The position numbers and the translations under genes are program-made. From Isurus oxyrinchus (Eukaryota): a stretch of DNA of 64,000 nt. Each line of letters starts with the position of its first letter. The first letter of the stretch is position 1. The stretch covers positions 100,068,001 through 100,132,000 of the forward strand of contig JANJGN010000021.1 in the NCBI GenBank assembly GCA_026770705.1, given 5' to 3'. The notes beneath the pieces are model-generated. The model made no database searches. It worked only from the letters and a program-made list of their open reading frames with translations, and was not told the origin of the DNA. Shown one piece after another: positions 1 to 64,000 of the stretch.

Positions 1-3000
1 AAACTGATTCAGCACCTCAAACTGATACAGCACCTCAAACTGATACAGCACCTCAAACTGATTCAGCACCTCAAACTGATTCAGCACCTCAAACTGATAC
101 AGACCTTGAAAATAAAGCATTCCCTCAAACTATTACCATCCCTCAAACTAATACATTCCCTCAAACTAATAGTGTCCCTCTATATAGTACGGCCCCTCAA
201 ACTGATACAATTCCAGCATCTGATACAGCCCCTCAAACTAATACCATCCATCAAACTGATACAGTCCCTCAAAATGATACAGTCCCTCAAACTGATACAG
301 TCCCTCAAAATGATACAGCCCCTCAAAATGATACTGTCCTTCAAACTGCTACAGTCCCTCAAACTTCTACAGTCCCTCAAACTGAGACAGCCCCTCAAAC
401 TTCTACAGTCCCTCAAACTGAGACAGCCCCTCAAACTGAGACAGCCCCTCAAACTGATACAGCCCCTCAGACTGATACAGCCCCTCAGACTGACACAGTC
501 CCTCAAACTGAGACAGAACCTCACACTGAGACAGAACCTCACACTGAGACAGAACCTCACACTGAGACAGCCCATCAAACTGATAGAGATCCTCAAAATA
601 ATACTTTCCCATAAACTAATACATCCCCTCACACTAATAGAGTCCATCAATCTTGTACAGCCCCTCAAACAGATAAAATTCCACCATCTGATACAGCCCC
701 TCAAACTGATACAGAACCTCACACTGAGACAGACCCTCACACTGAGACAGCCCCTCACACTGAGACAGAACCTCACACTGAGACAGAACCTCACACTGAG
801 ACAGAACCTCACACTGAGACAGAACCTCACACTGAGACAGCCCCTCAAACTGATACAGCCCCTCAATGTTTTAGAGTCCCTCAAACAAATACCCTCCCTC
901 AAACTGATACCCTCCCTCAAACTGATACAGCCCCTCAAACTGATACAGCCCCTCAAACTGATACAGCCCCTCAACGTTTTAGAGTCCCTCAAACAAATAC
1001 CATCCCTCAAACTGATACAGCCCCTCAAACTGATACAGCCCCTCAACGTTTTAGAGTCCCTCAAACAAATACCATCCCTCAAACTGATACCCTCCCGCAA
1101 TCTGATACAGCCCCGCAATCTGATACAGCCCCGCAATCTGATACAGCCCCTCACACTGATACAGCCCCTCACACTGATACAGCCCCTCACACTGATACAG
1201 CCCCTCACACTGATACAGCCCCTCACACTGATACAGCCCCTCACACTGATACCGTCCCTCAAACTGATACTGCCCCACAATCTGATATGGTCCCACAATC
1301 TGATACGGTCCCACAACCTGATACGGTCCCACAATCTGATACCCTCCCTCAAACTGATACCGTCCCTCAAACTGATACCGTCCCTCAAACTGATACCGTC
1401 CCACAAACTGATACAGCCCCTCAAACGGATATCGTCTTTCAAACTGATACCGTCCCACAGTCTGATACCGTCCCACAATCTGATACAGTCCCACAATCTG
1501 ATACAGTCCCACAATCTGATACAGTCCCACAATCTGATACAGCCCCTCAAAGTTTTAGAGCCCCTCAAACTAATACCATCCCTCAAACTGATCCAGTCCC
1601 TCAAACTAATACCATCCCACAAACTGATACAGTCCCACAATCTGATACAGTCCCACAATCTGATACAGTCCCACAAAATGATACAGTCCCACAATCTCAT
1701 ACAGTCCCACAAACTGATACAGCCCCTCAAACTGATACAGCCCCTCAAACTAATACCATCCCTCAAACTGATCCAGTCCCTCAAACTGATACCGTCCCAC
1801 AAACTGATACCGTCCCACAATCTGATACAGTCCCACAATCTGATACAGTCCCACAATCTGATACAGTCCCACAATCTGATACCGTCCCTCAAACTGATAC
1901 AGCCCCTCAAACTGATACCGTCCCTCAAACTGATACCGTCCCTCAAACTGATACCGTCCCTCAAACTGATACCGTCCCTCAAACGGATACCGTCCCTCAA
2001 ACGGATACCGTCCCTCAAACGGATACCGTCCCTCAAACGGATATCGTCTTTCAAACTGATACCGTCCCACAGTCTGATACCGTCCCTCAAACTGATACAG
2101 TCCCACAATCTGATACAGCCCCTCAAACTGATACAGCCCCTCAAAGTTTTAGAGCCCATCAAACTAATACCATCCCTCAAACTGATACAGTCCCACAAAA
2201 TGATACAGCCCCTCAAACTGATACAGCCCCTCAAACTGATACAGCCCCTCAAACTGATACAGCCCCTCAAACTGATACAGCCCCTCAAACTGATACAGCC
2301 CCTCAAACTGATACAGCCCCTCAAAGTTTTAGAGCCCCTCAAACTAATACCATCCCTCAAACTGATCCAGTCCCTCAAACTAATACCATCCCACAATCTG
2401 ATACAGTCCCACAATCTGATACAGTCCCACAAAATGATACAGTCCCACAAAATGATACAGCCCCTCAAACTGATACAGCCCCTCAAACTGATACAGCCCC
2501 TCAAACTGATACAGCCCCTCAAACTTATCCCATCTCTCAAACTGATACAGTTCCTCAAACTGATACAGCCCCTCAAAATAATGCACTCATTCAAACTAAT
2601 ACGTCCCCTCAAACTAATACATTCCCTCAATCTAGTACAGCCCCTCAAACTGATACAATTCCATCATCTAATACAGCCCCTGAAAGTGATGAAGTCCATC
2701 AAACTGACACACTCCCTCAAACTGACACACTCCCTCAGACTGACACACTCCCTCAGACTGACACTCCCTCAAACTGCCACACTCCCTCAAACTGCCACAC
2801 TCCCTCAACCTGACACACTCCCTCAAGCTTATACAGCCCCTCAAGCTGATACAGCACTTCAAACTGCTACAGTCCCTCAATCTAACACAACCCCTCAAAA
2901 CGATACAGCACTTCAAACTGATACGGTCCCTCAAACTGATACAGTCCCTCAAAATGGCACACTCCCTCAAACTAATACCATCCCTCAAACTAATACATCC

Positions 3001-3363
3001 CCTCAAAATAATAGTCCCTCAAACTGATACAGCCCCTCAAACTGATACAGCCCCTCAAACTGATACAGACCCTCAAACTGATACAGACCCTCAAACTGAT
3101 ACAGACCCTCAATATAATAGTCCCTCAAAATAATAGTCCCTCAAACTAATGCAATTCCACCATCTAATACAGTCCCTCAAACTGATACAGTCCCTCAAAC
3201 TGATACAACACAACACCTCAAACTGATACAACACCTCAAACTGATACAGCCCCTCAAATTGATACAGTCCCTCAATCTAGTCCAGCCCCTCAAACCAATA
3301 CAGTCCCTCAAACTGATACAGCCCCTGAAACCAACACAGATCCTCAAACTAATAAATCCCTCA
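1..3363. repeat. 18-bp tandem satellite (consensus ~CCCTCAAACTGATACAGC), resumes briefly at 4248-4305
   Basis: The 18-nt period is directly visible, with variant sub-blocks (CACACTGAGACAGAAC, CCCACAATCTGATACAGT). The array runs off the left edge of the window. Confidence 0.95.
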
Positions 3364-3463
3364 GATAAAAACCAAGAAAACTGCGGATGCTGGAAATCCA
3401 AAACAAAAACAGAATTACCTGGAAAAACTCAGCAGGTCTGGCAGCATCGGCGGAGAAGAAAAG

Positions 3464-3502
3464 AGTTGACGTTTCGAGTCCTCATGACCCTTCGACAGAA
3501 CT
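3464..3502 (-). ncRNA. Minimal type I hammerhead-ribozyme-like motif in Penelope pLTR
   Basis: Reverse complement reads AGTT-CTGTCGA-A-GGGTC-ATGAG-GACTC-GAAAC-GTC-AACT: helix I, core, helix II, GAAA and a palindromic ACGT helix III. The core has U at position A6. Confidence 0.6.
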
Positions 3503-4148
3503 TGATTTCGAGTCCAAGAAAGAGTTGAAATATAAGCTGGTTTAAGGTGTGTGTGTGGGGGGGGCGGAGAGAGAGTGAGAGACAGAGGTGCTTGTGTAGA
3601 CAAACAAGCAGTGATAGAAGCAGATCATCAAAAGATGTCAGCGACAATGGTACAAAAGAACACATAGGTGTTAAAGTTAAAGTTGGTGATATTATCTAAA
3701 CGAATGTGCTAATTAAGAATGGATGGTAGGGCACTCAAGGTACAGCTCCAGCGGGGGTGGGGGGAGCACAAAAGACTTTAAAATATTTAAAAACAATGGA
3801 AATAGGTGGGAAAAGAAAAATCTATAAAATTTATAGGGAAAAAAAAGGGGAAAAAAAGGGGGAAACAGAAAGGGGGTGGGGATGGGGGAGGGAGCTCACG
3901 ACCCAAAGTTATTGAATTCAATATTCAGACCGGAAGGCTGTAAGGTGCCCATTCGTTTAGATAATATCACCAACTTTAACACCTATGTGTTCTTTTGTAC
4001 CATTGTCGCTGACATCTTTTGATGATCTGCTTCTATCACTGCTTGTTTGTCTACACAAGCACCTCTGTCACTCACTCTCTCTCCGCCCCCCCCCACACAT
4101 ACACCTTAAACCAGCTTATATTTCAACTCTTTCTTGGACTCGAAATCA

Positions 4149-4187
4149 AGTTCTGTCGAAGGGTCATGAGGACTCGAAACGTCAACT
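4149..4187 (+). ncRNA. Minimal type I hammerhead-ribozyme-like motif in Penelope pLTR
   Basis: AGTTCTGTCGAAGGGTCATGAGGACTCGAAACGTCAACT, the same architecture as the copy at 3464-3502. Confidence 0.6.
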
Positions 4188-5572
4188 CTTTTCTTCTCCG
4201 CCGATGCTGCCAGACCTGCTGAGTTTTTCCAGGTAATTCTGTTTTTGTAATAAATCCCTCAACCTGATACAGTCCCTCCAAGTAATACAGTCCCTTAAAC
4301 TTATTCAGGGAATCAGAAAATCATGTTTAAGAATTCTTTCATGAGAAATTAACGTTGCTGGCTAGGCCCGCTTTTTTATCCCTCCCTAATTGCCCTTGAG
4401 AAGGTGCTCGTGAGTTCCGTTCTTAGACAGCTGCAGTCCATCTGGAGCAGGTATACCTCATGTACTCAGTGGGGCCCTGCGCTCAGCTTCATTTTTGGGC
4501 TCACCCACCGCACACCCATCCTTCCCCCTCCCCCAGAACCCAAATGCTGAAGTCAAGAAAATACACACATTGATCTGTGTGTCTTCACGTGTAAGAACCT
4601 GCCTGTGTGCAGCAATCGTGAACTAGTCCTAGCTCCACAAAAGGACACCCTGGGCTTTGTCCGTGCTGAAATCTTGTTCCTGTACGGCGGCTCGGATCCC
4701 CAACTCGCTTTCCGCCTGTTTTATATCAACCTGGGCGATTAACATTGTATTAACCGCCCTGAGTATATTCTGCAATGAAAGCAAAATACCGCGGATGCTG
4801 GAAACCTTAAATAAAAATAAATCACCAGCCCTGGCCCTGCATTCGCTCCCTAACGACACCGTCCGAAAAACCTGCAGACCCAGGGAATCCACAACATCAA
4901 ATGAAATGAGCAGAATTACTGAAACCTTGCTAAGTATAATGGAAAAGTAATTTATTGGAAGGCTTGTTAATAATGTGGGAAGCGATTAAACACATACAGC
5001 TCCTTCTCATCTATACCGCCATTCTTACTATCAGGTCCCCAACATGCTTTGTAAGTGTTATTTTTAGTTTTAGTTCAACCACCAAGCGAGACTACCACAC
5101 AGGAACGAGTGTCCAAAGCAGTGAGTTAAGGAGTGTGACAGTAAACGTATCCAATGGGGGATGTGCAGGGAACAGGGATTTTAAAGCCAAATTATTTTTC
5201 GGGAAACAATTAGCACCTCGGCACTGATGCAAACCGAAGGCAGCTGACAGCTAACGCCGGGAAACTGGCAGGGCTCAATCAGAACTGACCAGAGTTTGCA
5301 GAAGGAAGGGGTTTCAGGACAGTTTCTTTCACCTGAAGAGTTCTTGGTAAATCCAGCTTCAACCTGTTGAAAGGGACATTGGAATAAACATTTAGAATGT
5401 GGGAGAGTTCCAAAATTGAATAAACAAAATTACTTTTGGTTCGTGGAAAGGATGATGTGGGGGCGGATATAAACTATGCCGTTATAATAACATATCAACT
5501 ATAAAATTCACCACGCTTAACACATAGGGCAGAATTTTGAGTTTGAGGGGCTCTATCAGTTTGAGGGACTCT

Positions 5573-5785
5573 TTGTCCTTTAGCTCATGACAACTTTGTC
5601 TGTCCCCCTTTGTCCCCACCTATCACTGACCTTCTATCCAGCTCCGTCTGCGCCCCCGCCCCCCCCAACCAACCCCCAACAGTATAAATTTCATCATATT
5701 TATATCTCTCTCCAGCTCTGATGGGGGATCATTCAGACTCGAAACATGAACTCTTGTTTCTCTCTCCGCAGATGCTGGAAATCTT
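5573..5785 (+). mobile_element. Degenerate Penelope pLTR fragment
   Basis: CTCTGATGG...GACTCGAAACATGAACTC...TCTCTCCGCAGATGCTGG is homologous to the pLTR at 4140-4215. Confidence 0.6.
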
Positions 5786-6414
5786 GTTTTGTTGGTTGAA
5801 TATGTTTGTAAATAAATATATACAGTGAAATGTATTGATATTGTTTAATCTCCACTCGAAGTGCACCAACAGAAACAGACCTTAACTATTTACTGACAGG
5901 TAAACAGCAGGACTTCACAGTTAATGTAGTCAAATCCTCCGCATAATGATTTCTCTTACTCTGACTATAGTTACTGAAAGCACTTTAGCTGTTTTAGTGC
6001 TTAGTGAACTCCCTCCTCCAGCGGAGTCCTGAGAATCTGTGTCACAAGTGTTGTATGTTTATGATCTACCTGTTACAGGGGCTGAATATTGGACTTTAGA
6101 GTTTGAATCATCCACTTCGATAACTGATTAATGTTTGACAGACCAGTAATGAGCTATGATTCAGAGTCTCTACACATGTAGCCTACACCGACCTCTGGTC
6201 ACAGCTCAGTGAGGTGGGTCCTCGCCGGGAAGGACACGTATAAATGAAAAACATTTGGTATAGATTTTCGTAAAATGGAGATCAGCCTGAGGGCAGTAAA
6301 GTAATAGCATTATTAAATTGTCACTAATGAAATAAACAGAGTACTGCCTCAAGAGATAAATCAATTCAATTTCTGAACGTTACAAAATAACTGGTGACTG
6401 TGATTCATTCTCAA

Positions 6415-9140
6415 GTTACATAGAAACATAGAAACCAGGAGCAGTAGGCCATTCGGCCCTTCAAGCCTGCTCCGCCATTCATTGTGATCATAACTGATCA
6501 TCTAACTCAATAGCTTTCTCTCCATATCCTTTGATCCCTTTCACCCCAAGAGCTCTATCTAACTCCTTCGTGAAAACATACAATGTTTTGGCCTCAATTA
6601 CTTCGTGTGGTAGTGAATTCCACAGGCTCACTACTCGCTGGGTGAAGAACTCTCCCCTCATCTCAGTCCTAAGTGGTCTACCCCGTATCCTCAGACTGTG
6701 ACCCCTGGTTCTGGACTCCCTCACCATCGGGAACATTCTTCTTGCATCTACCATGTCTAGTCCTGTTAGAATTTTATAGGTTTCAATGAGAACCCCCCTC
6801 ATTCTTCTGAACTCTAGCAAATATAATCCTAACCGACTTAATCTCTCCTCATATGTCAGTCCCGCCATCCCAGGAATCAGTCTGGTAAACCTTTGCTGCA
6901 CTCCCTCTATAGCAAGAACATCCTTCCTCAGATAAAGAGACCAAAACTGCACTCAAAATTCCAGGTGTGGTCTCACCAAGGCCCTGAATAATTGCAGCAA
7001 GATATCCCTGTTCCTGTACTCAAATCCTCTGGCTATGGAGGCCAATATACCATTTGCTTTCTTTACCGCCTGCTGTACCTGCATGCTTACCTTCAGCGTC
7101 TGGTGTACAAGGACACCCAGGTCTCGTTGCACATTTTCCTCTCTCAATTTATAACCATTCAGATAATAATCTGCCTTCCTGTTTTTGCTACCAAAGTGGA
7201 TAACCTCACATTTATCCACATTATACTGCATCTGCCATGCATTTGCCCACTCACTCAGCCTGACCAAATCACACTGAAGCATCTCTGCATCCTCCTCACA
7301 ACTCACCTCCCACCCAGCTTTGTGTCATCTGCAAATTTGGAGATATCACATTTAGTTCCCTCATCCAAATCATTAATGTATATTGTGAATAGCTGGGGTC
7401 CCAGCACTGATCCCTGTGGTGCCCCACCAGTCAGTTGCCTGTCATTTGGAAAAATATCCATTTATTCCTACTCTTTGTTTCCTGTCTGCCAACCAGTTTT
7501 CTATCCATCTCAAAACACTACCCATAATCCCATGTGCTTTAATTTTAGATGCTAATCTCTTATGTGGACTTTGTCGAAAGCCTTCTGAAAGTCCAAATAA
7601 ACCACATCCACTGGCTCCCCCTCATCAACTCTACTAGTTTATGTACTTGAAATATTACAGATTTGTCAAGCATGATTTCCCTTTCATCTGATTCTACCAC
7701 TGATTTCCAAGTGCTTAGCTATTAAATCTTTTATAATGGACTCCAGAATTTTCCCCACCACTGACATCAAGCTGACTGGTCTATAATTCCCTGCTTTCTC
7801 TTTACCTCCCTTTTTAAATAGTGGGGTTCCATTAGCTAGTCTCCAATCTGTAGGAACTATTGCAGAGTCTATAGAATCTCAGAAGATGACCACCAATGCA
7901 TCCACTATTTCTAGGGCCACTTCCTTAAGTACTCTGGGATGTAGATTGTCAGGCCCTGGGGATTTATAGGTCTTCAATCCCATCAATTTCCCCAACAACA
8001 TTTCCCTACTAATACTGATTTCTTTCAGTCCCTCCCTCTCACTAAACCCTGTGTTCCCCAACATTTCTGGTATGTTATTTGTGTCTTCCTTTGTGAAGAC
8101 AGAACCAAAATATGTATTTAGTTGATCAGCCATTTCTTTGTTCCCCATTATAAATTCCCCTGTTTCTGACTGTAACGGATCTACGTTTGTCTTCACCAAT
8201 CTTTTTCTCTTCACTTACCTATAGAAACTTTTACAGTCAGTTTTTATGTTCCCCACAAGCTTATTCTTGTACTCTATTTTCCCCTTCTTAATAAATCCCT
8301 TGGTCTTCCTTTGCTGAATTCTAAACTGCTCCCAATCCTCAGGTCTGTTGTTTTTTTCTGGCCAATTTGTGTGTCTCTTCCTTGGATCTAATACTATCTC
8401 TAATTTCCCTTATGAATCATAGTTTGGCCACCTTTCCTGTTTTACTTTTGTGCCAGACAGGAATAAACAATTATTGCAGTTCACCCTTGTGATCTTTGAA
8501 AGTTTGTCATTGCCTATCCATCATCATCCCTTTCAGTAACATCGCCCAATCCAACACAGCAAACTCGCCATCATACCATCATGGTTTCCTTTATTAAGAT
8601 TCAGGACCCTAGTCTCAGAATCAACGACGTCACTCTCCATCTTGATGAAGAATTCTATCATATTTTGGTTGATCATCCCCAAGGGGCCTCACACAACTAG
8701 ATTGCCAATTATTCCTTTCTCATTACACAATACCCAGTCTAGGATGGCCTGTTCTCTAGTTGGTTCCTCAACGTATTGGTCCAGAAAACTATCCCGTATA
8801 CATTGCTGGAATTCCTCCTCTACGGTATTGCTAGTAATTTGATTTGCCCAATCTATACGCAGATTAAAGTCACCCATCATTACAGATGTTCCTATATTGC
8901 ATGCATCTCTAATTACATGTTTAATGCCATCCCAACATTGCCACTACAATTTGGGGGTCTACATACGACCTCCAGTAATGTTTTATGCCCCTTAGTGTTT
9001 CTCAGCACTACCCATACAGATTCCACATGGTTGGAGCTAATATCTTTCTTAACTATTGCGTTCATCTCCTCTTTAACCAGCAAAGCAACTCCACCGCCTT
9101 TTCCTTTTGTCTGTCCATCCTAAATATACAACCCCCAGGA
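6415..9140 (-). mobile_element. CR1-type LINE, long decayed ORF2 (APE endonuclease + RT) with 3' tail
   Basis: Minus-strand ORF fragments include MGDFN..DW, KSPGPDNLHPRVLKE, WQMQYNVDKCEVIHFG, QRDLGVLV and QFWS..RKD..RTRGHSL. The (TTCTATGT)n tail lies at ~6417-6434. Stops and frameshifts interrupt the ORF. Confidence 0.93.
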
Positions 9141-9694
9141 ACGTTTTTTGCCCCTTAGTGTTTTTTAGTGTTACTTTGTTATCTAATGCCTGTAATGAAG
9201 TCAACTATTCGAAGGCATGTCACACAAGGAATAATCCAACATAATATCAAACTACATACTTGGTGACCAAAAACCTGGTAAAATTACTAGGTTTAGAGCT
9301 AGTCTTAAAGGAGGAGAAGGGAGGGAGAGACAGAAATGCTCACAGAGGGAACTCTGGAAGTAAAAGCCCAGGCAGCTGAAGACACAGCCCAATCCTGTCC
9401 CTTTCAGAGGCACCTGAAAGAGCTTCTTTTCCAGTGCAGCATGTTTCATGATCTCAGAACGCTCGAAATCTTTTCAAATCAAATTTACTGGAACAGGCTG
9501 TTCAGCCCAACAGGTCTATGCCAGTGTTAATGCCCCACACGAGCCTCCTCCCACCCCCTTCATCTCATCCCATCACATATCCTTCATGGCCTTCTATTCC
9601 TTTCTTCCTCATCCGTTTATCCAGCTTCCACTTGAATGGATCCACAATATTCGACTCAATCACTCCTTGTGGTCGAGAACTACAGCTCCTCATG

Positions 9695-9900
9695 TGCACA
9701 GCATGATCCCACAAACAGCAAAGGAGCGATGACTGGATAAGTTTGTTTTTAGGTGATGTATCATGAGGGATAAATATTGGCCAGGAAACCTGGGAGAACT
9801 TCCTTCTGCACTGCTTCCAACAGTGGCCATGGGAGTTTTTATATCCAGTTGAGAGAGCAGATGGGAAGGTTTTAATGTTTTATCCTGAAAGATGTTTCAG
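9695..9900 (-). mobile_element. Deu-domain-type SINE fragment
   Basis: GAGGGATAAATATTGGCCAGG..GCCATGGGAGTTTTTATATCCA..GAGAGAGCAGATGGG resembles the DeuSINE central domain (recognised from memory, not aligned). Confidence 0.55.
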
Positions 9901-10640
9901 TCTAGTAATCAACAACTCGCTAAACGTAGTAAAACTCCCCAAAATGACTCAATCAAGCGATTGTCAAACAAATATTGACACTGAGCCACAGATGGAGACA
10001 TTAGGACCAGTAACTAAAAGCTTGGTCAGAGAGATTCATTTGAATCAAAGGAAGGAGGAAAGAGATGGAGAGGTTTAACGAGAGAATTCAGAGATCAGGG
10101 CCCAGCTAGCTGAAGGCACAGCTGCCAACAGAGGAGCGATTAAACTTCAAGAGGCCAGAACTAAAACAGGACAGAAATCTGAGGGATGTAGGAGATGAAG
10201 GGTGTTGCAGGGATAGGGCGGGGTGTAGGGGCTGGAGGAGTTTACAGAGATAGGGAGGTGTATAGGAGCTAGAGGAGGTTACAGAGATAGGGAGGGATGT
10301 AGAGGCTGGAGGAGGTTGTAGAGATAGGGAGGCATGCAGGGGCTGGAGGAGGTTACAGAGATGGGGAGAATGCAGGGGCTGGGGGAGATTACAGAGATAA
10401 AGGTGTAGGACCTGAGGAGGTTAGAGATACTGAGGGGTATAGGGGCTGGAGGCGGTTACAGACAGGAAGGAGTGTAGAGGCTAGAGGAGGCTACAGAGAT
10501 ATTAAGGGATGTAGGGGCTGGAGGAGGTTACAGAGATCGGGATGTATGACTGGAGGATGCTAGAGATAGGAAGGGGTGTCGGGGCTTGAAGAGGCTACAG
10601 AGATAGGGTGGGGTGCAGGGGCTCAAAGTGGTTACAGTGG
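9900..10640. repeat. L2-like LINE fragment ending in a ~37-bp tandem array (GTAGGGGCTGGAGGAGGTTACAGAGATAGGGAGG..)
   Basis: GCTRGAGGAG recurs at 10231, 10268 and 10305 (period 37), about 12 copies. The flanking sequence resembles a LINE 3' region. Confidence 0.7.
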
Positions 10641-12574
10641 TCTGTGGGGAGGGGCTAACAGGCAGGGTGTAATGGGGACCTACTCACCAGGGATTGTGAA
10701 AGACTTTGAATAAACACTTGTGCTTTTTTCCCAAACATTTGCTCACAGTACAGATTGATTCACTGGAACTCCCCACCTAACAGCATTGTAGGTGCAGTTT
10801 ACCACACAAACTGCAGCGTTTCAAGGAGAATGAGGAATGGGAAATAAATGCCAACCTTGCTACTGACATTCACATCAAGAAGCCGGTCACCACCAGCTTC
10901 TCAAGAGGAATCTGGGAGGAAGCAATAACTTCCGGCGTTGCCAGTTTATTCCAGTGAATAAATCCCAGTGAGACTGTGTTGAGTTTTTACCATGTCATGG
11001 CCAGTACAGGTGTGTCATATTACAAACTTTCAGTCAATACCTGTTTAAAATTGTACACAAATAAGATATTAATCTCGCTGCAGCAAATCATGTGACTTTT
11101 TCCATGTGGACTACAGACAGTGCCAAGTCTCCAGTGAATACCTAATTTAATATGGACTTAAGTGTGGGTTCCTCACAGCCATTTATGGAATTCACACATC
11201 TCATTGTTTAAGGATGGAGCAACACTGAACACCTTTGGCATTTCCAGACTGCCTGTCTCCATGTTTCATACTGGACAAAAGGGAAGGTCGAAACTCAATG
11301 GCAACTTTCAACTTCCCCTTGTCTCACAACGGCCTCCTCCATCCAAACTAGACTGAGTGGGCCTCTCGTAATTCAAAGGTCATGTGATCAAAGCTGGTTT
11401 CAGGTCTGCACCCCTCCCAGTCATCAGCCTGTCTGTGAACCAGATTCTGAAACTAGCTGCAAGACAGCAAACAGCCAACGTAATTAACCTGTTCCATTTT
11501 CAAAGTTCACCTGAGAACCAACCTCCTAGATAGTTAACTGCAAAAAATTTGCAACCTGCTGTGAACCCTTCACTTTACAAGGCCCTCACTTCAACTTTAA
11601 AATCACCAAATCTCTTCAACAAACTATAGGCCTGCCGTCTGAGAAACAGAAATCATAAATCAGAGACTGAATTAACTGTAATGTATAAAAATGCACTCTC
11701 TTTATTTGTGTCCAATCTTTGTGTGTGAATGTGCAGACATGATACCAAGTGTATGATGTTGCATTAATTTGATGTAAATGTGCAAGAATAAATGATGGTA
11801 TTTTTTTAAAACTTATAAAAGCTTGCTGCTGAACATTTTAAATTGTACACACACTGCAAGAGTAAGAAAAAACACGTCACTTTCCATACAAACATACTGA
11901 TTACAGGCAATAAGAAAGCAAATACATTCTGTCTGCGACATCTGTAAATGGGACAGAACAAACATATATATAGACAAAACCATTACCCTGCCCACAAAAG
12001 CCCACACAATACCCCAGTCTCATTCCGCTGAACCCCTTACTCAATTCCACATTTCCCCCTCCCTACTTTCCCCTCTCCCACTTCCCATCTTATCAATCCT
12101 CCCAATTACACACCCTCCATTCCCCTCATTTCTCCTTGTCCATTCTCCCCTCCTGCAGTCCCTCTCCCCCTCTCACATTACCTCTTCCCAATTAGTTGAG
12201 GCATCAGCACCGATACCTGTAATTTCTCTCTTTTTTACATCCTTTGCTGGTTTTTAAAGTTTTTACAATCTTCTGATCTACTACCACTAATCTTTGCAAC
12301 ATTAGACACATTTTCTTACAATTTGATACCATCCTTAACTTGCTTAGTTTGACATTGATGTGGCCCCTCCTCCTAGAGTCTTTCCTTCTCAATGGAATAT
12401 ATCTTCCTTGAGTTATGAGATACATCAATAGGTATCTCCCAGTGTCTTACCTTCAAACTACTCTCCCAGTCTACTTGTCCAAGTCTAGATTCATAAATTT
12501 ATAATGATCTTTATTGAAGTTTAAAAGGCTAGTTTTAGACCCAAGTTTCACAACTTCAAAGTAAATGTAATCTT

Positions 12575-12900
12575 TTACAGTACAGCACTCCCTCAGTCCT
12601 TCCGCTGTGACAGAGCAGCACACCCTTAGCACTTCCCTTCCAAAAGTGCAGCACTCACTCAGTACCACCTCTCCAACAATGCTGCAGCTCCTCAGTACTG
12701 CCCACAGAGATTGCAGCACTCCCTCAGAAGTGCCAATCCAAAATTGCAGCACTCCCTCAGTAGTGCCCCTCTGACAGTGCAGCATTCAGTCAAAACTGCC
12801 CCTCTGACAGTGCAGCACTTCCATAATACCGACCCCCCCCCGAAAGCGTAGCACTCCTTCAGTACCCACCCTCACAGATGCAGCACTTCCTGGGCAAACA
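12575..12900. repeat. ~32-33-bp degenerate minisatellite (CCTCTGACAGTGCAGCACTCCCTCAGTAC), Deu-SINE-related
   Basis: About 9-10 recurrences of GCAGCACTCCCTCAG-like motifs. Confidence 0.7.
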
Positions 12901-13934
12901 ACCTTCTGTTTCAGAGGGGAGTGTGCTACCCACTTAGTCTAGCTGTTCTCAACTTGCCCTGTCACCTTCAGAGATTTGTGTACAAACCTTCCCAGGATTC
13001 TCTGTTCCTGCACCTAGTTTAAAATGGAACCATTGTGTTCATATTGTGTCCCATCATCCAAGTGGTTCACTACTACATGGAAGTACTGGAAATATGCCCC
13101 ACACTCAGATCTATGGTGGGTTATCAAAGGCAGATATAACTACTTGGGGAGATGGAGCTGGACAGGTTACATGTTGTCAGCTTCTGGCATATTCCAGATC
13201 CTAATCTGGAATGAGGGGCTGACATGGAGCAAGATCTTTGTGATCCAGTTAAAACTTTCTCTGGACAAGAGACATCCAAAAGATTCATTTCATCTTCTCT
13301 GATAATTTCCCTTGTGGTAACTTGTCAAAGGTTTTCCTGAAGTCCATGTACACTGCATCCGCCACATTTCTCCATCACAGTGTATGTTACCAACACAAAG
13401 AATGCTCGGAGCTTTGACAAGCACCATCTTCTCTTCTGAAATCTGTACTGGCTGCTAATTCGTTATCATTTTCTCTTGATGCAGATTTCTAATTATTTTA
13501 TTTCTAAAAGTCTCAGATTGTTCCCCACCAGTGGCATATGTTTTGAACGGAGGGCTGTACAGAGACAGGAAAGTAGAGCAAGAACCAAATTTCTCATAAC
13601 AATTGGAGGAGTGTTAAAAATTGCAGAAACAGGTGCTGGTTTGTAAAGCACAAAACAAATAATTTGTGAGACACAGGCTCCCTGATCCACAGCAATTAAT
13701 TCCTCCTAATCTGAGCCTGTGGTTTCAGTGCAACAACCCCTTCTTCTGCGCCACTGTAACTGCGAGCAACCCCCTGAACCCCCCAACCAACCGGGGAACA
13801 GACCCCTCACTAGATGCCCACTCCGCCTCACAGTGAAAGCAGTGTGAATTGGCTGTGAGTGAGTTGCATTCCGAGACTCTGTGCAGGTTAAACAGAGCGG
13901 ATCAGAGTAGGTTAAAAATTGTGGCCTGAAGTAG

Positions 13935-14104
13935 AGAAACTGCAGACATTTACAGTTTTATTTACACAGTAACAATGTAGAGCCACCACGATTCACTCGA
14001 TTCAATCTCGAGGAAATCACATCCTCCAGGATTCACTCATCCACTCCTCTCACTGATCTCGGGAACTGATATCCCTGGATTACTGGTCAGGACCTGGAAG
14101 GCCA
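13935..14104 (-). other. Probable terminal (3'UTR) exon 8 of the MHC class I gene
   Basis: Strong minus-strand acceptor TTTCTTTCTCTTCCCCAG at 14105. AATAAA lies at 13962-13957. The sequence is non-repetitive, and exon 7 ends in a donor site, so a further exon is required. Confidence 0.6.
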
Positions 14105-14239
14105 CTGGGGAAGAGAAAGAAATACATAGTTAGAGAAAGAGGAAAACCCAGCAGACCCAGCAGACACCCCCAACTAAATCCATTAGACCCAGAACAAAAC
14201 CCCTCAGACCCAGCAGACACCCTAACCTAAAACTGCAGA

Positions 14240-16083
14240 AACCTGGAAGAATACAGGAAGTCTAGGGGTGAAATTAAAAGGGAAATTTCAAAATCAAAGG
14301 GAGGGCATCAAAAAATAGATGCAAGTAAAATCAAGGAGCATCCAAAGATGCTTTACAAGTAGATAAAGAGCAAGAGGATAGCAACGGAAAGAGTACAGCC
14401 TATCAGAAGCCAACAAGATAACCTGTGTGAGGATGTGGTAAGGTTCTTAATGAAGACTTGGCAACTGTCTGTGGAAAACAGGGGACCTATGATGATATAA
14501 AGATGTGGTTCAGGAAGAACAGTGTAAATGGTTGAATGGGATAAACATTGCGAGAGGGGAACTATTAATAGGGTTGATGTCTTTGAAAGTAGACAAATCA
14601 CCAGGTTGTTAAAAGAAGCAAGGGAGGAAATTGAAGAGACTCTGACCATCATAATCATTCCTCCCTGACCACAGAAACAGTGGAAGAGGATTGAAGAACT
14701 GAGGAATTATAGACTAGTTAGCTTAACATCGGTGGTGGGAAAATTATTGGAATGAATTTTGAGGAACCTTCATTTAGAAGGACTTAGATTAATCAAGGAA
14801 AGTCAGCATGGATTTGTAAAGTGTACATCATCTCTGACTAAACTGATTGAATCTTTTGAAGGGGTAACAAGGAGGGTTGATGAGGGCAGTGCATCAGACG
14901 TGGTCAACATGAATTTGAATAACGCTTTAGACATGGTCTCATATGGCAGCCTGGGACCGACAGGGCAGTGGCAAATTGGATCCACAATTGCCTCAGTAAC
15001 AGGAAGCAAAGGTTAAGGGTGTTTTTGTGATTGGAAGGCTGTTGCAAGTGGAGGTTTCACAGGGGTCTGCACACACAGCCTGCTTTTTGTAGTTTATATG
15101 AATAATTTCAATTCAAATGTAGGTGTAATGATAAAGAAGTTTGCAGATGTTACAAACATTGTCCGTGTGATTGACAGTGAGAAGGAAAGCTTCAGACCGC
15201 AGGAAGATAGAAATGGTCTGGTCAGTTGGGGACAAAAATGGAAAACGGAATCCAACCTGAAAAAGTGAGAGGTAATGCATTTTGGAATGTGCAACAAGGC
15301 AAAGGGAACCCCCAGTAAATGGGGATAAATACTGAGTAATGTAGAGGAACAGAGAGACCTTGGAGTGTATATCCACAGACTGGTAAAGGTGCCAGGACAC
15401 ATCGAAAACGTGGGTAAGAAGATATATAGCCTGTTTCCCTTTATTAGCTGAGTCATAGAGCAGAGTGGTTATGCTAGAACTGTATACAACATTAGATAGA
15501 GCAGAGTGGTTAAGCTACAGCTACAGACAACATGAGATAGACTAAAGCAGAAACTGCAAACAGTCTGGCCAGCACATTACAGGAAAAGATGTGACTGCAC
15601 TGGAGGGATTGAAGAGGAGATTGTTTAATTGCTGCCGGGACTGGAGAATATTCATTTTGAGGAATGACTGGAGAGGATGGGGTGATTGTCTCTGGAACAG
15701 AGGAGGCCGAGGGAGGTTTAATTGCACAAAATTATGACTGGCCATGATGGCGTTAATATGACGACCTATTTAGCTGAACAGAGGGGTCAAAAACCAGGGG
15801 GCACAGATTTAAAGTAATTGGTAGAAGCATCAAAGGAGAAATGAGGAAGCAGTTTTTCACCCAGAGGGTGGTAGGGACCTGGAACTCACTGTCTGAAAGG
15901 GCAGGAGAGGCAGAAACTCTCATCACATTTAATAAATTCTGGACATCAACGTGATGAGCTGTGATCTGCAGGGCTGGGCACCTAGTGCAGGAAGGTGAGA
16001 TTGAGCTGGGGGGTTCCGTATTAATTGGCAGAGACACAATGGGCCAAATGGCTTTGTTCAGTATGGTAAATTTTCTATGTTTC
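14240..16083 (+). mobile_element. Decayed CR1 LINE ORF2 3' half (in the last class I intron)
   Basis: LIKESQHGFVK..SLTKLIE, KFAD.T, EQRDLGVYIH and FFTQRVVGTWNSL remnants, followed by a TTTTCTATGTTTC tail. Confidence 0.85.
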
Positions 16084-16084
16084 A

Positions 16085-19000
16085 GTGACCCACTCAAGTA
16101 GCACCAGCAAAACCCCATCAGACCCCAAACACCAGAAAAACATATCAGACCCCAAACACCAACAAAACCCATCAGACCCCAAACACCAGCAAAACCCATC
16201 AGACCCCAAACACCAGAAAAATCCATCAGACCCCAAACACCAGAAAAACCCAAGACACCCAAACACCATCAAAACCCATCAGACCCCCAAACACCAGAAA
16301 ATCACATCAGTTCCCCAAAGACCAGCGAAGCCAACAGACCCCAAACACCAACAAAACCCATCAAACCCCCAAAAACTAACAAAACCTATCAGACCCCAAA
16401 ACACCAACAAAACCTATCAGGCCCCAAACACCAGAAAAACCCATCAGAAACCAAACACCAGAAAAAACCAACAAACCCCAAACACCAGAGAAACCCATCA
16501 GACGCCCAAACTCCAGAAAAACCCATCAGACACCCAAACACCAACAAAAGCCATCAGACCCCAAAACACCAACAAAACCCATCAGACCCCCAAACACCAA
16601 CAAAACCCATCAGACCCTCAAACACCATCAAACGCCATCAGACCCTCAAACACCATCAAACCCTCAAACACCATCAAACCCCATCAGACCCCCAAACACC
16701 AACAAAACCTATCAGGCCCCAAACTCCAGAAAAACCCATCAGACACCCAAACACCAACAAAACCCATCAGACCCTCAAACACCAACAAAACCCATCTGAC
16801 ACCCAAACACCAACAAAACCCATCTGACACCCAAACACCAACAAAACCCATCAGACCCCAAAATACCAACAAAACCCATCAGACCCCCAAACACCAAAAA
16901 AACTCATTAGACCCCAAACACCAACAAAACCTATCAGGCCCCAAACTCCAGAAAAACCCATCAGACTCCCAAACACCAACAAAACCCATCAGACCCTCAA
17001 ACACCATCAAACCCCATCAGACCCTCAAACACCATCAAACCCTCAAACACCATCAAACCCATCAGACTCCCAAACACCAACAAATCCCATCAGATCGCCA
17101 AAACCTAACAAAACACATCAGACCCCCAAACACCAACAAAACCCATTAGACCCCAAACACCAACAAAACCCATCAGACACCCAAACACCAACAAAGCCCA
17201 TCTGACACCCAAACACCAACAAAACCCATCAGACCCCAAAACACCAACAAAACCCATCAGACCCCCAAACACCAACAAAAGTCATTAGACCCCAAACACC
17301 AACAAAACCTATCAGGCCCCAAACACCAGAAAAATCCATCAGAAACCAAACACCAGAAAAAACCATCAAACCCCAAACACCAGCAAAACCCAACAGACAC
17401 CCAAACACCATCAAAACCCAACAGACACCCAAACACCAGAAAATCACATCAGTTCCCCAAAGACCAGTGAAGCCAACAGACCCCAAACACCAACAAAACC
17501 CATCAGTCCCCCAAAAACTAACAAAACCTATCAGACCCCAAAACACCAGCAAAACCTATCAGACCCCCAAACACCAACAAAACCCATTAGACCCCAAACA
17601 CCAACAAAACCCATCAGACACCCAAACACCAACAAAACCCATCAGACACCCAAACACCAACAAAACCCATCAGACACCCAAACACCAACAAAACCCATCT
17701 GACACCCAAACACCAACAAAACCCATCTGACACCCAAACACAAACAAAACCCATCAGACCCCAAAACACCAACAAAACCCATCAGACCCCCAAACACCAA
17801 AAAAACTCATTAGACCCCAAACACCAACAAAACCTATCAGGCCCCAAACTCCAGAAAAACCCATCAGACACCCAAACACCAACAAAACCCATCAGACCCT
17901 CAAACACCAACAAAACCCATCTGAACCCAAACACCAACAAAACCCATCTGACACCCAAACACCAACAAAACCCATCAGACCCCAAAACACCAACAAAACC
18001 CATCAGACCCCCAAACACCAAAAAAACTCATTAGACCCCAAACACCAACAAAACCTATCAGGCCCCAAACTCCAGAAAAACCCATCAGACTCCCAAACAC
18101 CAATAAAACCCATCAGACCCTCAAACACCATCAAACCCCATCAGACCCTCAAACACCATCAAACCCTCAAACACCATCAAACCCCATCAGACCCCCAAAC
18201 ACCATCAAAACATCAGACCCCCAAACACTAACAAAACCCATCAGACCCCAAACACCAACAAAACCCATCAGACCCCCAAACACCAACAAAACCCATCAGA
18301 CCCCCAAACACCAGCAAAAATCAGCAGACCCCCAAACACCAGCAAAACCCAACAGAACCCCAAACACCAGAAAAGCACATCAGTTCCCCAAAGACCAGCG
18401 AAGGCAACAGACCCCAAACACCAACAAAACCCATCGGACCCCCAAAAACTAACAAAACCCCATCAGACCCCCAAACACCAACAAAACCCATCAGACCCCC
18501 AAAAACTAACAAAACCCATCAGACTCCCAAACACCAACAAATCCCATCAGACCCCCAAAAACTAACAAAACCCATCAGAGCCCCAAACACCAACAAAACC
18601 CATCAGACCCCCAAACACCAACAAAACCCATCAGACCCCCAAAAACTAACAAAACCCATCAGTGCCCCAAACACCAACAAAACCCATCAGAGCCCCAAAC
18701 ACCAACAAAACCCATCAGACCCCCAAAAACTAACAAAACCCATCAGAGCCCCAAACACCAACAAAACCCATCAGACCCCAAACACCAACAAAACCCATCA
18801 GACCCCAAACACCAGAAAAACCCATAAGACCACAAACACCAGAAAAACCCATAAGACCCCAAACTCCAGAAAACCCCATCAGACCCCCAAAGACCAAAAA
18901 AAATCCATCAGACCCCCAAAAACCAGCAAAACCCAAAAGACCCCCAAGTAACAGAAAAGCACATCAGTTCCCCAAAGACCAGCGAAACCAACAGACCCCA

Positions 19001-19780
19001 AAACACCAACAAAACCCATCAGACACCCAAAAACTAACAAAACCAATCAGACCCCAAAACACCAGCGAAACCCATCAGACCCCCAAACACCAGCGAAACC
19101 CATCAGACCCCAAACACCAGAAAAACCCATCAGACCTCCAAACACCAACAAAACCCATCAGACCCCAAACACCAACAAAACCCATCCGACCCCCAAACAC
19201 CAACAAAACCCCATCGGACCCCAAACACCAACAAAACCCATCAGACCCCCAAACACCAACAAAATACATTAGACCACAAACACCAACAAAACCCATCAGA
19301 CCCCCAAACACCAACAAAACCCACCAGATCTCCAAACACCAACAAAACCCCATCGGATTCCAAAAACCAACAAAACCCCATCAGACCCCAAACACCAACA
19401 AAATCCATCAGACCCCCAAACACCAACAAAACCCATCAGACCCCCAAACACCAACAAAACCCATCAGACCCCCAAACACCAACAAAACCCCATCAGACCC
19501 CAAACACCAACAAAATCCATCAGACCCCCAAACACCAACAAAACCCCATCAGACCCCAAACACCAACAAAATCCATCAGACCCCCAAACACCAACAAAAC
19601 CCATCAGACCCACAAACACCAGCAAAACCCATCAGACCCCCAAACACCAACAAAACCCATCAGACCCCCAAACACCAGCAAAACCCATCAGACCCCCAAA
19701 CACCAGCAAAACCCAGCAGACCCCCAAACACCAACAAAACCCAGCAGACCCATTCTCAAGAACCAGCAAACCCAATGTGC
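16085..19780. repeat. 28-29-bp satellite (CAGACCCCCAAACACCAACAAAACCCAT), intronic
   Basis: Direct periodicity with strong C/A strand bias. Decayed copies extend to ~19990 and also appear at 14140-14245. Confidence 0.95.
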
Positions 19781-20665
19781 AAACATCAGCAAACACTGGT
19801 CAAATCCATGTCCAAACATCAATGTAATCCATCAGACCCACTTCCGAAACACCGAAAACCTGTCAGACCCAGACATCGACAAAATATCAGAAGTACCGCA
19901 CCCGCACCCCTCCCCCAAAGACCACAAAAACCCACCCCCCAAAACATTAGCAAAACCAAGCACACCAACATCCTAAATAGCAGCAAAATCCACAAGGGCA
20001 CAGGAACTGGAGGAGGCTATTTCCTCGAGTCTGTTCCACCATTCAATGGGATCATGGCTGGTCTGTGGCCTAACTCCACATGGACCCGTCTTGGTCCCAT
20101 ATTCCTTACTTTTGAGATTTAGAGATTTCTCTTAACCAACGGTATTAACAGTTGATTGAGCATCAGTCGCCTTTGGAGGAAAAGAGTTCCAAGCTTTTAC
20201 CACCCTTAGAAGTGTTTCTAAGTTTCACTCTCAAGAGGCCTGGTTCTAATTTTTAGCCTGCAAACACCCAGCAATTCAGAATCCCATGGGAGTGACAACA
20301 TTAAATCCCAGTAACCAATTTCAGCAGAAACTCTGGGCACCTCAACTCCCTCAAAGGAAGTTGAGCAGCTGGCATGAGGTCAAGGCCAGGATGAGTTGTT
20401 TCCAGATGTTTCTACACACCAACCACCCCCATCCTTCACTCCCCACACGGTAGCTCCACCCTCAGTACCATACACAAACAGCCATCTCCTGAAGCCCAGT
20501 CTCAAAGCTCGGTGTTGAATTGTATGAGCTGCTCTTTAGTGATTATACAGGGAGCAACAGACACTCAGGTCACATTCCACCCACCAGATTGTACAGTTAA
20601 CACCAGCTGTAATATCCCAGTTAGAAGGAATCTGCTCCCACTATTGATCAAACACTATTCATACC

Positions 20666-20700
20666 TCAGAAACTGGGCGAGGAATCCCCTGTACCAGAAG
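20666..20700 (-). CDS. MHC class I exon 7 (cytoplasmic tail end, TSGTGDSSPSF*)
   Basis: Acceptor CTCTCCTTCCTTTAACAG, Ser-rich tail, TGA at 20668-20666 followed by G|GTATGA donor. Confidence 0.8.
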
Positions 20701-23700
20701 CTGTTAAAGGAAGGAGAGGCATTTAAAAACTGTTCATTATCAGAGAGATAGGAACAGAGCCAGTGCACGATATACAAAGGCAGAGAGACAGAGGGAGAGA
20801 GTCAGAAAAATCACAGAACTAGAGAAAGAATGGGTTATATATACAGATAAAAGAACACAGAAATGGACAGACACAAAGAGTCACGGAATGAGACAAATAC
20901 AAAAAGCAAGATAAACAGAGGAGAGAGAGATTCAGAGAGGTGAGAGGTGGGGGGTGACAAACACACAAACAGAGAGAGAGAAACACAGGGAAAGGAATAG
21001 ACACACACACACATGCAGACACACACACAGACACAGATAGCAATGAGGTATTAAGTTTATTTGACACAGAATGGAGAATGATTCACACAGTTACACACAG
21101 ATCCAGAGGATGTTTGAGGATCAGCTTACTCTGTGTAGGATTGTAGCCGCTCTTCCCTCTCACTGTAAAACAAGGAATGTTCAGTGAGTGATGAGAGACT
21201 GACAGAAAATCAGAGAGAAGAGGGACTGGAACTCTGAGTGAAAGAGAGAGATGGACCCTCCTTCACACTGAGACCCTCACTCCTGCCCAGACCCGAGCCC
21301 CTCGCTCCCGCCCTGACCCGAGCCCCTCACCAATCCTGGGACCTCCCCCTCTACCATGAGACCCTCACCACCCCGCACCTCGGGGCCCTTCCACCCACTC
21401 TCCCATCGACCTGTGACCTTACACAACGCCCTGAGCCACTGAACCCCGAGACCCTTCACCCAACCCTGAGGAACAGCCCAGCAACCTGGGCCATTCCTTC
21501 ATAAACTAAGATCCGCTCCCCTACAGCCTGAGCCATCCCTACCCTGAGACCCTCCCCCAAACACGTAGGTTCCTCCCCCCACACTGAGCCCCTCACAATC
21601 CCCCACGAGACCTCCCACCCACCCCCACACTGGGCGACCCTCTCTCAACCCCTCCAAAACCCTGAACCGCCAGTGAGGGGCTACCATTGTCTTTCCAATT
21701 CCTACCTTTCCTCTTATAGACGACAACAGCCACAACGATGAGAGCGATGATCCCGATGATCCCGAGGATAATCCCAACCGGAACAGGAACCTGGGACTGA
21801 GACTTTGGTTCTGTGATATTAAAGTGAGAGTGAGTGAGGGTGTGAGAGAGCTAGAGGGAGAGATGGAGAGGAAGAGAGAGAGAATGAGAGAGAGAGAGCA
21901 CGAGTGGGAGGGAATGAATGAGAGAAAGAGAGAATCAGTGAGAAAATCAGGATTATGTCGGGTTATAAGGCACAAAAACAGGCCATTCAGCCCGAACAGT
22001 CCATGCTGGTGTTTATGCTCCATTCCTGCCTCCTCCCATCTTTCCTCATCACTTTCCATCATCATAACCCTCTGTTCCCTTCTCTCTCATGTAGGTGTCC
22101 AGCTTCCCCTTAAACTCGTCCACACTATCTGCTCCAACCACTCCCTGTGGTACTGAGCTCCACATTCTCACTGCTCTCTGGGCAAAGGAGTTTCTTCTGA
22201 ATTCCCTTTTAGATTTTGTGGTCACTATTTTATATCGATGGCTCCTAGAGGAAGAAAATCCTCTTTGTATCGACTTTATTGAAACATTTTCATCATTTTA
22301 AAGATATTGGGTCACGCTTCAGCCTGATTTTTCAAGAGAAAAGAGACCCAACCTATGAATCCTTTCCCAATATGTATACCCACGCATTTCTGGGATCATC
22401 ATTGTGAATCTTCTCTGCACCCTCTCCAATGCCTCAATATCATTGTTACAATATCATGACCAGAACTGCACACAGTACTATAAGGATGCTCTAACTAAGG
22501 TTCAACACAGGTTTAGCATCGCTTCCCTACTTTTCAATTCTATCCCTCCAGAATTAAAACTTAGTGCTGGATTGTTTTTATCTTTTATGTCCTTCCTAAC
22601 CTGCGGTGGAAATTCTACTGATTGATGTATTTCTACTCCCAGATTCCTTTGTTCCTCTATCCCATCCAGACTCGCAGCTTCCAAGTAAGAATTCACCTCC
22701 CTATTCTTCCTACCAAAATATACTTGCTCTCATCTGTGTTGAACTTCATTTGCTATTTATACAAGTTTATTACTGTCCTCCTGTAATGTGCAGCAGTCCT
22801 CCTCAGTATTGATTCTCCATCCCAATCTGGTGTCATCCATGAATTTAGAAATTTTGTTTTTATTTCCAAATGGTTTATGTAAATTGTGAACAGCAGTGGT
22901 CCCAGCACTGATCCATGTGGAACACCATTACCCATCTTCTGACACTTTGAATAACTCTCCTTTACTCCCTCTCTCTGCTTTCTCTCTTGAACCCAGCTAG
23001 CAATCCATTCTGTCACTTATCCCCTGGCTCCACATTCTCTGACTCTATTATGGGGCAGCTTATCAGAGGTCTTTTAAAAATCCAGATAAATTAAAGTTAC
23101 TGCATCATTCTTGTATACTCTCTCTCTCTCAAAAATAGAATAAGGTTGGCAAAAAAAGATTTCCCTTTTTAAAATCCATGTTGACCATTCATATACATAT
23201 TCTTTCTTTCTAGATGTTCTTCTATTCTCTCCTTTAGGAGGGATTACATTATTTTTCCAATCATCAACGTTAAGCTGACTGATATTAAATTCCAGGTTAC
23301 ACTGGGCCCTATCACACTCTTATATCCCAGGACAGAATTAATCCTATCCCACTGTAACATTCCAGGATACACTGGATCCTGTCATACTGTACTTCCCTAT
23401 ATTTCACAGGGTCCTGCCATACTGTCCTATCCCAGGATTCACGGGGTCTGTCATACCAGCCTGTCCCGATTCACTGGCTTCTGTTATACTGTATTAACCT
23501 AGGAATCACAGGGTCCTGTCACCTACACTATCCCAGGATTCAGTGCTTTACATTATGCTGTACCATCCCAGGATTCACTGGTTTTTGTCATACTGTACTA
23601 TGCATGGATTCACTGGTTCCTCTCATACTATATATCCCAGGATACACTGGTTGCTGTAATACTGCACTATCCCACAAATCCATGCTTTCTGATGTACCAT

Positions 23701-26700
23701 ACTATTCCAGGATTAACAGGGTCCGGTCAGATTATATGGATTCAATGGTTACAATCATGTTGTACTATCCCACTATTCACTGCTTTCTGTCGTACTGTAT
23801 GATCACAGGATCACAAGGTCCTGTCATACTGTACTGTCCAAGGGTTCACTGGTTTCTGTCATACTGTATTATCCCAGGACTCACAGGTTTCTGTCATACT
23901 GTACTGTCCTAAGGTTCACTGGTTTCTGTCATACTCTACTGTCCAAGGGTTCGTTAGTTTCTGTCCTACTGTACTATCCTGTGATTCACAGCATCCTGTC
24001 ATACTGTACTATCTCAGGGTTCACTAGTTACTGTCATACTGTACTGTCCAAGGGTTAACTGGTTTCTGTCATGCTGTATTATCCCAGGATTCACTGGTTT
24101 CTGTCATACTGTACTGTCCAAGGGTTCACTCATTTATGTCATACTGTAGTGTCCAAGGGTTCACTGATTTCTGTCATACTGTACTGTCCAAGGGTTCACT
24201 GCTTTCTGTCATACTGTACTATCCCAGGATTCACTGGTTTCTGTCATACTGTACTGTCCAAGGGTTCAGTGGTTTCTGTCATACTGTACTGTCCAAGGGT
24301 TCATTGTTTTCTGTCCTACTGTACTATCCTATAATTCACAGCTTCTTGTCATACTGTACTATTCCAGGGTTCACTGGGTTCTGACATTCTGTACTAATTG
24401 GGATTCACTGGTTCCTGTCATGCTGTATTATCCCAAGTTTTAGAGGGTCCTATCATACTGCACTATACCAGTATTCTCAGACGTCTGTCATACTGAACTA
24501 TCCCAGGATTCACTGGTTTCTGTCATATTGTACTGTCCAAGGGTTCATTGATTTCTGTCCTACTGTACTATCCTATAGTTCACAGCATCCTGTCATACTG
24601 TACTATCCCAGGGTTCACTAGGTTCTGCCATTCTGTACTGTCCCAGGATTCACTGGTTCCAGTCATGCTGTACTATCCCAGGAGTCAGAGGGCCCTATCA
24701 TACTACACTATCCCAGTATACTCTGATTTCTGTCATACTGAAGTATCTCAGGATTCACTGGGTCCTGTCATACTATGCTATCTCAGGATTAACTGGTTGC
24801 TGTGATACTGGACTATCCCATGAATCACTGGTTTCTGATGTACTGTACTATTCCAGAATTCACAGGGTGCTGTCATAGTGTACTATCCCAGGATTCATTG
24901 CTTTCTGTCATACTGTACTATCCCAGGGTTCACAAGGTCCTGTCAATAATGTACTATCTCAGGCTTCACTCATTCCTGTCACACTGTACTAGCCCAGGAT
25001 CAACAGGGTCCTGTCATACTGTACTGTCCCAGGATTCACTGGATTCTGTCATACTGTACCATCCTACTGTTCATGGTATCCTGCCAGACTGTACTCTCCC
25101 AGGATTCATTGGTTTATGTCATACTATACTATTGTATGATTCATGGTGTCCAGTAATACTGTAATATTCCAGGATTCACTGGGTCCTGTGTTCTCTGTAC
25201 TAGCCCAAGATTCATGCAGTCCTGTCATACTACACTAACCCAGGGTTCTCAAGGTCCTGTCACATTGTATTATCCCAGGATTCACAGGGTCCTGTCATAT
25301 TGGACTATCCCATGATTCACAGATTTCTATCATACTCTGTTTTCCCAGGATGCACAGGGTCCTGCCATACTTTACTCTCTCAGGATTCACTGGTTTCTGT
25401 CATACTGCACTATCATATGATTCACAGGGTCCTGTCATACTGTACTATCCCAGCATTCACTGGGTACTGTGTTTATTGCATTAGTTTCATGAGGTCCTGT
25501 CATTCTACACTACCCCAGGAATCACAGCGTCCTGTCATAATATACTATCGCAGGATTCACTGCTTTCTGCCATACTGTGCTATCTCAGGATTCTCAAGGT
25601 CCTGTCATTCTGTACTATCCCACTGGGTCCTGTCTTACTATACTATCTCGTGATTAACTGGTTGCTGTGATACTGTACTGTCCCAGGGTTCACTGGTTTC
25701 TGACATACTGTATTTTCCCAGGATGCACAGGGTGCTGTAATACAGTATTGTTCCAAGGTCACTGGTTTTGGTCATACTGTACTACCCTATTATTCATGGG
25801 GTCCTGTAATACTATACTCTTCCAGGATTCACTGGGTCCTGTGTTTTCTGCACTAGCCCAAAATTCATGAGGTCCTGTCATACTCCACTACCCCAGGATA
25901 CTCAAGGTCCTGTCACACTGTACTATCCCAGGAATCATGTGGTCCTTTACTATTGTACTATTTTAGGATTAACTGTTTTATTGAGGAAGAAATATGTGCA
26001 CAGATAATCTATCTCCACTTGGAGAGGCAAGGTTTGATCAGTCATCATGGCTTTGTCAGAGGGAGGCCATGCCTAACAAATTTGATTGAATTTTTTGAGG
26101 AAGTGACCAGAGTGGATAGGGAGCAGCTGTTCCCCTTAGTTGAAGGGTCAGTCACAAGTGGACATAAGTTCAAGGTATGGGGCAGGAGGTTTAGGGGGGA
26201 TGTGAGGGAAAATGTTTTTACCCGGAGAGTGGTGACGGTCTGAAATGCACTGCATGGGAGGGTGGTGGAGGCGGGTTGCCTCACATCTTTTAAAAGGTAC
26301 CTGGGTGAGCACTTAGCACGTCATAACATTCAAGGCTATGGGCCAAGTGCTGGTAAATGGGATTAGGTAAGTAGGTCAGGTGTTTCAGGTGCAGGCTCGA
26401 TGGGCCGAAGGGACACTTATGCACTGTGTGATTCTGTGATACACTACCCCAGGATTCTCAAGGTCCTGTCACACTGTACGATCCCAGGATTCATGAGGTC
26501 CTTTAATACTGTACTATTCCAGGATTCACAGGGTCCTGCCATACTGCACTATCCCAGGGTTCACTGGTTTCTGTCATGCTGTAGTATTCCAGGATTCATT
26601 GATTTCTGCCATACTGTGCTATCCCAGGATTCTCAAGGTTACGTCATTCTGTACTATCCCAGGATTCATGGGGTCCTGTGTTTCCTGTACGAGCCCAGAA

Positions 26701-29700
26701 TTCATGGTGTCCTATCATACTGTACTATCCCGGGATTGACGGGGTCCTGTCAAACTGTACTATCCGAGAATTCACTGCTTTCTGTCATATGGTACTATCC
26801 CAGGATTCACTGGTTTCTGTCATACTGCAGCAGCCCAGGATTCAGTGTCCTGACATACTATAAAATCCCAAGATTCACTGATATCAGTCATACTGTACTA
26901 TCCCCGAATTCACAGGGTCCTGTCATACTGTAGTATTCCAGGATTCACTGGTTTCTCTCATACTGCACCATCCCAGGATTCACTGGTTCCTGTTATAATG
27001 TACTATCCCAGGTTTCATCAGGTCCTGTCATGCTGTACTATCCCAGGATACTCTGTCTTGGTTACTCTAGCACAGGCGTGATGACTGTGACTCACTAAAA
27101 GTGAATATTAATTTCCCTCTCTCTGGATCCTGGGCCTCAGCCTGTCCTGGGCTGACAGCTCAGCACTGACCCTCCCTCCTGTGACCCTGGTCTGAGGCTG
27201 GGTTCTCTCTAACAGTGAGAAACAGTCTTACCATAAATCACCACCTTCTCCTCCTCCAGCCCACTGTGTTCCACCCGACAGGAATACTCAGCCTGATCCT
27301 CTGGATCAAACTCCATCCATTTCCGGATCTGGTAGGTCCTGTCATGATTGGGTAAGATCCCAGTGGACAGGGTCTCTTCGATCAACACTCCGTCTCTCCA
27401 CAGAGTCATCTCGATGGCTTGAGGGTAAAACCCGGTGACGACACAGGACAGCTGGTTAGAATCACCCAGACGGATAAAGAACACGACGGGGGCAACTGAG
27501 AGATAAAGAAAGAGGAGTCAGTACAGGAACCTCGAGATAGAGACTCCCAGGCAGCAACCCATTCACCGATTCCCAGTCAACCCGGCACTCACCGACCCTC
27601 ACACCCCCTCACTCACCGACCCTCACACCCCCTCACTCACCAAGCCTCACACCCCCTCACTCACTGACCCTCACACCCCCTCACTCACCGACCCTCACAC
27701 CCCCTCACTCACCGACCCTCACACCTCCTCACTCACCGACCCTCACACCCCCTCACTCACCGACCCTCATACCCCCTCACTCACCGACCCTCACACCCCC
27801 TCACTCACCGACCCTCATACCCCCTCCCTCACCGACTCTCACACCCCCTCTCACCGACCCTCACACCTCCTCACTCACCGACCCTCACACCCCCTCACTC
27901 ACCGACCCTCACACCCCCTCACTCACCGACCCTCACACCCCCTCACTCACTGACCCTCACACCCCCTCACTCACTGACCCTCACACCCCCTCACTCACCG
28001 ACCCTCGTACCCCCTCACTCACCGACCCTCACACCCCCTCAGTCACCGACTCTCACACCCCCTCACTCACCGACCCTCACACCCCCTCACTCACCGACCC
28101 TCACACCCCCTCACTCACCGACTCTCACACCCCCTCACTCACCGACACTCAGACCCCCTTACTCACTGACCCTCACACCTCCTCACTCACCGACCCTCAC
28201 AACCCCTCACTCACCGACCCTCACACCCCCTCACTCACCGACCCTCACACTTGCTCACTCACTGACCCTCACACCCCCTCACTCACTGACCCTCACACCC
28301 CCTCACTCACCGACCCTCACACACCCTCACTCACCGATTCTCAATCCCCCCTCACTCACCGACCCTCAGACCCCCTCACTCACCGACTCTCAGTCCCCCC
28401 CTCACTCACTGACTCTCAGTCCCCCCCTCACTCACTGACTCTCAGTCCCCCTCTCACTCAATGACTCTCAGTCCCTCCCTCACTCACCGATTCTCAGTCC
28501 CCCCCTCACTCACCGACTCTCAGTCCCCCCCTCACTCACCGACTCTCAGTCCCCCCCTCACTGACCAACTCTCAATCCCCCCCTCACTCACCGACTCTCT
28601 GTCCCCCCCTCACTCACCGACACTCACACCCCCTCACTCACCGACTCTCAGTCCCCCCCTCACTCACCGACTCTCAGTCCCACCCTCACTCACCGACTCT
28701 CAGTCCCACCCTCACTCACCGACCCTCAGTCCCTCCTCATTCACCGACTCTCATCCCACCCTCACTCACCGACTCTCAGTCCCCCTCACTCACCGCCTCT
28801 CAGTCCCCCTCTCACTCACCGACTCTCAGCTCCCCTCTCACTCACCGACCCTCAGTCCTCCCCTCACTCACCGACTCTCAGTCCCCCCCTCACTCACCGA
28901 CTCTCAGTTCCCCCCGTGACTCACCGACTCTCAGTCCACCCCTCACTCACCGACTCTCAGCTCCCGCCTCACTCACCAACTCTCAGTTCCCCCCCTCACT
29001 CACCAACTCTCAGTCCCCCCCTTCAGTCACCGTCTTTCAGTCCCCCCCTCACTCACCGACTCTCAGTCCCCCCCTCACTCACCGACTCTCAGCCCCTCCT
29101 CACTCACCGACTCTCAGTCCCTCCTCACTCACCGACTCTCATTCCCCCCTCACTCACCGACTCTCAGAGCCCCCCTCACTCACCGAATCTCAGTTTCCCC
29201 CACTCACTCACCGACTCTAAGTTCTCTCTGTCCATACTCCAGGTACTTCCTCAGCCATTCGATACATTCCTCCTCCAGGTAATGTTTCCATCGCTGTTTG
29301 TCAAACTTGTACTGGTCCCAGGTGTTTTTGAAGTTCTCTCCCCATGGGACCGGGGTCACCCACACCATGTGCTGTGGGTCGAAGCTGATAAAATCTCCTC
29401 CGTTCCATCCCCTCTGGTGGATCCCCCTCCTGGTTCCATCATCGTTCAGGTCACAGCCGATCAACATCTGGTGTGTGTGGATTCCTGTCAATCAAACACA
29501 TGGAGCCAATCCGACACTGTCCTACAAGGAGACTCCACCCATCGCACACTCAGCCAATCAGCCTCTGGCTCCCATATCCCAATCCACTCCTGGTTACTCC
29601 CCATCCCAGACACTCTCAATCCACAGGAAGAGACCAAGTGGTGGGACAACAAGGACTCACCTCCCGACTGGTTGGTCCGGGCCATGAGGATCGGAATATA

Positions 29701-32147
29701 CTTTTTGATATGCTGCTCCTGTTCCTGAGCAAGCATCGTCTTCCGCTCCCAGGACTCACGCCCCTCACTCTCCACCATCCATTGCTCCCGGGGGATCAAC
29801 ACTTTCCCATCGCTGTCATACATAACAAACTGAACGCCATCCACATAACCGACAGCTACAAACTCCGGAATACCAGGAATCGGAGTCACGCCGGTGAGGA
29901 AATACCGGAGAGTGTGAGAGCCTGAAACACAGAGAGAGAAAGAGAGACATCAGGACATGTACCCCTAACACCAACCCCAAAACCCCAACTCAACAGAAAG
30001 GTAGACCCACCTCACCCTGATTTCCTTCTCCAATTCCCCACAGGTGACCTGAAGCCTGTGATCTCCCATCCTGACACTTCACTGATCCGAGCTTCCCAGT
30101 ATCCAGCCATTGGTTCTTTAGCCAAACATTTTAAATCAGTGCCCTCTGGTTCTCAATCCTTCCTCCAGTCAGGACAGCTTCCCTCGATCTACTCTGTCAA
30201 GAACCTAATGATTCTGAACACAGCCATCAAATCTCCTCTCAACCTCCTCCCCCAAGAGAAAATCCCCAGCTTCTACAGTCTGTTAAAGTAATTAATGTTC
30301 CTCATTCCAGAAACCATTGTGGAAAATCTTTTCTGCATCCTCTCTAATGCCATCACATCCTTCCTAAAGTGTGGTGCTGAGAGCTGGAGACAGTACTCTA
30401 GTTGAGGCTAAACCAGTGTTTTACACTGATTTATCATAACTTCCTTACTCTGCACTCTATGTCTCTATTTATAAACACTAGAATCCCGGGTCCTTTTTTA
30501 ACCACTTTTTCTACCTGCCCTGCCACCTTCAATTTGTGCACATGTAGCCCCAGCTCCCACTGTTCCTGTACACCCTTTAGAATTGCATCCTTTATTTCTC
30601 ACTAAAATGGATCACTTCACATCTTTCAGCATTAAATTTTAACAGCTGCTTGTCAGCCCATTTCACAAACCCCACTATGTTCTGTTGAAGTCTATCACTG
30701 TCCCCCTCACAGTTTACAACACTTCCAACTGCTGTGTTGTCTGCAAATTGTGTCCTGTATGCAAAAGTCCACCTCATATCTGTATAATATTTATTTATTA
30801 CACATATATATAGCCTGCAGATACTGATCCTTGGGGTGGTTAGAATCTGGGATGCAATGTCTGAGACCGTGATGGAGATTTAATTTAGGATTGCAAGAGA
30901 GAATTGGATAATTATCAGAAGAGAAAAGAAGTGAGAAAAAATGGGAAGAAGGTGAAGGAATGGGTCTAGCTGAGTGGCGCTGGCAGAGAGCCAGCAGAGA
31001 CACAACCTGCCAAATAACCTCCTCCTGTTCTGTAATGGTTCCATAATTCTATTGAGAGGGCAAATAAGCGGCAAAACTGTGACAGATGGAGCTCAGCAGG
31101 GGCAAATGCGAGGTTAGACACTTAGATTTAATGAATAATATTGGAATATTTTCGATATGTCTAAACTTCTATATTGTTGTTTGTTACTGCACAGGAAAGA
31201 AAGTGGAAAGAATAGGAAAGCAGAATGAGATAATGCTCTGGTACAGAGGGATCTGGGTGTCCTTGTACATGAGTCACTAAAAGTCAGCGTGCAGGTACAG
31301 CAACTGATGAGGAAGGCAAATGGAATAGCAGCCTTTATTGCAAGGAGGATTGAGTATTAAAATACAAAAGTCTTGCTAGAAATCTACAGGGCATTGTTGC
31401 GACTGCATTTCAAGTACTGTGTACAGTTTTGGTATCCTCATTAAAGGAGGAATATACTTGCATTGGAGACATTCAGAGAAGCTTCTTTAAGCTGGTTCGT
31501 GGGATAAAGGGCTGAGGAAAAGGTAAAGCAGGTTAGGCCTATAATCGTAGTTTAAAGAATGAGAGATGATCTTATTGAAATGAATAAGATTGTGAAGGGT
31601 CCTGACAGAGTAGACAGACTCAAGGAGCTACACGCTCCTCCTGTCCCAATAACCCAATATTAATCACCCTCCCCGCTCTCCCTCTCCAGCCATATGTCGC
31701 TGTGTTTCACTTTCACCATGGTCTTTCTCACTCTCCAGCCACAGTACCCACTCTAGCACAAACCCTCTCACACTCTATCATTCACGTACCCAGAGTTAAT
31801 GCCCCAATACCCAGACTGGCATTGCCCCCTCACACCCTATCATTCACTTACCCAGAGTTAATGCCCCAATACCCAGACTGGCATTGCCCCCTCACACCCT
31901 ATCATTCACTTACACAGGGTTAATGCCCCAGTACCCAGACTGGCATTGCCCCTCTCAGACCCCATTACGCACTGACCCAAGATTAATGCCCCAATACCCG
32001 GACTGTCATAGCCCCTCTCAGAACCTATCACTCACTGGCCCAGGATTAATGCCCCAATACCCAGACAGGCATTGCCCCTCTCACACCCCAATACTCACCT
32101 GCAGACACCTCTCCACACAGAAGGACCAGCACTATCAGTCCAATCAT
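20666..32147 (-). CDS. MHC class I alpha chain, probably non-classical (7 coding exons, 339 aa)
   Basis: Exon lengths 49+261+273+264+105+33+35 = 1020 nt form an open frame from ATG to TGA. All introns are GT-AG and phase 1. The layout is leader, alpha1, alpha2, Ig-C1 alpha3, TM and two cytoplasmic exons. Confidence 0.95.
21130..21162 (-). CDS. MHC class I exon 6 (cytoplasmic, VRGKSGYNPTQ)
   Basis: 33-nt exon, TTTTACAG| ... A|GTAAGC, carrying the conserved class I cytoplasmic Tyr. Confidence 0.88.
21706..21810 (-). CDS. MHC class I exon 5 (connecting peptide + TM, EPKSQSQVPVPVGIILGIIGIIALIVVAVVVYKRK)
   Basis: ATCACAG| ... G|GTAGGA, 105 nt, with a hydrophobic helix and basic stop-transfer. 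Not captured in frame by the ORF track. Confidence 0.92.
21950..23295 (-). mobile_element. Decayed CR1 LINE fragment (intron 4)
   Basis: NGVPHGSVLGPLLFTIYIN, EEQRNLGVEIH and GIELKSREAMLNL remnants. Confidence 0.85.
23295..27055. repeat. 35-bp satellite (CTGTCATACTGTACTATCCCAGGATTCACTGGTTT) in intron 4
   Basis: Period 35 (e.g. 24206 and 24241), diverged at the ends, interrupted by a CR1 piece. Confidence 0.92.
25980..26440 (+). mobile_element. Internally deleted CR1 fragment inserted in the 35-bp satellite
   Basis: HGFVRGRPCLTNLIEFFEEVT is joined directly to RVDREQLFPLVEGSVTSGHKFKV and the CR1 3' end. Confidence 0.85.
27232..27495 (-). CDS. MHC class I exon 4 (alpha3, Ig C1-set)
   Basis: LSCVVTGFYPQAIEMTLWRDG..PNHDRTYQ..YSCRVEHSGL, 264 nt, CTCAG| ... 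G|GTAAGA. Confidence 0.97.
27585..29220 (-). repeat. Splice-donor-derived minisatellite filling intron 3 (24-nt block ~27585-28330; 25-26-nt block ~28330-29211)
   Basis: The minus-strand unit (A/G)GTCG|GTGAGTGAGGGGG.. matches the real exon 3/intron 3 junction AGAGTCG|GTGAGTGAG. Confidence 0.93.
29212..29484 (-). CDS. MHC class I exon 3 (alpha2)
   Basis: GIHTHQMLIGCDL..DFISFD..W..WD..HYLEEECIEWLRKYLEYG with the C101/C164 pair, 273 nt. Confidence 0.97.
29661..29921 (-). CDS. MHC class I exon 2 (alpha1)
   Basis: GSHTLRYFLTGVTPIPGIPEFVAVGYVDGVQFVMYDSD..PREQWM..WER..RTNQSG with the N86 glycosylation site, 261 nt. Confidence 0.97.
30040..30780 (-). mobile_element. Decayed CR1 fragment (intron 1)
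   Basis: FADNTAVGSVVNCEGD..KFNAERCEVIHF remnants. Confidence 0.8.
30830..31620 (+). mobile_element. Decayed CR1 fragments (intron 1)
   Basis: QRDLGVLVHESLKVSVQVQQ, KANG..AFIAR and YCVQFW remnants. Confidence 0.75.
31745..32098. repeat. ~61-62-bp tandem repeat at the 5' end of intron 1 (~5.5 copies)
   Basis: TTAATGCCCCAATACCCAGACTGGCATTGCCCC recurs at ~62-nt spacing and abuts the exon 1 donor. Confidence 0.85.
32099..32147 (-). CDS. MHC class I exon 1 (signal peptide MIGLIVLVLLCGEVSA)
   Basis: ACAATG start context, hydrophobic core, VSA|G cleavage site, G|GTGAGT donor. Phase 1 joins to GSH of alpha1. Confidence 0.92.
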
Positions 32148-32255
32148 TGTTGCTTTGCTCAGGCTGGAAGAAACATTTTGAGGGAAATCTTTCTCCAAGA
32201 AAACAAATCTCCTCAAAACGTGAGCTGTTTCCTGGCCTGGTTCATCAGCTTCAAT

Positions 32256-32371
32256 CTGATTGGTTCAATGATATTTCAGGACCAATCATAATAAAAGCAG
32301 GTTGTGAGTCATCAGTCTCCGGCAGAATAGGCTCAAAACAGTTTGCAGAAACAAATAGAAAAAGCGAAAGT
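32256..32371 (-). promoter_or_regulatory. MHC class I proximal promoter: ISRE, X1/X2, Y box, CCAAT
   Basis: In gene orientation: ACTTTCGCTTTTTC (32371-32358), CCTATTCTGCCGGAGAC-TGATGACTCA (X1-like/X2, ending 32305), TGATTGG (Y box, 32288-32282) and CCAATCAG (32263-32256). This is the same order as in tetrapod class I promoters. Confidence 0.75.
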
Positions 32372-32498
32372 AAAATACAGGGATGCTGGAAATCAGAAAT
32401 AAAAACAGAAAATGCTGGAAAAGCTCAGCGGCTCTGACAGCTTCTGTGGAGAGAGAAACAGAGTTAACGTTTCGAGTCCGTATGACTCTCCTGCACAA
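32366..32498 (-). mobile_element. Penelope pLTR terminal fragment abutting the class I promoter
   Basis: GATGCTGGAAATCAGAAATAAAAACAGAAAATGCTGG..GAGTTAACGTTTCGAGTC is homologous to 3385-3490. Confidence 0.75.
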
Positions 32499-32499
32499 G

Positions 32500-33240
32500 A
32501 GTTTTTATTTAAGAGACAAACTATCAGAAACAAGAACATGGAGAGAGAGTATAAGATAAAGGGTGATGTTCGAAAGGGTCTGCAGGAGCAGAAACCTGGG
32601 TGTACATGTACATAAGTCATTCATGGTGGCAGAACAGGTAGAGAGAGCTGTTTCTAAAGCATACAATATTCTAGGCTTCATTAATAGGGGCATAGCGTAC
32701 AAGAGCAGGGAGGTTCTGATGAACTTATATAAGACACTGGTTAGACCTCAGCTGGAGTAGTGTGTACAGTTCTGGGAGCCACACTATAGGAAGCATATGA
32801 ATGCATTGGGGAGAGTGCGGAAGAGGTTTATAAGAATGGTTCCAGGGATGAGACACTAATTCTGAGGAAATCCTCGACATCAACTTCAGAGGTCTCATGC
32901 CATCAGGTCAAAAATGGGCAAGGAAACTGACTGATTACCACATAATGCCCTCCCTCAGCTGATGCATCAGTGCTCCTCCATGTTGAGCACCACTTGGGTG
33001 AAGCACTGAGGGTGGCAAGCGCACAGAATGTACTCTGGGTGGAGAACTTCAATGTCCATCACCAAGAGACACTCGGTAGCGCATCACTCTTGACCGAGCT
33101 GGCTGAGTCCTAATAGACATAGCTGTTAGGCTGGGTCTGCAGCAGATGGTGAGAAACCAACAAGAGGGAAAAACTTACTTGACCTCACCTTCACCAACCT
33201 GCCTGCCGCAGAAGCAACTGTCCATGACAGTATCAGTAAA
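32500..33240 (+). mobile_element. CR1 RT fragment followed by a LINE endonuclease fragment
   Basis: RNLGVHVHKS..YNILGFINRGIAYKSREVLMNLYKTLVRPQLE, then WVENFNVHHQE..PTRGKNLLDL. Confidence 0.75.
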
Positions 33241-33243
33241 CTG

Positions 33244-34036
33244 ACCAAACGTAAACTGGGCGACTGCTTTGCAGAACACCTGCGGTCTGTCCGCAAGAAT
33301 GACCCAAATCTCCCTGTCGCTTGCCATTTCAACTCTCCACCCTGCTCTCTTGCCCACATGTCTGTCCTTGGCTTGCTGCATTGTTCCAGTGAAGCCCAAC
33401 GCAAACTGGAGGAACAACACCTCATCTTCCGACTAGGCACCTTACAGCCTTCCGGACTGAATATTGAATTCAACAACCTTAGGTCTTGACATCACCCTCC
33501 CCCCCACCCACATCCCCACCCCCCCTTTCTGTTTCTTCCCCCTTCCTTTTGTTTTTTCCAATAAATTATATAGATTTTTCTTTTTCCCACCTATTTCCAT
33601 TATTTAAAAATATTTTAAAATCTTTTATGCTCCCCCCACCCCCACTGGAGCTATACCTTGAGTGCCCTACCATCCATTCTTAATTAGCACATTCGTTTAG
33701 ATAATATCACCAACTTCGACACCTCTGTGTTCTTTTGTCCTGCTGTCTGTGACATCTTTTGATGATCTGCTTCTATCACTGCTTTTGCCTACAACCACAC
33801 CACCCCCCTCCACTTCTCTCCCCCCACCCAACCCCCCCCTCCCCACCGACCACCACCACCTTAAACCAGCTTATATTTCAACCCTCCCTGGGATTCACCT
33901 AGTTCTGTCGAAGGGTCATGAGGACTCGAAACGTCAACTCTTTTCTTCTCCGCCGATGCTGCCAGACCTGCTGAGTTTTTCCAGGTAATTCTGTTTTTGT
34001 TTTGTATTTCCAGCATCCGCAGTTTTTTGTTTTTTG
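33244..34036 (+). mobile_element. Penelope-like element 3' fragment (GIY-YIG C-terminus + pLTR with hammerhead-like motif at 33901-33939)
   Basis: 33244-33489 translates as TKRKLGDCFAEHLRSV..PVACHFNS..RKLEEQHLIFRLGTLQPSGLNIEFNNLRS*. The pLTR is nearly identical to that at 3364-3950. Confidence 0.88.
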
Positions 34037-34039
34037 TAC

Positions 34040-35500
34040 ATAGGAAGAAACTGTTCCCACTCATAAATACATTGAGAACAAGAGGACACAATTTTAAAGC
34101 AAAAAGCAAAAGAAGGAAAAGCTTTTTCACACAACAAAACGTTTGGGTCTGGAATGCACTGCCTGGAAGTGTGGGGGAGGCAGGTTCAATTGAAGCATTC
34201 AAGAGGGCATTGGATGATTACTTAAATAGAAACAATGTGCAGGGTTACGGGAAAATGGCAGGAGGAGGTTGGCACTAAGGAAAAATGCTCATAAATCTGG
34301 GACAGACTTAATGGGCCGAATGACCACCTTCGCAACCATAAAAATTCAATCATTCTGTGATTCCATCCACACTCAGAAACACCACCCCTAATATTGTGAA
34401 CTTTCCAATCAGATAAAGACAACTGGTGACATCATCAGTTGCTGGGGAGTTTGGCCTAGTAAGTGACCTTTTTAAGGTAATTCACTTTGGTAGTGAGAAT
34501 AGAAAAGCAGAATATGTTGTTAAAGATGTGACATTTGTGAATGTTGAAGTTCAGAGACATTTGTGTATATTTATACAAGGAGCTCAGAAATTCAGCATCT
34601 AGGACAACAAACAACTAGGAAGGCAAATAGCTTGTTGGCCTTTATTGCAAGGGGATTGGAGTCCAGAAATAAATACATCTTGTTACAATTATACAGGATA
34701 TTGATGACACCACACCTGGATTGCTGTGTGCAGTTTTGCTCTCTATATTTAAGGAAGGATATACTTGTGTTGGAGATGGTACAGTGAAGGTTTACTAGGT
34801 TAGTTCCTGGTGTGAGAGATTGAGTGAACTGGGCCTATATTCTCTGGAGTTTAGAAGAATGAGAAGGGATCTCATTGAAACAGATAAGATTCTGTCTCAG
34901 GGTAGAGGCTGAGTGATTGTTTCTGTTGGTCAGGGAATCTAAAATATGGGGGGCACAATCTCAGGATAAGGGGCTGATCATTTAGGACTGTGAGGGGAAT
35001 TTTGTTGACTCCAAGTGTTGTGAACCTTTGGGATTCTCCATGCCAGAGAATTATTGATGCTTCATTGTTAAATATATTTAAGGCTGGGATAGACAGATTT
35101 TTGGCCTCTCAGGAAATCCAGGGACATGGTGTGCAGGTGGGAAATGGAGTTGAGACAGGAGATCAGCCATGATCATATTGGATAACAGAGCAGACTCAAG
35201 AGGTTGAATGGTCTCTTCCGACTGTTATCCCTTGTGCTTTTATGTTTTTAACCTATTACCCACTGTCTGAGGGTGAATGCCCCTGTACCCAGAGTGGCAC
35301 TGCCACAATCGCCGTTCCTTCACTGTTGCTGGTCAAAATCCTGGAACTCCCTTCCTATAAGCACTGTGGGTGTACCTACACCATATGGACTGCAGCAGCT
35401 CAAGAAGGCGGCTCACCACCACCTTCTCAAGGGCAATTAGGGATGGGCAATAAATGCTGGCCCAGCCAGGGGTGCCCACATCCCATGAATGATTTTTTTA
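34040..35500 (+). mobile_element. Nested CR1/LINE 3' fragments
   Basis: RTRGHNFK..FFTQ..VWNALPGSVGEAGSIEAFKR and KANSLLAFIARG..VQF..YLRKD. A LINE tail GGGCAATTAGGGATGGGCAATAAATGCTGG follows. Confidence 0.8.
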
Positions 35501-36139
35501 AAAATTGCCTGTTGCTGGATCGAAAGGATCAAGTCTTCCAAATTGAGACATTCTGTGAGGGAATTACTTCTACGATTTGAACGGGACTTTTACTTACAAT
35601 TACAGTATGAGGTACAGCAGCAATTCCATTTCTCTTGTTTAACTTGTTTTAATCCTCGTTTAATCCTGTGTTGGACCCTGAGGATCCTGGTCACACGCTT
35701 GTTGTAAGTGGTGACCGATTTGGTTCTATTGATAGAGTTCATCAGCAGACACTTCATAGGTGGAAGCTTTAAGTTTATTTATAAAGGTACTCAACAGCAA
35801 CTAAACATGTGCTTTCACTTCAAACTCTATCCCTACACTCCTGACTGTTAACTACAGAGGTAGCCCGCGCTAGACTGCTATTGGGTACTAAGATCACGTG
35901 ATCTTCCTTAATCACATTCTTCTTAAAGGTATATTACACATCGAATAAATCCATCATTGTCACAGGAGGAAATCTGTCATCCTTACCCAGTCTGCCCTAT
36001 ATGTGACTCCAGACACACAGCAATGTGGTTGACTCTTAACCACCCTTTGAAATGTTCAGTTCTAGGGCAATTAGGGATTGGCAACAAATGGTGGCCCTGC
36101 CAACGATGCCCACACCCTGTGAAAGATAAATTTTTTAAA

Positions 36140-36850
36140 CAAGGAGAGATCTACACTTGGATGAAATGGACAAGTTACTTAATGTGTAGGTAGAGCACCA
36201 GCATCAAAAAAAGATCCCAGTTATTGGTCCAATTATTGAAAAGAAGGTGCTTAAAGTGGACCAGCATATAAAAAGGAGTAATGAGGGTGGCGATGAAGAA
36301 GGGACCTTTCCTTCGCTTTCCAGAGGATTCTCAGCCAGCACAAGATGGTTTCATTGCTTTAAAAATCATTCTGGTCTTCATAATGCGAAGTTGCTGGGGC
36401 AGGCTGCATCAGCTGACCATGCAGCCACAGGAAACTTTCCCAAGGTGCTGCAGAAATGCATTGTGGAGAGAGGCTACCAGGCAGAGCATGTCTATAACGC
36501 AGACAGAACTGGGCTATTCTGGAAGAAAATACCAAATAGGACTTACATATCCAAACAGAAAGGACAGCTCCTGGTTTTAAAACCACAGATGACAGGCTAA
36601 CCCTCTTACTATGTGCCAATGTGGCTGGTTTTGTGTGTAAACCATTGCTGATTTATAGGTCAGAAAACCCTCGAGCTCTGAAGGGTAAAAGGGAAATCTC
36701 AGCTAGCAGCTTTTTGGAAGGCTAACAGCAGTGCCTGGGTTAGAGCAGCATTGTTTGAAGGCTGGTCTGAAAGTTGCTTTCTGCATCAGGTCAGGATTTA
36801 TTTGAGGAGAAATATCTTGTCCATCAAGGTCCTTCTTATCTTGTTAAGAG
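36140..36850 (+). mobile_element. Tigger/pogo (TIGD1-like) DDE transposase remnant
   Basis: FSASTRWFHCFK (CENP-B HTH), G.AASAD, VYNAD.TGLFWKK.P.RTYISK, DRLTLLLCAN..KPLLIYRSENPRALKG and KVLLIL. Frameshifted. Confidence 0.88.
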
Positions 36851-36959
36851 GTCCGACCAAGACACTGGTTACAAGTAATCTTCACTTTATCTCGAGGCAC
36901 CTGGAATACACAGACCAACATCCCATTGGAAGAGGCTGATGAAAAGGGCAGAAACATGA

Positions 36960-37312
36960 CAGATAAAATCAATGCAGGCAAGTATTTTAAGTGATGCATT
37001 TCAGAAGGAAGGATGAGATGACGAAATAAACCGATTTAAAGGGAGCGCAGGAACAGAGAGATCCGAGGGTGAGTGTAAACAAATCTCTGAAGTTGACAGG
37101 ACAGTTTGATAAGTCTGTGAAAGGAGCAGACCGAATCCTTGGCTTCATAAATAGAGGCACAGAGTTCAAAAGCAAGGAAGCTATGCTAAACATGTATAAA
37201 ACCCAGCTGGAGGAGTATGTCCGCTTCTATTTACAGCACTTCAGGAAGGATGTCAAAGCCTTGGAGAGGGTGCAGAGGAGATTTGCTGGAATACTATCAG
37301 GAATGAGGGACT
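36960..37312 (+). mobile_element. CR1 fragment
   Basis: ILGFINRGTEFKSKEAMLNMYKT..FRKDVKALERVQRRF. Confidence 0.8.
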
Positions 37313-38524
37313 TCCTTCTTACGATGGAACTGCCCGTGATCAGCTCAGCACCGCGATTCCACACGAGCTGGTAAATTAAGGCCCACCCAGCATGAATCGC
37401 GATTGGTAGAAGTTCTAGCTGTGTGGGCGGGGGGAATAGGGAGAGTCAGGCCCAGCGCTCATTCACACATGAGCTTGAATGACCGCTTCAATCTCCCTGA
37501 GGGAAGGAGTGTCAGTAATTTAATAATTTAAAGGAATTGTTAAAAACATTAAACATTTAATGAACCATGTCCCCCCATGTGACTGTGTCACATGAGAAGG
37601 GACATGATTTTATTTTCAAAATAAAGATCTTACATAATCAGTATTAGCTTTAGGAAACCTCGTACTCAGCTTATCTAGTGCTCTCACAACTGGGATCAGA
37701 GCTATAGCTGAAGTATCACCATTCATAGTAGCTGCTGGTACTGGGGTTTCCCACTGGAGCAGCCGCCCCACACTGGTGGCTGGTGGATTCTCTTTTCACT
37801 TGGAGACAATGGTGTTGATTTCAAAACCTTTTTTAAGAACTTGCGGTTTTCAGCAATGAGATCATCAGGTGGGTTTCCAAACCACCAACAGCTGTTTTAG
37901 GGAGAGAGGTTTCAGAAGAGAGAGTGGGTAAGGCTTCTGCCCCCTTCTGTCTCTGTAGAAGACTCTGTGATTGCTAGTTTAAATCCAACATATTTTACAC
38001 CAAAAAGCTGGGTCACATGACATCTCTCTGGTTTCAATCTGGGTTTATTTTAGCCAATGTCCACAGTATCTGAGAACTGCATAGATCCTGTTTCTCCATA
38101 AAGCAGCTTTTGTCCTTTGCAGCATAATATTGCTGTGAGCCAGTGTCTCTTGCTTAGCAAAAATGTTCTTTTCAAAAAGTTCAATATATTATATATCTAT
38201 ATAATGTCCAGCTGATGACATTATGAAGTACAATATGTCCAGGAGATAACATTATAAATTAACATACTATATAACACATTTCCATAACAAGATGCAATCA
38301 GTGGCAAAGGGGGAGATTTTTGCTGCTGGTTGATAATATTTCCTTATACCTGATAAAGTGAAAGGTTGTTATTGTTATCTTTCCTATTGCTGTTACCTTT
38401 CCTGCTAAACTGCAGGAAAACTCTGCGTTCAAACTCCTCCAGCTAATGATGTTTCTCACTCTAAGTATGGTGATTGCAAATACTTTCTTGTGTTGATTAA
38501 TCCCCTTCCCGTGAAACTGTGGAT

Positions 38525-39238
38525 CATGGGGAGGATTTTTTCCTCGTCAGATGGGCTCAGTGGGAATGGGTGGGGACAGTCGGGAAGCCGACCACTGCTG
38601 GTGATTGGGGCCGGACCGTGATTTCACACTGGCAGCTAATTAATGTCCACCCAGTGTGAAACGCGAGTGGCAGCGCTCAACACTGCCTGTATGGGCAGGG
38701 GGCAGTGGGGGGGAGGAGGGGGAGGGTGAACTTCACACATGCGTGTGGGTGCACACTGGAAAAGCTCCCTGAGGCACAGAGCTGCCTGAGGGAGATGAAC
38801 ATTTTTCAAAAGAAAAAATAATGGTTTCTAAAGTGTTATAAAACATGTCCCCTCATTTGACTCTGTCACATGAGCAGGGACATGTTATTAATTACACCTT
38901 AAAATTTTTATTTTATTTTTATTTGCTGTTGGAAACCCCATCCTGCCCGTGGATGAGGTTTCCTAAAAAATGCAAAGGCCGCTTGGTCTTTTCGCCTGCC
39001 CACCAACCATAAGGTTCAACGGACAGTGAAAAATTTCTTTCAATTATCTTTCTAATGGCCCTAATTGGCCTTTTAATTGTTGGTGGGTGCATTACCGACT
39101 CCAGCATGTACCTGCTGACCAAAATATCGCTCGAGTGTGCGATGGTGATATGGCGCTCGCCCGACATAATTGTGCATCATTTTACCCTCGGTAACGTCAG
39201 GGGGCATGCCAGCCTGACACTAAAAATTATCCCCCATG
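38525..39238. mobile_element. MITE-like non-autonomous element with imperfect terminal inverted repeats and a central palindrome
   Basis: Ends are CATGGGGAGGATTTT and AAAATTATCCCCCATG. The central hairpin is ACATGTCCCCTCATTTGAC-TCT-GTCACATGAGCAGGGACATGT. A related partial copy lies at ~37330-37670. Confidence 0.6.
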
Positions 39239-39957
39239 AGTGCTGAATTTTATGATTTGTCTATGACACAGGATTCATATTGGGCTCTGATTACAGAATC
39301 ATCCATCCTGTAACTGATCAAGGTTTTACAGATCCCTTTGTATCGATCATTTAGGGTCTAATCCCATGTAACCTTTACCAATCTCTGTCCTTAGCTCAGT
39401 GAGGTGTCTCCTTGGGTAGAAAATAATAACGGTAGTACACAGTTAATGATGAAATACGTAGAACACTTCTCTCAGTGATGGCATTATCCCAGTTATAATA
39501 CTTGCCTCTTCTCCAGTGCATCAACATCCTTTTTGTCATAAGGAGACCAGAACTGAGTGTTTTATAAAGAAGTTCTAGATAAGTTGAATATTAATTCTAG
39601 AAATGAACTTTAGTGCTTTATTTGCATTTTTATGATCTTGATAACCTGCAGTGTCACTTCACATTATTTGTGAATCTGTACCACTGAACCCAGTCAGATG
39701 CATTTTCAAAGATATATTTGAGAACATTATTCTTGCAACAAAAATACACCACCTCATAATTATCTATATTGAAAATAATTTGCCATTTTAATACCCATTA
39801 TTCACATTTATTCATTGTTTTTTGTGTCTTCATGTATTTGTTGCATTCTTCCTCTTATCAAATGTACTCTCACTTTGGACTTGTCTGCCTGGACTGAGAC
39901 AAGGAGGATATTTGATCAGCAATTTCCAATCTCTTTTCCCTTCTCTCTCTTACACAG

Positions 39958-40861
39958 TTAATTTAGTGGCGATAACGATCCTGTCCCAGAGACAGTGTGG
40001 TCTCTCCACCTGTACAACTCACTACCTGGTGGCTATGGCAATGGCAGGTCTGTTGTTCATTATCCCTGCACTCATAGTGTTATGGATCAGTTCTTATTAT
40101 TTCCCAAGATCTTTCCTGGAAATCACCTTTGTGTGTAGTGTGGTCATGATCCTGCTTTATGCAGCTGGAGACTGTTTTGTCTGGTTCACCGTCCTTTATC
40201 CTTTGATCGATTTGTGGTCATTTGTTACCAGAAGCTGAAAACAAAATATTGCACTGAGAGAACTGTGGCTGTGGTTCTATCAACAACCTGAACTCTGCCC
40301 TGTTTCAAAAACATTCCCATGTACTTTACTTTTGAACCTGGAGAGATAATCGACAATGTTCCCTGGTTCTGTTATCTAAAGCCAAGCTATTATGCTGACC
40401 CTGCATGGGTAGCATTTGACTTATTTGATAAGATTTTATCCCCATTGCTCCCATGTGCTTTAATTCTGTTGCTCAATGCTCTGACAGTCAGATATATTTT
40501 AGTGACCAGTCGAGTCCATAAGGGACTGAGGGGTCAGAACAAGGGAGAGAATCGCAGTGACCCAGAGATGGAGAGCAGAAGGAAGTCTGTGATTTTACTC
40601 TTCACCATATCTGGCAGCTTCATACTCCTGTGGCTTTTATATGTTGTAAATTTCTTATTTTGTATCCTTACGGGAATTAATACCAAATATTTCAATTATT
40701 CTTCATATTTCTTTTGAGAAGCTGGAATTATGTTTGTGGAGTTAAGATACTGCACATTTATTTATGGAGTGACTCAGTCCAAGTTCAGGGAGCAGATCAA
40801 CAGTGCGGTGAAATATCTGGTTACATCAATTATTCATTTAATTAGTAAACAAAACAACTGA
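39958..40861 (+). pseudogene. GPR139/GPR142-like rhodopsin-class GPCR pseudogene (main exon)
   Basis: An acceptor ..TTACACAG| precedes (V)NLVAITILSQRQCGLSTCTTHYLVAMA..DCFVWFTV/FDRFVVICYQKLKTKYCTERT..PLLPCALILLLNALTVRYIL..DPEMESRRKSVILLFTISGSFILLW..FIYGVTQSKFREQ. There is a frameshift at ~40195 and stops at ~40289 and 40715. Confidence 0.88.
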
Positions 40862-41559
40862 CAGAGCCCAGAGCTGGTCTCCAGTGTGTTCCAGTCCATG
40901 AATATAATACTTATCCCCAGACTTCCATTATAAGAATAACACCAAGGATTGCTGGGGGTCTGAAAATACTCTCAGTGGTGTGGAGAGTGGAATGGGGAGC
41001 GGATTGGAGTGGGATGGTGAGGGGGGAAGGAGAGTGAGAGTGTCCCCTGCAGGACAGGTGGGGAAATGGCAACCACAGTCTCTCCTCCACCTGCACTGGC
41101 TCAATTCCTGGCTCCTGCAGTTGCTGGCTTCACTCCCTCCCTGTGGGAATGGTGAGGCGGGGGGTTCAGAGGATGGATTCATGTCTGGGCAAGCCCAGCC
41201 ATGGAGACAGAACCCGGGGTGAGGTAGCGGAGTCGGACTTGGCAGAGGAACTGACAGACCCGAGGTCGTAGCTTGGATGATCGGGGCTTAGTCCCCTCCT
41301 AGACCCCATGTTAGCTGATATTGTTAATGATTCTGTTCCCTCTCCTAAGGTTCTGTCCATCTCTCCTCTAAATGTGCCATGTTCACCGTTTTCCTCATAA
41401 ACCAACCCTTGACCCCTCTGGCCTTAGAAACAAAGGAAATCTATGAAGGAAATCAAGGAATATGGGGACAGGGTGAATGTGCAGTTGAGGTGGAACATTC
41501 GCCATGATCTTATTGAATGGTGGAGCAGGCTCAAGAGGCCAATGGCCTCCACTAGTTCC

Positions 41560-42857
41560 TTTTGAGACCACAAATAGCATCCCAGAAATAGCTACAAATC
41601 AGAAAATGTAAGGGAGGGAGGAGCTTGGGAATATTACAGTCACCAGGGAAGTGGTACTGAACAAATTGTTGGAGCCCAGGGCTGACAAGTACCCAGGGCC
41701 TGATGAACTTCACCCTAGAGTCTTAAAAGAAATGGCTAGTGAGATAGTTGATGCGTTGGTTTTAATTCCCGATATTCCTGAGGTTTGGGGATGGTTCCAT
41801 TAATGTGAAAAATAACGGATGTAATTCCCTTATTCAGAAAAGGACGGAGGCAGAAAGCAGGAGGCTACAGGCCAGTGAGCTTTACATCTGTCACAGGGAA
41901 AATGTTAGAAACTATTATTAAAGAAGTTATAATAGGGCACTTAGATAAATTCCGGGTAATAAGGCAGAATCAATATGGTTTTGTGAAAGGGAAATGATGT
42001 TTAAAGAATTTACTGGAGTTCTTTGATGGAGTAACATGTGCTGTGGATAAAGGGGAACCAGTGGATGTCCTGTACTTAGATTTCTAGTAGGCATTTGAAA
42101 AGATGCCACATCAAAGGTTATTGTGAAAAATAAAGGCTCATGGTGTAGTGGGTAACATATTGGCACGGATAGAAGGTTGGCTAGCTAACAGCAAATAGAT
42201 GGCAGGCATAAGTGCATCTTTCTCTGACTGTAAGGATGTAAAGAGTGGTGTGCCACAGGGATCAATGCTGGGCCTCAACTTCTTAAAACTTAAATAAATG
42301 ACCTTGATGAAGGGACTGAAGGTATGATTGCGAACTACGCTGATGACACAAAGATAGGTAGGATAGTAAGATCTGAAGAGTGCAGAGCTCTGAGATGCAG
42401 AGGGATCTGGGTGTCCTGGTGCATGGATCACGAAAGGTACAGCAAATCATTAGGAAAGCAAATAGAATGTTATCCTTTATTTCAAAGGGAATTGAATACA
42501 ATACTCAGGAGGTTGTGCGTCATTTATATGGGGTATTGGTGAGATCACACGTGGAGTACCGTGTACAGTTCTGGTCTCATTTTAGGAAGGATCTAAGTAC
42601 CTGGATTGGACAGGCCTGACTTGTACCTGCTGGAGTTTAGAAGAGTAAGAGGTGACCTGATTGAAACATATAAGATTCTAAGGGGTCTTAACAGGGTCAA
42701 TGTGGAGAGGATGTTTCCTTGTGTGGGAGAATTTAATACTAGGGGCCACTGTTTAAAAATGAGGGATCACCCATTTAAGACGGAGATGAGGAGAATGCTT
42801 TTCTCTCAGAGGGCCGAGATTTTTTGGACCTCTCTTCTTCAAAAGGCAGTGGAAGCC
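41560..42857 (+). mobile_element. Decayed CR1 ORF2
   Basis: ADKYPGPDELHPRVLKE, YRPVSFTSV, GVPQGSMLGL, YADDTKIG and QRDLGVLVH remnants. Confidence 0.88.
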
Positions 42858-43850
42858 ACAGACTGGTAAAGGTGCCAGGACAGGTCAATAAGATGGGTAA
42901 GAAGGTATATAGCATGCTTTCCTTTATTGGCCGAAGCATAGAGCAGAGTGGTTATGCTGGAACTGTATACAACACTAGATAAAGCAGAGTGGTTATGCTG
43001 GAACTGTATACAACACTAGATAGAGCAGAGTGGTTTTGCTGGAACTGTATACAACACTAGATAAAGCAGAGTGGTTATGCTGGAACTGTATACAACACTA
43101 GATAGAGCAGAGTGGTTATGCTGGAACTGTATACAACACTATATAGAGCAGAGTGGTTATGCTGGAACTGTATACAACACTGGATAGAGCAGAGTGGTTA
43201 TTGCTGGAACTGTATACAACACTGGATAGAGCAGAGTGGTTATGCTGGAACTGTATACAACATTAGATAGAGTTTAGTGCTTATGCTACAGCTACAGACA
43301 ACATGAAATAGACTAAAGCAGAAACTGCAAACAGTCTGGTCAGCACATTACAGGAAAAGATGTGACTGCACTGGAGGGATTGAAGAGGAGATTGTTTAAT
43401 AGCTGCCAGGACTGGAGAGTATTCGCTTTGAGGAAAGACCGGAGAGGATGGGGTGAAATTTTCTGGAGGGAGGAGGGGGCCAAGGGAGATTTAATTGTAT
43501 AAAATTATGACTGGCCATGATGGCATTAATAGGTTGACCTATTTAGCTTAACAGAGGGGGCAAAAAACAGGGGGCACAGATTTAAAGAAGCATCAAAGGG
43601 ACACTGACGAAACGATTGTTTACCCAGAGAGTCTTCAGGACCTGGAAATCACTACCTGAAAGAGCAGGAGAGGTGGAAACTCTCACCACATTTAAGAAAT
43701 TCTTGGACATCAACTTGAGGAGCTGTGATCTGCAGGGCTGCGGGCCAAGTGCAGGAAGGTGAGATTGGGCTGGGGAGCTCCTCATTACTCAGCAGGAACA
43801 CAATGGGCCAAATGGCCTCGTTCTGAGTGGTCAATTTTCTTAAGATTCAA
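42858..43850 (+). mobile_element. CR1 3' fragment paralogous to 15373-16085, containing a 41-bp tandem expansion (42940-43290)
   Basis: It shares private mutations with the copy at 15373-16085 (e.g. GCTACAGCTACAGACAACATGA.ATAGACTAAAGCAGAAACTGCAAACAGTCTGG). Confidence 0.88.
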
Positions 43851-43864
43851 TGACCTACCCAAAT

Positions 43865-46800
43865 AACATCAGCAAAAACCTGTCAGACTTCCAAAGACCA
43901 ACAAAACCTATCAGACCCCCCAAACACCAACAAAACCCATCGGACCCCCAAACACCAACAAAACCCATCAGACCCCCAAACACCAACAAAACCCATCAGA
44001 CCCTCAAACAGCAACAAAACCCATCGGACCCCCAAACACCAAAAAAACCCACCAGACCCCCAAACACCAACAAAAGCCACCAGACCGCCAAACACCAGCA
44101 AAACGCATCAGACCCCCAAACACAAACAAAACCCATCAGACCCTCAAACACCAACAAAACCCATCAGAGCCTCAAACACCAGAAAAACCCACCAGACCCG
44201 CAAATACCAACAAAACCCACCAGACCCCCAAACACCAACAAAACCCCATCAGACCCTCAAATACCAACAAAACCGAACGGACCATCAAACACCAGAAAAA
44301 CCCACCAGACCCCCAAACACCAACAAAACCCACCAGACCCCCAAACACCATCAAAACCCACCAGACCCCCAAACACCAGCAAAACCCATCAGACACTCAA
44401 ACACCAACAAAACCCATCAAACCCTCAAACACCAGAAAAACCCACCAGACCCGCAAATACCAACAAAACCCACCAGACCCCCAAACACCAAAAAAACCCC
44501 ATCAGACCCTCAAACACCAACAAAACCGATCAGACCCTCAAACACCAGAAAAACCCACCAGACCCCCAAACACCAACAAAATGCACCAGACCGCCAAACA
44601 CCAGCAAAACAAATCAGACCCCCAAACACAAACAAAACCTATCAGACCCTCAAACACCAACAAAACCCATCAGACCCCCAAACACCAACAAAACCCACCA
44701 GACCCGCAAACACCAGCAAAACCCATCAGACCCCCAAACACAAACAAAACCTATCAGACCCCCAAACACCAACAAAACCCAGCAGACCCTCAAACACCAA
44801 CAAAAGACATCAGACCCACAAACACCAACAAAACCAACCAGACCCCAAAGACCAACAAAACCCCATCAGACCCCAAACACCAAGAAAACCCATCAGACCT
44901 CCAAAAACCATCAAAACCGATCAGACCACCAAACACAAACAAAACCCATCAGACCCTCAAACACCAGCAAAACCCATCAGAACCTCAAACACCAAAAAAA
45001 CCCATCAGACCCTCAAACACCAGAAAAACCCACCAGACCCGCAAATACCAACAAAACCCTCCAGACCCACAAACACCAGCAAAACCCATCAGACCCCCAA
45101 ACACAAACAAAACCTATCAGACCCTCAAACACCAACAAAACCCATCAGACCCCCAAACACCAGCAAAACCCATCAGACCCCCAAACACAAACAAAACCTA
45201 TCAGAACCCCAAACACCAACAAAACCCATCAGACCCTCAAACACCAACGAAACCCATCAGACCCCCAAACACCAACAAAACCAACCAGACCCCAAAGACC
45301 AACAAAACCCCATCAGACCCCAAACACCAACAAAACCCGTCAGACCGCCAAACAACAACAAAACCCATCAGACCCTCAAACACCAACAAAACCCATCAGA
45401 ACCCCAAACACCAACAAAACCATCAGACCCTCAAACACCAACAAAACCCATCAGACCCCCAAACACCAACAAAACCAACCAGACCCCAAAGACCAACAAA
45501 ACCCCATCAGACCCCAAACACCAACAAAACACGTCAGACCGCCAAACAACAACAAAACCCATCAGACCCTCAAACACCAACAAAACCCATCAGAACCCCA
45601 AACACCAACAAAACCCATCAGACCCTCAAACACCAACAAAACCCAGCAGAACCCCAAACACCAACAAAACACATCAGACCCTCAAACACCAACAAAACCC
45701 ATCAGACACCCAAACACCAACAAAACCCATCAGCCCCTAAAAAGCAAGAAAACCCATCAGACCCCCAAACCACAACAAAACCCATCAACCCTCAAACACC
45801 TGAAAAACCCATCAGACTCCCAAATACCAACAAAACGCATCAGACCCCCAAACACCAACAAAACCCATCAGACCACTAAACACCAACAAAACCCAATCAG
45901 ACCCTCAAACACCAACAAAACCCATCAGACGCTCAAACACCAGCAAAACCCATCAGAACATAAACACAAACAAAACCCATCAGAACCCCAAACACACACA
46001 AAACCCATCAGACCCCAAACACCAACAAAACCCATCAGACCCCAAACACCAACAAAACCCATCAGACCCCCATACACTAACAAAACCCATCAGACCCCCA
46101 AACACTAACAAAATCCATCAGACCCCCAAACACCAACAAAAGCCATCAGACCCTCAAACACCAACAAAAGCCATCAGACCCTCAAGCGCCAAAAAACCCA
46201 TCAGACCCCCAAACACCAACAAAACCCACCAGACCGCCAAACACCAGCAAAACCCATCAGACCCCCAAACACAAAGAAAACCTATCAGAGCCTCAAACAC
46301 TAGCAAAACCCAACAGACCCCCAAACACCATCAAAACCCATCAGAACCCCAAACACAAACAAAACCTATCAGACTCTCAAAAACCAACAAAACGCATCAG
46401 ATCCCAAACACCAACAAAACACATCAGACCCCAAAAACCAAGAAAACCCATCAACCCTCAAACACCAGAAAAACCCATCAGACCCCCAAACACCAACAAA
46501 ACAAGTCAGACCCTCAAACACCAACAAAACCCCATCAGACCCTCAAATACCAACAAAACCGAACGGACCATCAAACACCAGAAAAACCCACCAGACCCCC
46601 AAACACCAACAAAACCCACCAGACCCCCAAACACCATCAAAACCCACCAGACCCCCAAACACCAGCAAAACCCATCAGACACTCAAACACCAACAAAACC
46701 CATCAAACCCTCAAACACCAGAAAAACCCACCAGACCCGCAAATACCAACAAAACCCACCAGACCCCCAAACACCAAAAAAACCCCATCAGACCCTCAAA

Positions 46801-49800
46801 CACCAACAAAACCGATCAGACCCTCAAACACCAGAAAAACACACCAGACCCCCAAACACCAACAAAATGCACCAGACCGCCAAACACCAGCAAAACAAAT
46901 CAGACCCCCAAACACAAACAAAACCTATCAGACCCTCAAACACCAACAAAACCCATCAGACCCCCAAACACCAACAAAACCCACCAGACCCGCAAACACC
47001 AGCAAAACCCATCAGACCCCCAAACACAAACAAAACCTATCAGACCCCCAAACACCAACAAAACCCAGCAGACCCTCAAACACCAACAAAAGACATCAGA
47101 CCCACAAACACCAACAAAACCAACCAGACCCCAAAGACCAACAAAACCCCATCAGACCCCAAACACCAAGAAAACCCATCAGACCTCCAAAAACCATCAA
47201 AACCGATCAGACCACCAAACACAAACAAAACCCATCAGACCCTCAAACACCAGCAAAACTCATCAGAACCTCAAACACCAAAAAAACCCATCAGACCCTC
47301 AAACACCAGAAAAACCCACCAGACCCGCAAATACCAACAAAACCCTCCAGACCCACAAACACCAGCAAAACCCATCAGACCCCCAAACACAAACAAAACC
47401 TATCAGACCCTCAAACACCAACAAAACCCATCAGACCCCCAAACACCAGCAAAACCCATCAGACCCCCAAACACAAACAAAACCTATCAGAACCCCAAAC
47501 ACCAACAAAACCCATCAGACCCTCAAACACCAACAAAACCCCATCAGACCCCAAACACCAACAAAACCCGTCAGACCGCCAAACAACAACAAAACCCATC
47601 AGACCCTCAAACACCAACAAAACCCATCAGAACCCCAAACACCAACAAAACCATCAGACCCTCAAACACCAACAAAACCCATCAGACCCCCAAACACCAA
47701 CAAAACCAACCAGACCCCAAAGACCAACAAAACCCCATCAGACCCCAAACACCAACAAAACACGTCAGACCGCCAAACAACAACAAAACCCATCAGACCC
47801 TCAAACACCAACAAAACCCATCAGAACCCCAAACACCAACAAAACCCATCAGACCCTCAAACACCAACAAAACCCAGCAGAACCCCAAACACCAACAAAA
47901 CACATCAGACCCTCAAACACCAACAAAACCCATCAGACACCCAAACACCAACAAAACCCATCAGCCCCTAAAAAGCAAGAAAACCCATCAGACCCCCAAA
48001 CCACAACAAAACCCATCAACCCTCAAACACCTGAAAAACCCATCAGACTCCCAAATACCAACAAAACGCATCAGACCCCCAAACACCAACAAAACCCATC
48101 AGACCACTAAACACCAACAAAACCCAATCAGACCCTCAAACACCAACAAAACCCATCAGACGCTCAAACACCAGCAAAACCCATCAGAACATAAACACAA
48201 ACAAAACCCATCAGAACCCCAAACACACACAAAACCCATCAGACCCCAAACACCAACAAAACCCATCAGACCCCAAACACCAACAAAACCCATCAGACCC
48301 CCATACACTAACAAAACCCATCAGACCCCCAAACACTAACAAAATCCATCAGACCCCCAAACACCAACAAAAGCCATCAGACCCTCAAACACCAACAAAA
48401 GCCATCAGACCCTCAAGCGCCAAAAAACCCATCAGACCCCCAAACACCAACAAAACCCACCAGACCGCCAAACACCAGCAAAACCCATCAGACCCCCAAA
48501 CACAAAGAAAACCTATCAGAGCCTCAAACACTAGCAAAACCCAACAGACCCCCAAACACCATCAAAACCCATCAGAACCCCAAACACAAACAAAACCTAT
48601 CAGACTCTCAAAAACCAACAAAACGCATCAGATCCCAAACACCAACAAAACACATCAGACCCCAAAAACCAAGAAAACCCATCAACCCTCAAACACCAGA
48701 AAAACCCATCAGACCCCCAAACACCAACAAAACAAGTCAGACCCTCAAACACCAAGAAAACCCATCAGACCCTCAAACACCAACAAAACCCATCAGACCC
48801 CTAAACACCAACAAAACCCATCAACCCTCAAACACCTGAAAAACCCATCAGAACCCCAAACACCAACAAAACCCATCAGACCCTCAAACACCAACAAAAC
48901 CCATCAGACCCCTAAACACCAACAAAACCCATTAGACCCCAAACACAAACAAAAACCATCAGACCCCAAACACAAACAAAAACCATCAGACCCCAAACAC
49001 AAACAAAACCCATCAGAACCCCAAACACCAACAAAACCCATCAGACCCCAAACACCAACTAAACCCATCAGACCCCAAACACCAACAAAACCCATCAGAC
49101 CCCCAAACACTAACAAAACCCATCAGACCGCCAAACACTAACAAAACCCATCAGAACCACAAACACAAACAAATCCCAACAGAGCCTCAAACACCGACAA
49201 AAACCATCAGACCCTCAAACACCAGAAAAACCCACCAGACCCCCAAACACCAACAAAACCAACCAGACCGGCAAACACCAGCAAAACCCATCAGAACCTC
49301 AAACACAAAGAGAACCTATCAGACCCTCAAACACAAGCAAAACCCAACAGACCCCTAAAAACCAACAAAACCCATCAGAACCCCAAACACCATCAAAACC
49401 CATCAGACCCCCAAACACCAACAAAACCCATCAGAACCTCAAACACCAACAAAACCCATCGGACCCCCAAACACCAACAAAACCCATCAGACCCCCAAAC
49501 ACCAACAAAAGCCATCAGACCCTCATACACCAGAAAAACCCAACAGACCCCCAAACACCAACAAAACCCACCAGACCGCCAAACACCAGCAAAACGCATC
49601 AGACACCCAAACACAAAGAAAACCTCTCAGACCCTCAAACACTAGGAAAACCCAACAGACCCCTAAACACCAACAAAACCTATCAGACCCACAAACACCA
49701 TCAAAACCCATCAGACCCGCAAACACAAACAAAACCCATCAGACCCTCAAACAACAGAAAAACGCACCAGACCCGCAAATACCAACAAAACCCACCAGAA

Positions 49801-52800
49801 CCCCAAACACCAACAAAACCCATCAGACCCTCAAACACTAGCAAAACCCAACAGACCCCTAAACAACAACAAAACCCATCAGACCCTCAAACACCAACAA
49901 ATCCCATCAGACCCCCAAACACCAACAAAACACATCAGACCCTCAAACACCAACAACACCCATCAGACCCTCAAACACCAACAAAACCCATCAGAACCCC
50001 AAACCCCAACAAAACCATCAGACCCTCAAACACCAACCAAACCCATCAACCCTCAAACACCAGAAAAACCCATCAGACCCCCAAACACCAACAAAACCCC
50101 ATCAGACCCTCAAATACCAACAAAACCGAACGGACCATCAAACACCAGAAAAACCCACCAGACCCCCAAACACCAACAAAACCCACCAGACCCCCAAACA
50201 CCATCAAAACCCACCAGACCCCCAAACACCAGCAAAACCCATCAGACACTCAAACACCAACAAAACCCATCAAACCCTCAAACACCAGAAAAACCCACCA
50301 GACCCGCAAATACCAACAAAACCCACCAGACCCCCAAACACCAAAAAAACCCCATCAGACCCTCAAACACCAACAAAACCGATCAGACCCTCAAACACCA
50401 GAAAAACACACCAGACCCCCAAACACCAACAAAATGCACCAGACCGCCAAACACCAGCAAAACAAATCAGACCCCCAAACACAAACAAAACCTATCAGAC
50501 CCTCAAACACCAACAAAACCCATCAGACCCCCAAACACCAACAAAACCCACCAGACCCGCAAACACCAGCAAAACCCATCAGACCCCCAAACACAAACAA
50601 AACCTATCAGACCCCCAAACACCAACAAAACCCAGCAGACCCTCAAACACCAACAAAAGACATCAGACCCACAAACACCAACAAAACCAACCAGACCCCA
50701 AAGACCAACAAAACCCCATCAGACCCCAAACACCAAGAAAACCCATCAGACCTCCAAAAACCATCAAAACCGATCAGACCACCAAACACAAACAAAACCC
50801 ATCAGACCCTCAAACACCAGCAAAACCCATCAGAACCTCAAACACCAAAAAAACCCATCAGACCCTCAAACACCAGAAAAACCCACCAGACCCGCAAATA
50901 CCAACAAAACCCTCCAGACCCACAAACACCAGCAAAACCCATCAGACCCCCAAACACAAACAAAACCTATCAGACCCTCAAACACCAACAAAACCCATCA
51001 GACCCCCAAACACCAGAAAAACCCATCAGACCCCCAAACACAAACAAAACCTATCAGAACCCCAAACACCAACAAAACCCATCAGACCCTCAAACACCAA
51101 CGAAACCCATCAGACCCCCAAACACCAACAAAACCAACCAGACCCCAAAGACCAACAAAACCCCATCAGACCCCAAACACCAACAAAACCCGTCAGACCG
51201 CCAAACAACAACAAAACCCATCAGACCCTCAAACACCAACAAAACCCATCAGAACCCCAAACACCAACAAAACCATCAGACCCTCAAACACCAACAAAAC
51301 CCATCAGACCCCCAAACACCAACAAAACCAACCAGACCCCAAAGACCAACAAAACCCCATCAGACCCCAAACACCAACAAAACACGTCAGACCGCCAAAC
51401 AACAACAAAACCCATCAGACCCTCAAACACCAACAAAACCCATCAGAACCCCAAACACCAACAAAACCCATCAGACCCTCAAACACCAACAAAACCCAGC
51501 AGAACCCCAAACACCAACAAAACACATCAGACCCTCAAACACCAACAAAACCCATCAGACACCCAAACACCAACAAAACCCATCAGCCCCTAAAAAGCAA
51601 GAAAACCCATCAGACCCCCAAACCACAACAAAACCCATCAACCCTCAAACACCTGAAAAACCCATCAGACTCCCAAATACCAACAAAACGCATCAGACCC
51701 CCAAACACCAACAAAACCCATCAGACCACTAAACACCAACAAAACCCAATCAGACCCTCAAACACCAACAAAACCCATCAGACGCTCAAACACCAGCAAA
51801 ACCCATCAGAACATAAACACAAACAAAACCCATCAGAACCCCAAACACACACAAAACCCATCAGACCCCAAACACCAACAAAACCCATCAGACCCCAAAC
51901 ACCAACAAAACCCATCAGACCCCCATACACTAACAAAACCCATCAGACCCCCAAACACTAACAAAATCCATCAGACCCCCAAACACCAACAAAAGCCATC
52001 AGACCCTCAAACACCAACAAAAGCCATCAGACCCTCAAGCGCCAAAAAACCCATCAGACCCCCAAACACCAACAAAACCCACCAGACCGCCAAACACCAG
52101 CAAAACCCATCAGACCCCCAAACACAAAGAAAACCTATCAGAGCCTCAAACACTAGCAAAACCCAACAGACCCCCAAACACCATCAAAACCCATCAGAAC
52201 CCCAAACACAAACAAAACCTATCAGACTCTCAAAAACCAACAAAACGCATCAGATCCCAAACACCAACAAAACACATCAGACCCCAAAAACCAAGAAAAC
52301 CCATCAACCCTCAAACACCAGAAAAACCCATCAGACCCCCAAACACCAACAAAACAAGTCAGACCCTCAAACACCAAGAAAACCCATCAGACCCTCAAAC
52401 ACCAACAAAACCCATCAGACCCCTAAACACCAACAAAACCCATCAACCCTCAAACACCTGAAAAACCCATCAGAACCCCAAACACCAACAAAACCCATCA
52501 GACCCTCAAACACCAACAAAACCCATCAGACCCCTAAACACCAACAAAACCCATTAGACCCCAAACACAAACAAAAACCATCAGACCCCAAACACAAACA
52601 AAAACCATCAGACCCCAAACACAAACAAAACCCATCAGAACCCCAAACACCAACAAAACCCATCAGACCCCAAACACCAACTAAACCCATCAGACCCCAA
52701 ACACCAACAAAACCCATCAGACCCCCAAACACTAACAAAACCCATCAGACCGCCAAACACTAACAAAACCCATCAGAACCACAAACACAAACAAATCCCA

Positions 52801-55800
52801 ACAGAGCCTCAAACACCGACAAAAACCATCAGACCCTCAAACACCAGAAAAACCCACCAGACCCCCAAACACCAACAAAACCCACCAGACCGGCAAACAC
52901 CAGCAAAACCCATCAGAACCTCAAACACAAAGAGAACCTATCAGACCCTCAAACACAAGCAAAACCCAACAGACCCCTAAAAACCAACAAAACCCATCAG
53001 AACCCCAAACACCATCAAAACCCATCAGACCCCCAAACACCAACAAAACCCATCAGAACCTCAAACACCAACAAAACCCATCGGACCCCCAAACACCAAC
53101 AAAACCCATCAGACCCCCAAACACCAACAAAAGCCATCAGACCCTCATACACCAGAAAAACCCAACAGACCCCCAAACACCAACAAAACCCACCAGACCG
53201 CCAAACACCAGCAAAACGCATCAGACACCCAAACACAAAGAAAACCTCTCAGACCCTCAAACACTAGGAAAACCCAACAGACCCCTAAACACCAACAAAA
53301 CCTATCAGACCCACAAACACCATCAAAACCCATCAGACCCGCAAACACAAACAAAACCCATCAGACCCTCAAACAACAGAAAAACGCACCAGACCCGCAA
53401 ATACCAACAAAACCCACCAGAACCCCAAACACCAACAAAACCCATCAGACCCTCAAACACTAGCAAAACCCAACAGACCCCTAAACAACAACAAAACCCA
53501 TCAGACCCTCAAACACCAACAAATCCCATCAGACCCCCAAACACCAACAAAACACATCAGACCCTCAAACACCAACAACACCCATCAGACCCTCAAACAC
53601 CAACAAAACCCATCAGAACCCCAAACACCAACAAAACCATCAGACCCTCAAACACCAACCAAACCCATCAGACCCCCAAACACCAACAAAACCAACCAGA
53701 CCCCAAAGACCAACAAAACCCCATCAGACCCCAAACACCAACAAAACACGTCAGACCGCCAAACAACAACAAAACCCATCAGACCCTCAAACACCAACAA
53801 AACCCATCAGAACCCCAAACACCAACAAAACCCATCAGACCCTCAAACACCAACAAAACCCAGCAGAACCCCAAACACCAACAAAACCATCAGACCCTCA
53901 AACACCAACGAAACCCATCAGACCCCCAAACACCAACAAAACCAACCAGACCCCAAAGACCAACAAAACCCCATCAGACCCCAAACACCAACAAAACACG
54001 TCAGACCGCCAAACAACAACAAAACCCATCAGACCCTCAAACACCAACAAAACCCATCAGAACCCCAAACACCAACAAAACCCATCAGACCCTCAAACAC
54101 CAACAAAACCCAGCAGAACCCCAAACACCAACAAAACACATCAGACCCTCAAACACCAACAAAACCCATCAGACACCCAAACACCAACAAAACCCATCAG
54201 CCCCTAAAAAGCAAGAAAACCCATCAGACCCCCAAACCACAACAAAACCCATCAACCCTCAAACACCTGAAAAACCCATCAGACTCCCAAATACCAACAA
54301 AACGCATCAGACCCCCAAACACCAACAAAACCCATCAGACCACTAAACACCAACAAAACCCAATCAGACCCTCAAACACCAACAAAACCCATCAGACGCT
54401 CAAACACCAGCAAAACCCATCAGAACATAAACACAAACAAAACCCATCAGAACCCCAAACACACACAAAACCCATCAGACCCCAAACACCAACAAAACCC
54501 ATCAGACCCCAAACACCAACAAAACCCATCAGACCCCCATACACTAACAAAACCCATCAGACCCCCAAACACTAACAAAATCCATCAGACCCCCAAACAC
54601 CAACAAAAGCCATCAGACCCTCAAACACCAACAAAACCCATCAGACCCCTAAACACCAACAAAACCCATTAGACCCGAAACACAAACAAAAACCATCAGA
54701 CCCCAAACACAAACAAAACCCATCAGAACCCCAAACACCAACAAAACCCATCAGACCCCAAACACCAACTAAACCCATCAGACCCCAAACACCAACAAAA
54801 CCCATCAGACCCCCAAACACTAACAAAACCCATCAGACCGCCAAACACTAACAAAACCCATCAGAACCACAAACACAAACAAATCCCAACAGACCCTCAA
54901 ACACCGACAAAAACCATCAGACCCTCAAACACCAGAAAAACCCACCAGACCCCCAAACACCAACAAAACCCACCAGACCGGCAAACACCAGCAAAACCCA
55001 TCAGAACCTCAAACACAAAGAGAACCTATCAGACCCTCAAACACAAGCAAAACCCAACAGACCCCCAAACACCAACAAAACCCACCAGACCCCCAAACAC
55101 CATCAAAACCCACCAGACCCCCAAACACCAGCAAAACCCATCAGACACTCAAACACCAACAAAACCCATCAAACCCTCAAACACCAGAAAAACCCACCAG
55201 ACCCGCAAATACCAACAAAACCCACCAGACCCCCAAACACCAAAAAAACCCCATCAGACCCTCAAACACCAACAAAACCCACCAGACCGCCAAACACCAG
55301 CAAAACGCATCAGACCCCCAAACACAAAGAAAACCTCTCAGACCCTCAAACACTAGGAAAACCCAACAGACCCCTAAACACCAACAAAACCTATCAGACC
55401 CACAAACACCATCAAAACCCATCAGACCCGCAAACACAAACAAAACCCATCAGAGCCTCAAACAACAGAAAAACGCACCAGACCCGCAAATACCAACAAC
55501 ACCCACCAGAACCCCAAACACCAACAAAACCCTTCAGACCCTCAAACACTAGCAAAACCCAACAGACCCCTAAACAACAACAAAACCCATCAGACCCTCA
55601 AACACCAACAAAACCCATCAGACCCCCAAACACCAACAAAACACATCAGACCCTCAAACACCAACAAAACCCATCAGAACCCCAAACACCAACAAAACAC
55701 ATCAGACCCTCAAACACCAACAAAACCCATCAGACCCCCAAACACCAACAAAACCCATCAGCCCCCAAAAAGCAAGAAAACCCATCAGACCCCCAAACCA

Positions 55801-58800
55801 CAACAAAACCCATCAACCCTCAAACACCTGAAAAACCCATCAGACCCCCAAACACCAACAAAACCCATCAGACCACTAAACACGAACAAAACCCCATCAG
55901 ACCCTCAAACACCAACAAAACCCACCAGACCGCCAAACACCAGCAAAACGCATCAGACCCCCAAACACAAAGAAAACCTATCAGACCCTCAAACACTAGC
56001 AAAACCCAACAGACCCCTAAACACCAACGAAACCCATCAGACCCACAAACACCATCAAAACCCATCAGACCCCAAAACACAAACAAAACCCATCAGACAG
56101 TCAAACACCAGCAAAACCCATCAGACCCTCAAACACCAACAAAACCCATCAGAGCCTCAAACACCAGAAAAACCCACCAGACCCGCAAACACCAACAAAA
56201 CCAACCAGACCCCCAAACACCAACAAAACCCCATCAGACCCTCAAATACCAACAAAACCGATCAGACCATCAAACACCAGAAAAACCCACCAGACCCCCA
56301 AACACCAACAAAACCCACCAGACCCCCAAACACCATCAAAACCCATCCGAACCCCAAACACAAACAAAACCCATCAGACACTCAAACACCAACAAAACCC
56401 ATCAAACACTCAAACACCAGAAAAACCCACCAGACCCGCAAATACCAACAAAACCCACCAGACCCCCAAACACCAAAAAAACCCCATCAGACCCTCAAAC
56501 ACCAACAAAACCGATCAGACCCTCAAACACCAGAAAAACCCACCAGATCCCCAAACACCAACAATATGCACCAGACCGCCAAACACCAGCAAAACAAATC
56601 AGACCCCCAAACACAAACAAAACCTATCAGACTCTCAAACACCAACAAAACCCATCAGACCCCCAAACACCAACAAAACCCACCAGACCCGCAAACACCA
56701 GCAAAACCCATCAGACCCCCAAACACAAACAAAACCTATCAGACCCTCATACACCAGAAAAACCCAACAGACCCCCAAACACCAACAAAACCCACCAGAC
56801 CGCCAAACACCAGCAAAATGCATCAGACCCCCAAACACAAAGAAAACCTCTCAGAACCTCAAACACTAGGAAAACCCAACAGACCCCTAAACACCAACAA
56901 AACTATCAGACCCAAAAACACCGTCAAAACCCATCAGACCCGGAAACAATCAGACCCTCAAACAACAGAAAAACCCACCAGACCCGCAAATACCAACAAA
57001 ACCCACCAGAACCCCAAACACCAACAAAACCCATCAGACCCTCAAACATTAGCAAAACCCAACAGACCCCTAAACAACAACAAAACCCATCAGACCCTCA
57101 AACACCAACAAAACCCATCAGACCCCCAAACACCAACAAAACACATCAGACCCTCAAACACCAACAAAACCCATCAGAACCCCAAACACCAAGAAAACGC
57201 ATCAGACCCTCAAACACCAACAAAACCCATCAGACCCCCAAACACCAACAAAACCCATCAGCCCCCAAAAAGCAAGAAAACCCATCAGACCCCCAAACCA
57301 CAACAAAACCCATCAACCCTCAAACACCTGAAAAACCCATCAGACCCCCAAACACCAACAAAACCCATCAGACCACTAAACATGAACAAAAGCCCATCAG
57401 ACCCTCAAACACCAACAAAACCCATCAGACCCTCAAACACCAGCAAAACCCATCAGACCCTAAACACAAACAAAACCCATCAGACCCCCAAACACACACA
57501 AAACCCATCAGACCCCAAACACCAACAAAACCCATCAGACCCCAAACACCAACAATATCCATCAGACCCCCATGCACTAACAAAACCCATCAGACCCCCA
57601 AACACTAACAAAACCCATCAGACCCCCAAACACCAACAAAACCCATCAGACCCTCAAACACCAACAAAACACATCAGACCCCCAAACACCAACAAAACCA
57701 ACCAGACCCCAAAGACCAACAAAACCCCATCAGACCCCAAACACCAACAAAACCATCAGACCCCCAAACAACATCAAAACCCATCAGACCACCAAACACA
57801 AACAAAACCTATCAGACCCCCAAACACCAACAAAACCCAGCAGACCCTCAAACACCAACAAAAGACATCAGACCCCCAAACATCAACAAAACCAACCAGA
57901 CTCCAAAGACCAACAAAACCCCATCAGACACCAAACACCAGCAAAACCCATCAGACCTCCAAAAACCATCAAAACCGATCAGACCACCAAACACAAACAA
58001 AACCCATCAGACCCTCAAACACCAGCAAAACCCATCAGACCCTCAAACACCAAAAAAACCCATCAGACCCTCAAACACCAGAAAAACCCACCAGAACCCC
58101 AAACACCAACAAAACCCATCAGACCCTCAAACACTAGCAAAACCCAACAGACCCCTAAACAACAACAAAAACTATCAGACCCTCAAACACCAACAAAACC
58201 CATCAGACCCCCAAACACCAACAAAACCTATCAGACCCTCAAACACCAACAAAACCCATCAGAACCCCAAACACCAACAAAACACATCAGACCCTCAAAC
58301 ACCAACAAAACCCATCAGACCCCCAAACACCAACAAAACCCATCAGCCCCCAAAAAGCAAGAAAACCCATCAGACCCCCAAACCACAACAAAACCCATCA
58401 ACCCTCAAACACCTGAAAAACCCATCAGACCCCCAAACACCAACAAAACCCATCAGACCACTAAACACGAACAAAACCCCATCAGACCCTCAAACACCAA
58501 CAAAACCCATCAGACCCTCAAACACCAGCAAAACCCATCAGACCCTAAACACAAACAAAACCCATCAGACACCGAAACACACACAAAACCCATCAGACCC
58601 CAAACACCAACAAAACCCATCAGACCCCAAACACCAACAATATCCATCAGACCCCCATACACTAACAAAACCCATCAGACCCCCAAAAACTAACAAAACC
58701 GATCAGACCCCCAAACACCAACAAAACCCATCAGACCCTCAAACACCAACAAAACACATCAGACCCCCAAACACCAACAAAACCCCATCAGTCCCCAAAC

Positions 58801-61800
58801 ACCAACAAAACCCATCAGACCCCCAAACAACATCAAAACCCATCAGACCACCAAACACAAACAAAACCTATCAGACCCCCAAACACCAACAAAACCCAGC
58901 AGACCCTCAAACACCAACAAAAGACATCAGACCCCCAAACATCAACAAAACCAACCAGACCCCAAAGACCAACAAAACCCCATCAGACCCCAAACACCAG
59001 CAAAACCCATCAGACACCCAAAAACCATCAAAACCGATCAGACCACCAAACACAAACAAAACCCATCAGACCCTCAAACACCAGCAAAACCCATCAGACC
59101 CTCAAACACCTTAAAAACCCATCAGACCCTCAAACACCAGAAAAACCCACCAGACCCGCAAACACCAGAAAAACCCACCAGACCCGCAAATACCAACAAA
59201 ACCCTCCAGACCCCCAAACACCAGCAAAACCCATCAGACCCTCAAACACCAACAAAACCCATCAGACCCCCAAACACCAGCAAAACCCATCAGACCCCCA
59301 AACACAAACAAAACCTATCAGAACCCCAAACACCAACAAAACCCATCAGACCCTCAAACACCAACAAAACCCATCAGACCCCCAAACACCAGCAAAACCC
59401 ATCAGAATCCCAAACACAAACAAATCCTATCAGAACCCCAAACACCAACAAAACCCATCAGACCCTCAAACACCAACGAAACCCATCAGACCCCCAAACA
59501 CCAACAAAACCAACCAGACCCCAAAGACCAACAAAACCCCATCAGACCACAAACACCAACAAAACCCGTCAGACCGCCAAACAACAACAAAACCCATCAG
59601 ACCCTCAAACACCAACAAAACCCATCAGAACCCCAAACACCAACAAAACCCATCAGACCCTCAAACACCAACAAAACCCATCAGAACCCCAAACACAAAC
59701 AAAACACATCAGACCCTCAAACACCAACAAAACCCATCAGACACCCAAACACCAACAAAACCCATCAGCCCCTAAAAAGCAAGAAAGCCCATCAGACCCC
59801 CAAACCACAACAAAACCCATCAACCCTCAAACACCTGAAAAACCCATCAGACCCCCAAATACCAACAAAACGCATCAGACCCCCAAACACCAACAAAACC
59901 CATCAGACCAATAAACACCAACAAAACCCAATCAGACCCTCAAACACCAACAAAACCCATCAGACCCTCAAACACCAGCAAAACCCATCAGAACATAAAC
60001 ACAAACAAAACCCATCAGACCCCCAAACACACACAAAACCCATCAGACCCCAAACACCAACAAAACCCATCAGACCCCAAACACCAACAAAACCCATCAG
60101 ACCCCCATACACTAACAAAACCCATCAGACCCCCAAACACTAACAAAATCCATCAGACCCGCAAACACCAACAAAAGCCATCAGACCCTCAAACACCAAC
60201 AAAAGCCATCAGACCCTCAAGCGCCAAAAAACCCATCAGACCCCCAAACACCAACAAAACCCACCAGACCGCCAAACACCAGCAAAACCCATCAGACCCC
60301 CAAACACAAAGAAAACCTATCAGAGCCTCAAACACTAGCAAAACCCAACAGACCCCCAAACACCATCAAAACCCATCAGAACCCCAAACACAAACAAAAC
60401 CCATCAGACTCTCAAACACCAACAAAACCCATCAGATCCCAAACACCAACAAAACCCATCAGACACTCAAACACCAACAAAACCCATCAAACACTCAAAC
60501 ACCAGAAAAACCCACCAGACCCGCAAATACCAACAAAACCCACCAGACCCCCAAACACCAAAAAAACCCCATCAGACCCTCAAACACCAACAAAACCGAT
60601 CAGACCCTCAAACACCAGAAAAACCCACCAGATCCCCAAACACCAACAATATGCACCAGACCGCCAAACACCAGCAAAACAAATCAGACCCCCAAACACA
60701 AACAAAACCTATCAGACTCTCAAACACCAACAAAACCCATCAGACCCCCAAACACCAACAAAACCCACCAGACCCGCAAACACCAGCAAAACCCATCAGA
60801 CCCCCAAACACAAACAAAACCTATCAGACCCTCATACACCAGAAAAACCCAACAGACCCCCAAACACCAACAAAACCCACCAGACCGCCAAACACCAGCA
60901 AAATGCATCAGACCCCCAAACACAAAGAAAACCTCTCAGAACCTCAAACACTAGGAAAACCCAACAGACCCCTAAACACCAACAAAACTATCAGACCCAA
61001 AAACACCGTCAAAACCCATCAGACCCGGAAACAATCAGACCCTCAAACAACAGAAAAACCCACCAGACCCGCAAATACCAACAAAACCCACCAGAACCCC
61101 AAACACCAACAAAACCCATCAGACCCTCAAACATTAGCAAAACCCAACAGACCCCTAAACAACAACAAAACCCATCAGACCCTCAAACACCAACAAAACC
61201 CATCAGACCCCCAAACACCAACAAAACACATCAGACCCTCAAACACCAACAAAACCCATCAGAACCCCAAACACCAAGAAAACGCATCAGACCCTCAAAC
61301 ACCAACAAAACCCATCAGACCCCCAAACACCAACAAAACCCATCAGCCCCCAAAAAGCAAGAAAACCCATCAGACCCCCAAACCACAACAAAACCCATCA
61401 ACCCTCAAACACCTGAAAAACCCATCAGACCCCCAAACACCAACAAAACCCATCAGACCACTAAACATGAACAAAAGCCCATCAGACCCTCAAACACCAA
61501 CAAAACCCATCAGACCCTCAAACACCAGCAAAACCCATCAGACCCTAAACACAAACAAAACCCATCAGACCCCCAAACACACACAAAACCCATCAGACCC
61601 CAAACACCAACAAAACCCATCAGACCCCAAACACCAACAATATCCATCAGACCCCCATGCACTAACAAAACCCATCAGACCCCCAAACACTAACAAAACC
61701 CATCAGACCCCCAAACACCAACAAAACCCATCAGACCCTCAAACACCAACAAAACACATCAGACCCCCAAACACCAACAAAACCAACCAGACCCCAAAGA

Positions 61801-64000
61801 CCAACAAAACCCCATCAGACCCCAAACACCAACAAAACCATCAGACCCCCAAACAACATCAAAACCCATCAGACCACCAAACACAAACAAAACCTATCAG
61901 ACCCCCAAACACCAACAAAACCCAGCAGACCCTCAAACACCAACAAAAGACATCAGACCCCCAAACATCAACAAAACCAACCAGACTCCAAAGACCAACA
62001 AAACCCCATCAGACACCAAACACCAGCAAAACCCATCAGACCTCCAAAAACCATCAAAACCGATCAGACCACCAAACACAAACAAAACCCATCAGACCCT
62101 CAAACACCAGCAAAACCCATCAGACCCTCAAACACCAAAAAAACCCATCAGACCCTCAAACACCAGAAAAACCCACCAGAACCCCAAACACCAACAAAAC
62201 CCATCAGACCCTCAAACACTAGCAAAACCCAACAGACCCCTAAACAACAACAAAAACTATCAGACCCTCAAACACCAACAAAACCCATCAGACCCCCAAA
62301 CACCAACAAAACCTATCAGACCCTCAAACACCAACAAAACCCATCAGAACCCCAAACACCAACAAAACACATCAGACCCTCAAACACCAACAAAACCCAT
62401 CAGACCCCCAAACACCAACAAAACCCATCAGCCCCCAAAAAGCAAGAAAACCCATCAGACCCCCAAACCACAACAAAACCCATCAACCCTCAAACACCTG
62501 AAAAACCCATCAGACCCCCAAACACCAACAAAACCCATCAGACCACTAAACACGAACAAAACCCCATCAGACCCTCAAACACCAACAAAACCCATCAGAC
62601 CCTCAAACACCAGCAAAACCCATCAGACCCTAAACACAAACAAAACCCATCAGACACCGAAACACACACAAAACCCATCAGACCCCAAACACCAACAAAA
62701 CCCATCAGACCCCAAACACCAACAATATCCATCAGACCCCCATACACTAACAAAACCCATCAGACCCCCAAAAACTAACAAAACCGATCAGACCCCCAAA
62801 CACCAACAAAACCCATCAGACCCTCAAACACCAACAAAACACATCAGACCCCCAAACACCAACAAAACCCCATCAGTCCCCAAACACCAACAAAACCCAT
62901 CAGACCCCCAAACAACATCAAAACCCATCAGACCACCAAACACAAACAAAACCTATCAGACCCCCAAACACCAACAAAACCCAGCAGACCCTCAAACACC
63001 AACAAAAGACATCAGACCCCCAAACATCAACAAAACCAACCAGACCCCAAAGACCAACAAAACCCCATCAGACCCCAAACACCAGCAAAACCCATCAGAC
63101 ACCCAAAAACCATCAAAACCGATCAGACCACCAAACACAAACAAAACCCATCAGACCCTCAAACACCAGCAAAACCCATCAGACCCTCAAACACCTTAAA
63201 AACCCATCAGACCCTCAAACACCAGAAAAACCCACCAGACCCGCAAACACCAGAAAAACCCACCAGACCCGCAAATACCAACAAAACCCTCCAGACCCCC
63301 AAACACCAGCAAAACCCATCAGACCCTCAAACACCAACAAAACCCATCAGACCCCCAAACACCAGCAAAACCCATCAGACCCCCAAACACAAACAAAACC
63401 TATCAGAACCCCAAACACCAACAAAACCCATCAGACCCTCAAACACCAACAAAACCCATCAGACCCCCAAACACCAGCAAAACCCATCAGAATCCCAAAC
63501 ACAAACAAATCCTATCAGAACCCCAAACACCAACAAAACCCATCAGACCCTCAAACACCAACGAAACCCATCAGACCCCCAAACACCAACAAAACCAACC
63601 AGACCCCAAAGACCAACAAAACCCCATCAGACCACAAACACCAACAAAACCCGTCAGACCGCCAAACAACAACAAAACCCATCAGACCCTCAAACACCAA
63701 CAAAACCCATCAGAACCCCAAACACCAACAAAACCCATCAGACCCTCAAACACCAACAAAACCCATCAGAACCCCAAACACAAACAAAACACATCAGACC
63801 CTCAAACACCAACAAAACCCATCAGACACCCAAACACCAACAAAACCCATCAGCCCCTAAAAAGCAAGAAAGCCCATCAGACCCCCAAACCACAACAAAA
63901 CCCATCAACCCTCAAACACCTGAAAAACCCATCAGACCCCCAAATACCAACAAAACGCATCAGACCCCCAAACACCAACAAAACCCATCAGACCAATAAA
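43865..64000. repeat. >20-kb 28-29-bp satellite with higher-order repeats
   Basis: Same monomer as 16085-19780. Identical or near-identical ORFs recur at offsets of 2286, ~3.6 kb and 4085 bp. The array runs off the right edge. Confidence 0.96.

Follow-up and report, generated by a model that had tools for sequence, protein, structure and literature searches.

What kind of class I molecule is encoded by a gene that lacks residues with which the groove holds both ends of a peptide, and what might such a groove present? The question is raised by a locus of Isurus oxyrinchus in a 64,000-nucleotide stretch of contig C21 (100.07-100.13 Mb; hereafter ‘the window’). According to PMC8236899, PMC1174912 and PMC2193201, the N-terminus of a bound peptide is held by Y7, Y59, residue 63, Y159 and Y171, and its C-terminus by residue 84, T143, K146 and W147. 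A preliminary description of the locus had proposed an intact but non-classical gene, with a specially remodelled, basic groove that may bind an atypical or anionic ligand, and perhaps belonging to a new sub-lineage. Here we ask which parts of that picture hold, and what they might mean for the ligand. Residue numbers throughout are those of HLA-A2, transferred by means of landmark residues.

Gene structure and promoter

Positions 29212-29921 contain two minus-strand exons encoding the α1 and α2 domains of an MHC class I heavy chain, the best PDB match of both being the nurse shark class I structure 6LUP (E-values of 8e-26 for α1 and 2.5e-27 for α2). The whole heavy chain occupies seven minus-strand exons with an open spliced frame of 339 codons, and its six introns are all GT-AG and all in phase 1 (Table 1), such that the gene is indeed intact; exons 6 and 7 lie outside the coverage of the reads examined. 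Both disulfide pairs are present in the protein, as is a single N-glycan sequon (N86), and a tblastn search of the 64-kb window with this protein found no second class I gene. A satellite with a 28-nt unit extends upstream of the gene (43875-63994; ~720 copies, 20 kb), the same unit recurs in 133 copies directly downstream (16102-19751), and an 18-nt array lies at 1-3363.

The promoter claimed for the gene is also present, in the form of an X-Y-CCAAT block that aligns with two other promoters in this genome, those of its classical-type class I gene and of a paralogue at C21:99.68 Mb. The motif names used here (IRF-E/ISRE, X1/X2 and Y) are those of mammalian consensus elements. As the X2-Y search pattern was composed after the sequence had been seen, the independent test is the alignment to the classical-type promoter; the strict pattern had no match in 10 other loci, and conservation is visible by alignment only. 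The IRF-like pattern, taken alone, is no more frequent than chance would have it (one found, against 2.9 expected). The X2 box of the 99.68 Mb paralogue differs from that of the window gene.

Table 1. Features of the class I locus and related genes on contig C21 (positions in the window, unless prefixed by C21)
Feature	Position	Strand	Basis or remark
Class I-type promoter	32259..32371	-	motif match and alignment
IRF-E/ISRE-like site	32371-32361	-	
X1/X2-like box and Y box	32322-32282	-	
Second CCAAT	32263-32259	-	
Exon 1, leader peptide	32099..32147	-	ATG at 32147; joined to α1 in 4/4 contig sets
Exon 2, α1 (Y7, L45, S59, R62, K63, L66, R84, N86)	29661..29921	-	
Intron 2, 176 nt, GT-AG	29485..29660	-	exactly spliced out in contigs
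Exon 3, α2 (Q96, C101, R116, F143, T146, W147, W156, Y159, E163, C164, W167, Y171)	29212..29484	-	
Three α2 replacement variants (exon 3)	29311, 29301, 29292		α2 helix positions 149a, 152, 155; within 20 nt
24-25-nt tandem repeat throughout intron 3	27586..29186	.	
Exon 4, α3 Ig-C1 domain	27232..27495	-	joined to α2 in contigs
35-nt tandem repeat arrays, intron 4	23351..27049	.	
Exon 5, connecting peptide and transmembrane (TM) helix	21706..21810	-	aligns with TM region of relatives
Exon 6, cytoplasmic, conserved tail tyrosine	21130..21162	-	predicted: splice sites and homology
Exon 7, cytoplasmic end and stop codon	20666..20700	-	predicted: splice sites and homology
UBA-type paralogue	C21:99.685 Mb		leader, α1-3 and TM open
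UBA-type paralogue	C21:99.645 Mb		frameshift in α2
UBA-type paralogue	C21:100.275 Mb		stop codons
UBA-type fragments	C21:93.2-96.3 Mb		one set at 93.2-93.9 Mb
UGA-, UDA- and UEA-like genes	C21:98.4-99.3 Mb		

Transcripts and variation

Intron 2 is exactly absent from the contigs of 4/4 runs (three samples, three studies), with the RNA status of these runs being a guess and one of them flagged ‘probably DNA’; the loose ends of the spliced contigs are the leader and α3 exons, giving splicing of exons 1-4. Because the single 100% match to α2 in a search of the genome is the window itself, we infer that these contigs are most simply transcripts, and not a processed copy. They report spliced forms, not expression level or tissue, and drop rare alleles.

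Across 534 nt, contigs from three samples contain four variable sites, two of which are also found in one DNA sample: one silent site in α1 and three replacements in α2, namely Y149aN, D152G and R155Q. Four combinations of these variants occur over the assembly and four other samples, one further change (in α3) lies in contig loose ends, and no silent α2 variant was seen among the contigs. The clustering in α2 was spotted post hoc, three replacements out of three is not significant, and we treat the pattern as a hint only. Overall, the polymorphism observed is low, for a small number of samples and with contigs that hide rare alleles. The 99.645 Mb paralogue with the frameshift also carries Q155 and may have been its donor. 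DNA contigs X5, X11 and X13 show five differences in α1 and six in the intron, which we rejected as alleles, since all match the 99.68 Mb paralogue; a raw DNA run (X23) yielded one read only.

Assignment to the UBA lineage

A search with α1 returned 28 proteins, 27 of them shark or shark-like records and one from chicken; the best single-copy models were those of white shark (95%) and basking shark (87-90%). Also among the 28 were AAC60347 from nurse shark and AAC60348 from horn shark, and Verissimo et al. 2023 (PMC10751288) label the former Gcirratum_UBA in their supplement. We aligned 98 chondrichthyan and outgroup proteins with that of the window, drawing on 120 further listed matches. A quick tree of 98 rows, with one row removed because its coverage was <85%, places the window gene among 43-47 UBA-type rows; an α1-3 tree of 36 rows chosen from the 98 has a 19-row clade of UBA plus window with support of 100/99, and an α1-2 tree of 34 rows, including six genes from the same genome, has a 14-row clade, again with 100/99. 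One row of the UBA clade carries a published UBA label and the others are assigned by the tree, whilst the 44 ‘classical-type’ rows used for comparison are our own tree-based grouping, UAA-2-like genes included; the houndshark alleles are taken as UAA. Approximately unbiased (AU) tests reject the union of the window gene with eight classical-type rows (p 2.6e-51), and also with its own genome's classical-type gene (p 1.4e-4).

The trees drew on the genome's own UDA- and UEA-like genes in place of published UCA, UDA, UEA, UFA and UGA sequences, the UDA-, UEA- and UGA-like labels having been given by eye against the PMC10751288 supplement. These genes have only 26-38% α2 identity to the window gene; the UDA- and UEA-like rows fall outside the UBA clade in the α1-2 tree, and in both trees that clade sits among UAA-type rows, away from them. 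UBA is described as derived from UAA, and as the closest to it among shark lineages, in PMC12562908. Identities over α1, α2 and α3 are 83/87, 87/91 and 84/88 to the white shark protein, 58/87, 59/91 and 71/86 to nurse shark UBA, and 45/86, 51/91 and 51/88 (52-58% per domain) to the genome's own classical-type copy. On phylogenetic grounds, the window gene is an intact member of a known shark non-classical class I lineage, UBA; the description of the gene as a non-classical member of a multigene lineage, and outside classical UAA, is borne out by the clade, the AU tests and the paralogues on C21.

White shark XP_041068578 is the probable orthologue: it is 95% identical over α1-3 and has the same residue at 35/36 groove positions, differing over α1-2 by A59 in place of S59, D119 in place of N119 and six other residues outside the groove. 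It is already in RefSeq under a generic name, with basking shark relatives at XP_078422897/902. With the UBA lineage of AAC60347, and of AAC60348 in the same clade, the window gene shares the loss of Y59 and T143 and the presence of K63, L45, L66, W156 and E163; it stands apart in the minority states F143, T146, H95, I113, H114 and N119. Two of these, F143 and T146 (5/47 UBA rows each), together with the separate branch that lamniform genes form within UBA, are what a new class Ib lineage or sub-lineage could be argued from; that branch mirrors species kinship, as do other order-specific branches, and the fully supported nesting of this typical UBA gene inside the clade refutes the idea at the level of lineage and renders it very improbable overall. 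That the gene is a divergent allele of classical UAA, for which one might cite its class I-type promoter, its tail tyrosine and the descent of UBA from UAA, is refuted by the AU tests; also against it are the little variation seen among samples and a separate gene with Y59, T143 and K146 at C21:66.13 Mb, on the same contig and 34 Mb from the window.

Also within the UBA clade, a long-branched pair from zebra and epaulette shark (P0062, P0072) has T143, W146 and S63, and is possibly an orectolobiform sub-lineage.

Genomic setting

A proteasome beta exon at C21:65.45 Mb lies 0.68 Mb from the classical-type gene; the genome search scored none near the window, whose gene does not have the UAA-type linkage to psmb8/psmb9/tap. 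PMC10751288 describes UBA as multicopy and MHC-linked, away from the class Ia region, in a cluster separate from that of UDA/UEA and flanked by c4 and rxrb. Copy number and distance from the class Ia gene fit UBA, a lineage that is, like the window gene's group, multicopy with pseudogenes and placed on the MHC chromosome. The window's UBA group (99.6-100.3 Mb), however, adjoins the UDA/UEA-like genes (98.4-99.3 Mb), an adjacency with no obvious fit to the layout in PMC10751288.

The paralogue at 99.685 Mb matches the window gene closely in α1 (84/87) and α3 (85/88), but in α2 at only 64/91 positions (70%), and nucleotide differences show the same contrast (6/261 in α1 versus 37/273 in α2). Set beside the 35/36 groove positions shared with the white shark orthologue, this suggests gene-specific α2 grooves on homogenised frames, and perhaps exon-level conversion or shuffling.

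Some further class I genes were observed along the way. A UEA/UCA-like class Ib gene lies at C16:53.768-53.780 Mb, on a contig of 122.6 Mb that is not the MHC contig C21; its α1-3 exons are open, its splice sites are GT-AG, and it has a TM-like exon. It is not the duplicate of one C21 copy, because it is 87-91% identical to seven of them; elasmobranch class Ib genes are all placed on the MHC chromosome in PMC10751288, and the C16 placement may reflect translocation or misassembly. The classical-type gene at C21:66.13 Mb has its leader exon ~13 kb upstream of α1, and an 845-codon stop-free frame spanning α1, intron 2 and α2. Within the class Ib region there are also UAA-like genes (UAA-2-type by eye) with stop codons, e.g. 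at C21:96.89 Mb.

The groove as a lineage trait

The window gene has Y7, M35, S59, K63, R84, N86, Q96, C101, H114, R116, N119 and F123, and on the side of the α2 helix F143, T146, W147, Y159, C164, W167 and Y171; every residue that the preliminary description had listed as retained or changed was read correctly, and formal alignment confirms that Y59, T143 and K146 are truly absent. What does not stand is the notion of a groove remodelled in this gene specially. Counted over 43 UBA rows (the window, one unstable row and two duplicates being left out), Y59 is lost in 43/43 and T143 in 41/43, whereas classical-type rows keep them in 39/44 and 43/44, respectively; K63 is found in 39/43 UBA rows, and K146 is lost in 37/43. 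All four anchor changes occur together in 34/43 UBA rows versus 0/44 classical-type rows (32 of the 44 have none of the four), a comparison between rows that share descent, for which p-values overstate independence. Across this alignment, the loss of Y59, E63, T143 and K146 is a UBA-wide trait, and not special to the window gene.

Several of the lesser departures also dissolve on comparison. R35 occurs in 0/44 shark and ray classical-type sequences, with M35 in 29/47 UBA-clade rows, and H114 is present in HLA-A2 itself, such that neither counts as a change. R116 is found in 15/47 UBA rows and N119 in seven of the 47 (and in 1/44 classical-type rows), the white shark orthologue having D at the latter position; F123 and R84 are ordinary non-mammalian states. 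The groove had also been called basic: net charge over 36 pocket positions is indeed +2, yet this equals the UBA mean of 2.0 (35 complete rows of 43) and is reached or exceeded in 14/42 classical-type rows, whose mean is 0.86 (42 of 44 rows). Judged by its residues, this is a mildly basic groove, of a kind that is ordinary in UBA. On the Kyte-Doolittle scale, UBA pockets are more hydrophobic than classical-type ones (0.64 versus 0.04; window 0.37), and average side-chain volume is equal in UBA and UAA.

The more instructive pattern lies in which positions vary. Near-fixed over 44 UBA rows, and shared by the window gene, are L45 (42 rows), K63 (40), L66 (39), W156 (34), E163 (37) and W167 (44), and in UAA five of these positions (45, 63, 66, 156 and 163) belong to the variable sites; conversely, positions 80, 84, 146 and 147 are more variable in UBA than in UAA, with an entropy at 146 of 2.74 versus 0.66 bits. 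Among UBA genes, groove positions vary more than others (1.56 versus 1.01 bits). In the aligned rows, with pockets assigned from HLA pocket lists, the A/B-pocket end of UBA is fixed and the F end variable, the reverse of UAA, and this inverted conservation suggests a conserved, lysine-centred ligand site.

We found no literature on the UBA groove or its ligand; the original descriptions of UBA, UDA and UEA lay outside our search. The anchor losses and the K63 pattern may already be in Almeida 2020, Almeida 2021 or Bartl 1997, and we claim no priority for them.

What the groove might present

The window gene has the fold, exon plan and promoter block of classical UAA (nurse shark 6LUP, houndshark), and keeps Y7, R84, W147, Y159 and Y171; it differs in the loss of Y59, E/Q/N63, T143 and K146, and in the low polymorphism seen. 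The β2-microglobulin contacts Q96 and D122, which it shares with UAA, are found in 43/43 and 41/43 UBA rows, and R48 is kept as well. An AlphaFold model, built for the white shark orthologue and not for the window gene's own product, has a pLDDT of 80.6, with 6LUP as its best match (rmsd 2.5 A). By sequence and model, the protein is likely to pair with β2-microglobulin at the cell surface; it may possibly contact CD8, in that acidic residues are kept in the α3 loop named for nurse shark in PMC10140343.

The function of UBA is called unknown in PMC10751288. We suggest that what its groove presents is likely to be a non-canonical ligand of a restricted kind, and not ordinary peptides gripped at both ends, and put at roughly 0.8 the probability that UBA identity and non-canonical ligand binding hold jointly. 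In the absence of Y59, K63, which is fixed across the lineage and supported by E163 and W167, would sit at the free α-amine site or repel such an amine, with L45, L66 and W156 providing a fixed hydrophobic wall, so that a head group that is acidic or N-blocked might suit the A/B end best. The F end (Y77, F123, F143 and T146, with R84 and R116) would lack the T143/K146 bonds to a C-terminus and, differing from gene to gene, could tune specificity for each paralogue; recognition would likely be by an NK-type receptor or an innate-like T cell. The weakest step is the placing of K63 at the α-amine site as a fixed N-blocked or acidic head-group site with the F end tuning specificity, and this we hold tentatively, at somewhat below even odds. 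Against a non-canonical reading, the gene retains Y7, R84, W147, Y159, W167 and Y171, which would suffice for a degree of peptide binding, and its net charge of +2 is within the classical range. An R62-E163 bridge is moreover compatible with peptide binding in H-2Dd (PMC1174912).

The alternatives overlap in part with our preferred reading. UBA may bind short peptides of the ordinary kind, their ends held less strictly and their motif narrow (e.g. acidic), an option that we regard as a serious one, with the odds against it. Narrow-motif binding of this kind is seen in HLA-E/Qa-1 and in a fastidious chicken BF2 allele, and it would sit well with the six retained terminal-binding residues, the promoter held in common with a classical-type gene, the greater variability of UBA groove positions and the fact that all three α2 variants are replacements on the helix, at 149a, 152 and 155. 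It is the lineage-wide loss of Y59 and T143, and a lysine replacing an acid at 63, that argue against it.

Alternatively, the groove could be empty or irrelevant, and the molecule, like M10.5, HFE or MIC, a chaperone or a ligand for a receptor. The A end would be closable by the fixed K63, E163 and W167, the F-end anchors drift among paralogues, and M10.5, which has lost terminal anchors, crystallised empty (PMC1174912). We consider this unlikely: the near-complete groove identity with the white shark orthologue, alongside paralogues that differ in α2, fits gene-specific selection on the groove, and average side-chain volume is as in UAA.

Binding of a lipid or small metabolite, in the manner of CD1, chicken YF1 or MR1, seems to us distinctly improbable. 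The hydrophobic bias of UBA pockets would speak for it, and an invariant groove lysine recalls K43 of MR1, a groove lysine at a different position; the window groove, however, contains K, R, R, R, D, E and three H, its hydrophobicity is below the UBA mean, and the MR1 matches of the fold search, which come after 6LUP, reflect a shared fold. Moreover, the CD1-like shark genes are reported to be UFA and UGA (PMC12562908), lineages separate from UBA (PMC10751288).

For presentation of a non-canonical ligand, H2-M3 and M10.5 offer functional analogues only, both being class Ib molecules with pocket changes, at A in H2-M3 and at A and F in M10.5. H2-M3, which binds N-formyl peptides, has W167L, Y171F and H9 (PMC2193201); the window gene has W167, Y171 and L9, ruling out an H2-M3-type formyl-peptide pocket. 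M10.5 is without Y7, Y171 and Y84 (PMC1174912), positions that the window gene keeps.

We would go further only as speculation, and with considerable doubt: an ancient, UBA-wide site at the A/B end (K63, E163, W167, L45 and L66), extending from sawfish to sharks, might capture a conserved ligand of microbial or stress origin, anionic or N-blocked, with differences between paralogues and alleles at the F end and on the α2 helix (149a, 152 and 155) tuning the rest; a shark analogue of MR1 or H2-M3 reached by a different route.

The gene itself is of little weight, given that the UBA lineage has been described and that a 95% identical white shark protein is public. The by-product is a residue-level hypothesis for UBA, that of a fixed K63 site paired with a variable F end; if it is true, the oldest jawed vertebrates would have come to innate-like ligand display by a route of their own.

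Follow-up and report, generated by a model that had tools for sequence, protein, structure and literature searches.

How is a 5' splice site chosen when the intron that follows is built almost entirely from copies of that same site, and does such an intron do anything for its gene? The question is raised by an MHC class I gene of a shark, complete and transcribed, which lies on the minus strand of a 64-kb stretch of DNA (the window) and in which intron 3 repeats, from end to end of a 1.6-kb tandem array, the junction between the alpha2 exon and the intron. Minisatellites that span an exon-intron junction offer a natural test of how 5' splice sites are chosen; for MHC genomics, arrays of this sort matter in a second way, as they can enlarge intron 3 enormously and split gene models.

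The class I gene and its intron 3 array

Transcript contigs set the exon borders of the gene; they come from two RNA-type runs that are independent of each other, X9 (study P4) and X11 (study P5), and differ from the window at 1-2 positions per ~800 nt. The contigs are Logan assembled contigs; rare or NMD-depleted isoforms, the level of expression and the length of the array are outside their reach. Both runs contain the joints 29660->29483(+1) and 29212->27495, with GT..AG ends, and the leader, alpha1, alpha3 and transmembrane (TM) exons are likewise canonically joined in transcript contigs, whose loose ends locate the neighbouring exons. No assembly gaps are involved at the locus. The gene is laid out as follows, in window coordinates.

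Ends at 32099, minus strand: leader exon, located via a transcript contig loose end
32098-29922, minus strand: intron 1
29921-29661, minus strand: alpha1 exon
29660-29485, minus strand: intron 2, 176 nt
29212..29484, minus strand: alpha2 exon, 273 nt, ending ...AGAGTCG at 29212, from the X9 and X11 joints
29211-27496, minus strand: intron 3, 1716 nt, from the transcript joints
27232..27495, minus strand: alpha3 exon (Ig C1-set), from contig pieces and loose ends, with 95% identity to P0167
27231-21811, minus strand: intron 4
Starts at 21810, minus strand: TM exon, joined to alpha3, with the loose end placed at 21781-21810

The alpha1/alpha2/alpha3/TM layout, the similarity to class I proteins and the transcription of the gene are those of a shark UAA-like MHC class I heavy chain. 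The class I identity was drawn from exons searched one by one, not from a joined spliced model. The alpha2 translation has nurse shark class I (6LUP) as its best PDB match (E 1.8e-27), and the alpha2 exon is 95.6% identical to Carcharodon carcharias XP_041068578.1. In the exon-by-exon search, the exons of the gene are 95-97% identical to this C. carcharias protein, while identity to two proteins of Cetorhinus maximus is 77-93%. By these identities, the gene belongs to a lamnid shark or is a close paralogue in one. Within the same 90% cluster, the first exon of another C. carcharias model is alpha3 (MVVAPVV...), and the model carries the name 'beta-2-microglobulin-like'; a split of this kind would be expected from a very long intron 3.

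The array of intron 3 is detected by Tandem Repeats Finder (TRF) at 27586-29186, with a period of 24, 64.4 copies, 88% matches and a score of 1821. A 17-nt core pattern, GTCGGTGAGTGAGGGGG, matches 61 times with at most 2 mismatches, compared to 0.05 matches expected from shuffles; all of these matches are on the minus strand and within 27604-29215. When the array is parsed with this core as the anchor, 66 contiguous head-to-tail units of 22-28 nt are resolved, which fall into the following groups.

29192..29219, minus strand: unit 1, the exon/intron junction TAGAGTCG/GTGAGTGAGTGGGGGAAACT (a slash marks the exon-intron cut), with the authentic donor and its first intron G at 29211, from the sequence, the unit parse and the transcript joint
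28343..29191, minus strand: units 2-34, family A, nearer the exon, 24-27 nt and mostly 26 nt, modal unit GAGAGTCGGTGAGTGAGGGGGGGACT
27601..28342, minus strand: units 35-65, family B, 24 nt, modal unit GAGGGTCGGTGAGTGAGGGGGTGT in 12 identical copies
27496..27600, minus strand: decayed last unit(s) (unit 66) and the unique end of the intron, from the sequence and the joint at 27495

The two families differ in divergence. Family A is the more diverged, with a mean pairwise edit distance of 3.2 compared to 1.9 in family B, and unit 1 is separated by 4 edits from the modal unit of family A and by 8 from that of family B; the end of the exon is thus best resembled by the exon-proximal family. As family A is both closer to the exon end and more diverged, while family B is homogeneous, the sequence suggests an older array to which a younger expansion of 24-nt units was added. 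Likeness to the exon extends ~11 nt upstream of the cut, where the exon (ACTTAGAGTCG) and the unit (ACTGAGAGTCG) agree at 10 of 11 positions. Overall, the array occupies ~95% of intron 3, and unique sequence is limited to the final ~90 nt, in which a branch-point-like TACTGAC, a pyrimidine tract and the acceptor AG (27497-27496) are found.

An earlier note on this DNA had described intron 3 as a ~1.6-kb tandem array of its own donor in ~60-65 copies, in which the last exonic bases are included in the repeat, units of 25-26 nt lie beside the exon, units of 24 nt lie further in and each unit carries a G-run. The copy number, the unit parse and the exon overlap all agree with this description, and the array is real and accurately described; the borders of the exons and the intron needed small corrections, which the transcript joints supply.

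Both borders of the array are also present in contigs of two further independent runs, X5 and X7. Record 6 of X5 (29138-29586) and records 11 and 12 of X7 (27481-27701) consist of unique sequence running into the array; in X7, a run that carries a second organism label, the contigs enter the array from the alpha3-side flank. Compared to the window, the X5 and X7 contigs contain internal skips and back-steps, a picture that copy-number differences between individuals would give, but that De Bruijn contigs in near-identical repeats, or paralogous arrays, can give as well. Array words occur in X7 at depths 100-1000x those of neighbouring exons, a depth that calls for far more copies than a single locus of 66 units would provide. 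Arrays of long runs of near-identical units are difficult to assemble, and no single contig spans all 1.6 kb; even so, an assembly artefact in the array or in its length is extremely improbable, as independent contigs cross both of its ends, array words are abundant, and the units form an ordered mosaic of variants with two sub-families instead of a collapsed consensus.

Repeated donors and the joint used in transcripts

The 9-mer TCG/GTGAGT occurs 47 times without mismatch, once as the authentic donor and 46 times as a downstream pseudo-site. Of these 47 donors, 45 are identical over positions -3..+8 and have an equal computed U1 duplex energy of -10.2 kcal/mol, which compares to -10.8 kcal/mol for the alpha1 donor and -8.0 kcal/mol for the alpha3 donor of the gene. 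In 52 units, a weaker donor-like site, TGA/GTGAGG, follows at a distance of 4 nt. The reading frame closes at once behind the alpha2 exon, at the following codon.

29204..29206, minus strand: TGA in the alpha2 frame (GTC GGT GAG TGA), the end of an ORF at 29204..29491 that closes with ...RELRVGE and the stop

By translation, retention of the start of the intron or use of any later donor gives a protein that is terminated three codons after alpha2; the earlier note had likewise placed an in-frame stop behind alpha2 for any later donor. A phase-1 exon with GTGAGTGA after it yields this TGA as a by-product.

In the transcript contigs of both studies (X9 and X11), the sole joint of intron 3 is 29212->27495. 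Since these contigs join 29212 to 27495, the first copy, also named in the earlier note as the true donor, is the donor used in the dominant assembled isoform. A check of donor junctions among the assembled contigs of the two RNA-type runs, from which rare and NMD-depleted forms are dropped, finds no use of a donor within the array. Recursive splicing was considered and rejected, as the AG/GT juxtaposition does not recur in the units.

Differences among the copies bear on whether the repeated donors are under selection. The commonest variants are CpG transitions that weaken the donor at positions -2/-1 (TCA in 8 copies and TTG in 3). When counted as cells, the GTGAGT core is ~2% variable compared to ~5% for the rest of the unit, and this lower variability could hint at constraint. 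Copying within an array multiplies variants that did not arise independently, and variant types were counted instead of cells; by this measure, the core has 7 types in 12 columns and the remainder of the unit 20 types in 18 columns, a difference that is not significant. Thus, with CpG decay at -2/-1 the commonest change and the apparent conservation of the core not significant when variant types are counted, the variant spectrum looks neutral.

The composition of the intron is extreme. Its sense strand is 55% G, with a GC skew of +0.77 that is also evident in the composition profile, and includes 99 G-runs of at least G3 and 48 of at least G5, with a G-run in every unit. Related G-rich GTGAGGG motifs are found in introns 1 and 5 of the gene. 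Canonical G4 motifs (four G3+ tracts with loops of <=7 nt) number 0 in intron 3, and the array does not qualify as a G-quadruplex repeat; motifs with longer loops (<=12 nt) number 12, and the G7 runs could form a G4 with 1-19-1 loops. The predicted RNA fold of the first 320 nt has a z-score of -2.4 and a nearly unpaired centroid, and includes no meaningful structure that would mask the pseudo-donors. Intron 3 has no AATAAA or ATTAAA, and hence no premature poly(A) signal for U1 'telescripting' to suppress. Rfam finds no family over 20500-31000. The array is also read through by an antisense ORF of 152 aa, which has no match in a protein search at E <= 1e-5, a blank that means little for a low-complexity query, and a literature search on intron repeats of shark class I genes returned nothing relevant.

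Origin of the array and its possible roles

The surroundings of the array are themselves rich in tandem repeats. Such arrays account for 33.5 kb of the 64-kb window (52%), with periods of 18, 28, 35, 41 and 62 nt, and include a 20-kb array of 28-nt units and, within intron 4 of the class I gene, a 3.7-kb array of 35-nt units. The same gene also has a second array that spans a splice junction.

31763..32098, minus strand: array in intron 1 with a 62-nt unit and 5.2 copies, beginning at the first intron base, from TRF, the position of the leader exon and the unit alignment

This intron 1 array repeats the donor of the leader exon in a decaying series (CAG/GTGAGT, CCA/GTGAGT, TCA/GTGCGT, TGT/GTAAGT, TGG/GTAAGT and TGG/GTACGT). 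That one gene holds two arrays seeded at junctions, and with unrelated units, speaks for a mutational tendency and not for a one-off design. The duplications may be seeded by the G-rich, internally repetitive sequence just behind the donors, and those that extend deeper into exons would be purged by selection.

The intron 3 array is accordingly best read, with a probability of roughly 0.7, as a tolerated junction-spanning minisatellite that was generated by slippage or unequal exchange, in which the pseudo-donors are silent and the most upstream donor wins. The abundance of minisatellites across the window and the junction-spanning array of intron 1 are among the grounds for favouring this by-product reading. 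In the proposed course of events, a ~26-nt segment that reached from the final ~11 bases of the exon, across the donor GTGAGTGAG, to the following G-run would have been copied in tandem into the intron, through slippage in replication or through unequal exchange. The array would then have expanded to its 66 units, with the younger 24-nt sub-family arising later. The first donor probably takes priority because no other donor adjoins a defined exon and because it is transcribed before the rest, a 5'-to-3' priority combined with exon definition that is modelled on the F7 experiments described below. Leaky use of a later copy would keep GGT GAG TGA in frame, truncate the protein right after alpha2 and direct the RNA to NMD, and would thus be harmless. 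If the upstream donor wins and leaky RNAs are removed, the array needs no function to persist. Counted against this reading are the lower variability of the core per cell, the depth of array words in X7 and the loss of rare isoforms from assembled contigs.

The alternatives assign the array a role. In a control of dosage or splicing, the pseudo-donors would draw splicing away from the authentic donor, or sequester U1 snRNP, and a share of the transcripts that depends on copy number would end in NMD or give a product truncated to alpha1-alpha2. Given the general structure of class I molecules, a product of this kind, which lacks alpha3, would not bind beta2-microglobulin. The 46 pseudo-donors are identical to the real one over -3..+6 and equal to it in computed U1 pairing energy, and the in-frame stop directly follows alpha2, both of which fit a control of this type; however, the assembled transcripts of two studies have the canonical joint only, and the decay of donors at CpG is tolerated. 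The human analogues speak on both sides, as the proximal pseudo-sites of IFI6 and CBS can be used constitutively (PMC1557585), whereas the identical downstream sites of F7 do not compete, even at a consensus value of 91 (PMC1557585). Splicing control is on balance quite improbable. The earlier note had put forward copy-number-variable splicing control, competing donors and a U1 sink beside a neutral slippage product; the latter fits best, given the minisatellite-rich window and the intron 1 array, while the proposed control function is unsupported, though not refuted, in view of the canonical joint in the contigs, the CpG-decayed donors and the human analogues, in which downstream donors are silent or just the first two of them are used.

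A second group of readings turns on the G-runs, which together with the U1 sites may have caused the array to be kept because they help the gene. In one version, the array would be an intronic enhancer of splicing or a scaffold that compacts the intron: with hnRNP F/H on its ~99 G-runs, the intron would be looped out and the upstream donor reinforced, looping-out being a mechanism for the effect of these proteins on introns. Alternatively, the array would be an R-loop- or G4-prone hotspot, for recombination or gene conversion, that lies between alpha3 and the exons of the peptide-binding domains (alpha1 and alpha2, which are separated by just 176 nt). The G content, the skew and the many long G-runs of intron 3 are in keeping with such roles, as are the related GTGAGGG motifs of introns 1 and 5 and, for the scaffold, the stimulation of the splicing of enlarged introns by intronic hnRNP F/H sites, as reported in PMC1326234. 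Yet the G4 motifs are of the long-loop type only and the RNA fold is not stable; moreover, a G-run is present behind every pseudo-donor, and thus G-runs alone cannot single out the first donor. This reading is unlikely. It is decidedly unlikely, too, that lamnid class I genes as a family conserve the alpha2-donor satellite and keep it for the function of its U1 and hnRNP-H sites, whether in tuning mRNA via slow or leaky splicing and NMD or as an R-loop boundary for recombination and gene conversion that separates the peptide-binding exons from alpha3-TM. Persistence of such arrays across paralogues and species, if true, would be compatible with inheritance and instability, and would also leave a little room for selection and a family-wide function. 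An array under selection, if true, would add a new layer of class I regulation; no finding requires selection.

Comparison with known junction-spanning minisatellites

Judged by its sequence, the intron 3 structure is of a known kind, a minisatellite in which the first monomer spans an exon-intron boundary: its tandem units fall within 10-100 nt, its first monomer includes the exonic end and the authentic donor, its pseudo-sites are exact and its upstream donor is the one used in the dominant assembled isoform. Minisatellites of this kind are described for human F7, CBS, IFI6, LMNB2 and PDGF in PMC1557585, according to which the donors used are the most upstream one to three only. Intron 7 of F7 (IVS7) has a 37-bp unit in 5-9 copies, and among its identical donors the first alone is used (Borensztajn et al. 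2006, PMC1557585). In a study of 50 constructs, the F7 pseudo-sites were functional once the upstream site was mutated but did not compete against the upstream site, even when their consensus value was raised to 91 (PMC1557585). The shark array resembles F7 intron 7 in its boundary-spanning first monomer, its identical pseudo-donors downstream and its use of the most upstream donor. By contrast, the shark array has ~10x more copies (66 units and 46 exact donors), has shorter units and fills 95% of its intron; its donor GTGAGT is stronger than the GTGGGT of F7, and it is known from sequence and contigs, whereas F7 was tested by mutation.

The other human examples, as summarized in PMC1557585, differ in how many donors are used. 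In LMNB2 (100 bp, 10-15 copies) and PDGF intron 4 (81 bp, 16-18 copies), the authentic donor is used alone, as in the shark gene; the units of both are much longer, the copies fewer and the sequences, in the text of that source, not notably G-rich. In IFI6/6-16 intron 2 (25 pseudo-sites), the authentic donor and two proximal ones are used (Turri 1995; cited in PMC1557585), and in CBS IVS13 (31 bp, 15-20 copies), the authentic donor and two others (Yang 2000; Lievers 2001; cited in PMC1557585). None of the examples listed in PMC1557585 has as many pseudo-donors as the shark array. Like IFI6 intron 2 and CBS intron 13, the shark array repeats a splice donor; unlike in these genes, use of a pseudo-donor would meet a stop three codons after alpha2, and no such use is found among the assembled transcripts.

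G-rich minisatellites can be hypervariable, and immunoglobulin switch regions are an example of G-skewed, R-loop-prone repeats. The shark array shares with both its short G-rich units, its extreme strand asymmetry and the location of the G-rich strand as the non-template strand. The likeness is compositional only, and the shark array is without a canonical G4 motif.

In the shark gene, 46 pseudo-sites repeat a strong donor exactly, compared to at most about 25 pseudo-sites in the human examples, and the main transcript is still spliced from the first donor. As an extreme test case from a cartilaginous fish, this gene extends the rule that the most upstream donor wins across jawed vertebrates.

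Junction arrays of introns 3 and 1

The intron 3 array of the MHC class I gene (window minus strand) comprises 66 units of 24-27 nt, of which unit 1 holds the authentic donor (exon end 29212, spliced to 27495). Unit 1 alone among the array units reads GTGAGTGAGTGG (window 29201-29211) and includes a second full GTGAGT donor, TGA|GTGAGT, positioned 4 nt 3' of the authentic donor. Splicing at this +4 donor would shift the frame; its use was not seen among the transcript contigs.

A further tandem array lies at the start of intron 1:

31763-32098, minus strand, 62-nt unit x5.2, adjoining the leader exon end at 32099

The leader-exon donor is repeated across the monomers of this array (GTGAGT, GTGAGT, GTGCGT, GTAAGT, GTAAGT and GTACGT), and, as at intron 3, the first donor is the one used in transcripts. 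The intron 1 array is a second junction-spanning minisatellite within one class I gene. G-rich sequence is additionally found in the intron after the transmembrane (TM) exon:

21266-21700, minus strand, G-rich stretch with degenerate repeats, sense-strand GC skew ~+0.53

The degenerate repeats carry GTGAGGGTCTCAGTG, which is similar to GTGAGGGTCGGTGAG, the 24-nt unit found in intron 3. The intron 1 unit, too, has related GTGTGAGGGGG motifs.

Other repeats and coding-like sequences of the window

Large minisatellite arrays make up 52% of the window:

1-3363
16102-19751
23351-27049
42938-43287
43875-63994

The array sizes are 18-nt x187, 28-nt x133, 28-nt x720 (20 kb), 35-nt x~90 and 41-nt x8.5. 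The 35-nt array sits within intron 4 of the class I gene. The two 28-nt arrays, placed either side of the gene region, have one unit in common. Two coding-like sequences are noted:

39822-40717, plus strand, two neighbouring ORFs (138 and 132 aa) that appear as pieces of a rhodopsin-family 7TM receptor
22753-23016, minus strand, reverse-transcriptase fragment in class I intron 4 (Pfam RVT_1, E 8e-4, under cut-off)

The second ORF (132 aa) matches Pfam 7tm_1 (E 1.7e-5, under the gathering score), and the pair could represent either a pseudogene or a gene with a frameshift. The RVT_1-like fragment is a retroelement remnant, with the 35-nt array on one side and the TM exon on the other.

The array unit and class I gene under other species labels

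In X7, a sequencing run under a second organism label (organism B), array-like contigs on 27520-28663 have a word depth of 10,000-48,000 vs 7-230 on the exons. The copy number of the array unit must therefore be far above the content of this locus, also under the second species label.

In Carcharodon carcharias, P0272 (XP_041068271.1) is a 147-aa model that begins MVVAPVV. Although annotated as 'beta-2-microglobulin-like', XP_041068271.1 in fact corresponds to the alpha3, TM and cytoplasmic portion of a class I gene, suggesting that a gene model of the Carcharodon carcharias annotation is broken at intron 3.
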